Positions 1-64,000 of a stretch of 64,000 nucleotides of DNA are shown here, piece by piece. The stretch's first letter is position 1. Every line of letters begins with the position of its first letter. This DNA is from Longimicrobiales bacterium (GTDB taxonomy: Bacteria; Gemmatimonadota; Gemmatimonadetes; Longimicrobiales; Gaopeijiaceae), in the NCBI GenBank assembly GCA_965226375.1, contig CBDDCX010000008.1, forward strand, positions 1,344,001-1,408,000, in the 5' to 3' direction. The translations under genes and the position numbers were made by a program. The notes below the pieces were generated by a model. That model searched no databases. It saw only the letters and a list, made by a program, of their open reading frames with translations, and had not been told where the DNA came from.

Positions 1-46
1 GCATGGCGATGACGGCCAGGACCGAGAGCAATCGCGATATCCTCAT
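1..46 (-). CDS. 5' fragment of a probable secreted protein (runs off the window edge)
   Basis: ATG at 44-46 overlaps the TGA of the upstream TPR gene (ATGA); translates MRISRLLSVLAVIAM, which looks like a signal peptide. Confidence 0.5.
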   Translation of the reverse strand, partial: MRISRLLSVLAVIAM

Positions 47-1824
47 GGACCTCTTCCGTCCCTCAACCTCTGGAGTTCCCGGCGGGCCATCGGTACGACC
101 GCGTTTTCGGGCGAACTCAGAATCAATTCCTCGAGTAGTCGGACCGCTTCTTCCACCCTGTCCGACGTGGCGCCCCGGAATCGGGCCAGCTCGAGCGTGG
201 CCTCAGGGGTCTCGGCCGCATCCGGATGATCCCGCACGATGCGAGCCCTGAACTCGGCTGCCTCGGCGACCAGCTCACCCCCGTCGGCGATCCGGGCACC
301 GTGCGCCAGCACCGCCGGTTGGTCGGCCCTCGGAAGGCCACCGACGGCGGCCCCCACTTCGCCGACCGCGGCAGCGACACGACCCCGGTGGGCCAGTACC
401 GCACTACGCATGACGACCACCAACGTCGCCCCCTGCTTCTCGTCCAGGAGCCCCAACAGCGAGATCACGTCGGTCGCGCCGGTAGGCGAGAGTCCGGGAA
501 GCGCCTCGCGGAGGTTCATGCGACCCGGCACCACCTCTCCGGACGCCAGGTACAGATACCCCCTCTCCAGCAAGCTTTTCGGACCGTCGACTCCGGCCAA
601 CAGAGATCGAGCCCCCATGCCGTCGCCCTCATCTTCGAGCCTCATGGCCAGGGTCACCGCCAACTCGTCGATCTCGCTAGCCCCGGGGAACTCGCTTCGG
701 AAGCGGTCCAGGCGCTCCCGAGCGTCCGGCTCCCCTCTCGAAATGCGAATTCGAAGGATCTCGGCCAATGCGCGTCGACGTTCTCCACTTCCGGCCGAGA
801 GACCCACCGCGATCGATTCTTGTGCTTCGAGGGCCGTCGCGGTGTCGCCGGCGGCCAGAGCCGCGTCGGTGATGCGATGATCCAGTGCGCGCGCCTCGTT
901 TGCGTCGGACGCTTTTTCCTGCAACGCCTCGTACGCCCAGAGCGAGATGGTCGCCGCCCCGTCTACTTCCTCGGCCTGACGGGCCAACGCCGTCAGGAAG
1001 CCGCGGCGAGCCTGTCCTTCGAGCTCCTGGGCCACCTGGCCGGCCAACTCAAGGGCTTCGTCCACGAGCCCCGCCTCCACCGCGATCCTGGCACCGGCCC
1101 GCTGACGAGCGACCGTGGTCGGCGAACGAGATAGCTCCTCTACCAGAGGCCGGACCAACTCCGCTCGATCCTCCTCGATTTCGGTGACTCTGCGCATGAC
1201 CGGCGATACCTGTGCTCCGTCGTCCCCGATGATCCGAGCCCACTGGAGGACGGCTTCCTCTATCCTACCAAGATCCCGAAGGAGATCTCCTATTTCCATG
1301 GCGAAAAGGGACGGTTGGGCGAGGGCGTCGCGCCCATCCTCCAACACGGAGAGCGCGCGTTCAGGTCCGAAGACACGCTGGAAGACGCGGCTGACTTCCC
1401 GATAGGGCTCCGGCGATGTTCCAGACTGCTCCACCCACTCCTCGGCGGTCTGGACCAGTTGGTCCCTCTTATCCAATTCCGTGAAAACTCGGAGCAACAG
1501 GATCCTGGGGGCAGCCGCGTCAGGCTCCCGGTCCCGGTATCGAAGGGTGACGGGGAGGATCTCTTCGATGCGCCCCTGAGAGCGCAACACCCGCTCCAGC
1601 GCGAACAGGCCCCCGGTGGAGGTAGGCCTCTGCCCCATCAGGTCCTTCAGGATATGCTCAGCCTCACCGAGGTTGCCCTGTGACTCCTGGCTCGCCGAGG
1701 AACGCAGCAGCCGACCCTCCAACAGTGGATCTTCGGTCTGCGACAGCGCGACCGCGGGACCAAAGGCGGTCAGCGACAGGAGCACGGCGATAGATCGCAA
1801 CCCGATGCGCCCCGGCAGGTTCAC
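43..1824 (-). CDS. Secreted tetratricopeptide-repeat-like protein
   Basis: 593-aa ORF; N-terminal signal peptide; Ala/Leu/Glu/Arg-rich helical repeats; C-terminal TPR-like segment (IVRDHPDAAETPEATLELA...LEELILSSPENAVVPMARREL); GTGA overlap with upstream gene. Confidence 0.7.
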   Translation of the reverse strand: MNLPGRIGLRSIAVLLSLTAFGPAVALSQTEDPLLEGRLLRSSASQESQGNLGEAEHILKDLMGQRPTSTGGLFALERVLRSQGRIEEILPVTLRYRDREPDAAAPRILLLRVFTELDKRDQLVQTAEEWVEQSGTSPEPYREVSRVFQRVFGPERALSVLEDGRDALAQPSLFAMEIGDLLRDLGRIEEAVLQWARIIGDDGAQVSPVMRRVTEIEEDRAELVRPLVEELSRSPTTVARQRAGARIAVEAGLVDEALELAGQVAQELEGQARRGFLTALARQAEEVDGAATISLWAYEALQEKASDANEARALDHRITDAALAAGDTATALEAQESIAVGLSAGSGERRRALAEILRIRISRGEPDARERLDRFRSEFPGASEIDELAVTLAMRLEDEGDGMGARSLLAGVDGPKSLLERGYLYLASGEVVPGRMNLREALPGLSPTGATDVISLLGLLDEKQGATLVVVMRSAVLAHRGRVAAAVGEVGAAVGGLPRADQPAVLAHGARIADGGELVAEAAEFRARIVRDHPDAAETPEATLELARFRGATSDRVEEAVRLLEELILSSPENAVVPMARRELQRLRDGRGP

Positions 1825-4800
1825 GGGGTCCCTCCCGGAGAGCGACGCTCTGCCTTGTTCAGGCGCTCGAAATAGTCCAGCACCATCTGCCGCTGAGCGG
1901 GAGAGAGCCGGCTCAGCGTTTCGGCCGGTGGAAGCTGGAAACGGAGCGCGCCCAGGTCGTCGGCCGAAAGAGCGCCGACGTCACCTCTCTCGAACTCGCC
2001 TGGCGCCGTCGACTCACGCTCCTCAGAGAATTCGTCCTTCTCCAGACTGCGACCGGCGTCCAGCATACGGTGGAACAGCTGCTCCTGGCGCTGGAGGGTC
2101 TCCGCATCGAGTCGGTTGCCGGCCAGACGGTCGGCCAGCTCCATGGCCTCCAGGGCCATGGCCTCCAGATCGCCGAGGGCCTCGTCCTGGGCCCCAGGTT
2201 TCTGTGCGAGATCCTGCAACTCCTCTGCCACGTCCTCCTGTCGCTCCGCCGCGTCCTGGAGTTGCTGGGCCATGGCCTGCTCACCGAGCTGCATGGGGGT
2301 CAGCTGACCCGTCTGGCTGTTGATGGATCCCTGTTGCTGAGCCAGCTGCTCCATCTGTTCCATCATTTGCTGAGCCGACTGCGACTGTCCCATCTGGCCG
2401 GCCTGCTGCGCCGCTGCCATGGCGGCGAGTGCGACCTGATTCAGGGCCCCGACAGCCTGCTCGGCCGCGTTGCGGGGCGATGGTGTGCGCCCGCGCTGAT
2501 CCTCGAGCGCCGCCAGGGTCTGCTCCATGGCCTCCATGGCCTGTCCGATCTGACCGGCGACGTCGCGATCTTCACCCTGACTCATGCGGTCCTGAGAAGA
2601 CAGGTTGTCCGCCATGTTGCGGACCCCCTGGAGGAGCGCGGCCTGGTCACCCCGCATCTTGGCCAGCTCTTCCCGGCCGGCACCCTGCATCTGGTCACGC
2701 AGGCTCGACTGCTCCCGGGCCATGGTCAGGGCGTCCGTGGCGGTCTCTTGCATCGCCTCCTGCATGGCCTGCATCATCTGCTCAGCCATCTCCTGCTGAG
2801 CCTGCTGAAGCTGCCGGGACATCTGATCCATGGACTCGGCCGCTTCTTGTGCGGACTGGGCCGCCTCTTGCGTTTGGCCCATACGAGACTGCTCCTGAGC
2901 CTCGGACATGGACTGCTGGGCCTGTTCGCCTTGCTTGGCGGCCTCCTCGACCGCGTCCCGAGCCGCATCTTCACCCGCTTCTTCGAGGCGCTCTTGGAGT
3001 CTGTCCAGGCGGTCCTGAAGATCCTCGGCCCGCTCCTCGAGCGCCTCTTGTTGATCTCCGCGTAGTTCCGGATCGTCCCCCTCGGCCATGGCATCCGCCA
3101 GGGCCTCTTCCTGTTGGGCCAATTCTTCGGCCTCGGCTGCCGTGGCTCTGAAGTCCTGCTCCAGGGCAGCGCGCTTGAACGCCTCGATGGCCTGTTCCAG
3201 CCGGTCACGGAGGGCTTCTTGGTCGGCCGCGAGCTCCTCGAGCGTCCGCTCCGCCTCGCTGGCGGTCATATCCTCGACCCGCTCAGACAGCTCCTGGAGC
3301 CGCTTCTGCATGTCTTCGGGAGCCAGCTCGTCCATCAGACGTTGCAGTTCCTGAAGCTGTCTCTGCAACTCCGGATCACCCAACCCCGCAGCCTCCATGT
3401 CTCGATCCAGCTCACCCAGCTCCATCTCCAGAGAGTCGATAGCGTTGAGCAGTGCTTCCTGGTCCTCCAGGGCCCCTCGGATGTCCTCTTGCTCCTGGAA
3501 CTCCATGCGCTCCCGAGCCTCTTCGAGCGTGCTCAGGGGGCCGCGCTCGGGCTCCGGCGGATTTTCGAGCTGGCGCTCCAGGTCCCGGGCCTCTTGAGCC
3601 TGCTCGTCCGCCCGTTCGGCGAGTTCTTCGACTCCCCTGGTCGCATCGTCCAGACGCTCCTGGGCTTCGCGTCTGAGGTCCGCCGGTGTGGGCGGCCGAA
3701 GAACATATTCGGGGGTCTCACTCACGTTGGGCGACGGGGCGTTGTCCACAGCGCGGACGAAGTAGCGTACGGTGTCGCCCGGAAGAAGCTCCCACTGGGA
3801 CAAATCCATGACTGGACGCATGAGCGTACCTCTGCTGCCACCCACCTGCATCGGGCTCACCACCGGCTCCAGGCGGTCGCCAAAGGCCGTGACCCGGTAT
3901 ACCACCAGTTCCAGGCGGTCGAGGCCGTAGTCATCCGACGCCTCGATCACCAACGGCTGGCGAAGGGACACGGACAACAGCGTGTCCTTACCCGGCAACA
4001 GAACCGCCACGTCGGGCGCCGAGTCAGGGACGATCATGAGCTGCAAAGGAGGAGGCGCTACTTCAGCCGGGTCTCCCTCTGTGTCGGTAAAGTGCCACGC
4101 ATAGACCCCGCTGGCCCGCGGTCGCCAGTTCCCCTCGAAGTCCTGACCCGACACGGCCAAGCGGACCTCCTCCTCGCCCTCGGGCCCGTCGAGTCCGGCA
4201 GAGGTGAGGGGTCGACTCGCACGGCCCTGGATGGCGAAGCGGGTTCCGGCCGGGATGTCGAGCGGCGGTATGTCGGCCCCGTACTCCTCCGAGAATCGGC
4301 CGGTGTGAGGGGGAAACGTGAGCGACACGGTCACATCACTCACCAGCAGGGGGTCGATCGGCTGAAGCTCGTAGCTCGGTGAGCGTGCTCCGTCGGGCGC
4401 TACGACCCAGTACTCGGTCCGGGCGGAAACCGTCCGAAGCACTAGTCCCGCCTGATCGCCGACGACGTCGAGCCGCTCCTGGACGGCCACGTCACCCGCC
4501 GCCTGCCAATGGACCGTAACCGACTGGCGCCCCGGCGCCGTCACGGTGAGCGGCACGTCTGAACCGCGAAGCACTTCTGCGGACCCCGGCTTGACCTCGA
4601 GCGGCGGAAGAGTGGGACCGGCAAGAAGGCCGAACGGCCGCGCGAGCCCCGACCAGGCAGCGAACGACCGCGTGGGAGACGCCACCGTCAACAGCATCAC
4701 CGCAGGGACCAGCAGAACCAGCCCCCACGTGCCACGGCGGATCCACCCCGTGGCTTCTCCAGCCAACCGTCCGGCAAGACGAGGTCTGGGACCCCTCAGA

Positions 4801-5198
4801 TCGGTCAGCGCCTCTTCTGCGGCGTGGACCGCGAGAACGGACGAAACGCCCGAAGGAATGGCCCTGGCCAGCTCCAGTGACCCCTGGAGCACCCCGGGAG
4901 CGAGGCCGGCGCTCTCTTCCATACTCGCGGTCAGATTCGGCTCCCGAAGCCAGAGCGTCCTGGCCTTGCGATACGCCAGCCAGGCGAGAAGCCCCAGCGA
5001 AACCATGGTCAGATCGATCGCCAGAGGCATGACGGTGCCTTGGCGCCAACCGTCGGGATCGGCCACCAGCCAGGCCAGGATCAGACCCCCGGTCACACCC
5101 GCGCCCAGCCACAAGCCGAGGGCAAGACGCGCTCGCTTCAAGAGATGCTCGCGCACATCTCCCACGACACGAACGATACGTACGGGAGCCGGACTCAC
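1821..5198 (-). CDS. Large membrane-anchored coiled-coil protein (DUF4175-like)
   Basis: 1125 aa; about 3 N-terminal TM segments, beta-rich middle (ASDDYGL, PGDTVRYFVRAVDN), long Q/E/M-rich coiled coil, C-terminal V..YF..L motif. Confidence 0.7.
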   Translation of the reverse strand: MSPAPVRIVRVVGDVREHLLKRARLALGLWLGAGVTGGLILAWLVADPDGWRQGTVMPLAIDLTMVSLGLLAWLAYRKARTLWLREPNLTASMEESAGLAPGVLQGSLELARAIPSGVSSVLAVHAAEEALTDLRGPRPRLAGRLAGEATGWIRRGTWGLVLLVPAVMLLTVASPTRSFAAWSGLARPFGLLAGPTLPPLEVKPGSAEVLRGSDVPLTVTAPGRQSVTVHWQAAGDVAVQERLDVVGDQAGLVLRTVSARTEYWVVAPDGARSPSYELQPIDPLLVSDVTVSLTFPPHTGRFSEEYGADIPPLDIPAGTRFAIQGRASRPLTSAGLDGPEGEEEVRLAVSGQDFEGNWRPRASGVYAWHFTDTEGDPAEVAPPPLQLMIVPDSAPDVAVLLPGKDTLLSVSLRQPLVIEASDDYGLDRLELVVYRVTAFGDRLEPVVSPMQVGGSRGTLMRPVMDLSQWELLPGDTVRYFVRAVDNAPSPNVSETPEYVLRPPTPADLRREAQERLDDATRGVEELAERADEQAQEARDLERQLENPPEPERGPLSTLEEARERMEFQEQEDIRGALEDQEALLNAIDSLEMELGELDRDMEAAGLGDPELQRQLQELQRLMDELAPEDMQKRLQELSERVEDMTASEAERTLEELAADQEALRDRLEQAIEAFKRAALEQDFRATAAEAEELAQQEEALADAMAEGDDPELRGDQQEALEERAEDLQDRLDRLQERLEEAGEDAARDAVEEAAKQGEQAQQSMSEAQEQSRMGQTQEAAQSAQEAAESMDQMSRQLQQAQQEMAEQMMQAMQEAMQETATDALTMAREQSSLRDQMQGAGREELAKMRGDQAALLQGVRNMADNLSSQDRMSQGEDRDVAGQIGQAMEAMEQTLAALEDQRGRTPSPRNAAEQAVGALNQVALAAMAAAQQAGQMGQSQSAQQMMEQMEQLAQQQGSINSQTGQLTPMQLGEQAMAQQLQDAAERQEDVAEELQDLAQKPGAQDEALGDLEAMALEAMELADRLAGNRLDAETLQRQEQLFHRMLDAGRSLEKDEFSEERESTAPGEFERGDVGALSADDLGALRFQLPPAETLSRLSPAQRQMVLDYFERLNKAERRSPGGTP

Positions 5199-5860
5199 GG
5201 CACCATCTGGCTGAGGACGTAGAGATAGAGATTCACGCCCATGCGGATTGAGGCTTCACGGACGTCCTGTGCGTCTTCGTGAACATCAGGATCTTCCCAG
5301 CCATCTCCCAGATCGGACTCGTAGCTGTAAAAGACGATCAGCCTTCCTCCATGGAAGATACCGAAGGCCTGTGGCGGCTTCCCGTCGTGCTCGTGGATCT
5401 TCGGCAAGCCCTCCGGAAAGTCGTACATGACCTCGAAGACAGGGTGCCCCGCTGGAATCTCGGACAGCTCGTACTCCGGGAAGATCTCGCCGATCTCCCT
5501 GCGGAACGACTCGTCCATGCCATAGTTGTCGTCGGCGTGGAGGAATCCTCCTGACAAGAGATACTCCCGAAGAGCCACTCGTTCTTCGGCAGAAAAACGC
5601 ACGTTGCCGTGGCCCGTCATGTAGAGGTAGGGGAAGTCCTTGAGCGACGGATCAAGCGGCCGTACGGTCTCCGGCCGGCCCGCGACAGGAAGGCCGGTGC
5701 GCTCGCGGATGGCCGCGAGGAGGTTGGGTAGCGACGAAGGGTTGGCATACCAGTCCCCGCCCCCTTCGTACTGCAGTCGCGCTATGGACAGGACGGAGTC
5801 GGGCGCTACGCCCGGACCCGCAGCGGCCAGCACGCCTACCAGCAGAGCGATACTGACCAC
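5195..5860 (-). CDS. DUF4159 domain protein
   Basis: Signal peptide; motifs IARLQYEGGGDWY, PYLYMTGHG, GGFLHADDNYG, DLGDGWED, MGVN; GGAGG RBS before GTG. Confidence 0.85.
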   Translation of the reverse strand: MVSIALLVGVLAAAGPGVAPDSVLSIARLQYEGGGDWYANPSSLPNLLAAIRERTGLPVAGRPETVRPLDPSLKDFPYLYMTGHGNVRFSAEERVALREYLLSGGFLHADDNYGMDESFRREIGEIFPEYELSEIPAGHPVFEVMYDFPEGLPKIHEHDGKPPQAFGIFHGGRLIVFYSYESDLGDGWEDPDVHEDAQDVREASIRMGVNLYLYVLSQMVP

Positions 5861-5891
5861 GAGCCTCCCAATCCGTTTTGCACCGCTCCGC

Positions 5892-6761
5892 TCAACTCGA
5901 TTCCTCTCCGCTTGCTTGATCGCCGCCGCCCGAAAGTGAATGGACGATCTCGTACGCCAGATTCTTCGCGATTTTTAATCGAACCGACACCTCGCGCGCC
6001 GCCCGGCTCTGCGTCAGGCCCTCAGCCAGAAGCGCTTCCGCCAAGGCTCGTGCAGCGGCGGCGTCGACCCGCTGTTCGGTTTCTTCTTCCGCCTTTGGCG
6101 ACACGACCACCGTGATCTCTCCCCGGGGTGGTCGCTCGCCGTAATATCGGGCGGCATCTCCCATTGTTCCCCGGAAAAACTCCTCATGAATCTTGGTCAT
6201 CTCCCTGGCCACGACAACCTGGCGTTCCTCCCCCGCCAGCCCCACGAGGTCGCTCAGGAGGGCCCCGAGACGCCGGGGCGCCTCAAACACGACCGAAGTC
6301 TCCCCTGCCCCCACGATCCGTTCCAGAATCTCTCGTCTCGGCCCCTTCTTCCGCGGGAGGAAGCCATGAAAGGTGAAGGGCACGGTCGGGAACCCGGCGC
6401 CGACCAGCGCGGTGAGAACCGCTGAGGGCCCCGGAACAGGCACGACGTCATGCCCCGCTTCGACGACCGTGAGCACGAGGCGCTCTCCGGGATCCGAGAG
6501 CAGAGGCGTCCCGGCATCGGACACCAGCGCGAGTCGCTGACCGGAATCCAGGCGGTCAACGATGCTCCCTATCCGCGAGGCCTCGTTGTGTTCATGCAGT
6601 GATGTGAGCGGGGCGCGAAGCTCGAAATGATCCATCAGCACCTTGGTGCGTCGGGTGTCCTCCGCCAGCACTCCGTCGACTGAACCCAAAAGCTCGATGG
6701 CCCTTCCGGACGTATCCGAGAGATTGCCGATGGGCGTAGCGACGATGTAGAGGGTACTCAT
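5892..6761 (-). CDS. rsmI: 16S rRNA (cytidine1402-2'-O)-methyltransferase
   Basis: LYIVATPIGNL, AEDTR, LVSDAGTP..SDPG, REMTKIHEE motifs; start moved to ATG at 6761. Confidence 0.95.
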   Translation of the reverse strand: MSTLYIVATPIGNLSDTSGRAIELLGSVDGVLAEDTRRTKVLMDHFELRAPLTSLHEHNEASRIGSIVDRLDSGQRLALVSDAGTPLLSDPGERLVLTVVEAGHDVVPVPGPSAVLTALVGAGFPTVPFTFHGFLPRKKGPRREILERIVGAGETSVVFEAPRRLGALLSDLVGLAGEERQVVVAREMTKIHEEFFRGTMGDAARYYGERPPRGEITVVVSPKAEEETEQRVDAAAARALAEALLAEGLTQSRAAREVSVRLKIAKNLAYEIVHSLSGGGDQASGEESS

Positions 6762-6768
6762 GGCAAGC

Positions 6769-6777
6769 AGTATAGCA
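6769..6777 (-). promoter_or_regulatory. Extended -10 (TG-C-TATACT) 7 nt upstream of the rsmI ATG; candidate leaderless promoter
   Basis: Minus strand reads gTGcTATACTgcttgccATG with no SD sequence. Confidence 0.55.
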
Positions 6778-6813
6778 CGCGGGGGCCTCGGAGGATTCAC
6801 CCGTGAACCGACA

Positions 6814-6843
6814 ACGGCCCGGGAGCTTTCTCTCCCGGGCCGT
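6814..6843 (-). terminator. Perfect 12-bp inverted repeat downstream of trxA (terminator or stabiliser hairpin)
   Basis: acggcccgggag-ctttct-ctcccgggccgt; U-tract is weak. Confidence 0.55.
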
Positions 6844-6921
6844 CCGTCCAAGTCGAGTCCTGGACCCTGGGTCTTGGGTTACCTCGGTGACAAGCCGTCA
6901 CCGCGGTAGAGCACCAGGAGG

Positions 6922-7257
6922 TTACATATGCTCTTGGACCTTGGCCTCCAGGGTGGGGCGAGGGACCGCACCCACCACCGTGTCGATGTGCTCTCCGTCC
7001 TTGAAAAACAGGATGCTCGGAATCGAGCGCACGGCAAAGCGAACGGTCACCTGTGGGTTCGCGTCCACGTCGAGTTTTCCCACCTTCAGCCCTTCGTCGC
7101 CGTACTCCTCGGCCAACTCTTCGACGATGGGAGCCACCATTCGGCATGGACCGCACCATGCGGCCCAGAAATCCACCATTGTGAGACCGCTGCCCTCTTC
7201 GATGGTCTCAGCAAAGTTCTGGTCCGTGATTTCTACGATCTTCCCGTTATCACTCAT
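6922..7257 (-). CDS. trxA: Thioredoxin
   Basis: VDFWAAWCGPC, VRSIP; AGGAGA RBS before ATG at 7257. Confidence 0.95.
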   Translation of the reverse strand: MSDNGKIVEITDQNFAETIEEGSGLTMVDFWAAWCGPCRMVAPIVEELAEEYGDEGLKVGKLDVDANPQVTVRFAVRSIPSILFFKDGEHIDTVVGAVPRPTLEAKVQEHM

Positions 7258-7332
7258 CAGGTCGTCTCCTTGTACCTTCATCAGACCGGTCATACGATCC
7301 GGTCCAGGCTCATATACTCAATCTAATCAATC

Positions 7333-7728
7333 ATGAACGGCTATCCGCTCGATCACGTCGCTATCGCAGTCCGATCAATTCGAGAATCAGCGGCGACCTT
7401 CGAACCCGTTACCGGGTGTGCTTGTTCCACCCTCGAAGAGCTGCCGTCACAGGACGTCAACGTCGCCTTCATGGGGGCCCTGGAACTCATCGAGCCCCGG
7501 TCCTCCGACAGTGGTGTGGCCCGCTTCATCGAGCGCCAAGGTCCCGGACTCCACCACATCGCGTATCGGGTGCCCGACATCCGAACAGCCCTCACACAGC
7601 TAAAGACACGAGGGTTCCAGCTCATAGACGAAGAGCCGCGGCCGGGAGCGCGCGGGCACCAGGTCGCCTTCCTTCATCCTGAGACAACGGGGGGCGTGCT
7701 GATTGAACTGGTCCAGGAGACGCGGTAG
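7333..7728 (+). CDS. mce: Methylmalonyl-CoA epimerase (VOC family)
   Basis: DHVAIAV, LELIEP, GPGLHHIAY, FLHP..TGGVLIELVQ. Confidence 0.85.
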   Translation: MNGYPLDHVAIAVRSIRESAATFEPVTGCACSTLEELPSQDVNVAFMGALELIEPRSSDSGVARFIERQGPGLHHIAYRVPDIRTALTQLKTRGFQLIDEEPRPGARGHQVAFLHPETTGGVLIELVQETR

Positions 7729-7762
7729 CGGGCCGCGTCGCGGCTACCACAGCGTCAGGTCC

Positions 7763-8260
7763 CTAAGACCCTGTGACTTTTTCTAGCTCAATGATATTGA
7801 CCAGCCACTGGTCGCCCGACGCAAGCACCACCGTGAAGCCCACGTCCCGCACGTTTCGCCCTCCGGCAAACGTCAGGTCCACGCCGACTCGGGTCGTCTG
7901 GGCCACCGTCCCCGCAACCATGCGCTCGGACGCGATCTGGTAGTCCTCGTGTCGAAGGATGCCCGCAATGGCGTCCATACGCAGCTCGACCTCGGTCCAT
8001 TTCGCGCACGATTGTCCGCCGAACACGGTGCCGATTTTCTTCCAGAAGCATCCGAAGGAGCCCCCGGTATCCTCCATCGGACCGTCGCTGGTCCCGAACA
8101 GACGAGCCATCATGCGCAGGTCTCGCATATTGGAAGCCTAAAGGAACCTCTCGACGGAGAGGGAGGGTGCCACAGCGATGATCGGATTACTGGTCACCGA
8201 TCTGGTTGTACAGCCCCACACAACCGTGAGCAGAAGCAGGGCTATCGCGGTACGCTTCAC
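7763..8260 (-). pseudogene. Putative lipoprotein (possibly NTF2-like fold) interrupted by an in-frame TAG at codon 41
   Basis: GTG at 8260 with GGAG RBS; MKRTAIALLLLTVVWGC lipobox; reads ...SVERFL*ASNMRDL, in frame with track ORF 7763..8128; TAG at 8138-8140. Confidence 0.65.
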
Positions 8261-8314
8261 TAGGGACTCCGTTTCCGTAGAGCCCGGTGTCGGGCCGGGA
8301 CGGCGCCGGTCACT

Positions 8315-8342
8315 ATTCTACCGGGCGAGTCAAGACCGTCAA
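8315..8342 (-). promoter_or_regulatory. Sigma70-type promoter for the lipoprotein gene
   Basis: TTGACG-N16-TAGAAT on minus strand. Confidence 0.6.
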
Positions 8343-8366
8343 GCGGTCGGCTTTCAGCCGAAAATG

Positions 8367-9815
8367 TCAGGGCAACCGCCCGCCCGTGACCCGCTTCACG
8401 AGAGTGCCGGCGTCCAGGACTTCATCCACGGTGCGCCGATTGAGGTTAGCCAACTTCTGAAGATCGACGGAAGACGGATAGGCTTCTGCGAACTCCCCGA
8501 AAGTCATCCGCGCTGGAAGTCGCACGATCTCCAGACGAGCGGGCTCGATTCCCAGCACGTCGGCATCGCGCTCCGGCCGGAAGCTCCTCCCTGTGTTCAC
8601 CACGTCGCTCTCGTAATCGGGCCAGCGGGCTGCACTCGCGTAGCCGAGAATCTGGACAATGGTGCCGCCGTGATCGACAAAGAGCACCCTTCCGCGATAG
8701 GTCCCGTCGGCGGTTCGTGCCTCGAACAAAGCCTCACTCGCCTCGAGACCATTGACGGGACTGCGCCGCACATCGCCCCCGTAAATGTCGTCCTGGCGCA
8801 GAAAGCCCGTCATGGCCGCCTCCACACCCCCCTGCTCCGCGGAAAGGTTGACAATGACGATCGCCCCTTCGTCCTCGGACACAGCCACAACCCGGGACTT
8901 CTGGTTCGCCGTCTTCCAACGCACTGGAAAATCGATGGCGAAGGCCATGTCCGGATGCCGGAACACGTAGCCCTCGAAGAAGCCTTCCCGAGGGTTCACT
9001 CCGTACATGAGTCCGTCCAGACGACGCAGGTATTCGTCCCTTCTGGACGTGTACCCCGAGTAGTCCTGCCCAGAGCTTGCCACCAACTCGAGAATCTTGG
9101 CTCCACGATTTTCAGGACTCGGGTGTGTGGACTGCCACTCCGGAAGCCTGCCTCCACCCCCGGCGGCCAACGCCAACGTCTGGAACACACCCACCAGGGC
9201 GTTGGGGTCGTACGCGGCGCGTGACATGTAGCGGACCCCGAGCTCGTCCGACTGAGACTCGTCACCGCGGCCGTAACGAAGGTTGAGGACTTGGAGTCCA
9301 GCCGAAAGCACGCCCGCGGCGGAGGCCAAGTCCGAGGACACAGCAGCCCCTACTCCCAGGCCGAACTGCTGGAGTTGCCGACGGCTGAGTTGGCTCGCGG
9401 AGTGGCGCGCCGTGACGTGCCCGATCTCGTGGCCCAGGACACCGGCCAACTCAGCCTCCGAGTTCAGGCTGGCGAGGATTCCCCGGGTAATGAAGATGAA
9501 CCCTCCGGGCAGCGCGAAGGCGTTCACGATGGGGTCGTCCAACACCCTGAAGGACCAAGGTAGTTGTGGACGCTCCGATCGTCCGGCCAGGTCCTCCCCT
9601 ATGCCGCGGACGAACGCCTGGAGTTCTTCGGAGCCATACAACCCGTACGCATCAGTGACCTGCTGGTCGGCGTCCCGGCCCATCTCGATCTCGTCACTCT
9701 CACTCACCAGCATGAACTGGCGCTCACCGATGGCCGGGTTGACCGCACAGGCCGCCACTGCTCCCAAGAAGCCGGCTAGAAGAGACCGGCGGGCTTGCTC
9801 TAGCCATCTGTTCAT
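8367..9815 (-). CDS. M48 family Zn metalloprotease lipoprotein (BepA/YfgC-like) with C-terminal extension
   Basis: Lipobox VAAC; NAFALPGG, ELAGVLGHEIGH, STHP motifs; possible LysM-like C-terminus; start ATG at 9815. Confidence 0.9.
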   Translation of the reverse strand: MNRWLEQARRSLLAGFLGAVAACAVNPAIGERQFMLVSESDEIEMGRDADQQVTDAYGLYGSEELQAFVRGIGEDLAGRSERPQLPWSFRVLDDPIVNAFALPGGFIFITRGILASLNSEAELAGVLGHEIGHVTARHSASQLSRRQLQQFGLGVGAAVSSDLASAAGVLSAGLQVLNLRYGRGDESQSDELGVRYMSRAAYDPNALVGVFQTLALAAGGGGRLPEWQSTHPSPENRGAKILELVASSGQDYSGYTSRRDEYLRRLDGLMYGVNPREGFFEGYVFRHPDMAFAIDFPVRWKTANQKSRVVAVSEDEGAIVIVNLSAEQGGVEAAMTGFLRQDDIYGGDVRRSPVNGLEASEALFEARTADGTYRGRVLFVDHGGTIVQILGYASAARWPDYESDVVNTGRSFRPERDADVLGIEPARLEIVRLPARMTFGEFAEAYPSSVDLQKLANLNRRTVDEVLDAGTLVKRVTGGRLP

Positions 9816-9979
9816 CGGACCTCTTCCACACCTTGTGCCCACCGATACAAGGATCGGACTCCGAACACTACGTGTATTCCACGTCGATGTACGATCTGTC
9901 CAAAGATAGTAGATTGTGGCCCCGGTCGAGACCCACGGAAGGCCGCCGCCGCCCCATCACTTGGAGAACAGAATTCGAT

Positions 9980-10357
9980 ATGCTGCGAACGTCGAACCAC
10001 GTGACCTCCCGTCTTAGGCCCAGCGGCATTCTGAGCACGATGCTCTTGGGGTTAGCGTCTGGAGCCTGCAGTGACAACGCGCCATCGGCCATGCCGGACA
10101 CCGTAGAGCGAGAGACCTTCATCGAGGTATACGTGGCTCTCAGGCATGTGGCGCTCCGGAAGACATCGCGCAGGGTCAACCCCATCGAACGGGACAGTGT
10201 CCTGGCCATGCACGACGTTACCGAAGAGGACCTCCGGGTATTTCTCGACGTCTACCATACCGAGGCCGAGTACATGCGTGATCTGTGGAACGAAGTGGAG
10301 GGGCGCATGTCCCTGATGTTGGAGATGGCGGAAGAAGGATCGGAAGGTGATGGCTGA
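9980..10357 (+). CDS. Putative lipoprotein (DUF4296-like)
   Basis: Lipobox-like ASGAC; helical pattern DSVLAMHDVTEEDLRVFLDVY...MRDLWNEV; start uncertain. Confidence 0.6.
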   Translation: MLRTSNHVTSRLRPSGILSTMLLGLASGACSDNAPSAMPDTVERETFIEVYVALRHVALRKTSRRVNPIERDSVLAMHDVTEEDLRVFLDVYHTEAEYMRDLWNEVEGRMSLMLEMAEEGSEGDG

Positions 10358-10739
10358 TTTCGAGCGTAGCTTCAGTGGGGCTCCCTGGGAGGCGAGGGTG
10401 GGTTATTGCCGATCTCTCAGGGCGGGAGACCGCGTCTTCGTCACGGGAACGGCGCCGGTGGCCGAGGGCGGCGGCGTCCACGAAGTCGGGGACGCATATC
10501 TACAGGCACTTCGTTGTTTCGAAATTATTCGCGACGCCCTGGCGGCCCACGACGCGGACATATGCGACGTCGTCCGCACCCGCATGTTCGTCACCGACAT
10601 CGAGCGCTGGGAAGAATACGGGCGGGCTCATCAGGAGACGTTCGGCTCACATCCTCCGACGACGACCATGGTAGAAGTGAGCCGGCTCATCGACCCCGAC
10701 ATGCTCATCGAAATCGAGGCTGATGCGGTAGTTTCCTGA
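10350..10739 (+). CDS. RidA/YjgF family protein (Rid7-like)
   Basis: WEARVGYCRS.RAGDRVFVTGT, DVVRTRMFVTDI, LIEIEADA. Confidence 0.9.
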   Translation: MADFERSFSGAPWEARVGYCRSLRAGDRVFVTGTAPVAEGGGVHEVGDAYLQALRCFEIIRDALAAHDADICDVVRTRMFVTDIERWEEYGRAHQETFGSHPPTTTMVEVSRLIDPDMLIEIEADAVVS

Positions 10740-10749
10740 CGCTGCTCGG

Positions 10750-12297
10750 CTACTCCCACTCGATGGTGCCGGGAGGCTTGGACGAGACGTCGTAGCACAC
10801 CCGATTGACCCCCGCCACTTCGTTGCTGATGCGAGAGGAAATCCGGCTGAGGACTTCGTGCGGAAACGGATACCAGTCCGCGGTCATCCCGTCCCGGGAG
10901 GTGACCGCCCTCAAGGCGACCACGTTTTCGTAGGTTCGGTTGTCGCCCATCACCCCTACGGCACGCACCGGTAACAGTACGGCGAAGGCCTGCCAGATTT
11001 CGTCGTACAGCCCCGCCGCGTGAATCTCGTCCAGGTAGATGCTGTCCGCCTCACGGAGAACGGCCAAGCGTTCCTCCGAGACCGCTCCGAGCACGCGTAT
11101 GGCAAGTCCCGGACCGGGGAATGGATGCCGACGGATGAACTCCTCTGGCAGGCCGAGCTCACGACCCACCTGGCGCACCTCATCCTTGAAGAGTTCACGA
11201 AGAGGCTCGATGAGCTCGAACGGAAGGTCCTCGGGTAGTCCCCCCACATTGTGGTGGGTCTTGATGGTCTGGGACGGCCCGCCGGTGGACAGGGACTCGA
11301 TGACGTCCGGATACAGCGTGCCCTGCACAAGATGGCCGGCACCGGGCACTTCAGCTTCAGCCACTCGACCGAAAACGTCGATGAACACATGCCCGATCTG
11401 CTTCCGCTTCTCCTCGGGCTCCTCCACCCCGGACAGAGCGCTCAGGAAGTCTTCGGCGGCATCTTCGACGATGAGCCGAATGCCCATGTGCTTGCGGAAG
11501 GTACGCTCCACGTTCTCCCGTTCGTGCTTTCGGAGCAGGCCATTGTCGACGAAAATGCAGGTGAGGCGATCGCCTACGGCACGGTGCACCAGCGCAGCCG
11601 CCACAGAAGAGTCCACGCCACCCGAGAGGCCGCAGATAACCGCGCCCTCTCCCACCTTCTCTCGGATCGCCGCCACCGACTCTTCGATGAACGCTCCCGA
11701 TGTCCACGTGGGACGGCACCGACAGATCCGCAGGAGGAAGTTCGAAATGATCTCCCCTCCGCGGACCGTGTGAGCGACCTCGGGATGAAACTGGACTGCA
11801 TATATGGGACGGCTCTCGTGCTTGAAGGCTGCCACCGGGAGTGTCTCGGTCGACGCCAACGTCTGGCAGGCGGGCGGAGGCGCACGGACATGGTCACCAT
11901 GCGAGCACCACACCTGGGTCGGCTCATCCTTCGCGAAACCGGCGAACAACTCACCCGGATCGAGGACCGTAAGGTCGGCCCGGCCGTACTCGCGTTTGCC
12001 GACCACGACCTCGGCGCCCTCGAGCTCCGCGATGAGATGCATCCCATAGCAGATGCCGAGGACGGGCACGCCGAGCTCGAGCAGTGCGGTCTCCGCTCTG
12101 GGCACTCCCTCATCGTAGACCGACGCGGGTCCTCCCGAGAGGATGATCCCCTTCGGGGCCCACTTACGAATCCAATCGAGCGAGCGGGTGGGTGGGTGGA
12201 CCTCCGAGTAGACCCGCTCTTCTCTGATTCGTCGAGCGATGAGCTGCGTGTATTGAGAGCCGAAATCGAGAATCAGAATGCGGTCATGCTCGATCAT
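10750..12297 (-). CDS. guaA: GMP synthase (glutamine-hydrolysing)
   Basis: [42 protein letters not shown]. Confidence 0.98.
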
Positions 12298-12303
12298 AGG
12301 GCC

Positions 12304-13575
12304 TCAAGGGGACAAGGTCCCGTCCGGGAGCCTCTCTCCCCGGATCAGGTCGTCGAGCGTTTCCCGACGCCGAGCCAGGACAACGTCCGAACCGTCGACC
12401 ACCACCTCGGCGGCTCGTCGGCGCGAATTGTAGTTGGACGCCATGGTGAATCCGTACGCGCCGACGGTGTGGACGGCGAGCAGGTCTCCCTCGTCGGGGA
12501 GGGGCAACTCTCTATCGAGCGCCAGAAAGTCGCCGCTTTCGCAGATGGGGCCAACCACGTCGACCACGGTCGGCGTCGGGTCTCCCTGGAGTAGCACCGG
12601 CTCGATGCTGTGATAGCCCTGGTAGTGGCTGGGGCGAATCAACTCGGTCATCCCCCCGTCGGTCACCACGAACGTCCTGGGGCCTTCATTCTTCACGTAG
12701 AGCACCTTGGTTACCAGGAGCCCCGCTTCTCCGACGATAAACCGACCCGGCTCCAGGATAAGGCGGAGGCCGGCTTCTTTTACCCGTGGCACCACCACGG
12801 CAGCCAGTGCATCGACCGACATGCGGTCTTCATCGGAATAACGAACGCCGAAGCCTCCACCCAAGTCGACAAAGCGCAGGTCGATCCCTTCATGGGACAA
12901 TTGACCAGCAAGGTCAAGCACCTCTTCCAGGGCCTTCTGATAAGGGTCGGGCTCGAGAATTTGCGATCCGATGTGGACGTCGATCCCCACGATCTCGAGG
13001 GCGGGGCGTCCGGCAGCCCAGCGATAGAGATCCAGCACCCGATCCAACGGGACACCGAACTTGGACTCGCCATGTCCGGTCCGGGTGTATTCATGGGGCG
13101 TGTCGGCCAAGACGTCGGGGTTCACCCGCAGCGCCAAGGGCGCACGTTTGCCCATCCGGTCCGCCACCGCGTCCAAGGCGCGGAGCTCTCCTTCGCTCTC
13201 TACGTTGAACGCCAGGATGCCAGCGTCGAGGGCCACCTCCATCTCCACTTCGGTCTTCCCGACCCCAGCAAAGACGATGCGTTCGGGTGGCACCCCCGCC
13301 GTCAGGCACCGGTGCAACTCTCCCATGCTGACGATGTCGGCGCCGGCTCCCAATGCGGCGAGTCGCCGCAGGATCTCCAGATTGGAGTTCGCCTTGACCG
13401 AATACGCCATGAGTAGGTCGACGTCGTCGAACGCCGTCGCGATCTGCTCATACGCGGACGCGATGACCTCGGCATCGTAGAGGTAGAGAGGTGTACCGTA
13501 CTCCTCAGCGACCTCCGACACCGTACGCTCGCCGACGCAGAGCTCGCCGTCGACTCGGGGGAACGCGCGCCTCAC
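12304..13575 (-). CDS. lysA: Diaminopimelate decarboxylase
   Basis: YSVKAN, SKFG, HIGSQ, EPGR, GPICESGD, ASNYNS; GTG start at 13575 after GAGGGG. Confidence 0.95.
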   Translation of the reverse strand: MRRAFPRVDGELCVGERTVSEVAEEYGTPLYLYDAEVIASAYEQIATAFDDVDLLMAYSVKANSNLEILRRLAALGAGADIVSMGELHRCLTAGVPPERIVFAGVGKTEVEMEVALDAGILAFNVESEGELRALDAVADRMGKRAPLALRVNPDVLADTPHEYTRTGHGESKFGVPLDRVLDLYRWAAGRPALEIVGIDVHIGSQILEPDPYQKALEEVLDLAGQLSHEGIDLRFVDLGGGFGVRYSDEDRMSVDALAAVVVPRVKEAGLRLILEPGRFIVGEAGLLVTKVLYVKNEGPRTFVVTDGGMTELIRPSHYQGYHSIEPVLLQGDPTPTVVDVVGPICESGDFLALDRELPLPDEGDLLAVHTVGAYGFTMASNYNSRRRAAEVVVDGSDVVLARRRETLDDLIRGERLPDGTLSP

Positions 13576-13597
13576 ACCCCCTCGGCCGGGTCGAGCA

Positions 13598-15058
13598 TCA
13601 ATATGCCTTGGCCCACACGACCTCCATGGTGGAGTCATCCTCTCCACCGATACACTTGGTGGGCGCTTCGGCGGATCGGAATTCCTCTCCGGGAATACAA
13701 CGTAGCGTGGCCTTGGTCTCGTCCTTGATACGTTCCTCGACGGCAGGGTCGCCGCTCCAACCCGTATAGACGTATCCGCCGGTGGTATTCATGATCTCGG
13801 CCAATTCCCCCAGGTCGTTTACACCCCTGTAGGAATTCTCTTCCCGCCTGGTCTTGGCCGTCTCGAGGAGCTGTGACTGGAACGCGTCGAGCCGGTCACC
13901 GATCGTGGCGAGCGCCTCGGCCTCCGGTATGAACTCCTTGCGCGGCTCGTCTTCGGCGCGCAAGCGCTTGGCCAGCGCGACCTGTCCGGACTCGATGTCC
14001 CTGGGACCCACCTCCATCCTGAGAGGGACTCCTTTATGCTCCCACTCGTAGTACTTTTTGCCGGGGCTTAGAAAGTCTCGCGAGTCGATCTTGACACGTA
14101 CGCCCTGTGCCCGAAGAGCATCACCGATGGCGTCGACCTTCTCTAGCACCGGCCCGTGGTCGTCTCCCTTCAGGATGGGCACGATTACGACTTGGACGGG
14201 AGCCAGCTTGGGCGGTAGCACTAATCCCTGATCGTCGCCGTGCGTCATCACCAGGCCACCGACCAGACGGGTGGACACCCCCCAGGACGTGTTCCAGCCG
14301 AACTCTTCCTTCCCCTCCTCGGTCTGGAAGGTCAGCTCGAATTGCTTGGAGAAGTTCTGGCCCAGGAAGTGTGAGGTGCCGGCCTGAAGAGCCTTGTTGT
14401 CCTGCATCATGGCCTCACACGCGTAGCTCCGGACCGCTCCGGCGAATTTCTCGGCTTCGGACTTCAGCCCGGTCACGGGCGGCATGGCCATCCAGTCTTC
14501 CATGAACGTCCGGTACACCCCAAGCATGCGCCGCGTGTGCTCCTCAGCCTCTTCGGCCGTCGCGTGCACGGTGTGGCCCTCCTGCCAAAGGAACTCGGAG
14601 GTTCTCAGAAAGAGTCGGGTCCGGAGCTCCCAGCGCATGACGTTCGCCCACTGGTTCAGCAGCAGAGGGAGGTCGCGATAGCTTTGGATCCACTTCGCGA
14701 ACATCGACATTATGACGGTCTCGGAAGTCGGTCGGATGACGAGAGGTTCCTCCAGCTCCTTGCCTCCGGCGTGGGTGACGATCGCGAGCTCTGGCTTGAA
14801 CCCCTCGACGTGCTCCTTCTCCTTCTCGATGAAACTCATGGGTATCAGGAGCGGGAAATAGGCGTTCTCGTGGCCGGTGGCCTTGAACATGTTGTCGAGA
14901 GCCCGCTGCATGTTTTCCCAGATCGCATATCCCCACGGTCGAATGACCATGCTGCCCCGCACGGGGGAGTAGTCCGCGAGCTCGGATCGGAGTACGAGCT
15001 CGTTATACCAGGCCGAAAAGTCCTCGCTCCGAGGGGTCAGCTTCTTGTTGTCAGCCAT
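13598..15058 (-). CDS. proS: Proline-tRNA ligase (archaeal/eukaryotic-type)
   Basis: RPTSET, RWE.RTRLFLRT.EFLWQEGH, QAGTSH.LGQNF, C-terminal AKAY; no insertion editing domain. Confidence 0.95.
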   Translation of the reverse strand: MADNKKLTPRSEDFSAWYNELVLRSELADYSPVRGSMVIRPWGYAIWENMQRALDNMFKATGHENAYFPLLIPMSFIEKEKEHVEGFKPELAIVTHAGGKELEEPLVIRPTSETVIMSMFAKWIQSYRDLPLLLNQWANVMRWELRTRLFLRTSEFLWQEGHTVHATAEEAEEHTRRMLGVYRTFMEDWMAMPPVTGLKSEAEKFAGAVRSYACEAMMQDNKALQAGTSHFLGQNFSKQFELTFQTEEGKEEFGWNTSWGVSTRLVGGLVMTHGDDQGLVLPPKLAPVQVVIVPILKGDDHGPVLEKVDAIGDALRAQGVRVKIDSRDFLSPGKKYYEWEHKGVPLRMEVGPRDIESGQVALAKRLRAEDEPRKEFIPEAEALATIGDRLDAFQSQLLETAKTRREENSYRGVNDLGELAEIMNTTGGYVYTGWSGDPAVEERIKDETKATLRCIPGEEFRSAEAPTKCIGGEDDSTMEVVWAKAY

Positions 15059-15359
15059 CACTTCTCTTGGTTGCGGACCCGGCCTCCGGGTCCTTGGCAT
15101 CGGGCGGGGCCGTCGATCGGCGCTCCCTGACCAGCACCACAATACCCGGTACCGCGAAGAACAGAACGGACGCCACCATCCAGGACATCCTGAACGAGAC
15201 ACCCGTCTCGTTTTGGAGTATCCACGCCGTCAGCGCGCCGGCGGCCAGGGCAAGGGCCATGGCCCCACCGAGAATCAAGTACTCGAGGACGTTGAGGCGC
15301 CGAATGGCCGTTTCCATCATTCGCCGAGTCCCAGAGTGGGCGTCAGGGTCCACCCTCAC
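15051..15359 (-). CDS. Small hypothetical membrane protein (2 TM)
   Basis: Two hydrophobic segments; fills the hisS-proS gap with overlaps at both ends. Confidence 0.65.
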   Translation of the reverse strand: MRVDPDAHSGTRRMMETAIRRLNVLEYLILGGAMALALAAGALTAWILQNETGVSFRMSWMVASVLFFAVPGIVVLVRERRSTAPPDAKDPEAGSATKRSDG

Positions 15360-16639
15360 TCGAGCTCCTCCAGGGATACCTCGCGCTCTTCGCCCGATGC
15401 CATGTTACGCACGACGGCGTGACCGCGAGCCACCTCGTCTGGACCCAGTACGATGACGTCCTTGGCCCCGGCATTGCCAGCAGATGTGAACTGCTTGCGC
15501 ACCGACTGGTCCCTGAGACCGTAGAGAACGCTCCGACCCTTGTCACGATTGGCGTGGGCTATGGAGAGTGCGAGCTCGCGATGCTCCTCCCCGATGATCA
15601 CGATGTAAAAATCCACCTCAGGGCGAGCCTCGGGCACGAGCCCTCGGTCACGGATCAGCTCCCCGAGGACCACGTCGCCCATGCCGAACCCGACCGCGGG
15701 TAGGGGGTCGCCGCCCACGAGCTCCAGAAGCCTGTCGTAACGACCGCCTCCACAGATGGCTCGCAACTCGCCCTTGCGATCGAAGAGCTCGAACACGATT
15801 CCCGTGTAGTAGGCCAAACCCCGGACGATCCTGAGGTCGAACTCTACGTAGGCGCCCAAGCCCATGGCTTGCAGCTGCCCAAAGTACCCCTCCAGGCGCT
15901 CCAACTCCGGGGCGACACCGTCATGACCACCCATGCGCGATGCGATCGCCTCGAGGGTCCCTGCCGTGAATAAGTCCAGCGCCTCGCCTGCCTTCGCGTC
16001 GCTGAGCCCCGCCTCGGTCTGAAGTCTCTCGAGGGACCGGTCCGGGTTCGCACGTTCAAGCTTGTCGATGATTGTGAACGCAGACGCGAGACGCTCCTCC
16101 TCCACCCCGAAGGCCGAGAGCACCGCGGACAAGAGGCGACGATCGGATACACGAGCCAGGATGTCTTCGGGGCCGAGCCCCAGCTCCCGGAGCCCGTCGA
16201 GGCCGACAGCCAACACCTCGACGTCGGCCGAAATTCCCTCTTCGCCCACGATGTCCACATTCCACTGGAAGTGCTCCTTCAAGCGTCCTCTCTGCTGCCT
16301 TTCATAGCGGAAGAGTTGAGGGACGGAGAACCAGCGGATGGGCTTGGCAAGGGAGCGGCCGTGTTCGGCCAGGATACGGGCCAGGGACGGCGTCATCTCG
16401 GGGCGTAGCGAGACCTCGCGCTCACCTTTGTCCTGGAAGTTGTACAGCTGACCGACGATCTCCTCGCCACTTTTCTCTACGTAAAGGGCGAGCGGCTCCA
16501 AGGGGGGACCGTCGTACTGGGCAAAGCCGTAGCGACGGGCAACCCGGCGCCAGGCGTCCAGAATATGCTCACGGAAGGCGAAGTCTTCCGGGACAAAATC
16601 ACGAAATCCGGGAAGGCGCGCAAAGATCGGCTTCGACAT
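15356..16639 (-). CDS. hisS: Histidine-tRNA ligase
   Basis: LRPEMTP, FRYER.QRGR, VRGLAYYTG, GGGRYD. Confidence 0.97.
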   Translation of the reverse strand: MSKPIFARLPGFRDFVPEDFAFREHILDAWRRVARRYGFAQYDGPPLEPLALYVEKSGEEIVGQLYNFQDKGEREVSLRPEMTPSLARILAEHGRSLAKPIRWFSVPQLFRYERQQRGRLKEHFQWNVDIVGEEGISADVEVLAVGLDGLRELGLGPEDILARVSDRRLLSAVLSAFGVEEERLASAFTIIDKLERANPDRSLERLQTEAGLSDAKAGEALDLFTAGTLEAIASRMGGHDGVAPELERLEGYFGQLQAMGLGAYVEFDLRIVRGLAYYTGIVFELFDRKGELRAICGGGRYDRLLELVGGDPLPAVGFGMGDVVLGELIRDRGLVPEARPEVDFYIVIIGEEHRELALSIAHANRDKGRSVLYGLRDQSVRKQFTSAGNAGAKDVIVLGPDEVARGHAVVRNMASGEEREVSLEELE

Positions 16640-16646
16640 GCGGGCG

Positions 16647-16652
16647 AATCTA
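16647..16652 (-). promoter_or_regulatory. -10 box TAGATT 7 nt upstream of the hisS ATG; candidate leaderless promoter
   Basis: Minus strand reads TAGATTcgcccgcATG with no SD sequence. Confidence 0.5.
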
Positions 16653-16723
16653 TATCAGGCGTCTCAAAAGTACAGTGGCCGCGGGACGTCAGGCCCTCCC
16701 GGAACGAGCGTTGCGGCGGGATA

Positions 16724-18079
16724 TCAAAACACAGACAGATTCAGGGCTTCCAAAGCGTCGCCGACAGTGTGGTTCGACCCGGTCACCACAATCGTGCCCG
16801 ACCCTGCCAGCTCTCTCGCTCGCTCCAGCGCTCCCTCGAAGGTCGGACGGATTTCGGCCTCAGACCGACCCACATCCGATGCCGCCTCAATGGGATTCCA
16901 CCGCCGCTCGAGGGGGACCGATGGTGCCTGTGTGAACACGGCGTGGTCGGTGTTGTCGAGGAGGGGCGGCAGAATTGCACGCCAATCCTTGTCGCCGAGC
17001 ACGGCAGCCAGGAGGACCACCGGCCGTGGCAGGGCGAGTTTCTCGAGCACCGAAGCCAGCGCCTGAGCGCCGGCGGGGTTGTGCGCCACGTCGAACAGCC
17101 ACGTCTGATCATCGAGGCGCACGATCTGGGATCGTCCCGGCCAGCGGACACTCTCGATTCCCTCCAGAACGACCCGGGCATTGGGACGTAGGGAGTCCGG
17201 CAAGTCCTCGAGAATGGCGACAGACAGCGCGCCGTTGGCGGCCTGATGCTCACCCAGAAGTGGCGTAGGAATACGCAGCGTTCCCCATGTCCGGGTCTCG
17301 ACGGTGAAGCAGGTCCGGGTCTGCGTGATATCGAGATCCATGGACGTCGGGTCGACGGGTACGGGTCGAAATGGAGCCCCCACTTGATCGCAGACGTCCT
17401 CCAGAACGGACAATAGTCGCTCGTCGCGCTCGGCCGTAAGCAGAGGTACACCTGCCTTGATGATACCCGCCTTTTCCCGCGTGATCTGGGTGAGCGATTC
17501 GCCCAGATATTCGGAATGGTCCTTTGCCACATTGGTAATCGCGGTGATCAGTGGCGTCACGACGTTGGTTGCGTCCAACCGCCCTCCAAGTCCCACTTCG
17601 ACCACGGCCACATCCACCTTGCGACGTTGGAACAGATGGAATGCCAAGGCTGTGGCTGCTTCGAAGAACGTCAACTTGTGGCGGACGAGGTCGTCCTTCA
17701 GGTCACGGACGAGATTTCGTAACTCGCCCTCTTCCACAGCCTCTCCCGCCACCCGAAACCGCTCACGGAAAGAGCACAGGTGAGGTGAAGTGTAGAGCCC
17801 GGTGGTGGTGCCCCCTCGATCCAAGACCGTCGCCACGGTCGAAGCCACGGAGCCCTTCCCGTTGGTGCCCCCGAGATGAATGCTCGGATAGGACCGGTGA
17901 GGGTCCCCCGTGTCCCTGAGAAAGCCCTCCATCCGCTCCAGGCCCCAGTCGATACCATGGGTCAACCCACCGAACAATTCTTCCAGGAAGGGGTCACCCA
18001 TGGCGCCATCCGGGGCGCCATCGAGTCGGGCGGGAGAGCGGGGAGTGGAGCGACCCAAGGAAGGGCCGGGTCCTTTCAT
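16724..18079 (-). CDS. folC: Folylpolyglutamate synthase/dihydrofolate synthase
   Basis: GTNGKGS, YTSPHL, EVGLGGRLDATN, WPGR, DVAHNP. Confidence 0.95.
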   Translation of the reverse strand: MKGPGPSLGRSTPRSPARLDGAPDGAMGDPFLEELFGGLTHGIDWGLERMEGFLRDTGDPHRSYPSIHLGGTNGKGSVASTVATVLDRGGTTTGLYTSPHLCSFRERFRVAGEAVEEGELRNLVRDLKDDLVRHKLTFFEAATALAFHLFQRRKVDVAVVEVGLGGRLDATNVVTPLITAITNVAKDHSEYLGESLTQITREKAGIIKAGVPLLTAERDERLLSVLEDVCDQVGAPFRPVPVDPTSMDLDITQTRTCFTVETRTWGTLRIPTPLLGEHQAANGALSVAILEDLPDSLRPNARVVLEGIESVRWPGRSQIVRLDDQTWLFDVAHNPAGAQALASVLEKLALPRPVVLLAAVLGDKDWRAILPPLLDNTDHAVFTQAPSVPLERRWNPIEAASDVGRSEAEIRPTFEGALERARELAGSGTIVVTGSNHTVGDALEALNLSVF

Positions 18080-18918
18080 CAGCCGATCATGTGCCGCAGG
18101 AGCGTGGCCATCTGGCTCTTCAGCTCTCGGCGATCCACGATCCGGTCGACCATCCCGTGCTGGAGCAGGAACTCGGACCGCTGAAATCCCTCGGGAAGCT
18201 CCTGACGGATCGTCTCTTCGATAACCCTCGGACCCGCGAAACCGATCAGGGCCCCGGGCTCGGCCAGATTCACGTCCCCGAGCATGGCGTGCGAAGCCGT
18301 AACACCACCGGTCGTGGGATCCGTGAGCACCGCGATGTACGGGAGTCCGGCTTCATGGAGGCGGGCGAGCACGGCCGAGGTCTTGGCCATCTGCATCAAC
18401 GAATAGATGCCCTCCTGCATCCGCGCGCCCCCCGAGGCGCTGACGACGATGAGTGGCATCTTGCGATCGAGCGCCACTCGGCCGGCACGCGCGATCTTTT
18501 CCCCGACCACCGAGCCCATGGAACCTCCGACGAAGCGGAAGTCCATGACGGCCAGGGTCACGGCCATGCCCTCGAGCGTTCCGGTTCCAGACAGGACCGC
18601 CTCTTTCCTACCGACCTTCGACTCTGCCGTCTTCAGACGATCCACATAAGCCTTGAGATCCTGGAATTCGAGCGGGTCGGCGCTACTGATGTCGCGGTCG
18701 ATCTCCTCGAAGGAGCCTTCATCGAGAAGGATCTCGACATACCTCTCGGCAGCCATGCGAAAGTGGTGCCCACAGCTGGGGCACACCTGAAGGTTCTGGG
18801 CGAGCTTCTCCCCGTAGAGAATTTCCCCGCACCCCTGGCATTTGTCGAAGACGTCGGACGGTACGTCACGCCGGTCCTCTGCCTTGAGCGGTTGTTTGTC
18901 CTTACGAAACCAGGCCAT
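18079..18918 (-). CDS. accD: Acetyl-CoA carboxylase carboxyltransferase beta subunit
   Basis: C4 zinc finger; [33 protein letters not shown]. Confidence 0.97.
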
Positions 18919-20157
18919 TTATTCGTCGTATGCGACCCTCGTCGCCAACGCAACGGCGATCCAGGACATCAGGAGAAAAGTGCCACCGTAGCTAACAAAG
19001 GGTAGGGGTATTCCCGTGACCGGCACCATGCCTACGGTCATGCCGACATTCACGAAAATATGGACCAACCAGGCTCCGAAGATACCGAAGATCACCAACC
19101 CCGCAAATGGATCGGCCGCCCGTTCCGCCATCTTCACCAGACGATAGAGAATGTAGCCGAAAAGGGTCAGCGCCAATCCGGTTCCGAGGAAGCCCAACTC
19201 TTCGCCGATCACGGAAAAAATGAAGTCCGTGTGCTGCTCGGGAAGAAAGTCCAGCCTCTTCTGACTCCCTTGGGTGAACCCCTTCCCAACCAGCCCGCCG
19301 CTTCCGATGGCGACCATGGATTGGATGAGATGATAGCCGGCCCCGCGCGGATCGACGCTGGGGTCCAAGAACACGAGAATCCGGTTCTGTTGGTACTCGG
19401 CCAGGGAATTCCACAACGGGGGGGCTAGGGTGCCTGCCGCGAGATTCGCCAGCACGAGCGCGATCGACTCCACCAGGAACAGTCGGTACCGATAGAGATA
19501 CAGAGAGCCTACGACGAGCACGAAGAAAACGGCCCAGATTCTGTTGTCGAAACTCAGGATCAAAGCGACGCCGGGGCTCGCGAGTAGTGCGAGCAGGCCG
19601 ATCGGCGCACCGGCCCAAAAAAGGGCGGCGAAGAGGATCCCGACGAAGGCGAGTGCCGTCCCGAGATCGGGTTGCAGAATCACCAACCCGAGCGGGATGC
19701 CGACGATGACCGATGGAGTCACCAGGGCCCGCAGAGTCGTGGGATCCTCGGCACGGGTTCCCAGGTACCGAGCCAGAGCGAGGATGGTCGCTAGCTTGGC
19801 GAGTTCAGCCGGCTGGAGGCGGATGAATCCGAGATCCAGGAAACTCTTCACTCCGGTGGCCGTACCAGACCCGGTGCCTACCACCAGCGTCACGGCAAGA
19901 AGAACCAGGCTCAAGCCGTACGCGGGCACTGCAATCCACTCGAACCAGCGGGAGCGTAACTGGCGCAGCGCCGTGAACGCCACGAGAGCGATCACGAACC
20001 AGCGCGTCTGTCGGATCCAAGCTCCCTCGGTAATCGGGCTGGGGATGTTCAGGACGCCTGCCGAGTAGATCATGCCGATCCCGAAGCCTGTCATGAGCAT
20101 GACGGCCAGCACCAGCCCGGGATCACCCGCCCAGCGGGCAAACGCTCTACGGAACAC
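18919..20157 (-). CDS. rodA: Rod shape-determining SEDS protein RodA
   Basis: QPAELAK, QPDLGT, AIGSGG, LPEQHTDFIF, GIPLPFVSYGG; follows mrdA. Confidence 0.95.
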   Translation of the reverse strand: MFRRAFARWAGDPGLVLAVMLMTGFGIGMIYSAGVLNIPSPITEGAWIRQTRWFVIALVAFTALRQLRSRWFEWIAVPAYGLSLVLLAVTLVVGTGSGTATGVKSFLDLGFIRLQPAELAKLATILALARYLGTRAEDPTTLRALVTPSVIVGIPLGLVILQPDLGTALAFVGILFAALFWAGAPIGLLALLASPGVALILSFDNRIWAVFFVLVVGSLYLYRYRLFLVESIALVLANLAAGTLAPPLWNSLAEYQQNRILVFLDPSVDPRGAGYHLIQSMVAIGSGGLVGKGFTQGSQKRLDFLPEQHTDFIFSVIGEELGFLGTGLALTLFGYILYRLVKMAERAADPFAGLVIFGIFGAWLVHIFVNVGMTVGMVPVTGIPLPFVSYGGTFLLMSWIAVALATRVAYDE

Positions 20158-20233
20158 CGACGCGCTTAACCGGCGATTGGTGAATCAGGGAATCTGGCAG
20201 TGATGGACGTAACCCCATTCGCGCTCTGGGGCC

Positions 20234-22066
20234 TCACCACCGGGCCCAGGGTGCCGGTGTGCCGGACTCCACGTGTTCGGCGAGAGTCTGTATGGAATCC
20301 ACCGGGATGCCGTACTTGCGACGGAGGTAGAAGTCGGCGGCCTTGGCGGCGATCGGAGCGGCCATCGCGGAACCGCTCCCCCCAAATTCGACCAACGCCA
20401 CGACAACGATCTCTGGCTCTCCACCCCAGGGACCCGCCATGCCCGCGAACCACGCGTGGGCCCGTTCCGGATCCTGAGCGTTTTGGCCACTTCCGGTCTT
20501 TCCGATGATCTCCCAGTGCTCGAGCGAGGCCCTGTAGTGCGCCGTACCGCCCGGCGCCGTGACCCTACGCATTCCCTCGCGGAGTTGCTCGATGCTCTCG
20601 CGAGAGAGGTTGAGCCGCCACCCTTCTCGCGGATCGGGGTCTGCCAACAGGTGCGGGGCGGGAGCCGAGCCGTCACGGGCGAGCGCCATGTAGAACTGGG
20701 CCATCTTGAGTGGCGTCTGTGAATTCGGTCCCTGTCCGAGTGCGAGACTCAACACCTCGCCCTCCAGAGGCCGGGAACCAAAACGCCGTTCCCAGAACGC
20801 ACGTTCCTCCGGAAAGATGCCCCGACTCTCCTGGGGCAGGTCGATGCCGCACTGTTCCGCGAAACCGATCTTGGTGCCCGCCTCGAGCATGCGATCCAGG
20901 CCGATTCTCATCCCGAGTTGGTAGAAGTACACGTTGCACGACTGGGCGATGGCTCCAGCGAGATCGAGGAAGCCGTGTCCCGAGGCAAGCCAGCAAGAGC
21001 GATATTGGCCGCCGTACGTCAATCCGCCCGTGCACGGAATCGGCATCTCTTCATGAGGCCCTACGACGCCAAGGTCGAGGCCGATGCCGGCCGCGGCCAA
21101 CTTCCAGGTGGATGCCGGGGGATAGAGACCCATCACGGTCCGATTGAGCAGCGGCTTCTGCGGATCCGTATTGAGTACGTCCCAATCCTCCGTGCTTATG
21201 CCGCCCACGAAATCGTTGGGATCGAACGTCGGCGCGGAGTAAAGCGCCAGGACACCTCCATCTGCAGGATCCAATGCCACCACCGCGCCCGGAAGGGAGT
21301 CTGGAAAGATGCTGTGGATCCACTCCATCAACTCCAAATCGAGCGTCAATTCGAGATCTTGGCCGGGCTCTCCCGGATCCTCTTCGATGCCGGCCAAGGG
21401 ACCGACGATGCGTCCGGTGGCGTCGACCTCCAGGTAGCGCATACCCTGCCGGCCCTGGAGCACCTCCTCGTATTGACGCTCGATTCCGACCTTTCCGACC
21501 AAGATGCCCTGCTCGTATTCGGCGAAGCGGTCGGTCTTCAGCTCTTCGGCCGTGACTTCACTGACGTACCCGATCGCGTGTGCCACCGCTTCTTCACCAT
21601 AGTAACGGCGCTTGGGTCGCATCTCGATGTAGACACCGGGAAAGCTTTCCCGTCGCTCCTCCAAGACCGAGATGGCCGCGAAGTCGGCATCGATATCCAC
21701 CAAGAGGGGCTGGTGACGACGGACCCGCGCCATGAGACGCTCGATCCCTGCGTCCGAAAGTGCGAGGTGGGGCCGCAGTCCCTCCAGCGTCTCCCGCGTG
21801 GATTCCCTGGAATCTCTCAAGACGTAAACCGCGTACCCGGGAACGTTGTCGGCGATGACTCGCCCGTATCGATCGAACACGGTCCCGCGGGGCGCCGGGA
21901 CGGCCAGGGGGCGGAACCGGTTGGACTCGGAGCGGAGCTTGTAGTCGCTGGACCGAAGCACTTGCACCCTGAAGAACTGCAGACCCAGAGTGCCGAGGAC
22001 GACCACGGCAATGCCCAAAGCGCCGTGTGCTCTCAGTCTCTTTCGGTGGGGGTGCTGTGCTCTCAC
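20234..22066 (-). CDS. mrdA: Penicillin-binding protein 2
   Basis: RGTVFDR; SxxK (STWK), SCN and KTG motifs; GTG start at 22066 overlapping the mreD stop. Confidence 0.95.
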   Translation of the reverse strand: MRAQHPHRKRLRAHGALGIAVVVLGTLGLQFFRVQVLRSSDYKLRSESNRFRPLAVPAPRGTVFDRYGRVIADNVPGYAVYVLRDSRESTRETLEGLRPHLALSDAGIERLMARVRRHQPLLVDIDADFAAISVLEERRESFPGVYIEMRPKRRYYGEEAVAHAIGYVSEVTAEELKTDRFAEYEQGILVGKVGIERQYEEVLQGRQGMRYLEVDATGRIVGPLAGIEEDPGEPGQDLELTLDLELMEWIHSIFPDSLPGAVVALDPADGGVLALYSAPTFDPNDFVGGISTEDWDVLNTDPQKPLLNRTVMGLYPPASTWKLAAAGIGLDLGVVGPHEEMPIPCTGGLTYGGQYRSCWLASGHGFLDLAGAIAQSCNVYFYQLGMRIGLDRMLEAGTKIGFAEQCGIDLPQESRGIFPEERAFWERRFGSRPLEGEVLSLALGQGPNSQTPLKMAQFYMALARDGSAPAPHLLADPDPREGWRLNLSRESIEQLREGMRRVTAPGGTAHYRASLEHWEIIGKTGSGQNAQDPERAHAWFAGMAGPWGGEPEIVVVALVEFGGSGSAMAAPIAAKAADFYLRRKYGIPVDSIQTLAEHVESGTPAPWARW

Positions 22067-22545
22067 CGTACGGGCTCCCACCCGATGCCACTGATGGCTA
22101 CCACGCCGAGTCCGATCAAGGCGGCGTATACGGCTGCTAGAGGCGAATTGATAAGCATGGTGTCGACGAAAGGTTCTCTCACTGACTCGCCTACCGCAAC
22201 CCAGTGCAGGAGATCCCTGCACCACTTTCCGAAGACGAGATACGACACCATGAATATGAGAGAATCGCCCACGAACAGATCCCTGGTCTTCGCTCCCGCC
22301 GCTCCGACCAGAGTCAGGGCGAAGGCGTTGGCTCCGAAGGCCAGGACCGAGAACGCGTCATCCAGGAGCCCCAGGAAGAACCCGAGACCCGATCCGGCAC
22401 CCACCCCAACTTCGCGGGCGCCGATCAGGACAGCCACGATAAGCAGATCGGGGGCGCCCTTGCCAAGGCCGAGATTGAGATGAAGGCCAAAGTGGAGAAC
22501 GACCAGAAGACCTACGACGATCCAGACCCTGAGGGAGCCCTTCAT
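22063..22545 (-). CDS. mreD: Rod shape-determining protein MreD
   Basis: Hydrophobic 160 aa with PDLL and GFFLGLLDD; lies between mreC and mrdA. Confidence 0.9.
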   Translation of the reverse strand: MKGSLRVWIVVGLLVVLHFGLHLNLGLGKGAPDLLIVAVLIGAREVGVGAGSGLGFFLGLLDDAFSVLAFGANAFALTLVGAAGAKTRDLFVGDSLIFMVSYLVFGKWCRDLLHWVAVGESVREPFVDTMLINSPLAAVYAALIGLGVVAISGIGWEPVR

Positions 22546-23462
22546 GTGCCCGGCCTTCTCACTGGCACAGCGCCCTCATCCTGGCGATCTGGTCCCTCAC
22601 CGGTCTCGGACGTGGCCCCGTCTCTCCACACCTCTCCCACGTCTTCGACTCCCCCGCCCGGCACCAGCACGAGAACATGCGTGGCCTCGCCGGGGGAAAC
22701 GAAGGGTTGCAGCCAATACGACCGCCGCCATCCCGCTCGGGCTTCCGCCTCTTCCAGCACGGTGCCGATGGGGATTCCTCGAGGATACACGCCGCCGAGG
22801 GCGCTCGTCACCAAGACCGTGCCGGGCATCAGCTCCTCGTGAAACGGAATGCCGTCCAACAGCAACCGATCGGCCTCACGGAACAGCCCTCGAGTAGCCT
22901 GCACCAGGCCATAGACCACTCCATCCAACGTCATGGCACTGGCACGGAACTCGGGATGGGTCCAATCCATGCCCACAGCGTTGTTCTCTCGGGACTCCCG
23001 CACTACACCGAGCAGTCCACGCCCCATGATCACAGGCGTGTTGGCCGCCACACCCGCACGAGCGCCGACGTCGAGAAGAAACATGCTCTCCGAACCCGGG
23101 GTCCCCGGTCGGATCACACTCGCGGCCACGTAAGACACCGAAAGTCGCTCGGAGAGCTCCAGCAGGCGACGGAGCCGATCGTTCTCTTCTCCCAACGTAG
23201 TTTGATCCGAGAGGACCGCCGCCAGGGAATCGAGCTGCTGCTGTAGCACCTCTGTCTCGGCAGCGTGCACCCGCCGACGCGCGAGTCCCTCCTGGGTCAT
23301 CACGAAAGGCCGTAGGACGCTGCGGCGAACGAGTGAGGCCAATTGTTGTTGGGGACCGACGGGAAGGTAGAGCACCAGCAGAGAGGCCACGACGAACCCC
23401 AGGGCAATCAGTCCTCCGCGGCTCGGTTCCGCCCCGTCGGTTTCGTTCGTGTACGTTGGCAT
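22542..23462 (-). CDS. mreC: Rod shape-determining protein MreC
   Basis: TM then coiled coil ENDRLRRLL; VTSALGGVYPRGIPIG; start ATG at 23462. Confidence 0.93.
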   Translation of the reverse strand: MPTYTNETDGAEPSRGGLIALGFVVASLLVLYLPVGPQQQLASLVRRSVLRPFVMTQEGLARRRVHAAETEVLQQQLDSLAAVLSDQTTLGEENDRLRRLLELSERLSVSYVAASVIRPGTPGSESMFLLDVGARAGVAANTPVIMGRGLLGVVRESRENNAVGMDWTHPEFRASAMTLDGVVYGLVQATRGLFREADRLLLDGIPFHEELMPGTVLVTSALGGVYPRGIPIGTVLEEAEARAGWRRSYWLQPFVSPGEATHVLVLVPGGGVEDVGEVWRDGATSETGEGPDRQDEGAVPVRRPGT

Positions 23463-23511
23463 AGGTGCTACCGAGCCCTGAGGACGGTTGGTCTCTGGTA
23501 AGATCCCTACA

Positions 23512-24558
23512 TTACGTGGCCAGCACCGTGCGGTACTTCCGCAGGTCGTCCAATATCCGACCGGCACCTCGCACCACGCAGGTAAGGGGCTCTTCATCCA
23601 CATGGATGGGCAGGTTTGTTTCGTGCTGCAGGAGCCTGTCCAAGCCCCGAATCAGGGCGCCTCCTCCCGTCATCACGATGCCCCGGTCCACGATGTCGCT
23701 CGAAAGTTCAGGGGGCGTAATCTCCAGCGCCCGCCGTACGGCCTCCACGACCGCCTGGATCGGTTCCTGGATACACTCACGGATCTCCTGCGAATGCACG
23801 TGGACGGTCTTGGGGATACCGCTTACGAGGTCCCGCCCTTTCACGTCCATCTCCCGCTCCTCGCCGGACTCGAAGGCCGATCCGATCTGGATCTTGATCG
23901 CCTCCGCTGTCGGCTCGCCGATCAGGAGGTTGTAGTTCTTTCGAAGAAACGTGACGATGGCTCCGTCCAGCTCGTCTCCACCGACCCGGATCGACGTGTT
24001 CGATACGATTCCCGCCAGGGCGATGACCGCGATTTCGGTGGTTCCCCCGCCGATGTCGATGACCATGTTGCCGGTGGGAGTCTCCACCGGCAGTCCGACG
24101 CCGATGGCCGCGGCCATGGGCTCCGCAACCATGTAGACCGCCTTGGCACCCGCCGAGATCGCGCTCGCACGCACGGCTCGGCGCTCCAGCTCGGTGATCC
24201 CCGACGGCACACCGACCACCACCCGGGGCTTAATACGAAAAACCCGCTTGGCGGTGACCTGCTTGAGGAAGTGACGGAGCATCATCTCCGTCACGTCGAC
24301 ATCGGCGATGACGCCGTCCTTGAGGGGCCGAACGGCTTCGATCCCCTCGGGCGTGCGGCCCAGCATACGCTTGGCCTCGAGCCCGACACCCATGATACGG
24401 CCAGACCCCTTGTCCACCGCCACAACCGAAGGTTCGTTGAGGACGATTCCCTCGCCCTTCACATACACGAGGGTATTGGCCGTACCAAGATCCACCGCAA
24501 TGTCGTTCACGGGAATCAGCCGGCCGGCTTCAAGCCAATCCTTGAAAGTCTGGGCTAT
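23512..24558 (-). CDS. mreB: Cell-shape actin homolog MreB
   Basis: DLGTANT, EPSVVA, DIGGGTTE, TGGGAL; first canonical start is GTG at 24510, probable ATA start at 24558 (see findings). Confidence 0.97.
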   Translation of the reverse strand: MAQTFKDWLEAGRLIPVNDIAVDLGTANTLVYVKGEGIVLNEPSVVAVDKGSGRIMGVGLEAKRMLGRTPEGIEAVRPLKDGVIADVDVTEMMLRHFLKQVTAKRVFRIKPRVVVGVPSGITELERRAVRASAISAGAKAVYMVAEPMAAAIGVGLPVETPTGNMVIDIGGGTTEIAVIALAGIVSNTSIRVGGDELDGAIVTFLRKNYNLLIGEPTAEAIKIQIGSAFESGEEREMDVKGRDLVSGIPKTVHVHSQEIRECIQEPIQAVVEAVRRALEITPPELSSDIVDRGIVMTGGGALIRGLDRLLQHETNLPIHVDEEPLTCVVRGAGRILDDLRKYRTVLAT

Positions 24559-24594
24559 CGGGGATTCTCTCTAGTGTCAGATCTTGAAGGCATC

Positions 24595-24623
24595 ACTCTA
24601 CCATCACCTCAAGATGCCTGCAA
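24595..24623 (-). promoter_or_regulatory. Candidate mreB promoter
   Basis: TTGCAG-N17-TAGAGT with extended TG; further TTGACG and TTGACA hexamers just upstream. Confidence 0.45.
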
Positions 24624-24678
24624 GAAATGTGGCGTCAAGTTATTGTCAAACTGTCAGTTGCAGGATCCGGGCCACCGC

Positions 24679-25125
24679 TTATCCGCGTCCGGTGCTTCCG
24701 AAGCCGTCCGAGCCCCTGGCCGTGACTCCGAGTTCCTCGGACTCGACCACTTCAGGCGTCGCAAAGCGGTTGAAGACCAACTGGGCGATCCGCTCCCCAC
24801 GCTCGATACGCACCGCCTCGGCCCCGTTGTTCTGCATGATGATCCGTAATTCACCTCTGTAATCCGGGTCGATGGTGCCCGGACTGTTGGGAAGCGTGAT
24901 GCCGTGGCGAAGGGCGAGGCCCGACCGAGGACGTACTTGACACTCAAGGCCCTCGGGCAACTCCATATTCAAGCCCGTGGCGACCAGCCGAATCTCCCTC
25001 GGCTCGAGCACGAAGTCCTCTTCGGCGGATCGCACATCATAACCGGCGGCATGTTTCGTCGCGCGAGTCGGCAACGGAAGATCCGGATTGCTGTCGAGGC
25101 GCCTGAACCGTACGAGGTCGCCCAA
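24679..25125 (-). CDS. dut: dUTP diphosphatase
   Basis: [34 protein letters not shown]. Confidence 0.97.
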
Positions 25126-25129
25126 TCCG

Positions 25130-26260
25130 TCAGGCCTGCAATGCCGCGTCGAGGAAGTCCTGGACGTTGGCGCAATCCAGCCCGAACGCCTCGGCGACTC
25201 CCGGATACGTGATCTGTCCGTCCACGATATTCACACCCAATGCCAACGCGGGGTCCCGCCGGCACGCGGCCTGCCAACCCTCCGTCGCCAGGGTGATGGC
25301 GTATGGCAGTGTGGCGTTCGTCAGAGCGAGGGTGCTCGTTCTGGGCACACCACCCGGCATGTTGGCGACACCGTAGTGGATAACGCCGTGGACTGTGTAG
25401 ATGGGATCGCCGTGCGTGGTGGGACGGATCGTTTCTACACAACCACCCTGGTCCACCGCCACATCCACGATCACGGAACCCGGCTTCATCGCCTTGAGAT
25501 CGTCCTCGACGATGAGGTTGGGTGCCTTGGCGCCGTGGAGCAGCACCGCGCCCACCACCAGGTCGGCGTCTTCGATCTGTTTCCGAATAGCGTACCGGGT
25601 CGAATAAAGCAGGTTCACGTTGGCCGGCATGATGCCTTCCAGGTGGCGAAGGCGCGCGAGCGACACGTCCAGAAGCGCCACTCGAGCACCGAGTCCCGCA
25701 GCCATGAGGGCGGCGTGCATCCCGACGATGCCACCCCCGAGGATGACGACCTTACCGGGTAATACCCCCGGGACACCGCCGAGGAGCACGCCCGCTCCCC
25801 CGGAGTGACGCTCGAGGTACTTGGCACCTTCCTGCACCGCCATGCGACCTGCGACCTCGCTCATCGGAGTCAGGAGGGGCAGTTCTCCGCTAGGCAGTTC
25901 CACGGTCTCGTACGCGATGGCAACGGCCTTGGAGGCGATGACCGCTTGGGTCAACGCTTCGGATGACGCGAAATGGAAGTAGGTGAAAAGGATCTGATTG
26001 GGCCGCATTTTCTCCCACTCCGACTCGATGGGCTCCTTGACCTTCATGATCATCTCGGCCCTGGCCCATACCTCGTCCGAGGTGGGTACCAGCTCGGCGC
26101 CGGCCGCCGCGTAAAAGTCGTCGGTGAAGCCGCTCCCCTGGCCGGCCCCAGCCTCGAGCAGGACCTGATGGCCCGCCCGGGTCAACGCTTCGGCACCCGC
26201 CGGCGTCAGAGCCACTCGGTACTCCTCTTGCTTTATCTCCTTCGGTACTCCAATCAGCAT
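25130..26260 (-). CDS. ald: Alanine dehydrogenase
   Basis: [42 protein letters not shown]. Confidence 0.96.
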
Positions 26261-26382
26261 GATATATGGGGTTTGTGTGGAAATCGTGGGGTCTCATCAA
26301 CTCCAGAAACTACCAAATCGAGCGAGCTCAAGCGACCCTCCGAGGAGGCGAGTCGTCGGGCTGCGAACACCGGTGAACGCAA

Positions 26383-27603
26383 TCACGGGCCCAAGCTCAG
26401 AGCGTACTGGTCCTCCGGGTCGAAAAATCGTGCGCAAGCGGTATTGACCTCTTCCAGGGTGACGGCGTCGACCCGGGCCAAGGACTCCTCCAACTCCCGA
26501 TAAGGCTCCCCGCGCAAAGCGTACCCAGCGACTCGCTGAAGCCGAGCACCGGTGGACTCCATGGACAGGATCATGTGCCCCTTGCTCTGGTTCTTGGCCT
26601 GTTCGAGCTCGAGGGCCGTGAGGCCATCTGCGTGGAGCAGCCGGTATTCCGCACGAATGGCGTCGAGGGCCTGCTCCCGAGACTCCGGCCGGGTGCCGAC
26701 ATACACGCCCGCCGCTCCGGCCCGGCTATAGAACGACTGGTACGAGAATACCGAGTAGGCCAAAGCCATTTCCTCCCGAATCCGTTGGAAGAGCCGTGAG
26801 CTCATGCCTCCTCCAAACGCGCTCGAAATCAGTATCAGAGCGTCACGTACCGGATCCTGGTGCGACGGCGTACGGTTACCGACCACCACGTGCGCCTGGG
26901 CCGCCTGACGAGACACCAAGTCATGTCCGGTCGTGCTCTCCGCGGGCTGGTCAACCTCCGCACCCGGGTCCCCTGCGTAGGCCGGGCCGAAGAGCCTGAC
27001 AACGTGTTCAGCAACGACGTCGTGATCGACGTTGCCCGCACACGCAACCAATATGTTCCCACCGTGGTACTTCTCGGTGTGCAGCCGCCGGGCATCCTCG
27101 ATACTGAGCGCAGCAACCGTTTCGCGGGTGCCGAGGATGGCCTGACCGTACGGGTGACCGTTCCAGAAGCGCTCACCGTGAAGATCGAAGACGAGATCGT
27201 CCGGTGTGTCCTCGACGCCCGCGATTTCTTCCAGGACCACGGCACGCTCGAGCTCCAGGTCCGTCGGGGCGAGGCGAGGGTGTAGCACGAGATCGGCCAG
27301 CACATCGAGAGCCTCCGGCACATGTTCGTCCAGCACCCGGGCCTGGTAGCTGGTGTGCTCCCGGGTAGTGTAGGCGTCCAGCCCGCCTCCAAGAGACTCC
27401 AGCGAGAGAGCGATCTCGTGCGCGCTGCGTCGCTCCGTGCCCTTGAAGACCAGATGCTCCAGGAGATGGCTGACCCCAAGCACGTCCGACGATTCATGAG
27501 CCGAGCCCTGCTTCAGCCACACGCCCACAGCGGCGGAGCGTATTCCGGGAATCGGTTCCGTTACGAGACGGACTCCGTTGTCCAGCCGTGTTTCACGCAT
27601 CAC
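26383..27603 (-). CDS. M16 (pitrilysin) family Zn peptidase
   Basis: HLLEH inverted Zn motif; GGMSSRLFQ.IRE...LAYSV. Confidence 0.93.
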   Translation of the reverse strand: MMRETRLDNGVRLVTEPIPGIRSAAVGVWLKQGSAHESSDVLGVSHLLEHLVFKGTERRSAHEIALSLESLGGGLDAYTTREHTSYQARVLDEHVPEALDVLADLVLHPRLAPTDLELERAVVLEEIAGVEDTPDDLVFDLHGERFWNGHPYGQAILGTRETVAALSIEDARRLHTEKYHGGNILVACAGNVDHDVVAEHVVRLFGPAYAGDPGAEVDQPAESTTGHDLVSRQAAQAHVVVGNRTPSHQDPVRDALILISSAFGGGMSSRLFQRIREEMALAYSVFSYQSFYSRAGAAGVYVGTRPESREQALDAIRAEYRLLHADGLTALELEQAKNQSKGHMILSMESTGARLQRVAGYALRGEPYRELEESLARVDAVTLEEVNTACARFFDPEDQYALSLGP

Positions 27604-27619
27604 TGGACCCTACCTCCTC

Positions 27620-27664
27620 AAAAAGGCCCAAGGGGGCATGGACGAATCGCCCACACCCCCTTGG
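27620..27664 (-). terminator. Long hairpin with U-tract after pnp
   Basis: Minus strand ccaagggggtgtgggcg-att-cgtccatgcccccttgg followed by gccttttt. Confidence 0.7.
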
Positions 27665-27687
27665 AAGTCCTTTCGTGCTTTGGTCGG

Positions 27688-29859
27688 TCAGCTGACTGCC
27701 TCCTCGACCTCTTGCTCCTCGTCGGACTTGCTGTCCTCGGATTCGTCACCGTCTGACCCCGAGAGCGCATCCTCCGCCATCGCAGCCTTCCGCGAAAGCC
27801 GGAGTCGGCCCTTCTCGTCGATGGAGAGGAGCTTCACACGAGTGATATCTCCCTTGTTCAGCACGTCCTCGGTCTTCTCTACCCTGCCCTCTGCGAGCTC
27901 GGATATATGGCACAGACCCTCGACTCCAGGGACGATCTCGATGAAGGCTCCGAAAGACGTGGTGTTCTTCACGGGACCCTCGTAAATTCGGCCGACCTCG
28001 GGCTCCTGAACAATGGCTTCGATCATCTCGCGAGCCCGCGCGCCGGCCTCGCCGGACACGGCCGCGATCTTCACGAGACCCGAATCATCGATATCGATCT
28101 TGGCCCCAGATTCCTCCTGGATGGCCCGGATCGTCTTGCCCTTAGGCCCGATGATGTCCCCGATCTTCGAGGGGTTGATCTGGAGCGACACGATGCGGGG
28201 AGCGTACTGAGACAGATCGCTCCGCGGCTCGGCCAAGGCCTGCTCCATGACATCGAGAATGTGCATACGACCCGTATGCGCGCGCTCGAGGGCGGTCTTC
28301 AGGATGTCACTGGTGAGCCCGTCGCACTTGATGTCCATCTGGATCGATGTGATACCGTCACGCGTGCCCGCGATCTTGAAGTCCATGTCACCCAGGGCGT
28401 CCTCGAGCCCCAGGATGTCGGTCAGAATGGCGACGTCGTCGCCCTCCTTGATCAAGCCCATGGCCACACCCGCGACCGCTGCCTTTATCGGCGCGCCCGC
28501 ATCCATCAGCGCCAGCGAGGCACCACAGACGGTAGCCATGGAGGACGACCCGTTGGACTCGAGAACGTCGGAGACGATACGAATCGTGTAGGGGAAGTCG
28601 TCGTAGGCCGGAAGCAACGGACGGATCGCCCGTTCGGCCAGGGCTCCATGACCCTGCTCACGCCGCGTCGTGCCGCGGAAGGGCCTCGCCTCACCCACGG
28701 AGAACGCGGGGAAATTGTAGTGCAGCATGAACGACTTGGTGACTTCTTCCGCAGTGTCGATCGAGTCGATCCGCTGCTCGTCCCTGGACGTGCCGAGCGT
28801 CGTCACCACGAGGGCCTGTGTCTGGCCACGCGTGAAGAGCGCCGAACCGTGGGTCCGGGGTAGGATTCCAACCTCGGAGGTGATGGGGCGGACGTCTTCG
28901 AGACCGCGGCCGTCGGCACGCTCGCCCGAGTCCAGAATCCGCCTGCGCATCGAGCTCTTCTCGATGTTGCGAAGCACCTCTTTGATGGACTTCTCGTGCT
29001 CGGAGTATGCCTCGTCCTCTTCGACCAGGCGGCCGATCACGTCTTCGGCCACGGCGGCCATCGCTTGATTGCGCTCCGCCTTATCGGAGAGCGTCAGCGC
29101 TTCCTTGATGCGATCCTCGGCCATCTCGGTCACGCGGTCGGCCAGAGCCTGCTCCGGCAGGATGGGAGACCACTCCATGTCGGGCACCGTGTGGCCCTCG
29201 AGGAGTTCCCTCTGGATGCCGATGAGCTCTTTGATTCCCTCGTGGGCAATCTCGAGCCCCTCCAGGATGTCCGCCTCGGAGACCTCCAGAGATCCGCCCT
29301 CGACCATGAGAAGGGCGTCCTCGGACCCCGATACGACGATGTCGATATCGGAGTACTCAAGCTGCTGGAATGTCGGGTTCAAGACCCACGTGTCCCGAAT
29401 GCGTCCAATGCGCACGGAGGCAACGAGCGTGTTGAAAGGGACCTTGGACAGGTTCAGCGCCACCGAGGCACCGAGCATGGCCAGAACATCCGCAGAGTTT
29501 TCCTGGTCGGCGCTCAGGATAAAGCACGCGACCTGGGTCTCATGCATGAATCCCTCGGGGAACAGGGGCCGGAGCGGACGGTCGGTGAGACGGGCCGCGA
29601 GAACCTCGTTCTCGCCGGGGCGTCCCTCACGTTTGAAGAAGCCACCGGGAATCTTCCCGGCAGCATAGCTCTTTTCCCTATACTCGATCGTGAGCGGGAA
29701 GAAGGGCAGATGGGTGGGTCGGTCCTGGACCGTGACGGCACACAGGACCACCGTGTCGCCAAACTGCACAAGGCAAGAACCCTGTGCGAGCTTGGCCATG
29801 CGCCCGAACTCGAGGCTTAAAGTGCGCCCCGCGAACTGGCGTTCGATTCTCTGAATCAT
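27688..29859 (-). CDS. pnp: Polyribonucleotide nucleotidyltransferase (PNPase)
   Basis: GKIPGGF.KREGRP, HGSALFTRGQTQ, ESNGSSSMA, GDMDFK; KH and S1 domains. Confidence 0.98.
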   Translation of the reverse strand: MIQRIERQFAGRTLSLEFGRMAKLAQGSCLVQFGDTVVLCAVTVQDRPTHLPFFPLTIEYREKSYAAGKIPGGFFKREGRPGENEVLAARLTDRPLRPLFPEGFMHETQVACFILSADQENSADVLAMLGASVALNLSKVPFNTLVASVRIGRIRDTWVLNPTFQQLEYSDIDIVVSGSEDALLMVEGGSLEVSEADILEGLEIAHEGIKELIGIQRELLEGHTVPDMEWSPILPEQALADRVTEMAEDRIKEALTLSDKAERNQAMAAVAEDVIGRLVEEDEAYSEHEKSIKEVLRNIEKSSMRRRILDSGERADGRGLEDVRPITSEVGILPRTHGSALFTRGQTQALVVTTLGTSRDEQRIDSIDTAEEVTKSFMLHYNFPAFSVGEARPFRGTTRREQGHGALAERAIRPLLPAYDDFPYTIRIVSDVLESNGSSSMATVCGASLALMDAGAPIKAAVAGVAMGLIKEGDDVAILTDILGLEDALGDMDFKIAGTRDGITSIQMDIKCDGLTSDILKTALERAHTGRMHILDVMEQALAEPRSDLSQYAPRIVSLQINPSKIGDIIGPKGKTIRAIQEESGAKIDIDDSGLVKIAAVSGEAGARAREMIEAIVQEPEVGRIYEGPVKNTTSFGAFIEIVPGVEGLCHISELAEGRVEKTEDVLNKGDITRVKLLSIDEKGRLRLSRKAAMAEDALSGSDGDESEDSKSDEEQEVEEAVS

Positions 29860-30049
29860 TTCTCTCTTTTTCTGCTTTCGGTCGAGCGGGACCATCCCGC
29901 CCGACGATGTCTCGCCCGTCGGGGCATTCCCGACCGGGTCGATACAGCAGGTACCGAAGAGAGATCGACCGCCGCAATGCAGGGCACGGCGTGCCCCGAC
30001 CGATTGCAGCTATTTGGTTGGGCCGATTCTCCATCGGGTCCTGCTGACC

Positions 30050-30083
30050 AAAAACGAAACGGCGACCGACCTTCCGGCCGCCG
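30050..30083 (-). terminator. Intrinsic terminator after rpsO
   Basis: Minus strand cggcggccgg-aagg-tcggtcgccg followed by tttcgttttt. Confidence 0.7.
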
Positions 30084-30104
30084 CCGATTCGCGTCCGCCT
30101 CTGT

Positions 30105-30365
30105 CTAGTGGCGGAGTCCTAGGTCCGCGATGAGCTCGCGGTAACGTTCCATGTCCGTCCGCTTCAGGTACTCCAACAACCGGCGTCGGCGTCCAACCAT
30201 CTTGAGGAGGCCTCGGCGACTATGGTGATCCTTCTTGTGGTCGTCGAAGTGGGACCTGAGGTCGTTGATGCGAGCCGTCAGGATCGCAGCCTGGACCGGA
30301 GCGCTCCCGACGTCTCCGTCGTGGAGCTGATGCTTCTGAATAATCTCTGTTCTGTTAATCGTCAT
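30105..30365 (-). CDS. rpsO: 30S ribosomal protein S15
   Basis: [34 protein letters not shown]. Confidence 0.98.
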
Positions 30366-30435
30366 GCCTGCGTTTGCCTCCGCGAGAGTCTGCGCTACAA
30401 GGGAAGCTGATTCGTCCTTTTACGAACAGCCATTT

Positions 30436-30464
30436 AAGGTAGCGGGACCGGTGTGGGGCAACAA
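30436..30464 (-). promoter_or_regulatory. Candidate rpsO promoter
   Basis: TTGTTG-N17-TACCTT on minus strand, followed by a hairpin-containing leader. Confidence 0.5.
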
Positions 30465-30521
30465 CGGCTCTCCCCGTCCTCCGCGATTCACCCGAGATTT
30501 CGGGGGGACCACGGAGCTCGT

Positions 30522-31475
30522 TCAGGACTCCGCTAGAATTTCGCGTGCTTCGACAACATCCTCGCGCATCTGGTCCACCAGCGCACGTTGCGAATCGAAG
30601 GGACGGATCTCTCGGAGGTAACGCACGAAGTCGACCCGGATCTCCTCCCCGTAGATGTCCCTCTCGAAGTCCAACAGATGGACCTCAATGGTGGGTGGGG
30701 ACCCCCTGAAGGTGGGCCTCGGACCCAAATGAAGAGCTCCGTCGTAGGTACCCGACCTCAGGACGCCCCTGACGGCATAGATTCCCGTAGGCGGTATGAG
30801 CTTCTGGCCTACCCCACCACCCCTGACCTCGAGGTTCGCCGTGGGAAAGCCGAGAGTGCGGCCCCGCTGATCGCCGCGGACAACCAAGCCGCGGAGCGAG
30901 TATGGACGACCGAGTGCTTCACCGGCTGAGGCCATATTCCCTTCCAACAGAGCTCTGCGAATGCCTGTCGAAGAAACGGGATTTCCGCCTGGACCCACCG
31001 GACCTACCACATCGACCTCGAACCCCAACTCCGAGCCGAGAGCACGGAGGGTATCAGCGTCGCCGGTCCGCCCCCGACCAAAGTGGTGATCGTACCCAAC
31101 CACCAATTCCTTTACACCGAGTCGGCCTACGAGAATTTCCTCGACGAAGCGCCGGGGCGTATACCGGGCCAGCACGGGGGTAAAGGGCAGGAACACCGCG
31201 TAGTCGAGCCCGGATTCTGCCAAGATCTCCTTCTTCTCCACGGGCGTGGTGAGCATGGGAGGAGCCAGCTCCGGGCGGACGATGGTGAGGGGATGTGGGT
31301 GGAAGGTCGCGAGAACGCTGCGGCGGCCGGTCTCCTGCGCCCTCCGGCGAATCTCCGAAAGAACTTCCCAGTGGCCGCGGTGGATCCCGTCGAAGGTGCC
31401 GATGGTGACCACCGTCCCCATTCCATCCGACGGGAGACCTGAAGGAAGAGCCGGATCGATGGCGAATTCGGTCAT
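30522..31475 (-). CDS. ribF: Bifunctional riboflavin kinase/FAD synthetase
   Basis: GTFDGIHRGH, VSSTGIR, GRTLGFPTAN, IEVHLLDF; ATGA overlap with truB. Confidence 0.96.
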   Translation of the reverse strand: MTEFAIDPALPSGLPSDGMGTVVTIGTFDGIHRGHWEVLSEIRRRAQETGRRSVLATFHPHPLTIVRPELAPPMLTTPVEKKEILAESGLDYAVFLPFTPVLARYTPRRFVEEILVGRLGVKELVVGYDHHFGRGRTGDADTLRALGSELGFEVDVVGPVGPGGNPVSSTGIRRALLEGNMASAGEALGRPYSLRGLVVRGDQRGRTLGFPTANLEVRGGGVGQKLIPPTGIYAVRGVLRSGTYDGALHLGPRPTFRGSPPTIEVHLLDFERDIYGEEIRVDFVRYLREIRPFDSQRALVDQMREDVVEAREILAES

Positions 31476-32413
31476 GTGGTGACGGCACCCTCGAGCATCT
31501 TCCTCGGTGCGATTTCCCCATCCCGCACTTCGCCGATTCCAAGCAAACCCACCTCGTCGAGTACGGCGATAGGCATGTCGGCCTGCAACCCCGCTTCCGG
31601 AAACGGAATCCTGCCACCCTGACGGAGTCGCAACGCCGCTTCTGCCGCCACGTGTACGGTGGGGAGATGAGCAATAGCTTCGGCCGCATCGATCCACTGG
31701 CCAGGTATGGGCCGAACGCCCTCTCTCAGCTCGTCACCCGGCATCGCGCCTTGAACGGAGAAATCCCCTACCCTGGTCCGGCGCAACGCCGTGAGATGGG
31801 CTCCGACACGCAGTGCATCACCAAAGTCCCTCGCAAGGGCACGAATGTAGGTACCGGCCGAGCACGTCACCTCGAAGGAGAGATCCGGCGGCTCGAAGTC
31901 GGTCAACCCGATGTCCGAGATTTCGACGGTCACCGGAGTCAACTTCACGCTCTCACCCCGCCGGGCCTTCTTGTACATGGCTTCTCCGCCGACCTTCTTG
32001 GCCGAGTATTGGGGCGGCACCTGGTCGCTGCGACCCCGGAAGCAAGCCAGTTCCGACGTAACGTCGTCTCGGCTGGGCATCTCCAGACTTTCCTCGGACT
32101 GCACGACCCGTCCTTGGGAATCATGCGTGTCCGTTCTGGTGCCCAATCGCGCCTTCGCGGCGTAGGTCTTGGGAAGACTCGAAAGGTACTCGGCCAACCG
32201 AGCCGCGGGCCCAAAGAGAAGAATCAGAAGTCCCGAGGCGAAAGGGTCGAGAGTCCCCGTATGCCCGACACGCCTCGTGCCCAGCACTTTTCGCGCCCAG
32301 GCCACCACGTCGTGCGACGTCGGCCCAGGAGGCTTGTCCACGAGGAGCGCCCCGCCCCTTTTCGGCGACTCGAAGACGGCGGTCCTCACTCGCCTCGACC
32401 TGCCGTCATTCAC
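31472..32413 (-). CDS. truB: tRNA pseudouridine(55) synthase
   Basis: DKPPGPTSHD, GHTGTLDPFASG, CSAGTYIR, LRRT; start uncertain (GTG at 32413 or 32389). Confidence 0.95.
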   Translation of the reverse strand: MNDGRSRRVRTAVFESPKRGGALLVDKPPGPTSHDVVAWARKVLGTRRVGHTGTLDPFASGLLILLFGPAARLAEYLSSLPKTYAAKARLGTRTDTHDSQGRVVQSEESLEMPSRDDVTSELACFRGRSDQVPPQYSAKKVGGEAMYKKARRGESVKLTPVTVEISDIGLTDFEPPDLSFEVTCSAGTYIRALARDFGDALRVGAHLTALRRTRVGDFSVQGAMPGDELREGVRPIPGQWIDAAEAIAHLPTVHVAAEAALRLRQGGRIPFPEAGLQADMPIAVLDEVGLLGIGEVRDGEIAPRKMLEGAVTT

Positions 32414-32864
32414 CCGGCTCCGTCGCATCTTCCTGCTGCCCGCCCACGTCGGGGGGTTCTCCTTCACCGGTCTCGTCCGAGAGCTCTTCGGGCACGTCGG
32501 CATCCGACACCTCGGGGCGCTCCAACGGTCCGATATCACGCAGAATTTCCTCGATCCGATTGGCCTGTTCGTATGTCTCGTCCTCAAGGAAGCGCAACTC
32601 GGGTACGCGGCGAATGTGTAGCATGGACCCGAGCTCACGCCGAATGAAGTTGGAGGCGGCGGCGAGACCCTCCATGGCCTCTTTGTGGTCCGTGTCCGCG
32701 CCGACAATGCGCACGTAGACACGAGCGAGCCAGAGATCCGACGTCACGGCAACCCCGGTGACCACGACGTCTATCACCCTTGGGTCCCTCACGTCTCGGT
32801 GGAGGATGCCGGTGATTTCTCTCCGGAACTGCTCGTTCAGGCGTTCGAGGCGTCGGTTGGGCAT
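32406..32864 (-). CDS. rbfA: Ribosome-binding factor A
   Basis: RLERLNE, RDPR, DL..ARVY, R.VPELRF..D; acidic tail. Confidence 0.93.
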   Translation of the reverse strand: MPNRRLERLNEQFRREITGILHRDVRDPRVIDVVVTGVAVTSDLWLARVYVRIVGADTDHKEAMEGLAAASNFIRRELGSMLHIRRVPELRFLEDETYEQANRIEEILRDIGPLERPEVSDADVPEELSDETGEGEPPDVGGQQEDATEPGE

Positions 32865-32904
32865 AAACAAAAAGGGACGTGGCCTGGTCCAGACGGCGGC
32901 CGAT

Positions 32905-33186
32905 TCAGAAGAGGTCTCGTTTGCTGGAGAGAACCACCGCGCGTGTCTCCCCTTCAATAAGGCGGTCAACCTTCGACAGGACCGATTCGGCGACCCGTCC
33001 GTCGGTTGTTACCAGGGCGATGGACAGTTGAGCTCGCGTCCATACGTCTTGGTGTCCGGTCTCCGCTACGGAGACGTTGAACCGGCTACGGAGACGGTCC
33101 TTCAGCGACCTTACGACTCGGCGCTTTTCCTTGAGCGAGCCGCATCCGGGAAGCGAAAGCTCCCATGAGCATGCTGCCACAAGCAC
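32905..33186 (-). CDS. DUF503 (YlxP-like) protein
   Basis: SLKEKR.VVRSLK..LR.RFNVSVAE...QD; AGGAGG RBS before GTG. Confidence 0.88.
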   Translation of the reverse strand: MLVAACSWELSLPGCGSLKEKRRVVRSLKDRLRSRFNVSVAETGHQDVWTRAQLSIALVTTDGRVAESVLSKVDRLIEGETRAVVLSSKRDLF

Positions 33187-33232
33187 TCGTCGCTCCTCCT
33201 GCGGGCTCGCGATCAGTGTCCCGTTGCAGAAG

Positions 33233-35887
33233 TCAGCCCGCTGCTCCGGCAAGTGTGCGGGCCACCTCCTCGACCGAGAAGCACTCCAAGACGTCGCCGA
33301 CCTTGATGTCGTTGAAGTTGCCGATGCCTATGCCGCACTCGAAGCCCTCGCGCACCTCTTTGGCGTCGTCCTTGAAGCGCTTGAGAGAGGAAATTTCACC
33401 TTGGTAGATGACGATTCCGTCCCGCACGAGCCTTACCTCAGACTTCCGGTCGATCACACCGTCGATGACGTATGAGCCGGCGATAGTGCCCACCTTACCG
33501 ACCTTGAACACCTCACGAACCTCAGCGGAGCCAATAATCGTCTCTCTCCGCTCCGGTGTCAGCATGCCCTCGAGGGCAGCCCGGATTTCATCCACAACCT
33601 CGTAGATGATGTCATAGACTCGGATGTCCACCCCGTCTCTTTCGGCATGCTTGCGAGCGTTTGTGTAGGGACGCACGCGGAAGCCGATGATCACCGATCC
33701 GGACGTTCCGGCGAGCAGCACGTCTTCCTCGTTGATGGCCCCGACCGCCCGGTGGACAATCTGAACCTTGACCTCATCGGTACCGATCTGCTCCAAGGCA
33801 TCGGAAAGTGCTTGTACCGAACCGTCCACGTCCGCCTTGATGATGAGGGGGAGCGTGTCGGCTTCGCCGGCGGCGAGCAGTCCTGAGAAATCGCCCAGCT
33901 TTACGCCCCGTTCCTTGATACGGAGCTGCTTTTCACGTTCGAGCCGCATACGGCTCTGAGCGATCTCGCTTGCCTTGTCGGCCGCCATCATCTGGAAGGT
34001 GTCGCCGGCCTGTGGAACTCCCGCCGTTCCGAGGATCTGTACCGGAATTCCAGGGCCCGCTTCCTCCACGGGATGACCGCGCTCGTCGAGCATGGCGCGC
34101 ACGCGGCCATCGCGGTGTCCAACCACGAAGGAATCTCCGACACGTAACGTGCCCTTCTGCACCAGGACCGAAACTACCGGACCCTTTCCGATGTCGAGTT
34201 GGGCCTCGATGACGATGCCGCTAGCGTCACGATTCGGGTTCGCCTTGAGCTCGAGGAGATCGGCCTGCAGGAGCACCTTCTCCAGAAGCTCATCGATCCC
34301 CTCACCGGTCTTCGCCGAAATGTCGGCGCTCAGGACGTCCCCACCGTAGTCCTCGATCTGTACCTCCTGCTGGAGCAACTCCTGCTTGACCTTCATCGGG
34401 TCAGCGGCGGGCAGATCACACTTGTTCACCGCCACGACGAGAGGCACGCCCGCGTTGCGCGCGTGGCTGATGGCCTCTTTGGTTTGAGGCATGACGGAGT
34501 CGTCCGCCGCGACCACCAGAATCACGATGTCCGTGACCTCGGCGCCTCGCGCACGCATCGCCGTGAACGCCGCGTGGCCGGGAGTGTCCAGGAACGTGAT
34601 CATTCGCTGGTTTTCCAGCTCTACGTGATACGCGCCGATGTGCTGGGTGATGCCTCCCGACTCTCCGGCCACCACATTCGTGCTCCGGATCTTGTCGAGC
34701 AGCAGCGTCTTTCCGTGATCCACGTGGCCCATGACGGTCACGACAGGTGATCGCGGTTCCAGATCCTCCGGAGCATCCTCCTGGACCTCGGCCTCTTCCT
34801 GGGCGCTATACTCTTCCTCACGCACGGCGGTAAAGTCGAACTCATCCAGAAGCATCTCGATCTGATCGAAGTCGAGCCTCTGATTGATGGTGACCATAAG
34901 GCCGAGATTCTTGAACGCCGAGCCGATGATTTCCATAGACGAGACGTCAACCAAATCGGACAACTCTGATACGGTGAGGAATTCGTTCACCCGAACGGTC
35001 GTCCGCTCGCGCTCTTCTTCCTGAATGGCCTCCTGCTCTGCGACCTCACGCTCTTCCTTGGCAGGCCCCTTCCGTCGGCGTTTCTTGCTACTGCCCTTGA
35101 GCTCGGCCATGACGCGCTGGATGTTCTCCTGGACAGCACTCTGATCGACACGCGCGCGCTTCTTGCCCTTCTTCTTCGCACGCTGCTGTCGCTGACCGTC
35201 GGGCGTGTACCCCTCTGCCTGGACCCTCACCTGCCCCGCCGCTCCCGCGCTGGCCGAAGGCTTGGGCCGACGGATCACACGTGCGGGCCCCTCGGGTGCC
35301 GAATGACGGACGGGTTCCGGCGGTGGAGCGGCCGGTACAGGATCAACGGGCGTCTCGACGACAACCTCGGCCGCAGGCTCCTCGGCGGACTCTTCGGTCT
35401 CCGGCTCCTCGGCCTGGGTCTCTTCAATCTCGGCCTCATCCGGGGGAACCTCTTCCGCCACCCCTGCCTCGGCGACCGGCTCCTCTACCTCAGCCTCCTC
35501 AGAGGACGACTCATCCGGCTCGGCGCCCTCGTCGGCTACCTCGGTTTCGTCTTCAACATCCGCAACCGGAGCCTCGGAGGGTTCGTTGCTCTCCTCCGCC
35601 TCTTCCGAGATCTCTTCTTCTGCAGGCTCCGGCTTTATCTCACTCGCCCGGCGTCGCCTACGTTTGCCCTCCGTGGGCTTAGCGTCTTCGATGGCGGCCT
35701 GGATCGCCTCGGACGCGTCCTTGTGGCCGGCTCTGCGTTCCCGTTCGAGTCGCGCAAGAATGCGCGACACGTTCTCGTCGCTCATCGGGGCGTCTGCGTC
35801 TGGGACGGGAATCCGCATCGTCCTCAGCAAGCTAAGCAGGACCTCGGCGGAAACTCCGAGATCGTCGGCTAGTTCTACAACCCGCAT
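33233..35887 (-). CDS. infB: Translation initiation factor IF-2
   Basis: [31 protein letters not shown]. Confidence 0.98.
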
Positions 35888-35896
35888 CTGCTTTGC

Positions 35897-36244
35897 CTAC
35901 CTCCGCTCAGTCGCATCGTGCGTGCCCACATTCACGGCCAACTGGCCGGCCAACTGACTCGCAAAGTTCTTGTCGGTGACCGCGACCGCGGAAAGCGGAG
36001 CGGATCCCACCGCCGCACCCAACTCGGCTCGACTCCCCAAGATTACGCGGGGAGTCTCCCGATGTCGCAACAACTTCAACACCTTGTTGCGCTGGACCTC
36101 CGAGGCGTCCTGGGCCAGTAGCACGAGCCGGGCACGTCCGTCCCTCACGGCCCGTTGCGTGGCCCCCGTTCCACGTTCCAATGCGCCCGCTCGCCGGGCA
36201 AGCCCCAGTAACATCAGCGCGCTACGCCTCGACCGTCTCATCAT
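35897..36244 (-). CDS. L7Ae/L30e family RNA-binding protein (YlxQ-like)
   Basis: LLGLARRAG, LVLLAQDAS, ELG.AVG, AVTD..FA; lies between nusA and infB; start uncertain. Confidence 0.85.
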   Translation of the reverse strand: MMRRSRRSALMLLGLARRAGALERGTGATQRAVRDGRARLVLLAQDASEVQRNKVLKLLRHRETPRVILGSRAELGAAVGSAPLSAVAVTDKNFASQLAGQLAVNVGTHDATERR

Positions 36245-37820
36245 CGTCCGCCGCCCCCGCTTGGTCCGCCTCCGCCTCACCTGCATCGTCGGGGCCGGCT
36301 GAAGCCAGTCCTTCAGAGTCGGCTTCAGCCTCTTCTTCCGCGAGCGGTCCGGCGTCTGCTACTTCTGTCTCTTGGGCCGCCTCGTCACCACCGGACTCCC
36401 CATCACCATCGTCCGATTCGCCACCGGCGGATTCCTCTCCGTTCTCGACGTCCCCCCCAGCCTCAGGGGCGTCCGCGACCACGGAGGAATCATCGTCCAC
36501 GACCTCACTCACCGCGTCGGGCGCATCCGCCACAACCGTAAGCTCATCGATGAGGGACAGCAGCTGATCCGCGGCGTCCTCCGTGAGTCCTTCGATGGCC
36601 AGGAAATTCGTGCGGTCAAAGTCGATGATTTGCAGGAAAGTACTATACCCGGCGTTCCCCAGGGCTCCGAGAATCGCCGGAGTGAGATCAAGTTCGGACA
36701 ACGAGAAATCCGAAGTTTCGTACTCGTCCGCGTCCGGTTCCTGGAAGAGGGACAGATCCGCGCCGAGCTCGACCCATTCCCGCGAGCCGTACAGGTCGAT
36801 CTGCCAGCCGATGAGCTGAGACGCGAGCCGTACGTTCTGACCGTTTCGCCCGATAGCCAGGGAGAGTTGATCTTCATCGACAATGGCCGTGATCACCTGG
36901 CGTTCAGGATCACTCATGACCTTTGAAACCCGAGCGGGCGCCAAGGAGCGTCTCGCGAAGATTTCCGGCTCGGCGTGCCACGGCACGATGTCGATCCGCT
37001 CTCCACCCAACTCCTGAACCACCGCCTGCACCCGAGACCCCCTGAGGCCGACGCACGCACCTACGGGATCGATGGACTCGTCCCGGCTGTAGACGGCGAT
37101 CTTCGTACGTCCGCCCACTTCCCGGGCCACTTCCTTGATCTCGACGATCCCCTGGTGGATCTCCGGAACCTCCAGATTGAAGAGGGCCGCCACGAATAGT
37201 GGGTCTGCCCTGGAGAGAATGAGCCGGGGTCCCTTCGGCGTCTCCTCGACCTTCTTGAGAACGCAACGGATGGGATCACCCTGGCGGAATCGCTCCCTCG
37301 GGTTCTGGTCCTTCCAGGGAATGATGGCGTCGGCGTCGGCCGAGCGGTTGAGCATGACTACGATCTTGCCACGCTCCATCTGCTGCACCTCGCCGGAGAG
37401 TAACTCCCCGATGCGGTCCGAGTACTCATCGCGGATCCGATCGCGTTCATTCTCGCGAACGAGTTGGATGATGCGCTGCTTCACGGCCATCACCGCGTTG
37501 CGACCGAAATCCGCAAAATCGACCGGAATTTCCATGACGTCGCCGACTTCGAATCCTTCATCGTCCCAGCGAGCCTCCTCGAGGCTGATCTCGGACGATG
37601 GATCTTCTACATCTTCGACCACCCGTCTCAGAACGGTGATCTCGAACCCGCCCGCGGCGTCGTCAATGTCGATTTCGGCTTGTACGTTTGGACCGTATAT
37701 GCGCGCCAGACCCGCCCTGATCCCGTCCTTGAGGAGTTCGTTCACCTCATCGTGGGACAGGCTTTTCGTTGCGGCGACGTCTCTAAACGCCGCTACGATT
37801 TGGCCGGTATCAACAGTCAT
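36222..37820 (-). CDS. nusA: Transcription termination/antitermination factor NusA
   Basis: FGR.A, LEVPEI, DPVGACVG.RGSR, SLAIGRNGQNVRLA; long acidic tail; start ATG at 37820. Confidence 0.97.
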   Translation of the reverse strand: MTVDTGQIVAAFRDVAATKSLSHDEVNELLKDGIRAGLARIYGPNVQAEIDIDDAAGGFEITVLRRVVEDVEDPSSEISLEEARWDDEGFEVGDVMEIPVDFADFGRNAVMAVKQRIIQLVRENERDRIRDEYSDRIGELLSGEVQQMERGKIVVMLNRSADADAIIPWKDQNPRERFRQGDPIRCVLKKVEETPKGPRLILSRADPLFVAALFNLEVPEIHQGIVEIKEVAREVGGRTKIAVYSRDESIDPVGACVGLRGSRVQAVVQELGGERIDIVPWHAEPEIFARRSLAPARVSKVMSDPERQVITAIVDEDQLSLAIGRNGQNVRLASQLIGWQIDLYGSREWVELGADLSLFQEPDADEYETSDFSLSELDLTPAILGALGNAGYSTFLQIIDFDRTNFLAIEGLTEDAADQLLSLIDELTVVADAPDAVSEVVDDDSSVVADAPEAGGDVENGEESAGGESDDGDGESGGDEAAQETEVADAGPLAEEEAEADSEGLASAGPDDAGEAEADQAGAADDDETVEA

Positions 37821-37839
37821 AGTGTCCTCGCCCGTACGC

Positions 37840-38328
37840 CTACTTCCAATTGAACAGGAGGTGGGCACCCTTGATCTCCGTAAGGGGCACGCCCACCTCG
37901 GTGCCATCGCCCAGTCGGAGCCGTGCCGTCGGCTCCGGGTCCGGGTCCAATCCCAACAACTCCGCCTCGATCCGGGTAGATCGCTCAGCAAGAACCCGGT
38001 GACCTTTGACCACCACAGGTCGTCCTGCAAAACGCTCCCAGTCTCGTGGCCTGACCAACGGCCGCTCGACTCCCGGAGACGAAACCTCTAACACATAGCG
38101 CTCAGGTACGTCTCCATCCTCATCGAGCCAAGCCTCGAGGGCACGGCTCACCTGAGCGCAATCGTCCACCGTGACCGTCGACTCCAACTCCGAACCCGGC
38201 CTATCCATGCGAATGCGCATGATCGGCCGACTTCGGCTCCCAGCCCAATCCAACGAGACCAGCTCGAATCCGATAGTCGCGATCTGCGCCTCGATTTTCC
38301 GTTCGATCTCGGGCCGTGATGCAGCCAT
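37840..38328 (-). CDS. rimP: Ribosome maturation factor RimP
   Basis: VDDCAQVSR, Y.LEVSSPGVERPL; start ATG at 38328. Confidence 0.95.
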   Translation of the reverse strand: MAASRPEIERKIEAQIATIGFELVSLDWAGSRSRPIMRIRMDRPGSELESTVTVDDCAQVSRALEAWLDEDGDVPERYVLEVSSPGVERPLVRPRDWERFAGRPVVVKGHRVLAERSTRIEAELLGLDPDPEPTARLRLGDGTEVGVPLTEIKGAHLLFNWK

Positions 38329-38371
38329 GGCCACCCCTACCGGAGGCGGTAAAACGCAAACCCCCGAGAAC

Positions 38372-38429
38372 AAAAAAGCGGGGGCTACCAACTCCCCCAC
38401 TCACAAAAGTGGCCGCCCGAAAGGCGGCC
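38372..38429 (-). promoter_or_regulatory. rimP leader with attenuator-like terminator
   Basis: Hairpin ggccgcc-tttcg-ggcggcc, then agtgggggagt-tggt-agcccccgc followed by tttttt, between promoter and rimP. Confidence 0.65.
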
Positions 38430-38441
38430 GTTACGAGCGAT

Positions 38442-38470
38442 AATATAGGCGCAATGCCTTGATTACTCAA
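38442..38470 (-). promoter_or_regulatory. Sigma70-type promoter of the rimP-nusA-infB operon
   Basis: TTGAGT-N17-TATATT. Confidence 0.7.
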
Positions 38471-38536
38471 GACTTCGAGCGCCGGGGTAGTGGGTCACTG
38501 ACCCACTACCAGCACCACAGGCCCCGACTCAGAGGC

Positions 38537-38938
38537 TCATGCGCCCTCTTCTTCCTCGGCCGGCTCCTCGGGGGCTGCCTCGGCTTCCAGCCCCACGGAC
38601 CGCTCGACACTCTTGACCCTTTCCTTGAGCCCGTCCACGACACCCCTCAGGCTGTCGAATTCCTTCTGTTTGACGAAATCGAAGGCCTCCCTGGCCTCAC
38701 CGGCTCTCGCCTGCGCTTTCTCCAGCGTCGTGCGCATGACCTCTTTGGCCCGCTCGGGTGAGAGATCACCCCGCTCCTTGGCTTCGTTGAGGGGCTCCTC
38801 AATGGCGTCCTTCATCGCATTGAGCATACCAAGGCCTTGACGAATGCTGCCCTTGATACCGTCTGTTCGGCTCTGCTCTTCCGAGTCCTGCTCGGTTCCC
38901 GAGCCGTCGTTTCCCTCAGGAGTGTTCTCTTCCGACAT
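38537..38938 (-). CDS. Phasin-like (PhaF/COG3937-like) coiled-coil protein
   Basis: Pattern GLG......K..IEE...E..ERGDLS.E.AK plus C-terminal E...L...V..L..RV..VE. Confidence 0.55.
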   Translation of the reverse strand: MSEENTPEGNDGSGTEQDSEEQSRTDGIKGSIRQGLGMLNAMKDAIEEPLNEAKERGDLSPERAKEVMRTTLEKAQARAGEAREAFDFVKQKEFDSLRGVVDGLKERVKSVERSVGLEAEAAPEEPAEEEEGA

Positions 38939-39021
38939 GTCGCGGCCCTTCTCCACTGTGGGGTGACCACGATGGTCGCGGTCGTGTAGAGGTCTGTTCT
39001 GTCCTTCTTCAACAAGCCTTT

Positions 39022-39030
39022 AGTCTAGCA
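39022..39030 (-). promoter_or_regulatory. Candidate extended -10 for the phasin-like gene
   Basis: TG-C-TAGACT on minus strand. Confidence 0.35.
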
Positions 39031-39197
39031 GTACAGAATCCCGTCGGCGACCAGAGGTCGACGTCGAGACATATGGTCCCTCGTATGCACATTGAAGCGT
39101 TCAGTCCATTCCTGAGCCTTACGGCCTCGTCACTCGCGAGGTTTCCCGCCGGGGGCCGACCCATCACGAAGGACGACATCCAATGGGATCCGGACAA

Positions 39198-40481
39198 TTA
39201 AAAGGCTTCCGACCTTTCGATGTGAGCCCCTAGAGCGCGCAGGCGCTCGTCGATACGCTCGTACCCTCGCTCGATCTGCCGAATATTCTGGATGCGACTG
39301 GTACCTTCGGCTCCGAGTGCCGCGATCAGCATGGCCATTCCGGCCCGGATGTCCGGACTTTCCAGAGTTGTTCCCCTGAGCTGGGAGGGCCCAGCCACTA
39401 CCGCCCGGTGGGGGTCGCACAGGATGATCTGAGCACCCATGGCTACCAGCTTGTCGGTAAAGTACATGCGAGACTCGAACATCTTCTCGTGAATCAGCAC
39501 CGTTCCTGTACACCGCGTTGCCGTGACCACGGCAATGGACGTGAGATCCGCGGGGAAAGCGGGCCAGGGCCCGTCGTCGATCTTGGGTACTGCGCCGAAA
39601 GCGTCGCTGGCTACCCGACACTCACGGTCCCCGTGCACCACGAGCGAGTCCCCATCGATGGTGACCTCAACGCCAAGCCGCGCAAAGCCCAGCAGCGTGG
39701 AGTCGAGATGTTCGATGGGAGCCCCTTCCACCACCAACTCACTATTCGTCACGGCGGCCAAGCCGATGAAGGATCCTGTCTCGATGTGATCGGTGCCTAT
39801 GGCGAACGTGGTCCCACCGAGTTCCCTGACCCCCTCAATGCGAAGGCGATTGGTGCCGATTCCCTCGATGTGAGCTCCCATGCCGTTGAGCAGGTGGCAC
39901 AGGTCCTGGACGTGTGGCTCGCAAGCGACATTGCGTAGCAAGGTCTCCCCGTCGGCAAGCACTGCGGCCATTACGGCATTCTCCGTAGCCGTAACGGACG
40001 GTTCATCGAGGAATATGTCGGCCCCCCTCAGATGAATCGCTTCGATCTGGAAGCCTCCGTTGAGTCGCACTTCCGCCCCCAGTGCCTCGAAGGCCAGGAA
40101 GTGTGTGTCCATGCGACGACGACCGATCACATCGCCACCGGGCGGCGGTAAATCGACCCGACCGAAACGAGCGAGAAGGGGTCCAGCGAGAAGCAGTGAT
40201 GCCCGAATGCGCTCCGCCAGGTCGCGGTCGACCTCCCCCGAGGTCACCGAGGACGCATCCACCGTAACCACGTTGTTGTCGTCCCATTGCACGTCGGCGC
40301 CAAGCGAAGCCACAATTTCCAGCAGCGTCTCGACGTCTCTAATGCGGGGGATATTTTGGAGGGTCACCGGCCCGGTCGCGAGCACGGTAGCGGCGATCGC
40401 GGGCAAGGCAGCGTTCTTGTTACCGGCGGGTCGGACCACCCCGGTCAGGGAATGGCCGCCCTCAACGATGAAGCTTGGCAT
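39198..40481 (-). CDS. murA: UDP-N-acetylglucosamine 1-carboxyvinyltransferase
   Basis: [52 protein letters not shown] before ATG at 40481. Confidence 0.96.
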
Positions 40482-40811
40482 GTCCTCCTTGCGGTCTCCG
40501 AAGTACCTGGCCGACACGGGTCCGGTCTCCAATCCCACGACCGTTTTGCCACGTCGACCTCGAACATATTCCACCGTCCCCCGACGCAGCAACCGGCTCT
40601 TCATCGTAACGCCCTCCAGCTCGAGATATCCGCCTCGAAACCGCCGTCACCCCTCGCGTGGGGCAGCAGCCTGCGATACTCTCTTGCAGGTTGCGTGCCG
40701 CCATCGGCGGGGATCCCCTCGAGACGTCGATCGACTCCAGTCAAGGCCGAACGGACGCCTTGTTTTCCCCGCCCAGTGACTGTTCAGAAATCGCCTCACC
40801 GGTTACGAATA

Positions 40812-41273
40812 ATGCGCTTACGAGATTTTGTTCGAGCTGATTCGATGCTATGCGGATTCCGAGCCGGCTCGCGTGACGATACCATCGGGCTGTTGGTCGA
40901 GACACTGGTGAGCCGTGGACTGATACAGAATGAGTGGGACGTAAAAAACCGGCTTATACGTACCGAGGATGTGCACACCACAGCCATCGGCAATGGGGTC
41001 GCGATTCCTCACGCCACCGTCGAGGGTTTAGGGGGAACGCTTCTCATGGTGGCCGTTTCGGGCCACCCCGTGACGTTCGGACCGGCGGAAGTCGAGACCT
41101 GTTCCGTGTTCTTCCTACTCCTTTCTCCACCCAACAGGGGAGGTGAGCACATCCGGATTCTGGCCAGGATAGCACGACTGGCGTCCGACCCATCCGCCGT
41201 AGAGCGTCTCCGGTCTGCCGGCTCGGAAGAGCTCCTGGTGGAAGCGTTGCAGGTAATGGACGACCGACGCTGA
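40812..41273 (+). CDS. PTS EIIA (Ntr/fructose-type) domain protein
   Basis: TTAIGNGVAIPH phospho-His motif; FLLLSP.....HIRILARIARL; start ATG at 40812. Confidence 0.9.
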   Translation: MRLRDFVRADSMLCGFRAGSRDDTIGLLVETLVSRGLIQNEWDVKNRLIRTEDVHTTAIGNGVAIPHATVEGLGGTLLMVAVSGHPVTFGPAEVETCSVFFLLLSPPNRGGEHIRILARIARLASDPSAVERLRSAGSEELLVEALQVMDDRR

Positions 41274-41283
41274 TGACCATGCC

Positions 41284-41637
41284 ATGCACCTACTAGTCGC
41301 CGTCGTCAACGAGCCCGAGAAGTTGGACGAAATCCTGTCGGGGTTCGTGGAGCTCGGAGTGCGTGGCGCAACCGTCATCAAGTCGGAGGGCATGGGCCGA
41401 GTCCTTTCGCACGACATTCCGATCTTTGCCGGCCTCCAAACTCTCATCGATCGATCTCGGCCGCAGAATCGCACCATCTTCACCGTATTGGATGATGATC
41501 TGGTGGAAGCGGTGATCGTGCTCTTCCAGGATATTTGCGGTGATCTTGAAGATCCCGCCACGGGCATCCTGTTTACACTCCCGTTGGATCGTGTGGTTGG
41601 ACTCTCCGCTACGGAGTTGGGCGAGCAGCCGGAGTAG
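41284..41637 (+). CDS. P-II superfamily (GlnB-like) signalling protein, non-canonical
   Basis: 117 aa; GVRGATV..SEGMG, and TGILF.LP....VG resembling the P-II B/C-loop region; contains no Tyr. Confidence 0.75.
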   Translation: MHLLVAVVNEPEKLDEILSGFVELGVRGATVIKSEGMGRVLSHDIPIFAGLQTLIDRSRPQNRTIFTVLDDDLVEAVIVLFQDICGDLEDPATGILFTLPLDRVVGLSATELGEQPE

Positions 41638-41644
41638 ACGGTCC

Positions 41645-42967
41645 ATGGATCCTCTCCTGGCCACCCTCATTCTCATTCTCTTGGCCCTCTTGGGGGCTCG
41701 CTTCTCGTTTTCCACAGATAACGTGCCGGCGGGGCCGCGACTGCTCTTCCGCACGGGAACGCACTTCATCTTCGTGGGCTTCGTGCTTGGACCCTCGATG
41801 ATGGGGTTCGTCACCACCGACGCCCTCGAAGACCTGTTCCCTTTCGTGGCACTCGGCCTCGGATGGGTGGGGCTGCTTTTCGGGCTCCAATTCGAGCGGG
41901 ACGCTCTAAAGGCGTTTCCGGGCAGGCTGCACCTGTTCGCTGCGGGCCAGGCGCTCCTCACCTTCGTCGTCCTTGCGACCGCGGGGATCGTAACTCTCCG
42001 AGGGCTGGGCTTAGGCGGCCCGAACGAGGTACTCCTGGTGCTGTTGGCGGCAGCCACGGCGTGCATCTCGGCCCCGGCGGGAATCGCCATCATCTCGTCC
42101 AACTTCCTGGTCCGGGGTCCCGTCCGTGAGATGCTGCTGTTCGTGGCATCTATGGACGCCCTTATCGGGATCACCGTGCTCCAGATCATCTACTCGAGCT
42201 ACCACGCGGAGGGAGTCCTCGATTTCCTCGGTGACATTCCGCCACCCGTTTGGACCCTGCTGGCCGTGGGTATCGGGGTTCTTTGCGGAATCATCTTCGT
42301 CTGGCTGACGAGAAGCCGCCCAGGCGTTGAGGAGTTGGTCCTGTTTCTCATGGGCATCACAGCCTTCGCCGCCGGGACCGCGCTTCAACTGCAGCTGTCA
42401 CCACTCTTCGTTTGCCTGGTCATGGGCGTGGTCGTGGGCAACCTCGTCCGCGATCCTCGGAGGGTGTATGGCGTCATGGCCAGGTGGGAGAAGCCGGTCT
42501 ATGTGGTCCTCCTGATGCTCGCTGGGGCCCTCCTCCGTTTTCCATCCGTTTGGATCGTGCCGCTCGCCTTCGGTTACGCGGTGCTCCGTGGGGGCGCCAA
42601 GATCCTGGCCTGCGGTGTCCTGGTGCGGATCGGGAGACCGGGATTTGCGACCCCGGCCTTCCTCGGGCTCGGTCTCGTTCCACAGGGCGGACTCTCGCTC
42701 GCCATGGCCCTGTCCGCCTTTCTGACCTTCTATGGACTCGAGGTAGCCGGCGTGAACGTAGGAGAGGCCCTGTTCAGCGTGGTCGTTCTGGGCGTCGTGA
42801 TCTCCGAGTTGGTCGGCCCGGCGTGTACGACCAGCACGCTGCGGCGCGCCGGTGAGATCTCCCCTCGTGTCGAAGAAGCCCTGGCGCTGGGCGACGACGA
42901 GCAGGCCCGGGCTCACGCCGTTCGGCACACTCCGGGTGATGGTCGGGGCGCCGATCTGGAACTGTGA
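41645..42967 (+). CDS. Cation:proton antiporter (CPA2/Na_H_Exchanger-like)
   Basis: About 12-13 hydrophobic segments; G.VLGP, GLQF, SPLF...V.G, GLGLVPQGG...A, E.VGP motifs. Confidence 0.8.
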   Translation: MDPLLATLILILLALLGARFSFSTDNVPAGPRLLFRTGTHFIFVGFVLGPSMMGFVTTDALEDLFPFVALGLGWVGLLFGLQFERDALKAFPGRLHLFAAGQALLTFVVLATAGIVTLRGLGLGGPNEVLLVLLAAATACISAPAGIAIISSNFLVRGPVREMLLFVASMDALIGITVLQIIYSSYHAEGVLDFLGDIPPPVWTLLAVGIGVLCGIIFVWLTRSRPGVEELVLFLMGITAFAAGTALQLQLSPLFVCLVMGVVVGNLVRDPRRVYGVMARWEKPVYVVLLMLAGALLRFPSVWIVPLAFGYAVLRGGAKILACGVLVRIGRPGFATPAFLGLGLVPQGGLSLAMALSAFLTFYGLEVAGVNVGEALFSVVVLGVVISELVGPACTTSTLRRAGEISPRVEEALALGDDEQARAHAVRHTPGDGRGADLEL

Positions 42968-42991
42968 GGTACTGAGCTTATACCTTTCGCC

Positions 42992-43558
42992 ATGGTCCAT
43001 AGACTTCTTTTCCCCGCCTTGCTGCCCATTCACGGCACAACGCAGGCGCTCGCACCGCCGGGAGGCTTGCAAGTCACAGCCGATATCTCGGCCGTGGTCC
43101 TCGCCGCGATTTCCGCGCTCCTGCTGCTGGCGATGTTGTTGTTGCTCGTCCAACTCCGGAAAGTGCTCGCCGCCCTTCAGCGGCAGATGCAACCGGTAGC
43201 CGATCGAGCCAGGGTGGCCGCCGAGAACGTGGAGTACATCTCGGCCGTGGTCCGCGAGGACGTGCAGAAGGTCCACTCCTCCGTTGCGGGGTTGTCGGAT
43301 CGGCTGAAGGACGCCTCCGAGCGAATGGAGGAGAGGGTCGAAGAATTCAACGCTCTCATGGACGTGGTGCAGGACGAAGCCGAATCCGTCTTGCTCGATA
43401 CCGCCGCTGCGGTCCGTGGGGTGCGTGCGGGAGCCAGAACCATAGGGGAGGGTATGGCCCGGCAGGACTCGGAGGGCGACTCGCCCGAGGACGGAGGGTC
43501 GGCGGACTCCGTCGAGGCGGAAGGAGCGATGGTCCCCGGAGACGCCGAGAGCGCGTGA
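42992..43558 (+). CDS. Membrane-anchored coiled-coil protein (DUF948-like)
   Basis: Single TM (SAVVLAAISALLLLAMLLLLVQLRK) followed by heptad repeats. Confidence 0.65.
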   Translation: MVHRLLFPALLPIHGTTQALAPPGGLQVTADISAVVLAAISALLLLAMLLLLVQLRKVLAALQRQMQPVADRARVAAENVEYISAVVREDVQKVHSSVAGLSDRLKDASERMEERVEEFNALMDVVQDEAESVLLDTAAAVRGVRAGARTIGEGMARQDSEGDSPEDGGSADSVEAEGAMVPGDAESA

Positions 43559-44472
43559 AGACCGTATGGGCCTTCTCGGTGGCGCTCGCTTGGCTTGCCC
43601 TCGATCCTGAACCGCTGTTCGCCTGGGGGCCCGGCACTCACATCGCCCTCGGCGAAACCCTTCTCGCGTCCTTGTACCTGCTCCCACCGGCCATCAGGGC
43701 GATCATCGAGGCTCACCCGCTCCACTTCCTGTACGGATCCATCGCAGCCGACATCTCCTTTGCCAAGAAGTACGTGCCCGAAGGCAGGCACTGCCATCAC
43801 TGGCCTGTAGGAGAGGAGATCCTGGCCACGGCGGACAGCCCGCATCTGACCTCGGTCGGCTACGGCTACCTCGCCCACCTGGCCGCAGACACGATCGCCC
43901 ACAATTTCTTTCTGCCCCGGCAACTGCTTACCACGAGCACGACGCAGGCTCTCGGACACGCCTACTGGGAGCACCGCATGGACATGCACGTCGGCGAGCA
44001 GTATCTGACCAAAGCCAGACACCTGGTGGTGCAGCATGACCACTCCGAAGCGGACGCGCTCTTCGATGAAGTTCTGAGCAGTACCATCTTCAGCTTTCAG
44101 ACCAATCGGAGAATCTTCCGCGGCATGATCCGCTTCAGCGACCACGACCGTTGGAAGCAAGTGTTCGACCAAGTCTTGAAGAAGTCTCGCTTCGACCTGC
44201 CGCCTGCCGCGGTCGAAACGTACCAGGCTCTTTCGTTCGAGTATCTGGTCGACTACCTGGTTTCACGCGACAGATCCCGTCCGGGCACACTCGACCCCAC
44301 GGGCGAACTCAACTTGAGGCTGGCGAAGAAGGTACGTCGCCTTACGATGGCCCGAGGCGGGGCTGGCGATCCGACTCACCTGCTCGAGAGCGCTGACGAG
44401 TTCTTTCCCCTGCCCCACGACGCACTGATACACTGGCCCGAACGAGAACGGATGGTGGCGATCAGCGACTGA
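43555..44472 (+). CDS. Secreted Zn-dependent phospholipase C / S1-P1 fold protein
   Basis: Signal peptide ending LFA|WGPGTH; GSIAAD, GYLAHLAAD..AH and H..WE Zn-ligand motifs; GTGA overlap. Confidence 0.85.
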   Translation: MKTVWAFSVALAWLALDPEPLFAWGPGTHIALGETLLASLYLLPPAIRAIIEAHPLHFLYGSIAADISFAKKYVPEGRHCHHWPVGEEILATADSPHLTSVGYGYLAHLAADTIAHNFFLPRQLLTTSTTQALGHAYWEHRMDMHVGEQYLTKARHLVVQHDHSEADALFDEVLSSTIFSFQTNRRIFRGMIRFSDHDRWKQVFDQVLKKSRFDLPPAAVETYQALSFEYLVDYLVSRDRSRPGTLDPTGELNLRLAKKVRRLTMARGGAGDPTHLLESADEFFPLPHDALIHWPERERMVAISD

Positions 44473-44492
44473 GGCGATCAGCGACTGAGGCG
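44457..44492. repeat. Exact 16-nt tandem duplication at a convergent gene junction
   Basis: ggcgatcagcgactga at 44457-44472 and 44473-44488, followed by ggcg. Confidence 0.9.
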
Positions 44493-45908
44493 GTCCCTGA
44501 GCAGCTTCCCGGTAGCCTTCGGGTCGGCTCGAGCACCCGACCGCTGCATGACCCGGCCGATAAAGTACCCGAGGAGTCTGCCTTCCCCCTGCCGGTAACG
44601 CTCCACCTCCTCAGGGCTGTCCGCCAGTACCGCGTCTATCCACCCCACCAGTTCATCGACGTCCCGGACCTGTGCCAGTTCGCCGGCCGCGACGATCTCG
44701 GGCGCCGGCCGGCCCGAGTCGGTCATGCGCCCGAGCACTGAGCGGCCCATGGCCCCCGACAGCGTGCCGTCTTCCACCAACCCGATCAGCTGGGCCACCT
44801 CGGCCGGTGTAGGACCGAGACCCGCAACGTCACAGCCGACCCGATTGGCTTCCTTGAGAAGCGGCCCACGGACCCAGTTGGAGGCGCCTTGGGGATCTTC
44901 CAGGAGGACTGAAAGCTCCTCGAAGTAATCCGCCAGCGCACGAGACGAGGTCAGGACCTGCACGTCCCTCTCCGGCAGCCCCAGCTCTTCCGCAAAGCGT
45001 CGCTCCCGCTCGGTAGGCAGCTCCGGCAACAGGCTCCTCAGCTTTCCGATCCTGTCGGCCTCCACCCGGAGACAGGGGAGATCAGGGTCGGGAAAGTAGC
45101 GATAGTCGTGGCTGTCCTCCTTCGAGCGCATCGAGCGGACAGTACCATCATGTTCGTCCCAGAGGAGGGTCTCCTGAACGACGACTCCGCCCGACCCGAG
45201 CACGCCCTCCTGCCTTTCCACCTCTCTGTGAAGCGCCTTCTCCACCGCCGAGAACGAGTTCAGGTTCTTCACCTCGGTCTTCACGCCCAACTCTCTTGAA
45301 CCCTCGGCCCTCAGCGAGATGTTGGCGTCCACGCGCAGGCTACCCTCCTCCATGTTGCAGTCACTAACGTCCAGATACTCGAGCGTACGCTTGAGCCCCT
45401 GTAGGAAAGCTCTTGCCTGGGCCGGCGTCCGGAGATCCGGCTCGGTGACGATCTCGATGAGCGGGACGCCTGCACGGTTGAGGTCTACGGCTGTCTCTCC
45501 GGGGAAGCGGTCGTGAATGGACTTGCCTGCGTCTTCTTCCAGATGGATGCGGCGGATCCGAATCGCACGGCCGTCGGATCCTGACCCACCCGTGACGGAG
45601 CCTCTCGTGGCCAGGGGCTCCTCGAACTGAGTAATCTGATACCCCTTCGGCAGATCGGGATAGAAGTAGCTCTTCCGGGCGAACACGCTCTTTTCGTGGA
45701 CGTGACAGCCGAGGCCGAGGGCTGCGGTGACCGCAAGCTCCACCGCCTCCGTATTGAGTACCGGAAGTGCCCCGGGTAGGCCGATGCACACCGGGCAGAC
45801 ATGACTGTTCGGCGCTGCCCCGAAGATCGTGGAGTCGGCACAGAAGAGCTTCTCGGCGGTACGAAGCTGGACGTGGATTTCCAGCCCGATGACTGGCTCC
45901 CACCTCAC
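44478..45908 (-). CDS. gatB: Asp/Glu-tRNA amidotransferase subunit B
   Basis: [48 protein letters not shown]. Confidence 0.97.
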
Positions 45909-47404
45909 TGTTCCGCCCCTTGCCCACCAGCCCGCCCCGGCACTCGGGGCACACCGGCACCCCGCCCTCGAGCGTCCCTAGCACCCTTCGAATCGCAGGC
46001 GGACTCAAGAGCCCCTGCCGTCCGGAACAACGCCGACTCGCCCCACCACGGCGCGATGATCTGTCCCCCCACGGGTAAACCGTCCGAGTCACCGATCGGC
46101 ACGGAAATGGCAGGGACACCGGCCAGGTTGGCCGTCACCGTGAACACGTCGGCCAAGTACATCTGGAGCGGATCCTGGATGCGCGCGCCCAGGGGAAATG
46201 CCACCGTGGGAGACGTGGGGGTGAACAGTACATCGACCCCATCACGGAATACCGTACGAAAGTCCTTCGCGACCTGACGACGCACGCCCTGAGCCCTGCC
46301 ATAATACCGGTCGTAGTAGCCGTCCGTCAGCGCAAAGGTGCCGAGCAAGATGCGCCGCTTTACCTCGGCTCCGAACCCGTCCGTGCGAGTCCTTTCATAC
46401 AGTTCACCCAGGTCCCGACAGTCCTCGCGCCGGATTCCGTATCGTACGCCATCGAATCGGGCCAGGTTGCTCGACGCCTCGGCATTGGCCACCACGTAGT
46501 AAGCGGGAAGCGCGCTATGTGTGTGGGGGAGCGACACCTCCCGGATCGTCGCCCCACGTGCTTCGAGCGCGCCCAGAGCCTCTCGGCACCGGGTGTGGAC
46601 GCCCTCCTCCAACGCCTCGCCAAAGTATTCGCGGGGCACGCCAACCACCAACCCCTCCACGCCTTCCTCACATGCGGCCACCAGATCGGGAACGCTCCGA
46701 TCGGCCGACGTGGAATCCAGTGGATCGTGCCCCCCTACGACCTCGAGGAGGGCGGCCGCGTCGCGTACGCTGCGCCCGAACGTACCGACCTGGTCCAGTG
46801 ACGATGCGAAGGCCACCAGCCCGTAACGGCTCACCAGACCATAGGTCGGTTTGACGCCTACGACTCCGCAGAACGCAGCCGGCTGTCGCACCGAGCCCCC
46901 GGTGTCGGAGCCCAGCGCTCCGGGCACAAGTCCAGCCGCTACGGCGGCGGCAGATCCTCCGGAGCTCCCGCCCGGCACACGAGTGGGATCGGCTGGATTA
47001 CAGACGGGTCCGAATGCCGAGTTTTCGTTCGACGATCCCATGGCGAACTCGTCCATATTGGTCTTGCCGATGACTACCGCGCCCTCTTCGCGAAGCCGTC
47101 GTACGACGGTAGCCTCATAAGGAGACCGGTAGCCCTCCAGCATCTTGGAGGCACATGTCGTCGGGAGACCATCGGTCGTGGCGAGGTTGTCTTTGACGGC
47201 GATCGGCACGCCGGCGAGGGCTCCCTCGGCCGGGCCGGTGCTCGGTCGCTCCAACTGCTCGGACGAAAGCACGGCCAGAAACGCGTTCAGGGGCTCGGCA
47301 CCTTCTTCGCGTTCCCGCAGGCACCGGAGCGCCGCTCGCGCCGGTTCCAGAAAATCCACCGCACCGTCACGGACAGCAGCGGCGACCGCAGCGACGTCAC
47401 TCAT
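45905..47404 (-). CDS. gatA: Asp/Glu-tRNA amidotransferase subunit A
   Basis: [46 protein letters not shown]; start ATG at 47404. Confidence 0.96.
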
Positions 47405-47714
47405 GCCCGCTCGGGGGCTCGTCATCCGTACCGAGTGACGGAGGGGAGGGCACGACGAAAAATCCTTCTCGGAAGTCCGGCGCATAGTGGTCCAACGAAC
47501 CGACCAATGGGTCGGGCCGACCCCTCGGTGCGCGCCCGGGCACAGCTCGGAGGGGAGGCTCGGTGGTCGTCTCGTCCACAGACACGGACGCCAGGGTATC
47601 AACGTACGCCAGGATGTCGTTCAGATCTCGTCCCAGAGCTTCGGCCTCCGCCTCCGAGAGGTGCAGACGCGCCAGCCCCGCGATGCGGAACACGTCGTCA
47701 CGATCTACGGACAC
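47397..47714 (-). CDS. gatC: Asp/Glu-tRNA amidotransferase subunit C
   Basis: V..IA.LARL, L..IL.YV..L, FFVVP; precedes gatA. Confidence 0.9.
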
Positions 47715-47723
47715 CGAACGCCC

Positions 47724-50039
47724 TCAGTCGTAGTCACGGCTCAGGCCCGCGTAGCGGACCAGCATCTTCTTGGTGCCCACCGAATCAAAGTGAATCGTCA
47801 CTTTGAGATCTCTCCCGAAGCCTGAGACTTCCCCCACCGTGCCGGACCCGAACGTCTCGTGAGCCACTCTTTCGCCCTTGATGAAACGTGGAAGATCTTG
47901 GTTGAAGCTCGCGTCGAGATCGAGAGCGTCTTCGGATGCCTCTCGATCGCTCTTGGGAAACAGTGGGGCCCGGCGTGGGTCCCTGCGGGCCCGGCGCGAC
48001 AAGTAGCCCCCCGTGGTCCCGACAACGGCAGTCTCCACTTCCTCCACGAGGTGCTCAGGGATCGCCTCGACGAAGGGGGACAGGCGCCCATGCATGATGT
48101 CCCCGGCACGACGTCGCTGCCGGGCATGGGTCAAAAAAAGCTTGTCCTCGGCACGGGTGATTCCGACGTAGAAAAGGCGACGCTCCTCCTCGAGTTCCGC
48201 AGGTTCGTCGTAGGCGCGACGCAACGGAAACAGACCGTCTTCGAGCCCCGAGATGAACACCACCGGAAACTCCAGACCCTTGGCGTTGTGAAGGGTCATC
48301 ATCGTAACCGCGTCAGCGTCCGGGTCGTGGCGATCTATGTCGGCCACCAGAGCCACCTGCTGAAGGAACAGGTCCAGCTCGCTGAAGTGATCAAAGTCCT
48401 CCGCCTCCTGCTCCTCCAGGAGCTCCGCATTGTAGTCGAGCGCCCCGGCGATGAGCTCTCTCACGTTGTCGGCCCGATCCTCTCCATCCGGACCCTCGTC
48501 CTCGAGATGTCGAGAGAGCTCCAACTCTTCCACGAGGCTCTCGAGTAGCTCACCCACCCGCATCTGAGAGGCCAGCGCCGAATATCTCTGAATCAGGACC
48601 GCGAATCGCTCGAGCCCTCGGGCACCCGCCTGAGGAAGCTCCGGTGCTTCCTGGGCCCGCGAGGCAGCTTCCAGCAGACTGATCTCCTGGGACTCGGCCC
48701 ATGTCGCCAACCTTTCCTGTGTGGCGGCACCGATCCCGCGACGTGGATAGTTGACGATGCGGTCGAAGGCGCCGGCATCCAGGGGGTTCGAAATGAGCCG
48801 CAGGTAGGCGAGGACGTCTTGGATTTCACGGCGTTCGTAGAAGCGCACGCCACCTACAATCTGGTAGGGTAGACCTCTCCGGCGGAACACATCCTCTAGC
48901 GCCCGGGACTGGGCATTGGTCCGATAGAGAATGGCGACTTCGCGATGCATGAGACCGGAATCGGCCGCCCGCCGGCCCTCGACCTGATCACAGATCCAGC
49001 GAGCCTCATCCGTCTCACTGGAGGAGGTCACGACCGTGATCCGCTCCCCTCCGGATCTGTCGGTTCGAAGTGTTTTTCCTTTTCGCTGCACGTTCTCGGC
49101 AATCACGGCGTTCGCCGCCGAGAGAATCACATCGGTCGACCGGTAATTCTGCTCCAACCGTACCACATGAGCCCCTGGGAACTTCGTCTCGAATTCGAGG
49201 ATGTTCCTGATGTCTGCTCCCCGCCAGCCATAGATACTCTGATCGTCGTCGCCCACGACCATGAGGTTTTGGTGGCTCGACGCCAGCAGCTCGACGAAAC
49301 GAAATTGGGCGACGTTCGTGTCCTGATACTCGTCTACCAGGACGAAGTTGAACCGTCGTCGGTACCGGCCTAAGAGCTCCGGATCGGCCTCGAAGAGCTC
49401 CACCGGCTTCCCTAGAAGGTCATCGAAGTCGAACCCGTTTTGATTCTTCAGGGCCTCTTGGTACGCCGGGTAGACCTTGGCCACGTTGCGCGCAAAAATG
49501 TCGAAGCTCCCCTCGTTGTCTTCGACGAACTGCTGGGGCGTGACCAGCTGGTTCTTCGCACCACTTACGTGCGCCCGAATGGCCTTCGGACTCCAACGCC
49601 GCGTGTCCAACCCCACCGCCTCCGCGGTTTTCTTGATAAGCCGGAGGCTCTGTTCGGCGTCGAAAATGGTAAAGGTGTTGGTCCAGCCCAGACTCGGAGC
49701 ATGCCGCCGCAGAAGACGCGCTCCCAGCGCGTGGAAGGTGCCGGTCCACATGCCCCGAGGCTCCGCACCCAGCAGGCCGGTAATGCGCTCACGCATCTCA
49801 CCGGCGGCCTTGTTGGTGAACGTCACGGCCAGAATGCGATCGGGGGGAACACCATGTTCGTGGATGAGGTGTGCGATACGCGTGGTGAGCACTCGGGTTT
49901 TGCCCGACCCGGCGCCTGCCAAGACGAGCAGAGGTCCTTCGAAGTGCTCCACCGCCTCGCGTTGGCTTTCGTTGAGCTGTGCCAGATACGAATCCGAGAG
50001 GACCGTACGTCGATCCCGGGCTTCTGGAGAGGTGTTCAG
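47724..50039 (-). CDS. pcrA: ATP-dependent DNA helicase PcrA/UvrD
   Basis: AGAGSGKT, TFTNKAA, DEYQD, GDDDQSIY, QNYRS, HNAKGLEF, EERRLFYV; Tudor-like C-terminus; probable CTG start at 50039. Confidence 0.95.
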   Translation of the reverse strand: MNTSPEARDRRTVLSDSYLAQLNESQREAVEHFEGPLLVLAGAGSGKTRVLTTRIAHLIHEHGVPPDRILAVTFTNKAAGEMRERITGLLGAEPRGMWTGTFHALGARLLRRHAPSLGWTNTFTIFDAEQSLRLIKKTAEAVGLDTRRWSPKAIRAHVSGAKNQLVTPQQFVEDNEGSFDIFARNVAKVYPAYQEALKNQNGFDFDDLLGKPVELFEADPELLGRYRRRFNFVLVDEYQDTNVAQFRFVELLASSHQNLMVVGDDDQSIYGWRGADIRNILEFETKFPGAHVVRLEQNYRSTDVILSAANAVIAENVQRKGKTLRTDRSGGERITVVTSSSETDEARWICDQVEGRRAADSGLMHREVAILYRTNAQSRALEDVFRRRGLPYQIVGGVRFYERREIQDVLAYLRLISNPLDAGAFDRIVNYPRRGIGAATQERLATWAESQEISLLEAASRAQEAPELPQAGARGLERFAVLIQRYSALASQMRVGELLESLVEELELSRHLEDEGPDGEDRADNVRELIAGALDYNAELLEEQEAEDFDHFSELDLFLQQVALVADIDRHDPDADAVTMMTLHNAKGLEFPVVFISGLEDGLFPLRRAYDEPAELEEERRLFYVGITRAEDKLFLTHARQRRRAGDIMHGRLSPFVEAIPEHLVEEVETAVVGTTGGYLSRRARRDPRRAPLFPKSDREASEDALDLDASFNQDLPRFIKGERVAHETFGSGTVGEVSGFGRDLKVTIHFDSVGTKKMLVRYAGLSRDYD

Positions 50040-50053
50040 TGCGTGGACTCCGA

Positions 50054-51277
50054 TCAGAGCGGCGCCGCTGGAAGGCGAATTTCAAACATGGCGCCGGCAC
50101 CTTCGGTGTCCAGCAGGTAGATGTGACCCTTGTGGCCCACCTCGATGATTCGCCGGGACAGGGTGAGGCCGACTCCCCAACCACGGTCCTTACCGCTGAC
50201 TCCGGGCTCGAAGAGCTTGTCGCGTACCTCAGGATCCACCCCAGGTCCGGTGTCCTGGATGCGCAGGTGCACCCAGCCAGGCAGCCCTTTACGGACCTGC
50301 AGCCGAATCTCCCCCCCTCGCCCAGCCATCGCATCCAACGCGTTCTTTACCACGTTCTCGAGCGCCCATGAGAGTATCACCTCATTCCCCATGATCTTCG
50401 GCAAACCCTTGGGCACGTCCACGATGATGAGAATGCCGCTCGTCAGCCTGGGAAGGCGCGCCTGAAGGTAGCGCTCCAACTCCCGTACTATTTCACGGAT
50501 GTCCAGGGGCTCCAACTCTGGATCCCGGCCGATCAACTCGAAGCGGTGACTGATGCGCTCCAGCCTCACGAGATCCTCGTCGATCCCAGTGGCGACCGTA
50601 TCGACCTCGAGTGATCCTGGCCTTTCCTCCAACGGCAGGCGCAGCAGTTCCAACCAACCCTGTAGGGACGAGATCGGCGTCCCCAACTGGTGAGCCAACT
50701 CGCGGGCCATCGCGGTCCACGCCTTCTCCTGCTCGGCCCTGCGCTGATATCGAATGACGAGAAAGCCGATGAGCACGGTGATGACCAGACCGCTGGCCTG
50801 GAAGTAGGGAATCCACTTGAGCCCGGACAGCGTTGGGGTATCACCAAAGTAGATCAGGTTGTCCCCAGCGCCTACGACAGGCTCCCTGCCCGTGGCGGTC
50901 AGACGCCGGACCAGAGCTTTGACCTGTTCCTGGCCCTCTGGCGTGTAGATGTCCGGCCCGCCAGGCACGTTCTCCACCGAGAGCACGCTGTCGGCCGCGT
51001 CCATGACGATGAGTGGAATGCCCGACCTGATGACGACTCCCTGAAGCTCGAAAAGGGCCAGATCGAAGCGACCCGCGTCTCGTACACCCTCCTCGAAGTC
51101 CGCCCTCTCCGAATCTCCCGGATCCTGAATGAGCTCCTGAGCGAGGGTGAACACCTCGGTCATGAGTGCTTGATTGCGATGCAGGCCAGCGACGATGCTC
51201 TGGCTGTAGAGCAGATACCAGGTGAGAAGCGCGAAGAAGAGCGTCGCCAGCGCGACCGGCCACCGGATGCGCATCAT
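50054..51277 (-). CDS. Sensor histidine kinase (2 TM, periplasmic sensor)
   Basis: H-box MARELAHQLGTP, N-box ENVVKNALDA, DTGPG, GWGVGL. Confidence 0.93.
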   Translation of the reverse strand: MMRIRWPVALATLFFALLTWYLLYSQSIVAGLHRNQALMTEVFTLAQELIQDPGDSERADFEEGVRDAGRFDLALFELQGVVIRSGIPLIVMDAADSVLSVENVPGGPDIYTPEGQEQVKALVRRLTATGREPVVGAGDNLIYFGDTPTLSGLKWIPYFQASGLVITVLIGFLVIRYQRRAEQEKAWTAMARELAHQLGTPISSLQGWLELLRLPLEERPGSLEVDTVATGIDEDLVRLERISHRFELIGRDPELEPLDIREIVRELERYLQARLPRLTSGILIIVDVPKGLPKIMGNEVILSWALENVVKNALDAMAGRGGEIRLQVRKGLPGWVHLRIQDTGPGVDPEVRDKLFEPGVSGKDRGWGVGLTLSRRIIEVGHKGHIYLLDTEGAGAMFEIRLPAAPL

Positions 51278-51350
51278 GGGGCGAGATCTCCAGTGCGCTG
51301 CTCAATCCACAGATACATGGCCCCGCCCGCCCTACCAGACCGGGGGCCCA

Positions 51351-52628
51351 CTACGCTTCGATGGTCGAGCGGCCGAGTCGCTCTTGGAGAGCTTCGGGTA
51401 CACGCACCGAGCCGTCGGCCTGCTGGTATGTCTCCAGGATGGCCACCATGAGCCTCGGAAGAGCCAACGCCGATCCGTTGAGCGTGTGCACGAACTCCGG
51501 CTTGTCCGCGGGGGTCGGCCGGTAACGGATATTGGCCCTCCGGGCCTGGTAGTCGGCGAACGTGCTACAGCTCGAGACCTCGAGCCACTGCGCCACTCCA
51601 GGTGCCCAGACTTCGAGGTCGTACGTCATGGCCGACGAGAACCCGAGATCGGCGGTCGCCAGAGTCACCACCCGGTAGTGAAGATCCAGCCGTTGCAGAA
51701 TCAGTTCCGCCTCGCCGGTCAGCTCCTCCAGCGCCTCCCTTCCCCGTGACGGGGGCTCGTATCGCACGAGTTCGACCTTGTCGAACTGGTGTACTCGGAG
51801 AAGGCCTCGCGTATCCGCCCCGGCAGCACCCGCTTCGCGTCGGAAGCAGGGGCTGTACGCCGTGTACCGCACGGGGAGATCTTCGGCCGACAACAGTTCA
51901 TCGCGATGAAGATTCGTCATGGGCACTTCAGCGGTTGGAATCAGCCAGAGATCGTCGCGCTCGGTTTGATACGACTCGTCGGCAAATTTGGGTAGCTGGC
52001 CGGTGCCCGTAAGCGAGTCGCGGCTCACGAGATAAGGGACTCGGAGCTCGGTGTAGCCGTGTTCGAGGGTGTGGATGTCGAGCATGTAGTCGATGAGGCA
52101 CCGCTGCAGTCGAGCCCCAACGCCCTTCAGGACGGGAAAACCCGAACCGGACACCTTGGTGCCTCTGGGCAGGTCGAGCAGCCCGAGGCTCTCCCCGAGA
52201 TCCCAGTGAGGCTTCGGTTCGAAGTCGAACTCGGCGGGCGAGCCCACCACCCGAACGACGTGGTTGCACTCCACGCCGCCCTCCGGCACTTCATCCATGG
52301 GGAGATTCGGGATCGTCAGCAGAACCTCTCGAATACGGTCCTCCACCTCGAGGACATCGCCATCAATCTCCGAGATGCGATCACCCACCTCGCGCATGGC
52401 GACGATCATGTCCTCGGCGTCGCCACCCTCCCGCTTGAGCTCACCGATTTTCTTGGAGACCTCGTTGCGTTCGGCCTTGAGGTCATTCACCTCGCTGAGG
52501 CCCGCCCGCCGTCTCTCGTCCAGTGCAAGGATCTCGTCGACGGATTCCACGAGCCCCTCCGATCCCCGCCGCGCCAGGGCGGCCTTGACCACATTGGGCT
52601 CGCTCCGGATACGGCGAATGTCGAGCAC
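51351..52628 (-). CDS. serS: Serine-tRNA ligase
   Basis: LDI..IR, GTGQLPKF, PTAEVP, FRREAG, RVHQFDKVE, HTLNGS; GTG start at 52628. Confidence 0.97.
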   Translation of the reverse strand: MLDIRRIRSEPNVVKAALARRGSEGLVESVDEILALDERRRAGLSEVNDLKAERNEVSKKIGELKREGGDAEDMIVAMREVGDRISEIDGDVLEVEDRIREVLLTIPNLPMDEVPEGGVECNHVVRVVGSPAEFDFEPKPHWDLGESLGLLDLPRGTKVSGSGFPVLKGVGARLQRCLIDYMLDIHTLEHGYTELRVPYLVSRDSLTGTGQLPKFADESYQTERDDLWLIPTAEVPMTNLHRDELLSAEDLPVRYTAYSPCFRREAGAAGADTRGLLRVHQFDKVELVRYEPPSRGREALEELTGEAELILQRLDLHYRVVTLATADLGFSSAMTYDLEVWAPGVAQWLEVSSCSTFADYQARRANIRYRPTPADKPEFVHTLNGSALALPRLMVAILETYQQADGSVRVPEALQERLGRSTIEA

Positions 52629-52629
52629 G

Positions 52630-53214
52630 TCAGTCGCCGTCTGGGGGGACGAGATCCCGATCGTTACACAGGGGGTTCGCATCGTAGAGAAAGAGCAAGC
52701 TCCCCCCCGAGAGATCGATCTCCAACGCTTCCATCTTCGCGTAGAAGAGGCAGTTGAATCCGAACTGATCCGAACCCTGGTGCGTACGGATCACGTAGAT
52801 CGAACCCAACGTGATCGGTACCGGCTCGTCGATGGTATAGATCGTCGTGTCTTCCGGGGCTTCTCGTACCTCATCGAAGTTCAGACCGGGCAACTCCAGG
52901 ATCCGTGCCTCGCTCGGGATGCCAAGCACCTCCGGTAGCAAGAAAACGAACTCGTCGTTCTGAGTGTCCAGAATCACATCCCACAGGCCGGTCGACGCCG
53001 GCGACTCAACGACCTGCGCGACCCCGAGATGGAAGTCGAAGGCCGACGGGAGGTTCAGGTCGGGACGGGCGAGAGAGAAGATGAGCGCCGTGTCCGGAGT
53101 CGCAGTCCATCCGATGTCGAAGGGATCCCTTCCTCCGCACGCGGACAACCCGACAATCAGAACGAGCACAGTGACACAACGGGTCACCGATCTAGGGAGA
53201 ATATACCTGTTCAC
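52630..53214 (-). CDS. Hypothetical lipoprotein
   Basis: Lipobox LSAC after a hydrophobic stretch; beta-rich acidic body with two C-terminal Cys; start uncertain. Confidence 0.7.
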   Translation of the reverse strand: MNRYILPRSVTRCVTVLVLIVGLSACGGRDPFDIGWTATPDTALIFSLARPDLNLPSAFDFHLGVAQVVESPASTGLWDVILDTQNDEFVFLLPEVLGIPSEARILELPGLNFDEVREAPEDTTIYTIDEPVPITLGSIYVIRTHQGSDQFGFNCLFYAKMEALEIDLSGGSLLFLYDANPLCNDRDLVPPDGD

Positions 53215-53298
53215 AGAAGCAATTTTTCGGTTGAAATGGAGGCCCAAGGCTACCCGAAACGACTCGAGGGTGTCAACCCTGCAAGTCCGTGATGTACC

Positions 53299-53328
53299 TT
53301 GACTTCTACACCGTTTGACGGGTAGGTT
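53299..53328 (+). promoter_or_regulatory. Candidate promoter for the response regulator-manC operon
   Basis: TTGACT-N18-TAGGTT. Confidence 0.5.
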
Positions 53329-53365
53329 CCCGCCCCTGGTCAGCCCAAGTGAGGAGCCGAAATCA

Positions 53366-53767
53366 ATGCCGAAGGCGGCTGAGTCCTCCGCCCCGCGCGG
53401 GCACATTCTCGTGGCAGACGACGAGCCCCATATTCGGCGTATCCTCCAGACGCTACTCGAGTCGGCAACCTTTCATGTAGACGCACAGCCGGACGGAACG
53501 GCAGCGATTCAGGCGCTCGAGGGCGATGCTCACTACGATCTGATTCTCTTGGACATCATGATGCCCGGAGCGACCGGACTGGAGGTGCTGAGCCATCTAC
53601 GCGGGTTGGATCATCGCAAGGCCACGCCCGTTGTCATTCTCACCGCCAAGGGACAGGATGCAGATCGGGAGCAGGCATTCTCCCTCGGAGCGAATGACTT
53701 CCTCACCAAGCCCTTCAGCCCCAAGAAGCTACTTGCCAGAATCCACGAGATCCTCCAGGAACCCTGA
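53366..53767 (+). CDS. Single-domain response regulator (receiver only)
   Basis: ILVADDE, LLDIMMP, LTA, TKPF; GAGGAG RBS. Confidence 0.92.
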   Translation: MPKAAESSAPRGHILVADDEPHIRRILQTLLESATFHVDAQPDGTAAIQALEGDAHYDLILLDIMMPGATGLEVLSHLRGLDHRKATPVVILTAKGQDADREQAFSLGANDFLTKPFSPKKLLARIHEILQEP

Positions 53768-54911
53768 CCTCCACCTCTATATCACGATTCTGGCCGGGGG
53801 AGTAGGAAGTCGGTTCTGGCCTGCAAGCACTCCTTCGAGGCCCAAGCAACTTCTCCCGCTCGCCTCGGCCGACCCCCTCATCCTCGACACCGTCACGAGG
53901 GCCCGGAAGGTGGTATCCGATGACCGGATCCACATCCTGACCGGATCCGGGCTAGCTCAGGCGCTCCGAACGGCCCTGCCCGACTTGAGTGAGGTGGGGC
54001 TGCTGATCGAGCCGCAGGCACGAGGCACGGCACCGGCACTCGTGTGGGCGGCCTGGGAGATGGTCAAGCTCGACCCCGATGCCGTTTTGATTTCGCTCCA
54101 CGCGGATCACATGATTCGGCCGGAATCCAGCTTCGTGGACCTGCTGCACGGGACCGCGGCCCTGGCGCGCCGGGAGAACCTCCTCTTTACCGTGGCGGTT
54201 CCTCCAACTCGGCCCGAGACGGGTTATGGATACATCGAACCGGGCGAGGCCATCCAGGACGATGGCGGGGTGCGAGCGTTCCGAGTGGCCTCCTTCCGGG
54301 AAAAACCCGACTCCCAAACAGCGGCGTCCTATGTCGCCGCTGGACACCTTTGGAATAGCGGTATCTTCGTATGGAAGGCTGCGATTTTCTTGGAGGAGGT
54401 GAAAGCGGTCACGCCCGAACTCGCGGCCCTCATCCCGCTCCTGGACGAGGGCCGGGTCGATGAATTCTTCGCCCGAGCTCCGGTGACGACCGTGGACGTT
54501 TCCGTGCTGGAGCGAAGCGGTCGGGTGGCGTCTGTGGCCGCCACCTTCGAATGGGACGACATAGGTAGCTGGGAGGCATTGATGCGTAGCCAGGAACCCG
54601 ACGATGACGGCAACGTGCTGATTGGGAACGGCCACCTTGTGGAGAGCTCGCGTAATGTGGTGTACTCTCCCGAGGGTACCGTAGTCGCCTACGGGGTGGA
54701 GGACCTGGTCATCGTACAGTCCGGGGAGGTCACGCTCGTGACGCGTAGGGAGCTCGCACCCAGTCTCAAAGACCTCTTGGACCAACTACCCCCGGAACTT
54801 AAGGTGGGCGCCAGCCTGGCAGGTGCGGATGGCCTTGAAGGAGCGAGTGCCAAGGACGAACAAGAGCACGAGCCACCGGAAGCAACTCCGCCGCCGAAAG
54901 AGGTGGGCTGA
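53733..54911 (+). CDS. manC: Mannose-1-phosphate guanylyltransferase
   Basis: ILAGGVGSRFWP.S....PKQ, EP..RGTA, ADH, ETGYGYI, EKP, WNSG, WDD.GSW; probable TTG start at 53733. Confidence 0.92.
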   Translation: MPESTRSSRNPDLHLYITILAGGVGSRFWPASTPSRPKQLLPLASADPLILDTVTRARKVVSDDRIHILTGSGLAQALRTALPDLSEVGLLIEPQARGTAPALVWAAWEMVKLDPDAVLISLHADHMIRPESSFVDLLHGTAALARRENLLFTVAVPPTRPETGYGYIEPGEAIQDDGGVRAFRVASFREKPDSQTAASYVAAGHLWNSGIFVWKAAIFLEEVKAVTPELAALIPLLDEGRVDEFFARAPVTTVDVSVLERSGRVASVAATFEWDDIGSWEALMRSQEPDDDGNVLIGNGHLVESSRNVVYSPEGTVVAYGVEDLVIVQSGEVTLVTRRELAPSLKDLLDQLPPELKVGASLAGADGLEGASAKDEQEHEPPEATPPPKEVG

Positions 54912-56122
54912 TGGCTCTCTACCTTTTCGACGATGCCCGGGCCCGGAGCTGGAGGCCGTTCACGACGACCAGACCCGCCGGTGAACTCCTCTTCGGCTGC
55001 ATGCTCCTGCGCGAGCGAGCGGAAAAATTCTGGGACAGCCGATGCAGCGGACAGTTGGTGGACCCCGCCCTTGCCGGCTTCGAGGAGGCAGGTTCACCGC
55101 CGATCCTCGACCAGGCCCCCACGGGTGGTGATGAACCACTGATTTTCTTCTCGAGCCGGGCGGTACCCGACATCGCCACTACCCCGCCCCGTGACGCTCC
55201 AGCCAGGCTCATCATCGATGGTCAGACCGTGGGATGGGTCGTGTTACCCGACTCGCCTCGGCCCGGGCCAGGCGACTTTCTCGATCCTGACTCCTCTACT
55301 CTGGAAGCGCCTGTCGTGGAGGTGGGGGGTAAGGTCCTCGGAGAACCATGGGAGCTGATCGCCGGCAACGGGGAGCAAGTGTGCCAGGACGTCCCTTCCA
55401 TCTTCCCCGAGAGCCGCTTCACACTGACGAAGGGCGTCCACTGCACAGGCGCCGAGCGGATTTCGGTGGGCTCCGGCGTGCACCTCGAGGCCGGCGTACA
55501 TCTCGATGCGACTCATGGACCGATCCGTCTCTCCGACGGCGTCCACATCCTGGCCTTCACCCGACTTGCCGGTCCGGCGTTCGTCGGCACGGGGACTCAG
55601 CTGCTCGGCGGCGCGATTCAGGACGTAGGCATCGGCCCGGTCTGCAAGATCCGCGGCGAAGTGGCCAGCACCGTAATCCTGGGATATACCAACAAGGCCC
55701 ACGACGGGCACTTGGGTCATTCGTACGTAGGAAGATGGGTAAACCTGGGCGCTCTGACGACCAACAGCGACCTCAAGAATAACTATAGCACCGTGCGCGT
55801 CCCCACCGCCTCGGGCCTGGTGGACACCGGCCTCGTGAAGGTCGGTTGTATGATCGGAGATCACGTGAAAACCGGTATCGGTACGCTGCTCACTACCGGC
55901 AGCGTCGTAGGGGCCGGCAGCAACCTGTTCGGTGGACGGATGTCCCCCCGGTACGTACCGCCTTTCTCCTGGGGGTCGGGGGACACACTGGGGGAGTACC
56001 GGCTCGACCGTTTTCTCGAGGTCGTGGAGCGCGCCATGGTGCGTCGAGACATGCCCTTCACAGATGCGACCCGCACCCTGTTGACCAACGCTTGGGAGAG
56101 AACGCGATCGGAACGATCGTGA
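54911..56122 (+). CDS. GlmU-like sugar nucleotidyltransferase / hexapeptide-repeat acyltransferase
   Basis: PFTTTRP N-domain; left-handed beta-helix repeats; NKAHDG.LGHS, NLGA.TTNSDLKNNY, GDH.KTGIG. Confidence 0.85.
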   Translation: MALYLFDDARARSWRPFTTTRPAGELLFGCMLLRERAEKFWDSRCSGQLVDPALAGFEEAGSPPILDQAPTGGDEPLIFFSSRAVPDIATTPPRDAPARLIIDGQTVGWVVLPDSPRPGPGDFLDPDSSTLEAPVVEVGGKVLGEPWELIAGNGEQVCQDVPSIFPESRFTLTKGVHCTGAERISVGSGVHLEAGVHLDATHGPIRLSDGVHILAFTRLAGPAFVGTGTQLLGGAIQDVGIGPVCKIRGEVASTVILGYTNKAHDGHLGHSYVGRWVNLGALTTNSDLKNNYSTVRVPTASGLVDTGLVKVGCMIGDHVKTGIGTLLTTGSVVGAGSNLFGGRMSPRYVPPFSWGSGDTLGEYRLDRFLEVVERAMVRRDMPFTDATRTLLTNAWERTRSERS

Positions 56123-56180
56123 CATTCGAGCGATGTGATGTGCGAGGCGGACATCTGTCTCGCCATCCGGACGGGCACCC

Positions 56181-57002
56181 GTGAGGGTTTGCGTCCTCGG
56201 AACCGGCAGCGGAGGCAACGCTACATTGGTCGAAGCCGGCGAGACGCGCATACTCGTCGATGCCGGCTTCAGCGGACGGGATCTCGAGCGGCGTCTCCTT
56301 CAAATCGGCCTGACGCCCGACGCCATCGACGCCATCGTGATCAGCCACGATCATGGCGATCATACGAGGGGTGCCGGGGTGTTCAGCCGCAGACATGGAA
56401 CGCCGGTCTACCTGACCGAGCGTACCCTGACCGCCTGTTCCAAGGTCTTCCGTGGCACGGAGCCCACGGTCAGCTATCGAGTCGGACGCCACTTCGAGAT
56501 CGGATCCATTCGAGTCGAGCCGTTCATGACTGTGCACGATGCTGCCGATCCCGTCGCAGTGGCCCTGGTGGACACGACGACGGAGATCCGGGTCGGTGTG
56601 GCCACGGACCTGGGAAGGCCCAACGCCCAGATCCACCTGGCGTTGGCAGGTGCCGACTTCCTGATTCTCGAGGCCAATCACGACGAAGAGCTGCTCCGGA
56701 CGGGACCCTATCCCTGGGCAGTCCAGCAGCGCATCGCCTCGAGCCATGGGCACCTCTCGAACCATGCCGCCGCACGCTTCGCATGCGAGCTGCTTCATCC
56801 CAGGCTCGTCGGTGTACTCCTGGCTCACCTTTCACAGGAGTGCAATCGTCCCGAACTGGCAGCGGCCGTAGTGGGAGATGCCTTGAGAGCCGCCGGCTAC
56901 GAGGGCTTCCTCGGAGTAGCGCCTCAGGAGCGGCCGACGGAATTCATCGACATCGAGGAACTACGGCACCGCGTAGGGCCGGCACAACTGACGTTCCTGT
57001 AG
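56181..57002 (+). CDS. MBL-fold metallo-hydrolase (YycJ/WalJ-like)
   Basis: GSGGNA, SHDHGDH, HDAADP, TDLG, EANHD, GHLSN, HLS. Confidence 0.92.
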   Translation: MRVCVLGTGSGGNATLVEAGETRILVDAGFSGRDLERRLLQIGLTPDAIDAIVISHDHGDHTRGAGVFSRRHGTPVYLTERTLTACSKVFRGTEPTVSYRVGRHFEIGSIRVEPFMTVHDAADPVAVALVDTTTEIRVGVATDLGRPNAQIHLALAGADFLILEANHDEELLRTGPYPWAVQQRIASSHGHLSNHAAARFACELLHPRLVGVLLAHLSQECNRPELAAAVVGDALRAAGYEGFLGVAPQERPTEFIDIEELRHRVGPAQLTFL

Positions 57003-57045
57003 AGGTAAGGACACGGGCAGAGGGGACGCCCAAGAGGCCCTCTCG

Positions 57046-58404
57046 CTACAGACCGAATAGCCTCAGGATATCGTTTGAGAGCGCCCAGAGCATGATGCCC
57101 ATGATCACCAGGAATCCGACGTGACTCCACCGTAGGCGCTGCTCGATCGAGAGTGCCTTGCCCCGCACCGCTTCGATCCCGAGGAATACGAGGTGTCCAC
57201 CGTCCAGGATGGGGATCGGTAGAAGGTTGAGGATCGCCAAGTTGATCGAGAAGAGCGCCATGAAGCGGAGAAACGTCTCGAGCCCCATCTGAGCTGCTTG
57301 ACCGGATGCGGCGCCAATCGTGACGATGCTCCCCACAGACCGCGGTGACACCCCGCCCGTGACCAAGTCCCGGAGAAACCCCAGGATGAGTCCGCTGATC
57401 CCCACCGTCTCAGCCCATCCAAGCTGGGTCGCGCGGGCCAGCGATACCGGCCGATACGCCATCTCCATCAGCATGGGATAGATCCCGACCTTTCCCACCC
57501 GGATGGTCTCCCCCGATACGGGATCGTCTTCGGTCACCTCATCCGGGGTCACATAGAGCGTCAGGGGTCGACCCTCGCGCTCGATCGACAGTTCCGTTCG
57601 CATATCCGGCCGAGACTCGATGACGTCCACGAAGTCATACCAGTGGGTGATCGCGACGCCGTTGGCCACCAGGATCCGATCGCCTGCCTCGAGCCCGCCC
57701 CTTTCCGCCGGTGTGCCCGGATTGACGTCCCTGACCTGCGGCTCGATCCAAGGGCGCAGAGATCGCAAGATCCGAATCCGTACCTCTGGGTCCGTGCCGA
57801 GGTCGATCGAAGTCGACCAGGCGGGCTCCTCGGTGATCACTTCGAGCGATCCGGCAGGCGCCTCCATGAGGCCCTCCCGGATGTCGCCCCAATGTTCGAC
57901 TTCCCTGTCACCGATACGAACGACCTGTGCTCCCTCCGGAAGCTCGGCGAGAATTTCAGTGCCCTCGGGAAGCAGTCGGGCTTCTACACGGGCGATACGA
58001 TGTTCGGCGATCTCGGCCAGGCCCCACACAGCGTTTACACCGACGTAGACCGTAAACGCAAACAGCATGTTCATGATGACGCCGGCCGAAATCACGAAGG
58101 TCCGCGCCCAGATGGGCTTACTGTCGAAGTCCCGGGGAGAGGCCTGCCGGGGCTCCTTCTCGGCGCCGCCCTCCATGCGATCCATGACCTCGTCGTCCAT
58201 CCCACCCATCTTCACGTATCCGCCCAACGGGATCCAGCTCAACACATACTCGGTCTCACCCTTCCGGAATCCAAAGATGGCGGGGCCCAGACCGATGGAG
58301 AAACGCTGCACCTCAACGCCGACGGACTTGGCCGCGAGGAAATGGCCCAACTCGTGGACGAAGATGAGGACGCCAAGTAGAACAATGGTCGCCAACATGG
58401 TCAT
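57046..58404 (-). CDS. rseP: RIP metalloprotease RseP
   Basis: HELGH, PLGGYV, PDZ domains, NLLPIP.LDGGH. Confidence 0.96.
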   Translation of the reverse strand: MTMLATIVLLGVLIFVHELGHFLAAKSVGVEVQRFSIGLGPAIFGFRKGETEYVLSWIPLGGYVKMGGMDDEVMDRMEGGAEKEPRQASPRDFDSKPIWARTFVISAGVIMNMLFAFTVYVGVNAVWGLAEIAEHRIARVEARLLPEGTEILAELPEGAQVVRIGDREVEHWGDIREGLMEAPAGSLEVITEEPAWSTSIDLGTDPEVRIRILRSLRPWIEPQVRDVNPGTPAERGGLEAGDRILVANGVAITHWYDFVDVIESRPDMRTELSIEREGRPLTLYVTPDEVTEDDPVSGETIRVGKVGIYPMLMEMAYRPVSLARATQLGWAETVGISGLILGFLRDLVTGGVSPRSVGSIVTIGAASGQAAQMGLETFLRFMALFSINLAILNLLPIPILDGGHLVFLGIEAVRGKALSIEQRLRWSHVGFLVIMGIMLWALSNDILRLFGL

Positions 58405-58472
58405 GCGGTCTCCAATATCCCTCTCGTGGACGCTTCCCGCCCAGCGGTGCTCACGTCCTCACCCGATACGCA

Positions 58473-59639
58473 TTAGCCATTGGCCATCGACCGGGCCGAG
58501 GAAACGAATTCGCGAGCCGCTGAACGTGCGGCCACGTCTGCTTCCAGTACGTCATTTACGACCTCGACGTTCCGTCGCGGCACACGATCCATAGCATGAG
58601 CGACCACGTCTGCCATTTCCAGGAATCCCACCTTTTCTGCGAGAAACGAATCTACCGCAATTTCGTTCGCAGCGTTGTAGACCGCGGGAACCGTTCCCCC
58701 CCTTACTCCTGCTTCGACACCGAGAGCGAAGAGCGGGAATCGTTCTAGGTCGACCTCCTCGAAGGTCAGAGGAGATGATCGAATCGCATCGAAGGTCCTG
58801 AGCGAGGCATCACCGGCACGCTTCGGATATGACAAGGCGTACAGTATCGGCAACTCCATGGTCGGAAAGCCCATCTGGGCCAACACGGCGCCGTCCGTGA
58901 ACTCCACCATCGAGTGCACGATCGACTGCGGATGCACGACCGCTTCGATTCGGTCGTATTCAATGTCATACAGAAAATGGGCTTCGATGACTTCGAGGGC
59001 CTTGTTGGCCAGGGTGGCGGAATCGATGGTGATCTTGTCACCCATGTTCCAGGTGGGATGGCGCAGAGCCTGGTCGGGTTTCACCACCGCGAGTTCATCA
59101 TTACTCAAGCCCCGGAACGGCCCGCCCGAAGCGGTGAGGACGAGACGAGCTACCGAAGACGGATCATTACCCTTCAAGCACTGGAGAATGGCCGAATGCT
59201 CGCTGTCGATGGGGATCAACTCGCCGGCACCCTGACGAGCAGCCTCCATGACCAAGGGGCCGCCGGCCACTAGCGACTCCTTGTTCGCCAGGGCCAAGCG
59301 CTTGCCCGCTCGAAGAGCCGCAAGAGTGGCCGCCAATCCGATCGACCCGACGATCGCGTTCACCACCACATCGACCTCGGGGTCCGTGACCAACTCCAAC
59401 AGCTCCTCCGGGCCGGCTCGCCAGTCCGCGGACGGGAGCGTCGCTCGATCCCGTAGGGCGTCGGGATCGGAGATCACGGCACGAGGAACCTCGTGCTCGG
59501 CGACCTGAGCGGCGAGTTGGCCGATCGATCTGTGAGCCCCCAGAGCGACTACGCGAAAGAGATCCGGGTGTCGCTGGATAACCGAGAGCGTGGCGCGGCC
59601 GATGGACCCGGTCGATCCCAGAACGGCGACGCGTATCAC
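58473..59639 (-). CDS. dxr: 1-deoxy-D-xylulose 5-phosphate reductoisomerase
   Basis: LGSTGSIG, ANKE, PIDSEH, TASGGPF, HPTW.MG, NAANE; GTG start at 59639. Confidence 0.97.
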   Translation of the reverse strand: MIRVAVLGSTGSIGRATLSVIQRHPDLFRVVALGAHRSIGQLAAQVAEHEVPRAVISDPDALRDRATLPSADWRAGPEELLELVTDPEVDVVVNAIVGSIGLAATLAALRAGKRLALANKESLVAGGPLVMEAARQGAGELIPIDSEHSAILQCLKGNDPSSVARLVLTASGGPFRGLSNDELAVVKPDQALRHPTWNMGDKITIDSATLANKALEVIEAHFLYDIEYDRIEAVVHPQSIVHSMVEFTDGAVLAQMGFPTMELPILYALSYPKRAGDASLRTFDAIRSSPLTFEEVDLERFPLFALGVEAGVRGGTVPAVYNAANEIAVDSFLAEKVGFLEMADVVAHAMDRVPRRNVEVVNDVLEADVAARSAAREFVSSARSMANG

Positions 59640-60511
59640 AACCAGTACTGAATCGACGTCAGAAGTGCGTACGTGAACGGCACGGTAAAGAATAGCGCAT
59701 CCAACCGATCGAGGGCTCCGCCGTGCCCCGGTAGCAGCCTGCCGGAGTCCTTGACCCCCGCCTCTCGTTTGATGACCGACTCGGCCAGGTCGCCCACCTG
59801 GCCGACCGGGGCAATCAGGGCACTCACTCCTGCCGCTCCGAGCAAGGACAGGCCGAACACGGGCACATTGGAAAGCCAAAGCCACGAGTAGAGGGCGCCG
59901 ACGGCTATGGAGCCCGCAAGACCTCCCACGGACCCCAAGACGGTTTTGTTCGGACTCACCGCCTTGATCAGCTTCGACTTGCCGAAGCGGGTGCCGAATC
60001 CGTAGGCAAAACTGTCCCCGAGCCAGGTAACCCAGATCGGAAAAATGAGGAGGACGGCACCATCAAAGGCGGTCGCGGCCACGGAACTCTGCTCGGGCAG
60101 GGCTCGAAGCAGAATCCAGAAAGACAACGTCCCGCCGGTATAGATGGCGCCACCAACGGTGGTCGCCGCAGCTGCCAGAGGCTGACCTTCCGGCCAACGC
60201 AGCCAAAGGACGAGGGCCACGGCCAACAAAGTGGCCGCAAGCACCAGGGCAAAGGCCACTTGAGAAAAATCGTGGTACGTCGGGTGGACCGTCGCCAAAA
60301 CGGGCAAGGCGATCGCGAGCGAAATCCCCACCCAGCGGAGCGGCTTCGATCCCTTCGCTGAGGCCATCGAGTAGTACTCGGCGGCCGAAACGCCCGAGAC
60401 CAACGCCATCATGATGCCTAGATACCACCCACCCCAGTAGATGATCATCACGGCCATCGGAATCCCGAGTGCCGCAACGCTGAAGCGGCTTACCACTTCC
60501 CCTTTGGGCAT
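59636..60511 (-). CDS. cdsA: Phosphatidate cytidylyltransferase
   Basis: SPNKT, GDLAES.IKR..GVKDSG.LLPGHGG.LDR.D. Confidence 0.96.
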   Translation of the reverse strand: MPKGEVVSRFSVAALGIPMAVMIIYWGGWYLGIMMALVSGVSAAEYYSMASAKGSKPLRWVGISLAIALPVLATVHPTYHDFSQVAFALVLAATLLAVALVLWLRWPEGQPLAAAATTVGGAIYTGGTLSFWILLRALPEQSSVAATAFDGAVLLIFPIWVTWLGDSFAYGFGTRFGKSKLIKAVSPNKTVLGSVGGLAGSIAVGALYSWLWLSNVPVFGLSLLGAAGVSALIAPVGQVGDLAESVIKREAGVKDSGRLLPGHGGALDRLDALFFTVPFTYALLTSIQYWL

Positions 60512-60527
60512 GGACGGGGGCGGCTCC

Positions 60528-61274
60528 CTAGCTGACCGTCACGCGACCGAAGCGGCGATCGCGTTCCTGATAGTCCAAAAGGGCCCGGAAGAGATCAGTC
60601 CTCGAGAAGTCGGGCCACAATACGGGAGTGATGTGCAGCTCCGTATAGGCGAGCTGCCACAGCATGAAGTTACTGATGCGGAGCTCCCCGGAGGTCCGAA
60701 TCAGAAGATCGGGATCGGGAAGCCCCCTGGTGAAGAGAGCTTCGCCGAACGTCTCATCATCGATGTCGTGTGGATCCAGGTCGCCGGCGACCGACCGCTC
60801 GGCCATTACGCGGCAGGCCCGCAAGATTTCTTCCCGGCCCGAATACGAGATCATGAGGTTCAACCGAAGATTCATGCCGCCTGTCGTCTCGGAGACGATC
60901 TCGTCCACGGCGGCCCGAGTGGAGTCATCCAAAGCATCCACGTTCCCCAAGACGTGGACCTCGACCCCCTGCTTCTTCAGCTCGGCCCTCTCCTGGGTGG
61001 AGTACAGTCGCAGCAGACCCATGAGTGCCGTGATCTCGTGGCGTGGGCGTTGCCAGTTTTCGGTGGAGAAGGCGAAGAGAGTGAGGATTTCGATGCCGAC
61101 GTCGGTGGCTCCCTCGATAGTCTCCCTGACCGTCTTCATACCCTCTTTGTGGCCCGCGACACGAGGGAGATGGCGTTGTTCGGCCCACCGTCCGTTGCCA
61201 TCCATGATGATGGCCACGTGTCGGGGGATCTGCCCGTGGACGCGGATTTGCTGAAGGAGTTCCGAAGATGCCAT
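60528..61274 (-). CDS. uppS: Undecaprenyl diphosphate synthase
   Basis: HVAIIMDGNGRWA, FSTENW.RP, DLLIRTSGE.RISNF. Confidence 0.97.
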   Translation of the reverse strand: MASSELLQQIRVHGQIPRHVAIIMDGNGRWAEQRHLPRVAGHKEGMKTVRETIEGATDVGIEILTLFAFSTENWQRPRHEITALMGLLRLYSTQERAELKKQGVEVHVLGNVDALDDSTRAAVDEIVSETTGGMNLRLNLMISYSGREEILRACRVMAERSVAGDLDPHDIDDETFGEALFTRGLPDPDLLIRTSGELRISNFMLWQLAYTELHITPVLWPDFSRTDLFRALLDYQERDRRFGRVTVS

Positions 61275-61326
61275 AACGGAGGAGGGCCGGGTGAAGCGAG
61301 TCGCGGTGGGATGGAACGGCGACCGC

Positions 61327-61875
61327 CTAGATGGCCATCACCTCCTTCTCCTTGAGCTGGAGCATTTCGTCGATCCTGTGGGAGTAATCATCCGTCAGCT
61401 TCTGAACTTCCTCGAGCTCGCGATGGCCCTCGTCCTCTCCCGTTTCGTGCTCCTTGATGGCCTCCTTGATATCCTCGTTGCCCACCCTGCGGGCATGGCG
61501 GATGGAGACCCTGCACTCCTCGGCCATCTGATGCAGGAGTTTGACGTATTCCTTGCGACGCTCCTCGTTCAGGGGCGGAATCGGCACACGGATCAGATTG
61601 CCGTCGTTGGCAGGATTGAGTCCCAGGTCGGCGATCATGATCGCCCGTTCAATATCTGCCAACAGTGCCTTGTCGTACGCCTGGATCACCAGGAGCGACG
61701 CCTCGGGCGCCGAGACGTTGGCCACCTGATTGAGGGGCATCTTCGAGCCGTAGGCGTCGACCCGTATGGTGTCGAGAAGGGCGGGGGTCGCCTTGCCCGT
61801 GCGGACGGTGGCGAACTCACGACGAAGCGCTTCGAGGGCATCGACCATCCGTGACCTGGCTTGCTCCAGCGACAT
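61327..61875 (-). CDS. frr: Ribosome recycling factor
   Basis: RTGKA, DLGLNP, P.LNEERRK, Q.LTD; start ATG at 61875. Confidence 0.96.
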   Translation of the reverse strand: MSLEQARSRMVDALEALRREFATVRTGKATPALLDTIRVDAYGSKMPLNQVANVSAPEASLLVIQAYDKALLADIERAIMIADLGLNPANDGNLIRVPIPPLNEERRKEYVKLLHQMAEECRVSIRHARRVGNEDIKEAIKEHETGEDEGHRELEEVQKLTDDYSHRIDEMLQLKEKEVMAI

Positions 61876-61971
61876 AGCCACCTCTCTACGTGTGTTTTTC
61901 TCGAGCCCGACCAACGGGCCATCCCGAACGGAGGTAGTGACCCCCACGCCGAAGCCTCTCGACGATGGAGA

Positions 61972-62706
61972 CTAGGAAACCAGAGTCCCGACCTGCTCTC
62001 CCCGAATAGCAGCGGAAACGGCACCACGATCTTCCAGATTGAGGACGATGATCGGGAGACCGTTCTCTTTGCAAAGCGAAACGGCAGGGGCATCCATCAC
62101 GCCGAGTTCCCGGGTCACCACCTCCTGGAAAGTAATCGCCGGAATGAACTCTGCCGAGGGGTCGTGTACAGGATCCGCACTGTATATGCCCCTGACCTTA
62201 GTGGCCTTGATCACCACGTCCGAACTCATCTCGATGGCTCGCAATACGGCGGTCGTGTCGGTGGAGAAGTAGGGATTGCCCGTGCCGCCTGCAAAAATCA
62301 CCACTCTCCCCTTCTCCATGTGTCGGAGTGCCCTGCGGCGGATGTAGGGCTCGGCGACCTCTTCCATGCGGATGGCGGTCATGACCCTGGTGGCCACTCC
62401 CTTTCGCTCGAGCAAATCCTGCACCGCCAAGGCATTGATCACCGTCGAAAGCATTCCCATGTAGTCCGCCTGCACACGGTCCATGCCCTTCTGACTCGCG
62501 AGAGCTCCCCGGACGATGTTCCCTCCTCCGATCACCAATCCGAGGCTCACACCCATCTCGTGAACCGCCCCCACCTCGTCCGTGAGTCGATCAACCACCG
62601 ATGGCTCGATCCCGAAACCCTGGTCTCCGGCGAGAGCCTCGCCCGAGAGTTTGAGTAAGACTCTCTGATATTTCAGACCCGGGTTCGTAGCCATTTCGGT
62701 GCTCAA
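61972..62706 (-). CDS. pyrH: Uridylate kinase
   Basis: [29 protein letters not shown]; start is TTG at 62706 or ATG at 62694. Confidence 0.97.
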
Positions 62707-63302
62707 TCTCCCTCGCCGACCTTCATGCGGGCAAAGCGGCCGACCTCGATCTTCTCACCCGTCTTGGCCGATGTCTCAGTGATCAACTGCTCGATGGTTT
62801 GACCAGGATTCTTTACGAACGCCTGAGGCAGTAACGTGTTCTCTTTAAAGAACTTGTTTAGTTTTCCTTCAACTATTTTCTCGGAGATGTTGTCGGGCTT
62901 GCCCTCCTCCTTGACCTGCTCCAGATAGACCTTGCGCTCCCGCTCGACGATGTCGGCAGGGATGTCGTCGGGAGAAACCGCCATCGGAGCCGACGAGGCG
63001 ATATGGAGCGCCAGGTCCTTGGCGAGGCGTTTGAAGTCGTCCGTGTTCGCGACGAAGTCGGTTTCACAATTGACCTCGACGATCACGGCGGTCCGGCTGT
63101 CGAAGTGGACGTACGAGCCTATGGTACCCTCGTTCGCCGACTTCTCAGCCCGCTTGGCCGCTTTCGCGGCCCCCCTGGCGCGCAGAAGATCGATCGCCGC
63201 CTCAAGATCACCATCGGTCTCTACCAGCGCCTTCTTGCAGTCCATCATGCCCGCCCCGGTTCTATCGCGGAGGGCCTTCACATCCTTTGCAGAAATCGGC
63301 AT
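62703..63302 (-). CDS. tsf: Elongation factor Ts (short form)
   Basis: [26 protein letters not shown]; 199 aa from ATG at 63302. Confidence 0.97.
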
Positions 63303-63338
63303 TCGTTCAGTCCGTGTTACTCGAGTTGTTGTTCTGGT

Positions 63339-63380
63339 TAAGAGAAAGAGGCGGGAGCGCCCAGCTGCTCCGCCTCTCTC
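63339..63380 (-). terminator. Hairpin between rpsB and tsf (weak terminator/attenuator)
   Basis: Minus strand agaggcggagc-agctgggc-gctcccgcctct followed by ttctctt. Confidence 0.5.
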
Positions 63381-63417
63381 GACCCCAAGAAGCTCTGGGG
63401 CACTGTTACTGCGGTGC

Positions 63418-64000
63418 TCAGGACTCCGACTCAGCCTCACCCTGTTCAGCTTCGGTCTTCGTAGCGTCGTCAGCCACTTTTTCCTCAGAGGTGGCGGCCG
63501 CGCCTTCGTTGGCTACCGCAGCAGCCGCGTCTTGATCTGCTGCCTGGGCGGTTGCGCCTTCATCCGCTGGCTCGGCAGCTGGCACCTCATCCTTCGTCTG
63601 AGCCGCGGACGCCTCCTCCTTCGCTGCACCCCCGGCCTTGCCGCCCGTCTTCTCGGCGATCGCCTCGGGGAGAGGGTGTCGCTTCGAGCGTCGCCTGGCA
63701 GCCGGGCGACTCGAAGCCTCTGTGGTCTCACCGGTCTCCGTAGAATACGTCGTCGCCTGCGCCTCTTGAACCAACCGTTTTTGCTCAGCCGGCACCTGCG
63801 TGCTCGCGATCTGAACCGACTCGGCGATGGCCTTGGTGATCAGACCGACCGACCGAATCGCGTCGTCGTTGCCGGGCACCGGATAATCGATGAGATCGGG
63901 ATCGGCGTTCGTGTCCGTGATGGCGATGACCGGGATCCCGAGACGGTGCGCCTCGCGGACCGCGATCGCCTCACGCCGGACGTCGACCACGAACACGGCA
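63418..64000 (-). CDS. rpsB: 30S ribosomal protein S2 (C-terminal part; 5' end outside window)
   Basis: [27 protein letters not shown]; long Ala/Glu-rich tail. Confidence 0.95.

Follow-up and report, generated by a model that had tools for sequence, protein, structure and literature searches.

A gene module encoding a PTS EIIA protein, a PII-like protein and a CPA-superfamily antiporter is real, widespread and without prior characterisation. It was recognised in a 64,000-nucleotide stretch of a Longimicrobiales genome (hereafter the window), and its antiporter gene is one member, type a, of a paralogue pair whose second member, type b, lies on another contig of the same genome. The co-occurrence of a and b is near-obligate even where the two genes are unlinked, and the ion-binding motif of the family appears to be divided between them. 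We regard it as very probable that a and b work as one transporter, and as fairly probable that they form a physical heterodimer which replaces the usual CPA homodimer. An earlier note on this DNA had proposed the three genes as a three-part system. As a self-contained unit this does not hold, because the antiporter gene appears to need its second paralogue and its own product probably lacks the essential ion-binding Asp.

The locus and its gene run

The window (G000:C8:1344001-1408000) belongs to a genome of 4.2 Mb that is 90% complete. The run starts on the + strand with a gene for a stand-alone Fru/Ntr-type PTS EIIA with phospho-His H67 (40812..41273, 153 aa; PF00359, 78.4 bits, cut-off 27). 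It is followed on the same strand by genes for a non-canonical PII-like protein of an unnamed subfamily (41284..41637, 117 aa; PF00543, 34 bits, cut-off 25) and for the type a CPA protein with the NhaA fold (41645..42967, 440 aa; PF00999, 36.9 bits, cut-off 26.2). The intergenic gaps measure 10 nt between the EIIA and PII-like genes and 7 nt between the PII-like and CPA genes. The closely spaced, co-oriented trio reported in the earlier note is thus present on the + strand at these coordinates, and the HMM searches which it proposed (PTS_EIIA_2, P-II and Na_H_Exchanger) each exceed the Pfam cut-off. The note was also right that the housekeeping neighbours, murA upstream and gatB downstream, lie on the opposite strand; the co-oriented run, however, contains five genes and not three.

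The fourth gene encodes a DUF948-like membrane-anchored coiled-coil protein (42992..43558, + strand; PF06103, 22 bits, under the cut-off of 37.2) and is likely co-transcribed with the EIIA/PII/CPA run. The fifth, a Zn-dependent phospholipase C family gene (Zn_dep_PLPC; 43555..44472, + strand; PF00882, 57.6 bits), overlaps it by 4 nt. A promoter and terminator scan gave no signal above that of shuffled sequences. In two other families (f10 and f11) the module occurs in a different neighbourhood that has neither a DUF948 nor a phospholipase gene; therefore both genes are assigned to the host locus, outside the mobile module. No DUF948-like gene was detected beside the module in the ten loci of these families (L109-L118) or in the metagenome loci, and the phospholipase gene is retained at the locus where EIIA, PII or CPA has been lost.

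The three module proteins

H67 of the EIIA protein lies in an AIPH motif that 62 of the 63 orthologues in the alignment share at this residue. Among solved structures, PtsN proteins come closest, and the sequence falls below the PtsN equivalog cut-offs (TIGR01419, 50.2 vs 138.7 bits; PRK10896, 46 vs 221 bits). Because the genome encodes the phospho-donors HPr and EI, both over cut-off, and no match to EIIC (PF02378) was found in the 90% complete assembly, EIIA is likely a regulatory and not a sugar-transporting EII component.

The PII-like gene is the only PF00543 match in the genome. Its product has a PII fold, with Z of about 12 tied among canonical PII, PotN, SbtB and PstA, and its GlnB/GlnK equivalog score of 23 bits does not reach the cut-offs of 202 and 181. 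T30, G36 and G38 are kept in 49/49 aligned PII-like sequences. At the sites which we take to be those of 2-oxoglutarate and ATP binding in canonical numbering (Q39, K58, K90 and R101/R103), the alignment places V40, Q61, I95 and no RxR, and T53 stands at the presumably modifiable Y51. By this alignment, the residues with which canonical PII proteins bind 2-oxoglutarate and phosphate and undergo modification have no counterparts in the protein. A search for Amt genes in the 90% complete genome found none. The protein might conceivably be a DarA/PstA-like c-di-AMP sensor, and the genome encodes a diadenylate cyclase, but PstA scores no better than the other PII folds (Z 11.2) and its sequence match is weak (E 0.08).

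The model of the CPA protein is an NhaA-fold membrane domain (pLDDT 87.7) that ends in a short helical tail and aligns with MjNhaP1, SOS1 and NapA at Z 32-33 over about 370-390 residues. Searched by sequence against solved structures, neither the window CPA nor alignment A3 gave a meaningful match. According to the part of PMC6181914 available to us, CPA1 proteins have Glu at motif position 5 together with Arg at position 8. The window protein has V167 and K319 at these sites, and thus shows the CPA2 combination of no Glu5 and a basic position 8, with K319 found in 63/63 orthologues. No Pfam match to an RCK or CorC domain was found on it. These results agree with the earlier descriptions of a stand-alone EIIA with an AIPH phospho-His, a non-canonical P-II-fold protein and a CPA2-like transporter devoid of an RCK/TrkA domain. 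A complex prediction for type a (residues 1-430) with three PII chains and EIIA, scored with PII as the partner, gave 0.40, against 0.42 for a control in which another chain took the transporter's place; it counts neither for nor against binding.

Conservation and mobility of the module

A search with the PII protein gave 195 confirmed loci. The analysis used the best 80; five were dropped where the contig ended, leaving 75 judgeable Gemmatimonadota loci. The closest relative by PII protein within these best 80 of 195 (93%) comes from another Longimicrobiales genome. The trio is intact in 58 of the 75 judgeable loci, 41 of them arranged as in the window and 17 continuing with a nitrilase and a NadE-like gene (the latter label given by eye, with no Pfam match), and because of this the arrangement is not chance; the conservation that the earlier note expected is borne out. 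The losses in the same 75 loci comprise EIIA alone (5), CPA alone (5) or both (7). PII stands alone in 4/75 and lacks a CPA in 12/75. In an even sample of 121 genomes of the phylum, used for the PII, type a and type b counts, the PII subfamily was found in 28 genomes and in only 1/9 other members of the family to which the window's genome belongs, and its distribution is therefore patchy.

In families f10 and f11 the order EIIA-PII-CPA-CPA is found in another neighbourhood. EIIA-PII-a-b, with a following directly or nearly so, occurs in this unrelated context in 8/10 of the loci L109-L118, and also in metagenome loci. These observations support the view of a conserved module that travels as one block between unrelated neighbourhoods.

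The regulators are accessory and dispensable. There is no match to this PII in 25/43 type a genomes and no type a in 10/28 PII genomes, so the small proteins are not obligatory as the replacement for an RCK domain which the earlier note had suggested. At all four fetched loci where type a is kept without EIIA or PII (G001, G033, G040 and G066), it stays in the same place.

A second antiporter paralogue

The type b gene of the window's genome (G000:C6:330231-331565) scores 296 bits on the b profile and 52 bits on the a profile. Among the 121 sampled phylum genomes, 42 have both a and b, one has a only, seven have only a b-like match and 71 have neither; type a was counted as distinct loci, with four matches that coincide with a b-like locus left out. 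The coordinates place a and b in tandem in 27 of the 42 genomes and on separate contigs in 15.

Of the 80 genomes behind the best PII loci, 48 were also searched for type b. Where a is present at the locus (36/48), a b match was found in 34 genomes, and in 29 it is a close orthologue of the unlinked b (46-88% identity, at least 327 bits, a threshold set after the scores were seen). Where no a is present at the locus (12/48), a close b orthologue was found in 0/12; five of these genomes have a separate tandem a/b pair and seven have neither. Many genomes carry a second, more distant b-like gene.

In a tree of 49 rows, all type a sequences group in a single clade (100/100) with a long stem, and three of the b subtrees parallel those of a. 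One sequence of the single-gene type (L154) falls outside the b clade and was counted as single-gene in the motif tally. No a-b, a-EIIA or a-PII fusion was found in a longer-protein search, a weak method, which gave two long matches with PF00999 only.

An ion-binding motif divided between paralogues

To our knowledge, CPA antiporters of solved structure are homodimers with an ion-binding Asp in every subunit. In the accessible part of Masrati et al. 2018 (PMC6181914), Asp7 is described as 94% conserved and essential in CPAs, and Asp6 as pairing with Lys8. The register of the sequences compared here was taken from alignment to a profile and from MAFFT run on the joint set, with no gaps in the helix and with position 7 corresponding to NhaA D164 and NapA D157. 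In this register the window protein would have D171 at position 6, A172 at position 7 and K319 at position 8. D171 was considered as the ion-binding Asp and set aside on the alignments that place it at position 6, an assignment which a one-residue helix shift would reverse.

The two types show complementary losses. Type a has Asp6 in 40/48 rows, Asp7 in 1/48 and mostly Lys or Arg at position 8; among its 63 close orthologues, position 7 is read in this register as Ala (54), Gly (8) or Ser (1), and never as Asp (0/63). Type b has Asp/Glu7 in 25/25 rows, Asp6 in 0/25, Lys at position 6 in 17/25 and Lys8 in 5/25. Its K-D aligns to NapA D156-D157, NapA being the best match of type b among solved sequences, and it keeps the TM4 S-P motif and a NapA-like ATSP motif. 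Single-gene relatives have Asp6, Asp7 and Lys8 together (2/2). Such complementary motif loss is what would remain after a homodimer had subfunctionalised into a heterodimer. With type a lacking Asp7 and type b keeping Asp/Glu7, the window protein is likely to be the half of a heterodimer that does not transport but docks the regulators, as far as can be judged from aligned residues.

The EIIA-PII pair beyond the phylum

A profile search with the PII subfamily gave 483 clusters at 50% identity (E up to 1e-10). A more distant set of 80 metagenome loci, equal to 72 clusters at 90% identity, was drawn up for neighbourhood counts. Of the 71 distant loci that could be tested, 64 have EIIA adjoining PII, and the phospho-His motif is kept in all 63 checked. 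An antiporter stands next to PII in 30 of 50 testable loci, either as a CPA within 3 kb (24) or as a following Mrp operon (6), the Mrp antiporters being unrelated to CPA. No antiporter is nearby in the other 20, where neighbours include kinases, CLC proteins and housekeeping genes; 30 of the 80 loci were not judgeable. Counted per 90% cluster, the figures are CPA 19, Mrp 4, no antiporter 20 and not judgeable 29.

Among the named carriers, Ca. Aminicenantes has the order EIIA-PII-a-b, Ca. Tritonobacter a single CPA in the order CPA-EIIA-PII, and Spirochaetales the order PII-EIIA-mrpE. On a Subdoligranulum plasmid, EIIA is missing and one CPA gene comes straight after PII, and in an Acetoanaerobium record PII follows a DcuC-family gene. 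One natural EIIA-PII fusion (P0233) was found among the 150 clusters listed of the 483; the longer-protein search, weak as a method, gave four matches with no EIIA domain listed in any, and no further EIIA-PII fusion. The neighbourhood and fusion analysis suggested in the earlier note thereby yielded both close adjacency and one fused protein. From the adjacency and the neighbour counts, EIIA-PII is thus the tightest unit, and two unrelated cation/proton antiporter families are its commonest neighbours.

Proposed mechanism and alternative explanations

We lean narrowly towards a reading in which a and b form one electroneutral cation/H+ exchanger, with b transporting, a structural or regulatory, and EIIA/PII an optional switch on a. 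The parts of this reading differ in strength. Type b, which keeps Asp7, would carry the ion by electroneutral exchange, and type a, without Asp7, would be a structural or regulatory subunit; we think this division of labour rather probable. EIIA would be phosphorylated by the genome's EI and HPr. It is likely that EIIA and a PII-like trimer form one sensing unit, and with moderate confidence we propose that this unit tunes the antiporter. By analogy with PtsN-YcgO, unphosphorylated EIIA may bind and inhibit, and the PII-like protein may take the place of the CorC adaptor that is absent here. Where a and b are split, it is a that the regulators remain beside, which fits docking on a. As for the ion, Na+ or pH control is slightly favoured from the NapA-like ATSP motif of b and the position of the EIIA-PII pair before Mrp operons.

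Two points weigh on the regulatory part. PtsN acts via a CorC domain, absent from the window CPA, which counts against PtsN-like docking. PII gating seems restricted to trimeric transporters in the part of PMC10710835 available to us, and CPAs are dimers, which counts against simple direct gating.

A bolder version can be put forward only tentatively. It supposes an obligate heterodimeric CPA, in which an ancient duplication split the Asp-Asp...Lys motif, b moves the ion, and the pseudo-antiporter a docks the PII-like trimer and EIIA. PEP/pyruvate status and a small ligand would then be coupled to Na+ or K+/H+ exchange in many uncultivated phyla, with the EIIA-PII unit re-used on Mrp.

Another explanation, which we consider unlikely, is that EIIA and the PII-like protein signal as a general pair to other targets, or to several. 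They would then lie in one operon with the antiporter so as to be expressed together with it in ion or pH stress, and would not gate it directly. Such a pair would account for the adjacency of EIIA and PII in 64/71 distant loci, yet with no antiporter within reach in 20/50, for the retention of PII alone in several lineages, and for a/b without PII in 25/43 genomes. It sits less well with the occurrence of EIIA-PII before two unrelated antiporter families, and with the fact that EIIA retention tracks a+b even when they are unlinked. Of the 27 PII genomes that could be tested, 16 have EIIA beside PII, and a+b is present in 15/16 genomes with EIIA and PII vs 2/11 with PII only, although two related families account for 11 of the 15. 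The 48-genome set likewise gave 4/5 vs 1/7. Counts across related genomes are not independent, and Fisher tests, which overstate significance for this reason, are given no weight.

The version of the earlier note, extended to make the window CPA a homodimeric K+/Na+ exchanger that works by itself under the gating of two small proteins, with b as an independent paralogue, now appears improbable. D171, E282, R315 and K319 are invariant in 63/63 Longimicrobiales-type orthologues, so the charged core is under selection, and a and b are unlinked in the window's genome; both facts suit a self-sufficient a. They are outweighed by the presence of b in 42 of 43 type a genomes, 27 of them with tandem genes, by the loss of the unlinked b along with a (0/12), and by the complementary motif losses, to which distant type a rows add the absence of even Asp6 in 6/14.

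It is similarly improbable that a/b is a channel-like uniporter, or an ion or pH sensor signalling through EIIA and the PII-like protein, and no longer an antiporter. The long stem of type a would agree with such a change, as would the lack of a full motif in either paralogue (Lys6 in 17/25 and Lys8 in 5/25 rows of b, no Asp7 in a). However, b keeps Asp/Glu7 in 25/25 rows together with the TM4 S-P motif, and most of the Gemmatimonadaceae-level genomes with a/b have kept it in the absence of the signalling proteins.

PII proteins control glutamine-dependent NAD synthetase, and CN_hydrolase and short NadE-like genes follow in 30/75 loci (in eight directly after PII, with no CPA), but regulation of this gene pair by the PII-like protein is a most remote prospect, both genes being absent from the window and from 45/75 loci and not following PII in the f10/f11 loci, and the PII itself being without canonical 2-oxoglutarate residues.

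Significance and comparison with known systems

If the exchanger reading preferred here is true, the division of the motif across a widespread pair would bear, as a natural experiment, on the much debated roles of Asp6, Asp7 and Lys8, and type a would be a CPA pseudo-transporter subunit, of which the literature searched gave no example. PII gating would be extended beyond trimeric transporters, an unnamed PII subfamily (the 483 clusters at 50% identity, E up to 1e-10) would gain a function, and PTS control of ion balance would be placed outside Proteobacteria. Altogether, this would be a way to build and control a CPA transporter that was not previously described. The three window genes tested alone would probably give a false negative, with the C6 gene being required.

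The literature searched was mostly open-access main text, with supplements outside it (including that of PMC6181914, which may cover these sequences), and no description of the module, the split motif, a heterodimeric CPA or a CPA pseudo-transporter subunit was found in it. The available part of PMC2405797 makes no mention of an antiporter, P-II or PII. The earlier claim that no comparable system is known therefore stands for the combination and the split motif, but not for control of a CPA by EIIA, which is known from PtsN-YcgO (PMC11808508, as available to us).

In E. coli, according to the accessible portions of the sources, unphosphorylated PtsN (EIIA-Ntr) inhibits the K+/H+ antiporter YcgO/CvrA (PMC11808508) by binding its CorC domain, which a phosphomimic does not bind (PMC11808508; bioRxiv 10.64898/2026.08.14.744764). 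YcgO belongs to CPA1 and forms a homodimer; it carries RCK and CorC domains, and each subunit has an ion-binding Asp (bioRxiv 10.64898/2026.08.14.744764, in the part available). That system shares with the window a stand-alone Ntr-type EIIA with an intact phospho-His and a CPA-superfamily antiporter. The window CPA differs in having no cytoplasmic domain, a co-encoded EIIA below the PtsN cut-off, a PII-like partner and a split a/b pair.

GlnK-AmtB and SbtB-SbtA (PMC10710835, in the portion accessible) likewise have a PII-fold protein co-encoded with a membrane transporter. In those systems, unlike here, the transporters are trimers matching the PII trimer, whereas CPAs are dimers; the window PII is without canonical ligand residues, and no Amt was found. 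NapA-type CPA2 proteins, as described in the part of PMC6181914 consulted, share the NhaA fold, the absence of Glu5 and, in type a, Lys8. The difference is that Asp6-Asp7...Lys8 is here divided between paralogues, with type a having a lone Asp6 amid hydrophobic or small residues.

The Na+(Li+,K+)/H+ antiporter UmpAB also consists of two paralogous membrane proteins, which work only together, as a heterodimer (PMC5484666, in the text available, which makes no mention of P-II or PII). UmpAB belongs to the DUF1538 family, which has no relation to CPAs. Singly, there is thus precedent for each ingredient: regulation of a CPA by EIIA, gating of transporters by PII, and an antiporter made of two paralogues. 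The new part is their combination, together with the split motif.

Genes beside the CPA paralogues

Between the CPA gene and the DUF948-like gene, 30 loci carry a gene pair that is not present in the 64,000-nt window (L012:6668-8190 from Gemmatimonadota, and 29 other loci). The first gene of the pair belongs to the nitrilase family (PF00795); the second is short, appears to be degenerate and was labelled NAD-synthetase-like by eye, no Pfam match being obtained for it. Within the window itself, a small conserved coiled-coil ORF (38537-38938, - strand) is located between murA and rimP; its match to BMFP is weak (16.6 bits) and below the cut-off.

The type-b CPA gene, the unlinked paralogue of the window gene, is directly abutted on its 3' side by a cation diffusion facilitator gene (L211:4573-5529, on contig C6 of the source genome G000; PF01545 and PF16916). 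The same gene order was observed in L248; a gene similar to this facilitator follows type b in genome G114. In many genomes, G134, G136 and G141 among them, there is also another CPA gene that resembles type b but is more distant (33-36% identity).

Other EIIA and PII-like proteins

Two proteins of about 700 amino acids (G000:C5:42322-44526 and G000:C7:598956-601079 (- strand)) combine a C-terminal EIIA domain (PF00359) with an N-terminus that we assigned by eye as amino-acid-permease-like, and they are additional transporter-EIIA links within G000. A further gene, positioned 3' of sucCD-like genes (L212:2568-3457; G000:C8:1114531-1115460), encodes a weakly EIIA-like N-terminal part, from which the AIPH motif is absent, fused to a CBS pair.

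The PII-like domain also occurs in fusions, joined to PilZ domain(s) in P0275 and placed behind a PrmC methyltransferase in P0169 from Bacillota, which belongs to a 3-member cluster.

Alternative neighbours of the EIIA-PII pair

In some distant metagenome loci, the position 3' of EIIA-PII is taken, in place of the antiporter, by a CLC + CBS protein or a Ser/Thr kinase with a PEGA domain (L132, L138, L161, L170, L188; L142, L143, L145-L147, L159); three of these neighbours were Pfam-confirmed and the others assigned by likeness. In six loci (L177, L191, L199, L207, L208 and L210; Spirochaetales is the named source of two), PII(-EIIA) lies directly upstream of Mrp antiporter subunits matching MnhE, MnhG and MnhB, an arrangement in which it is possibly a regulator of Mrp antiporters.
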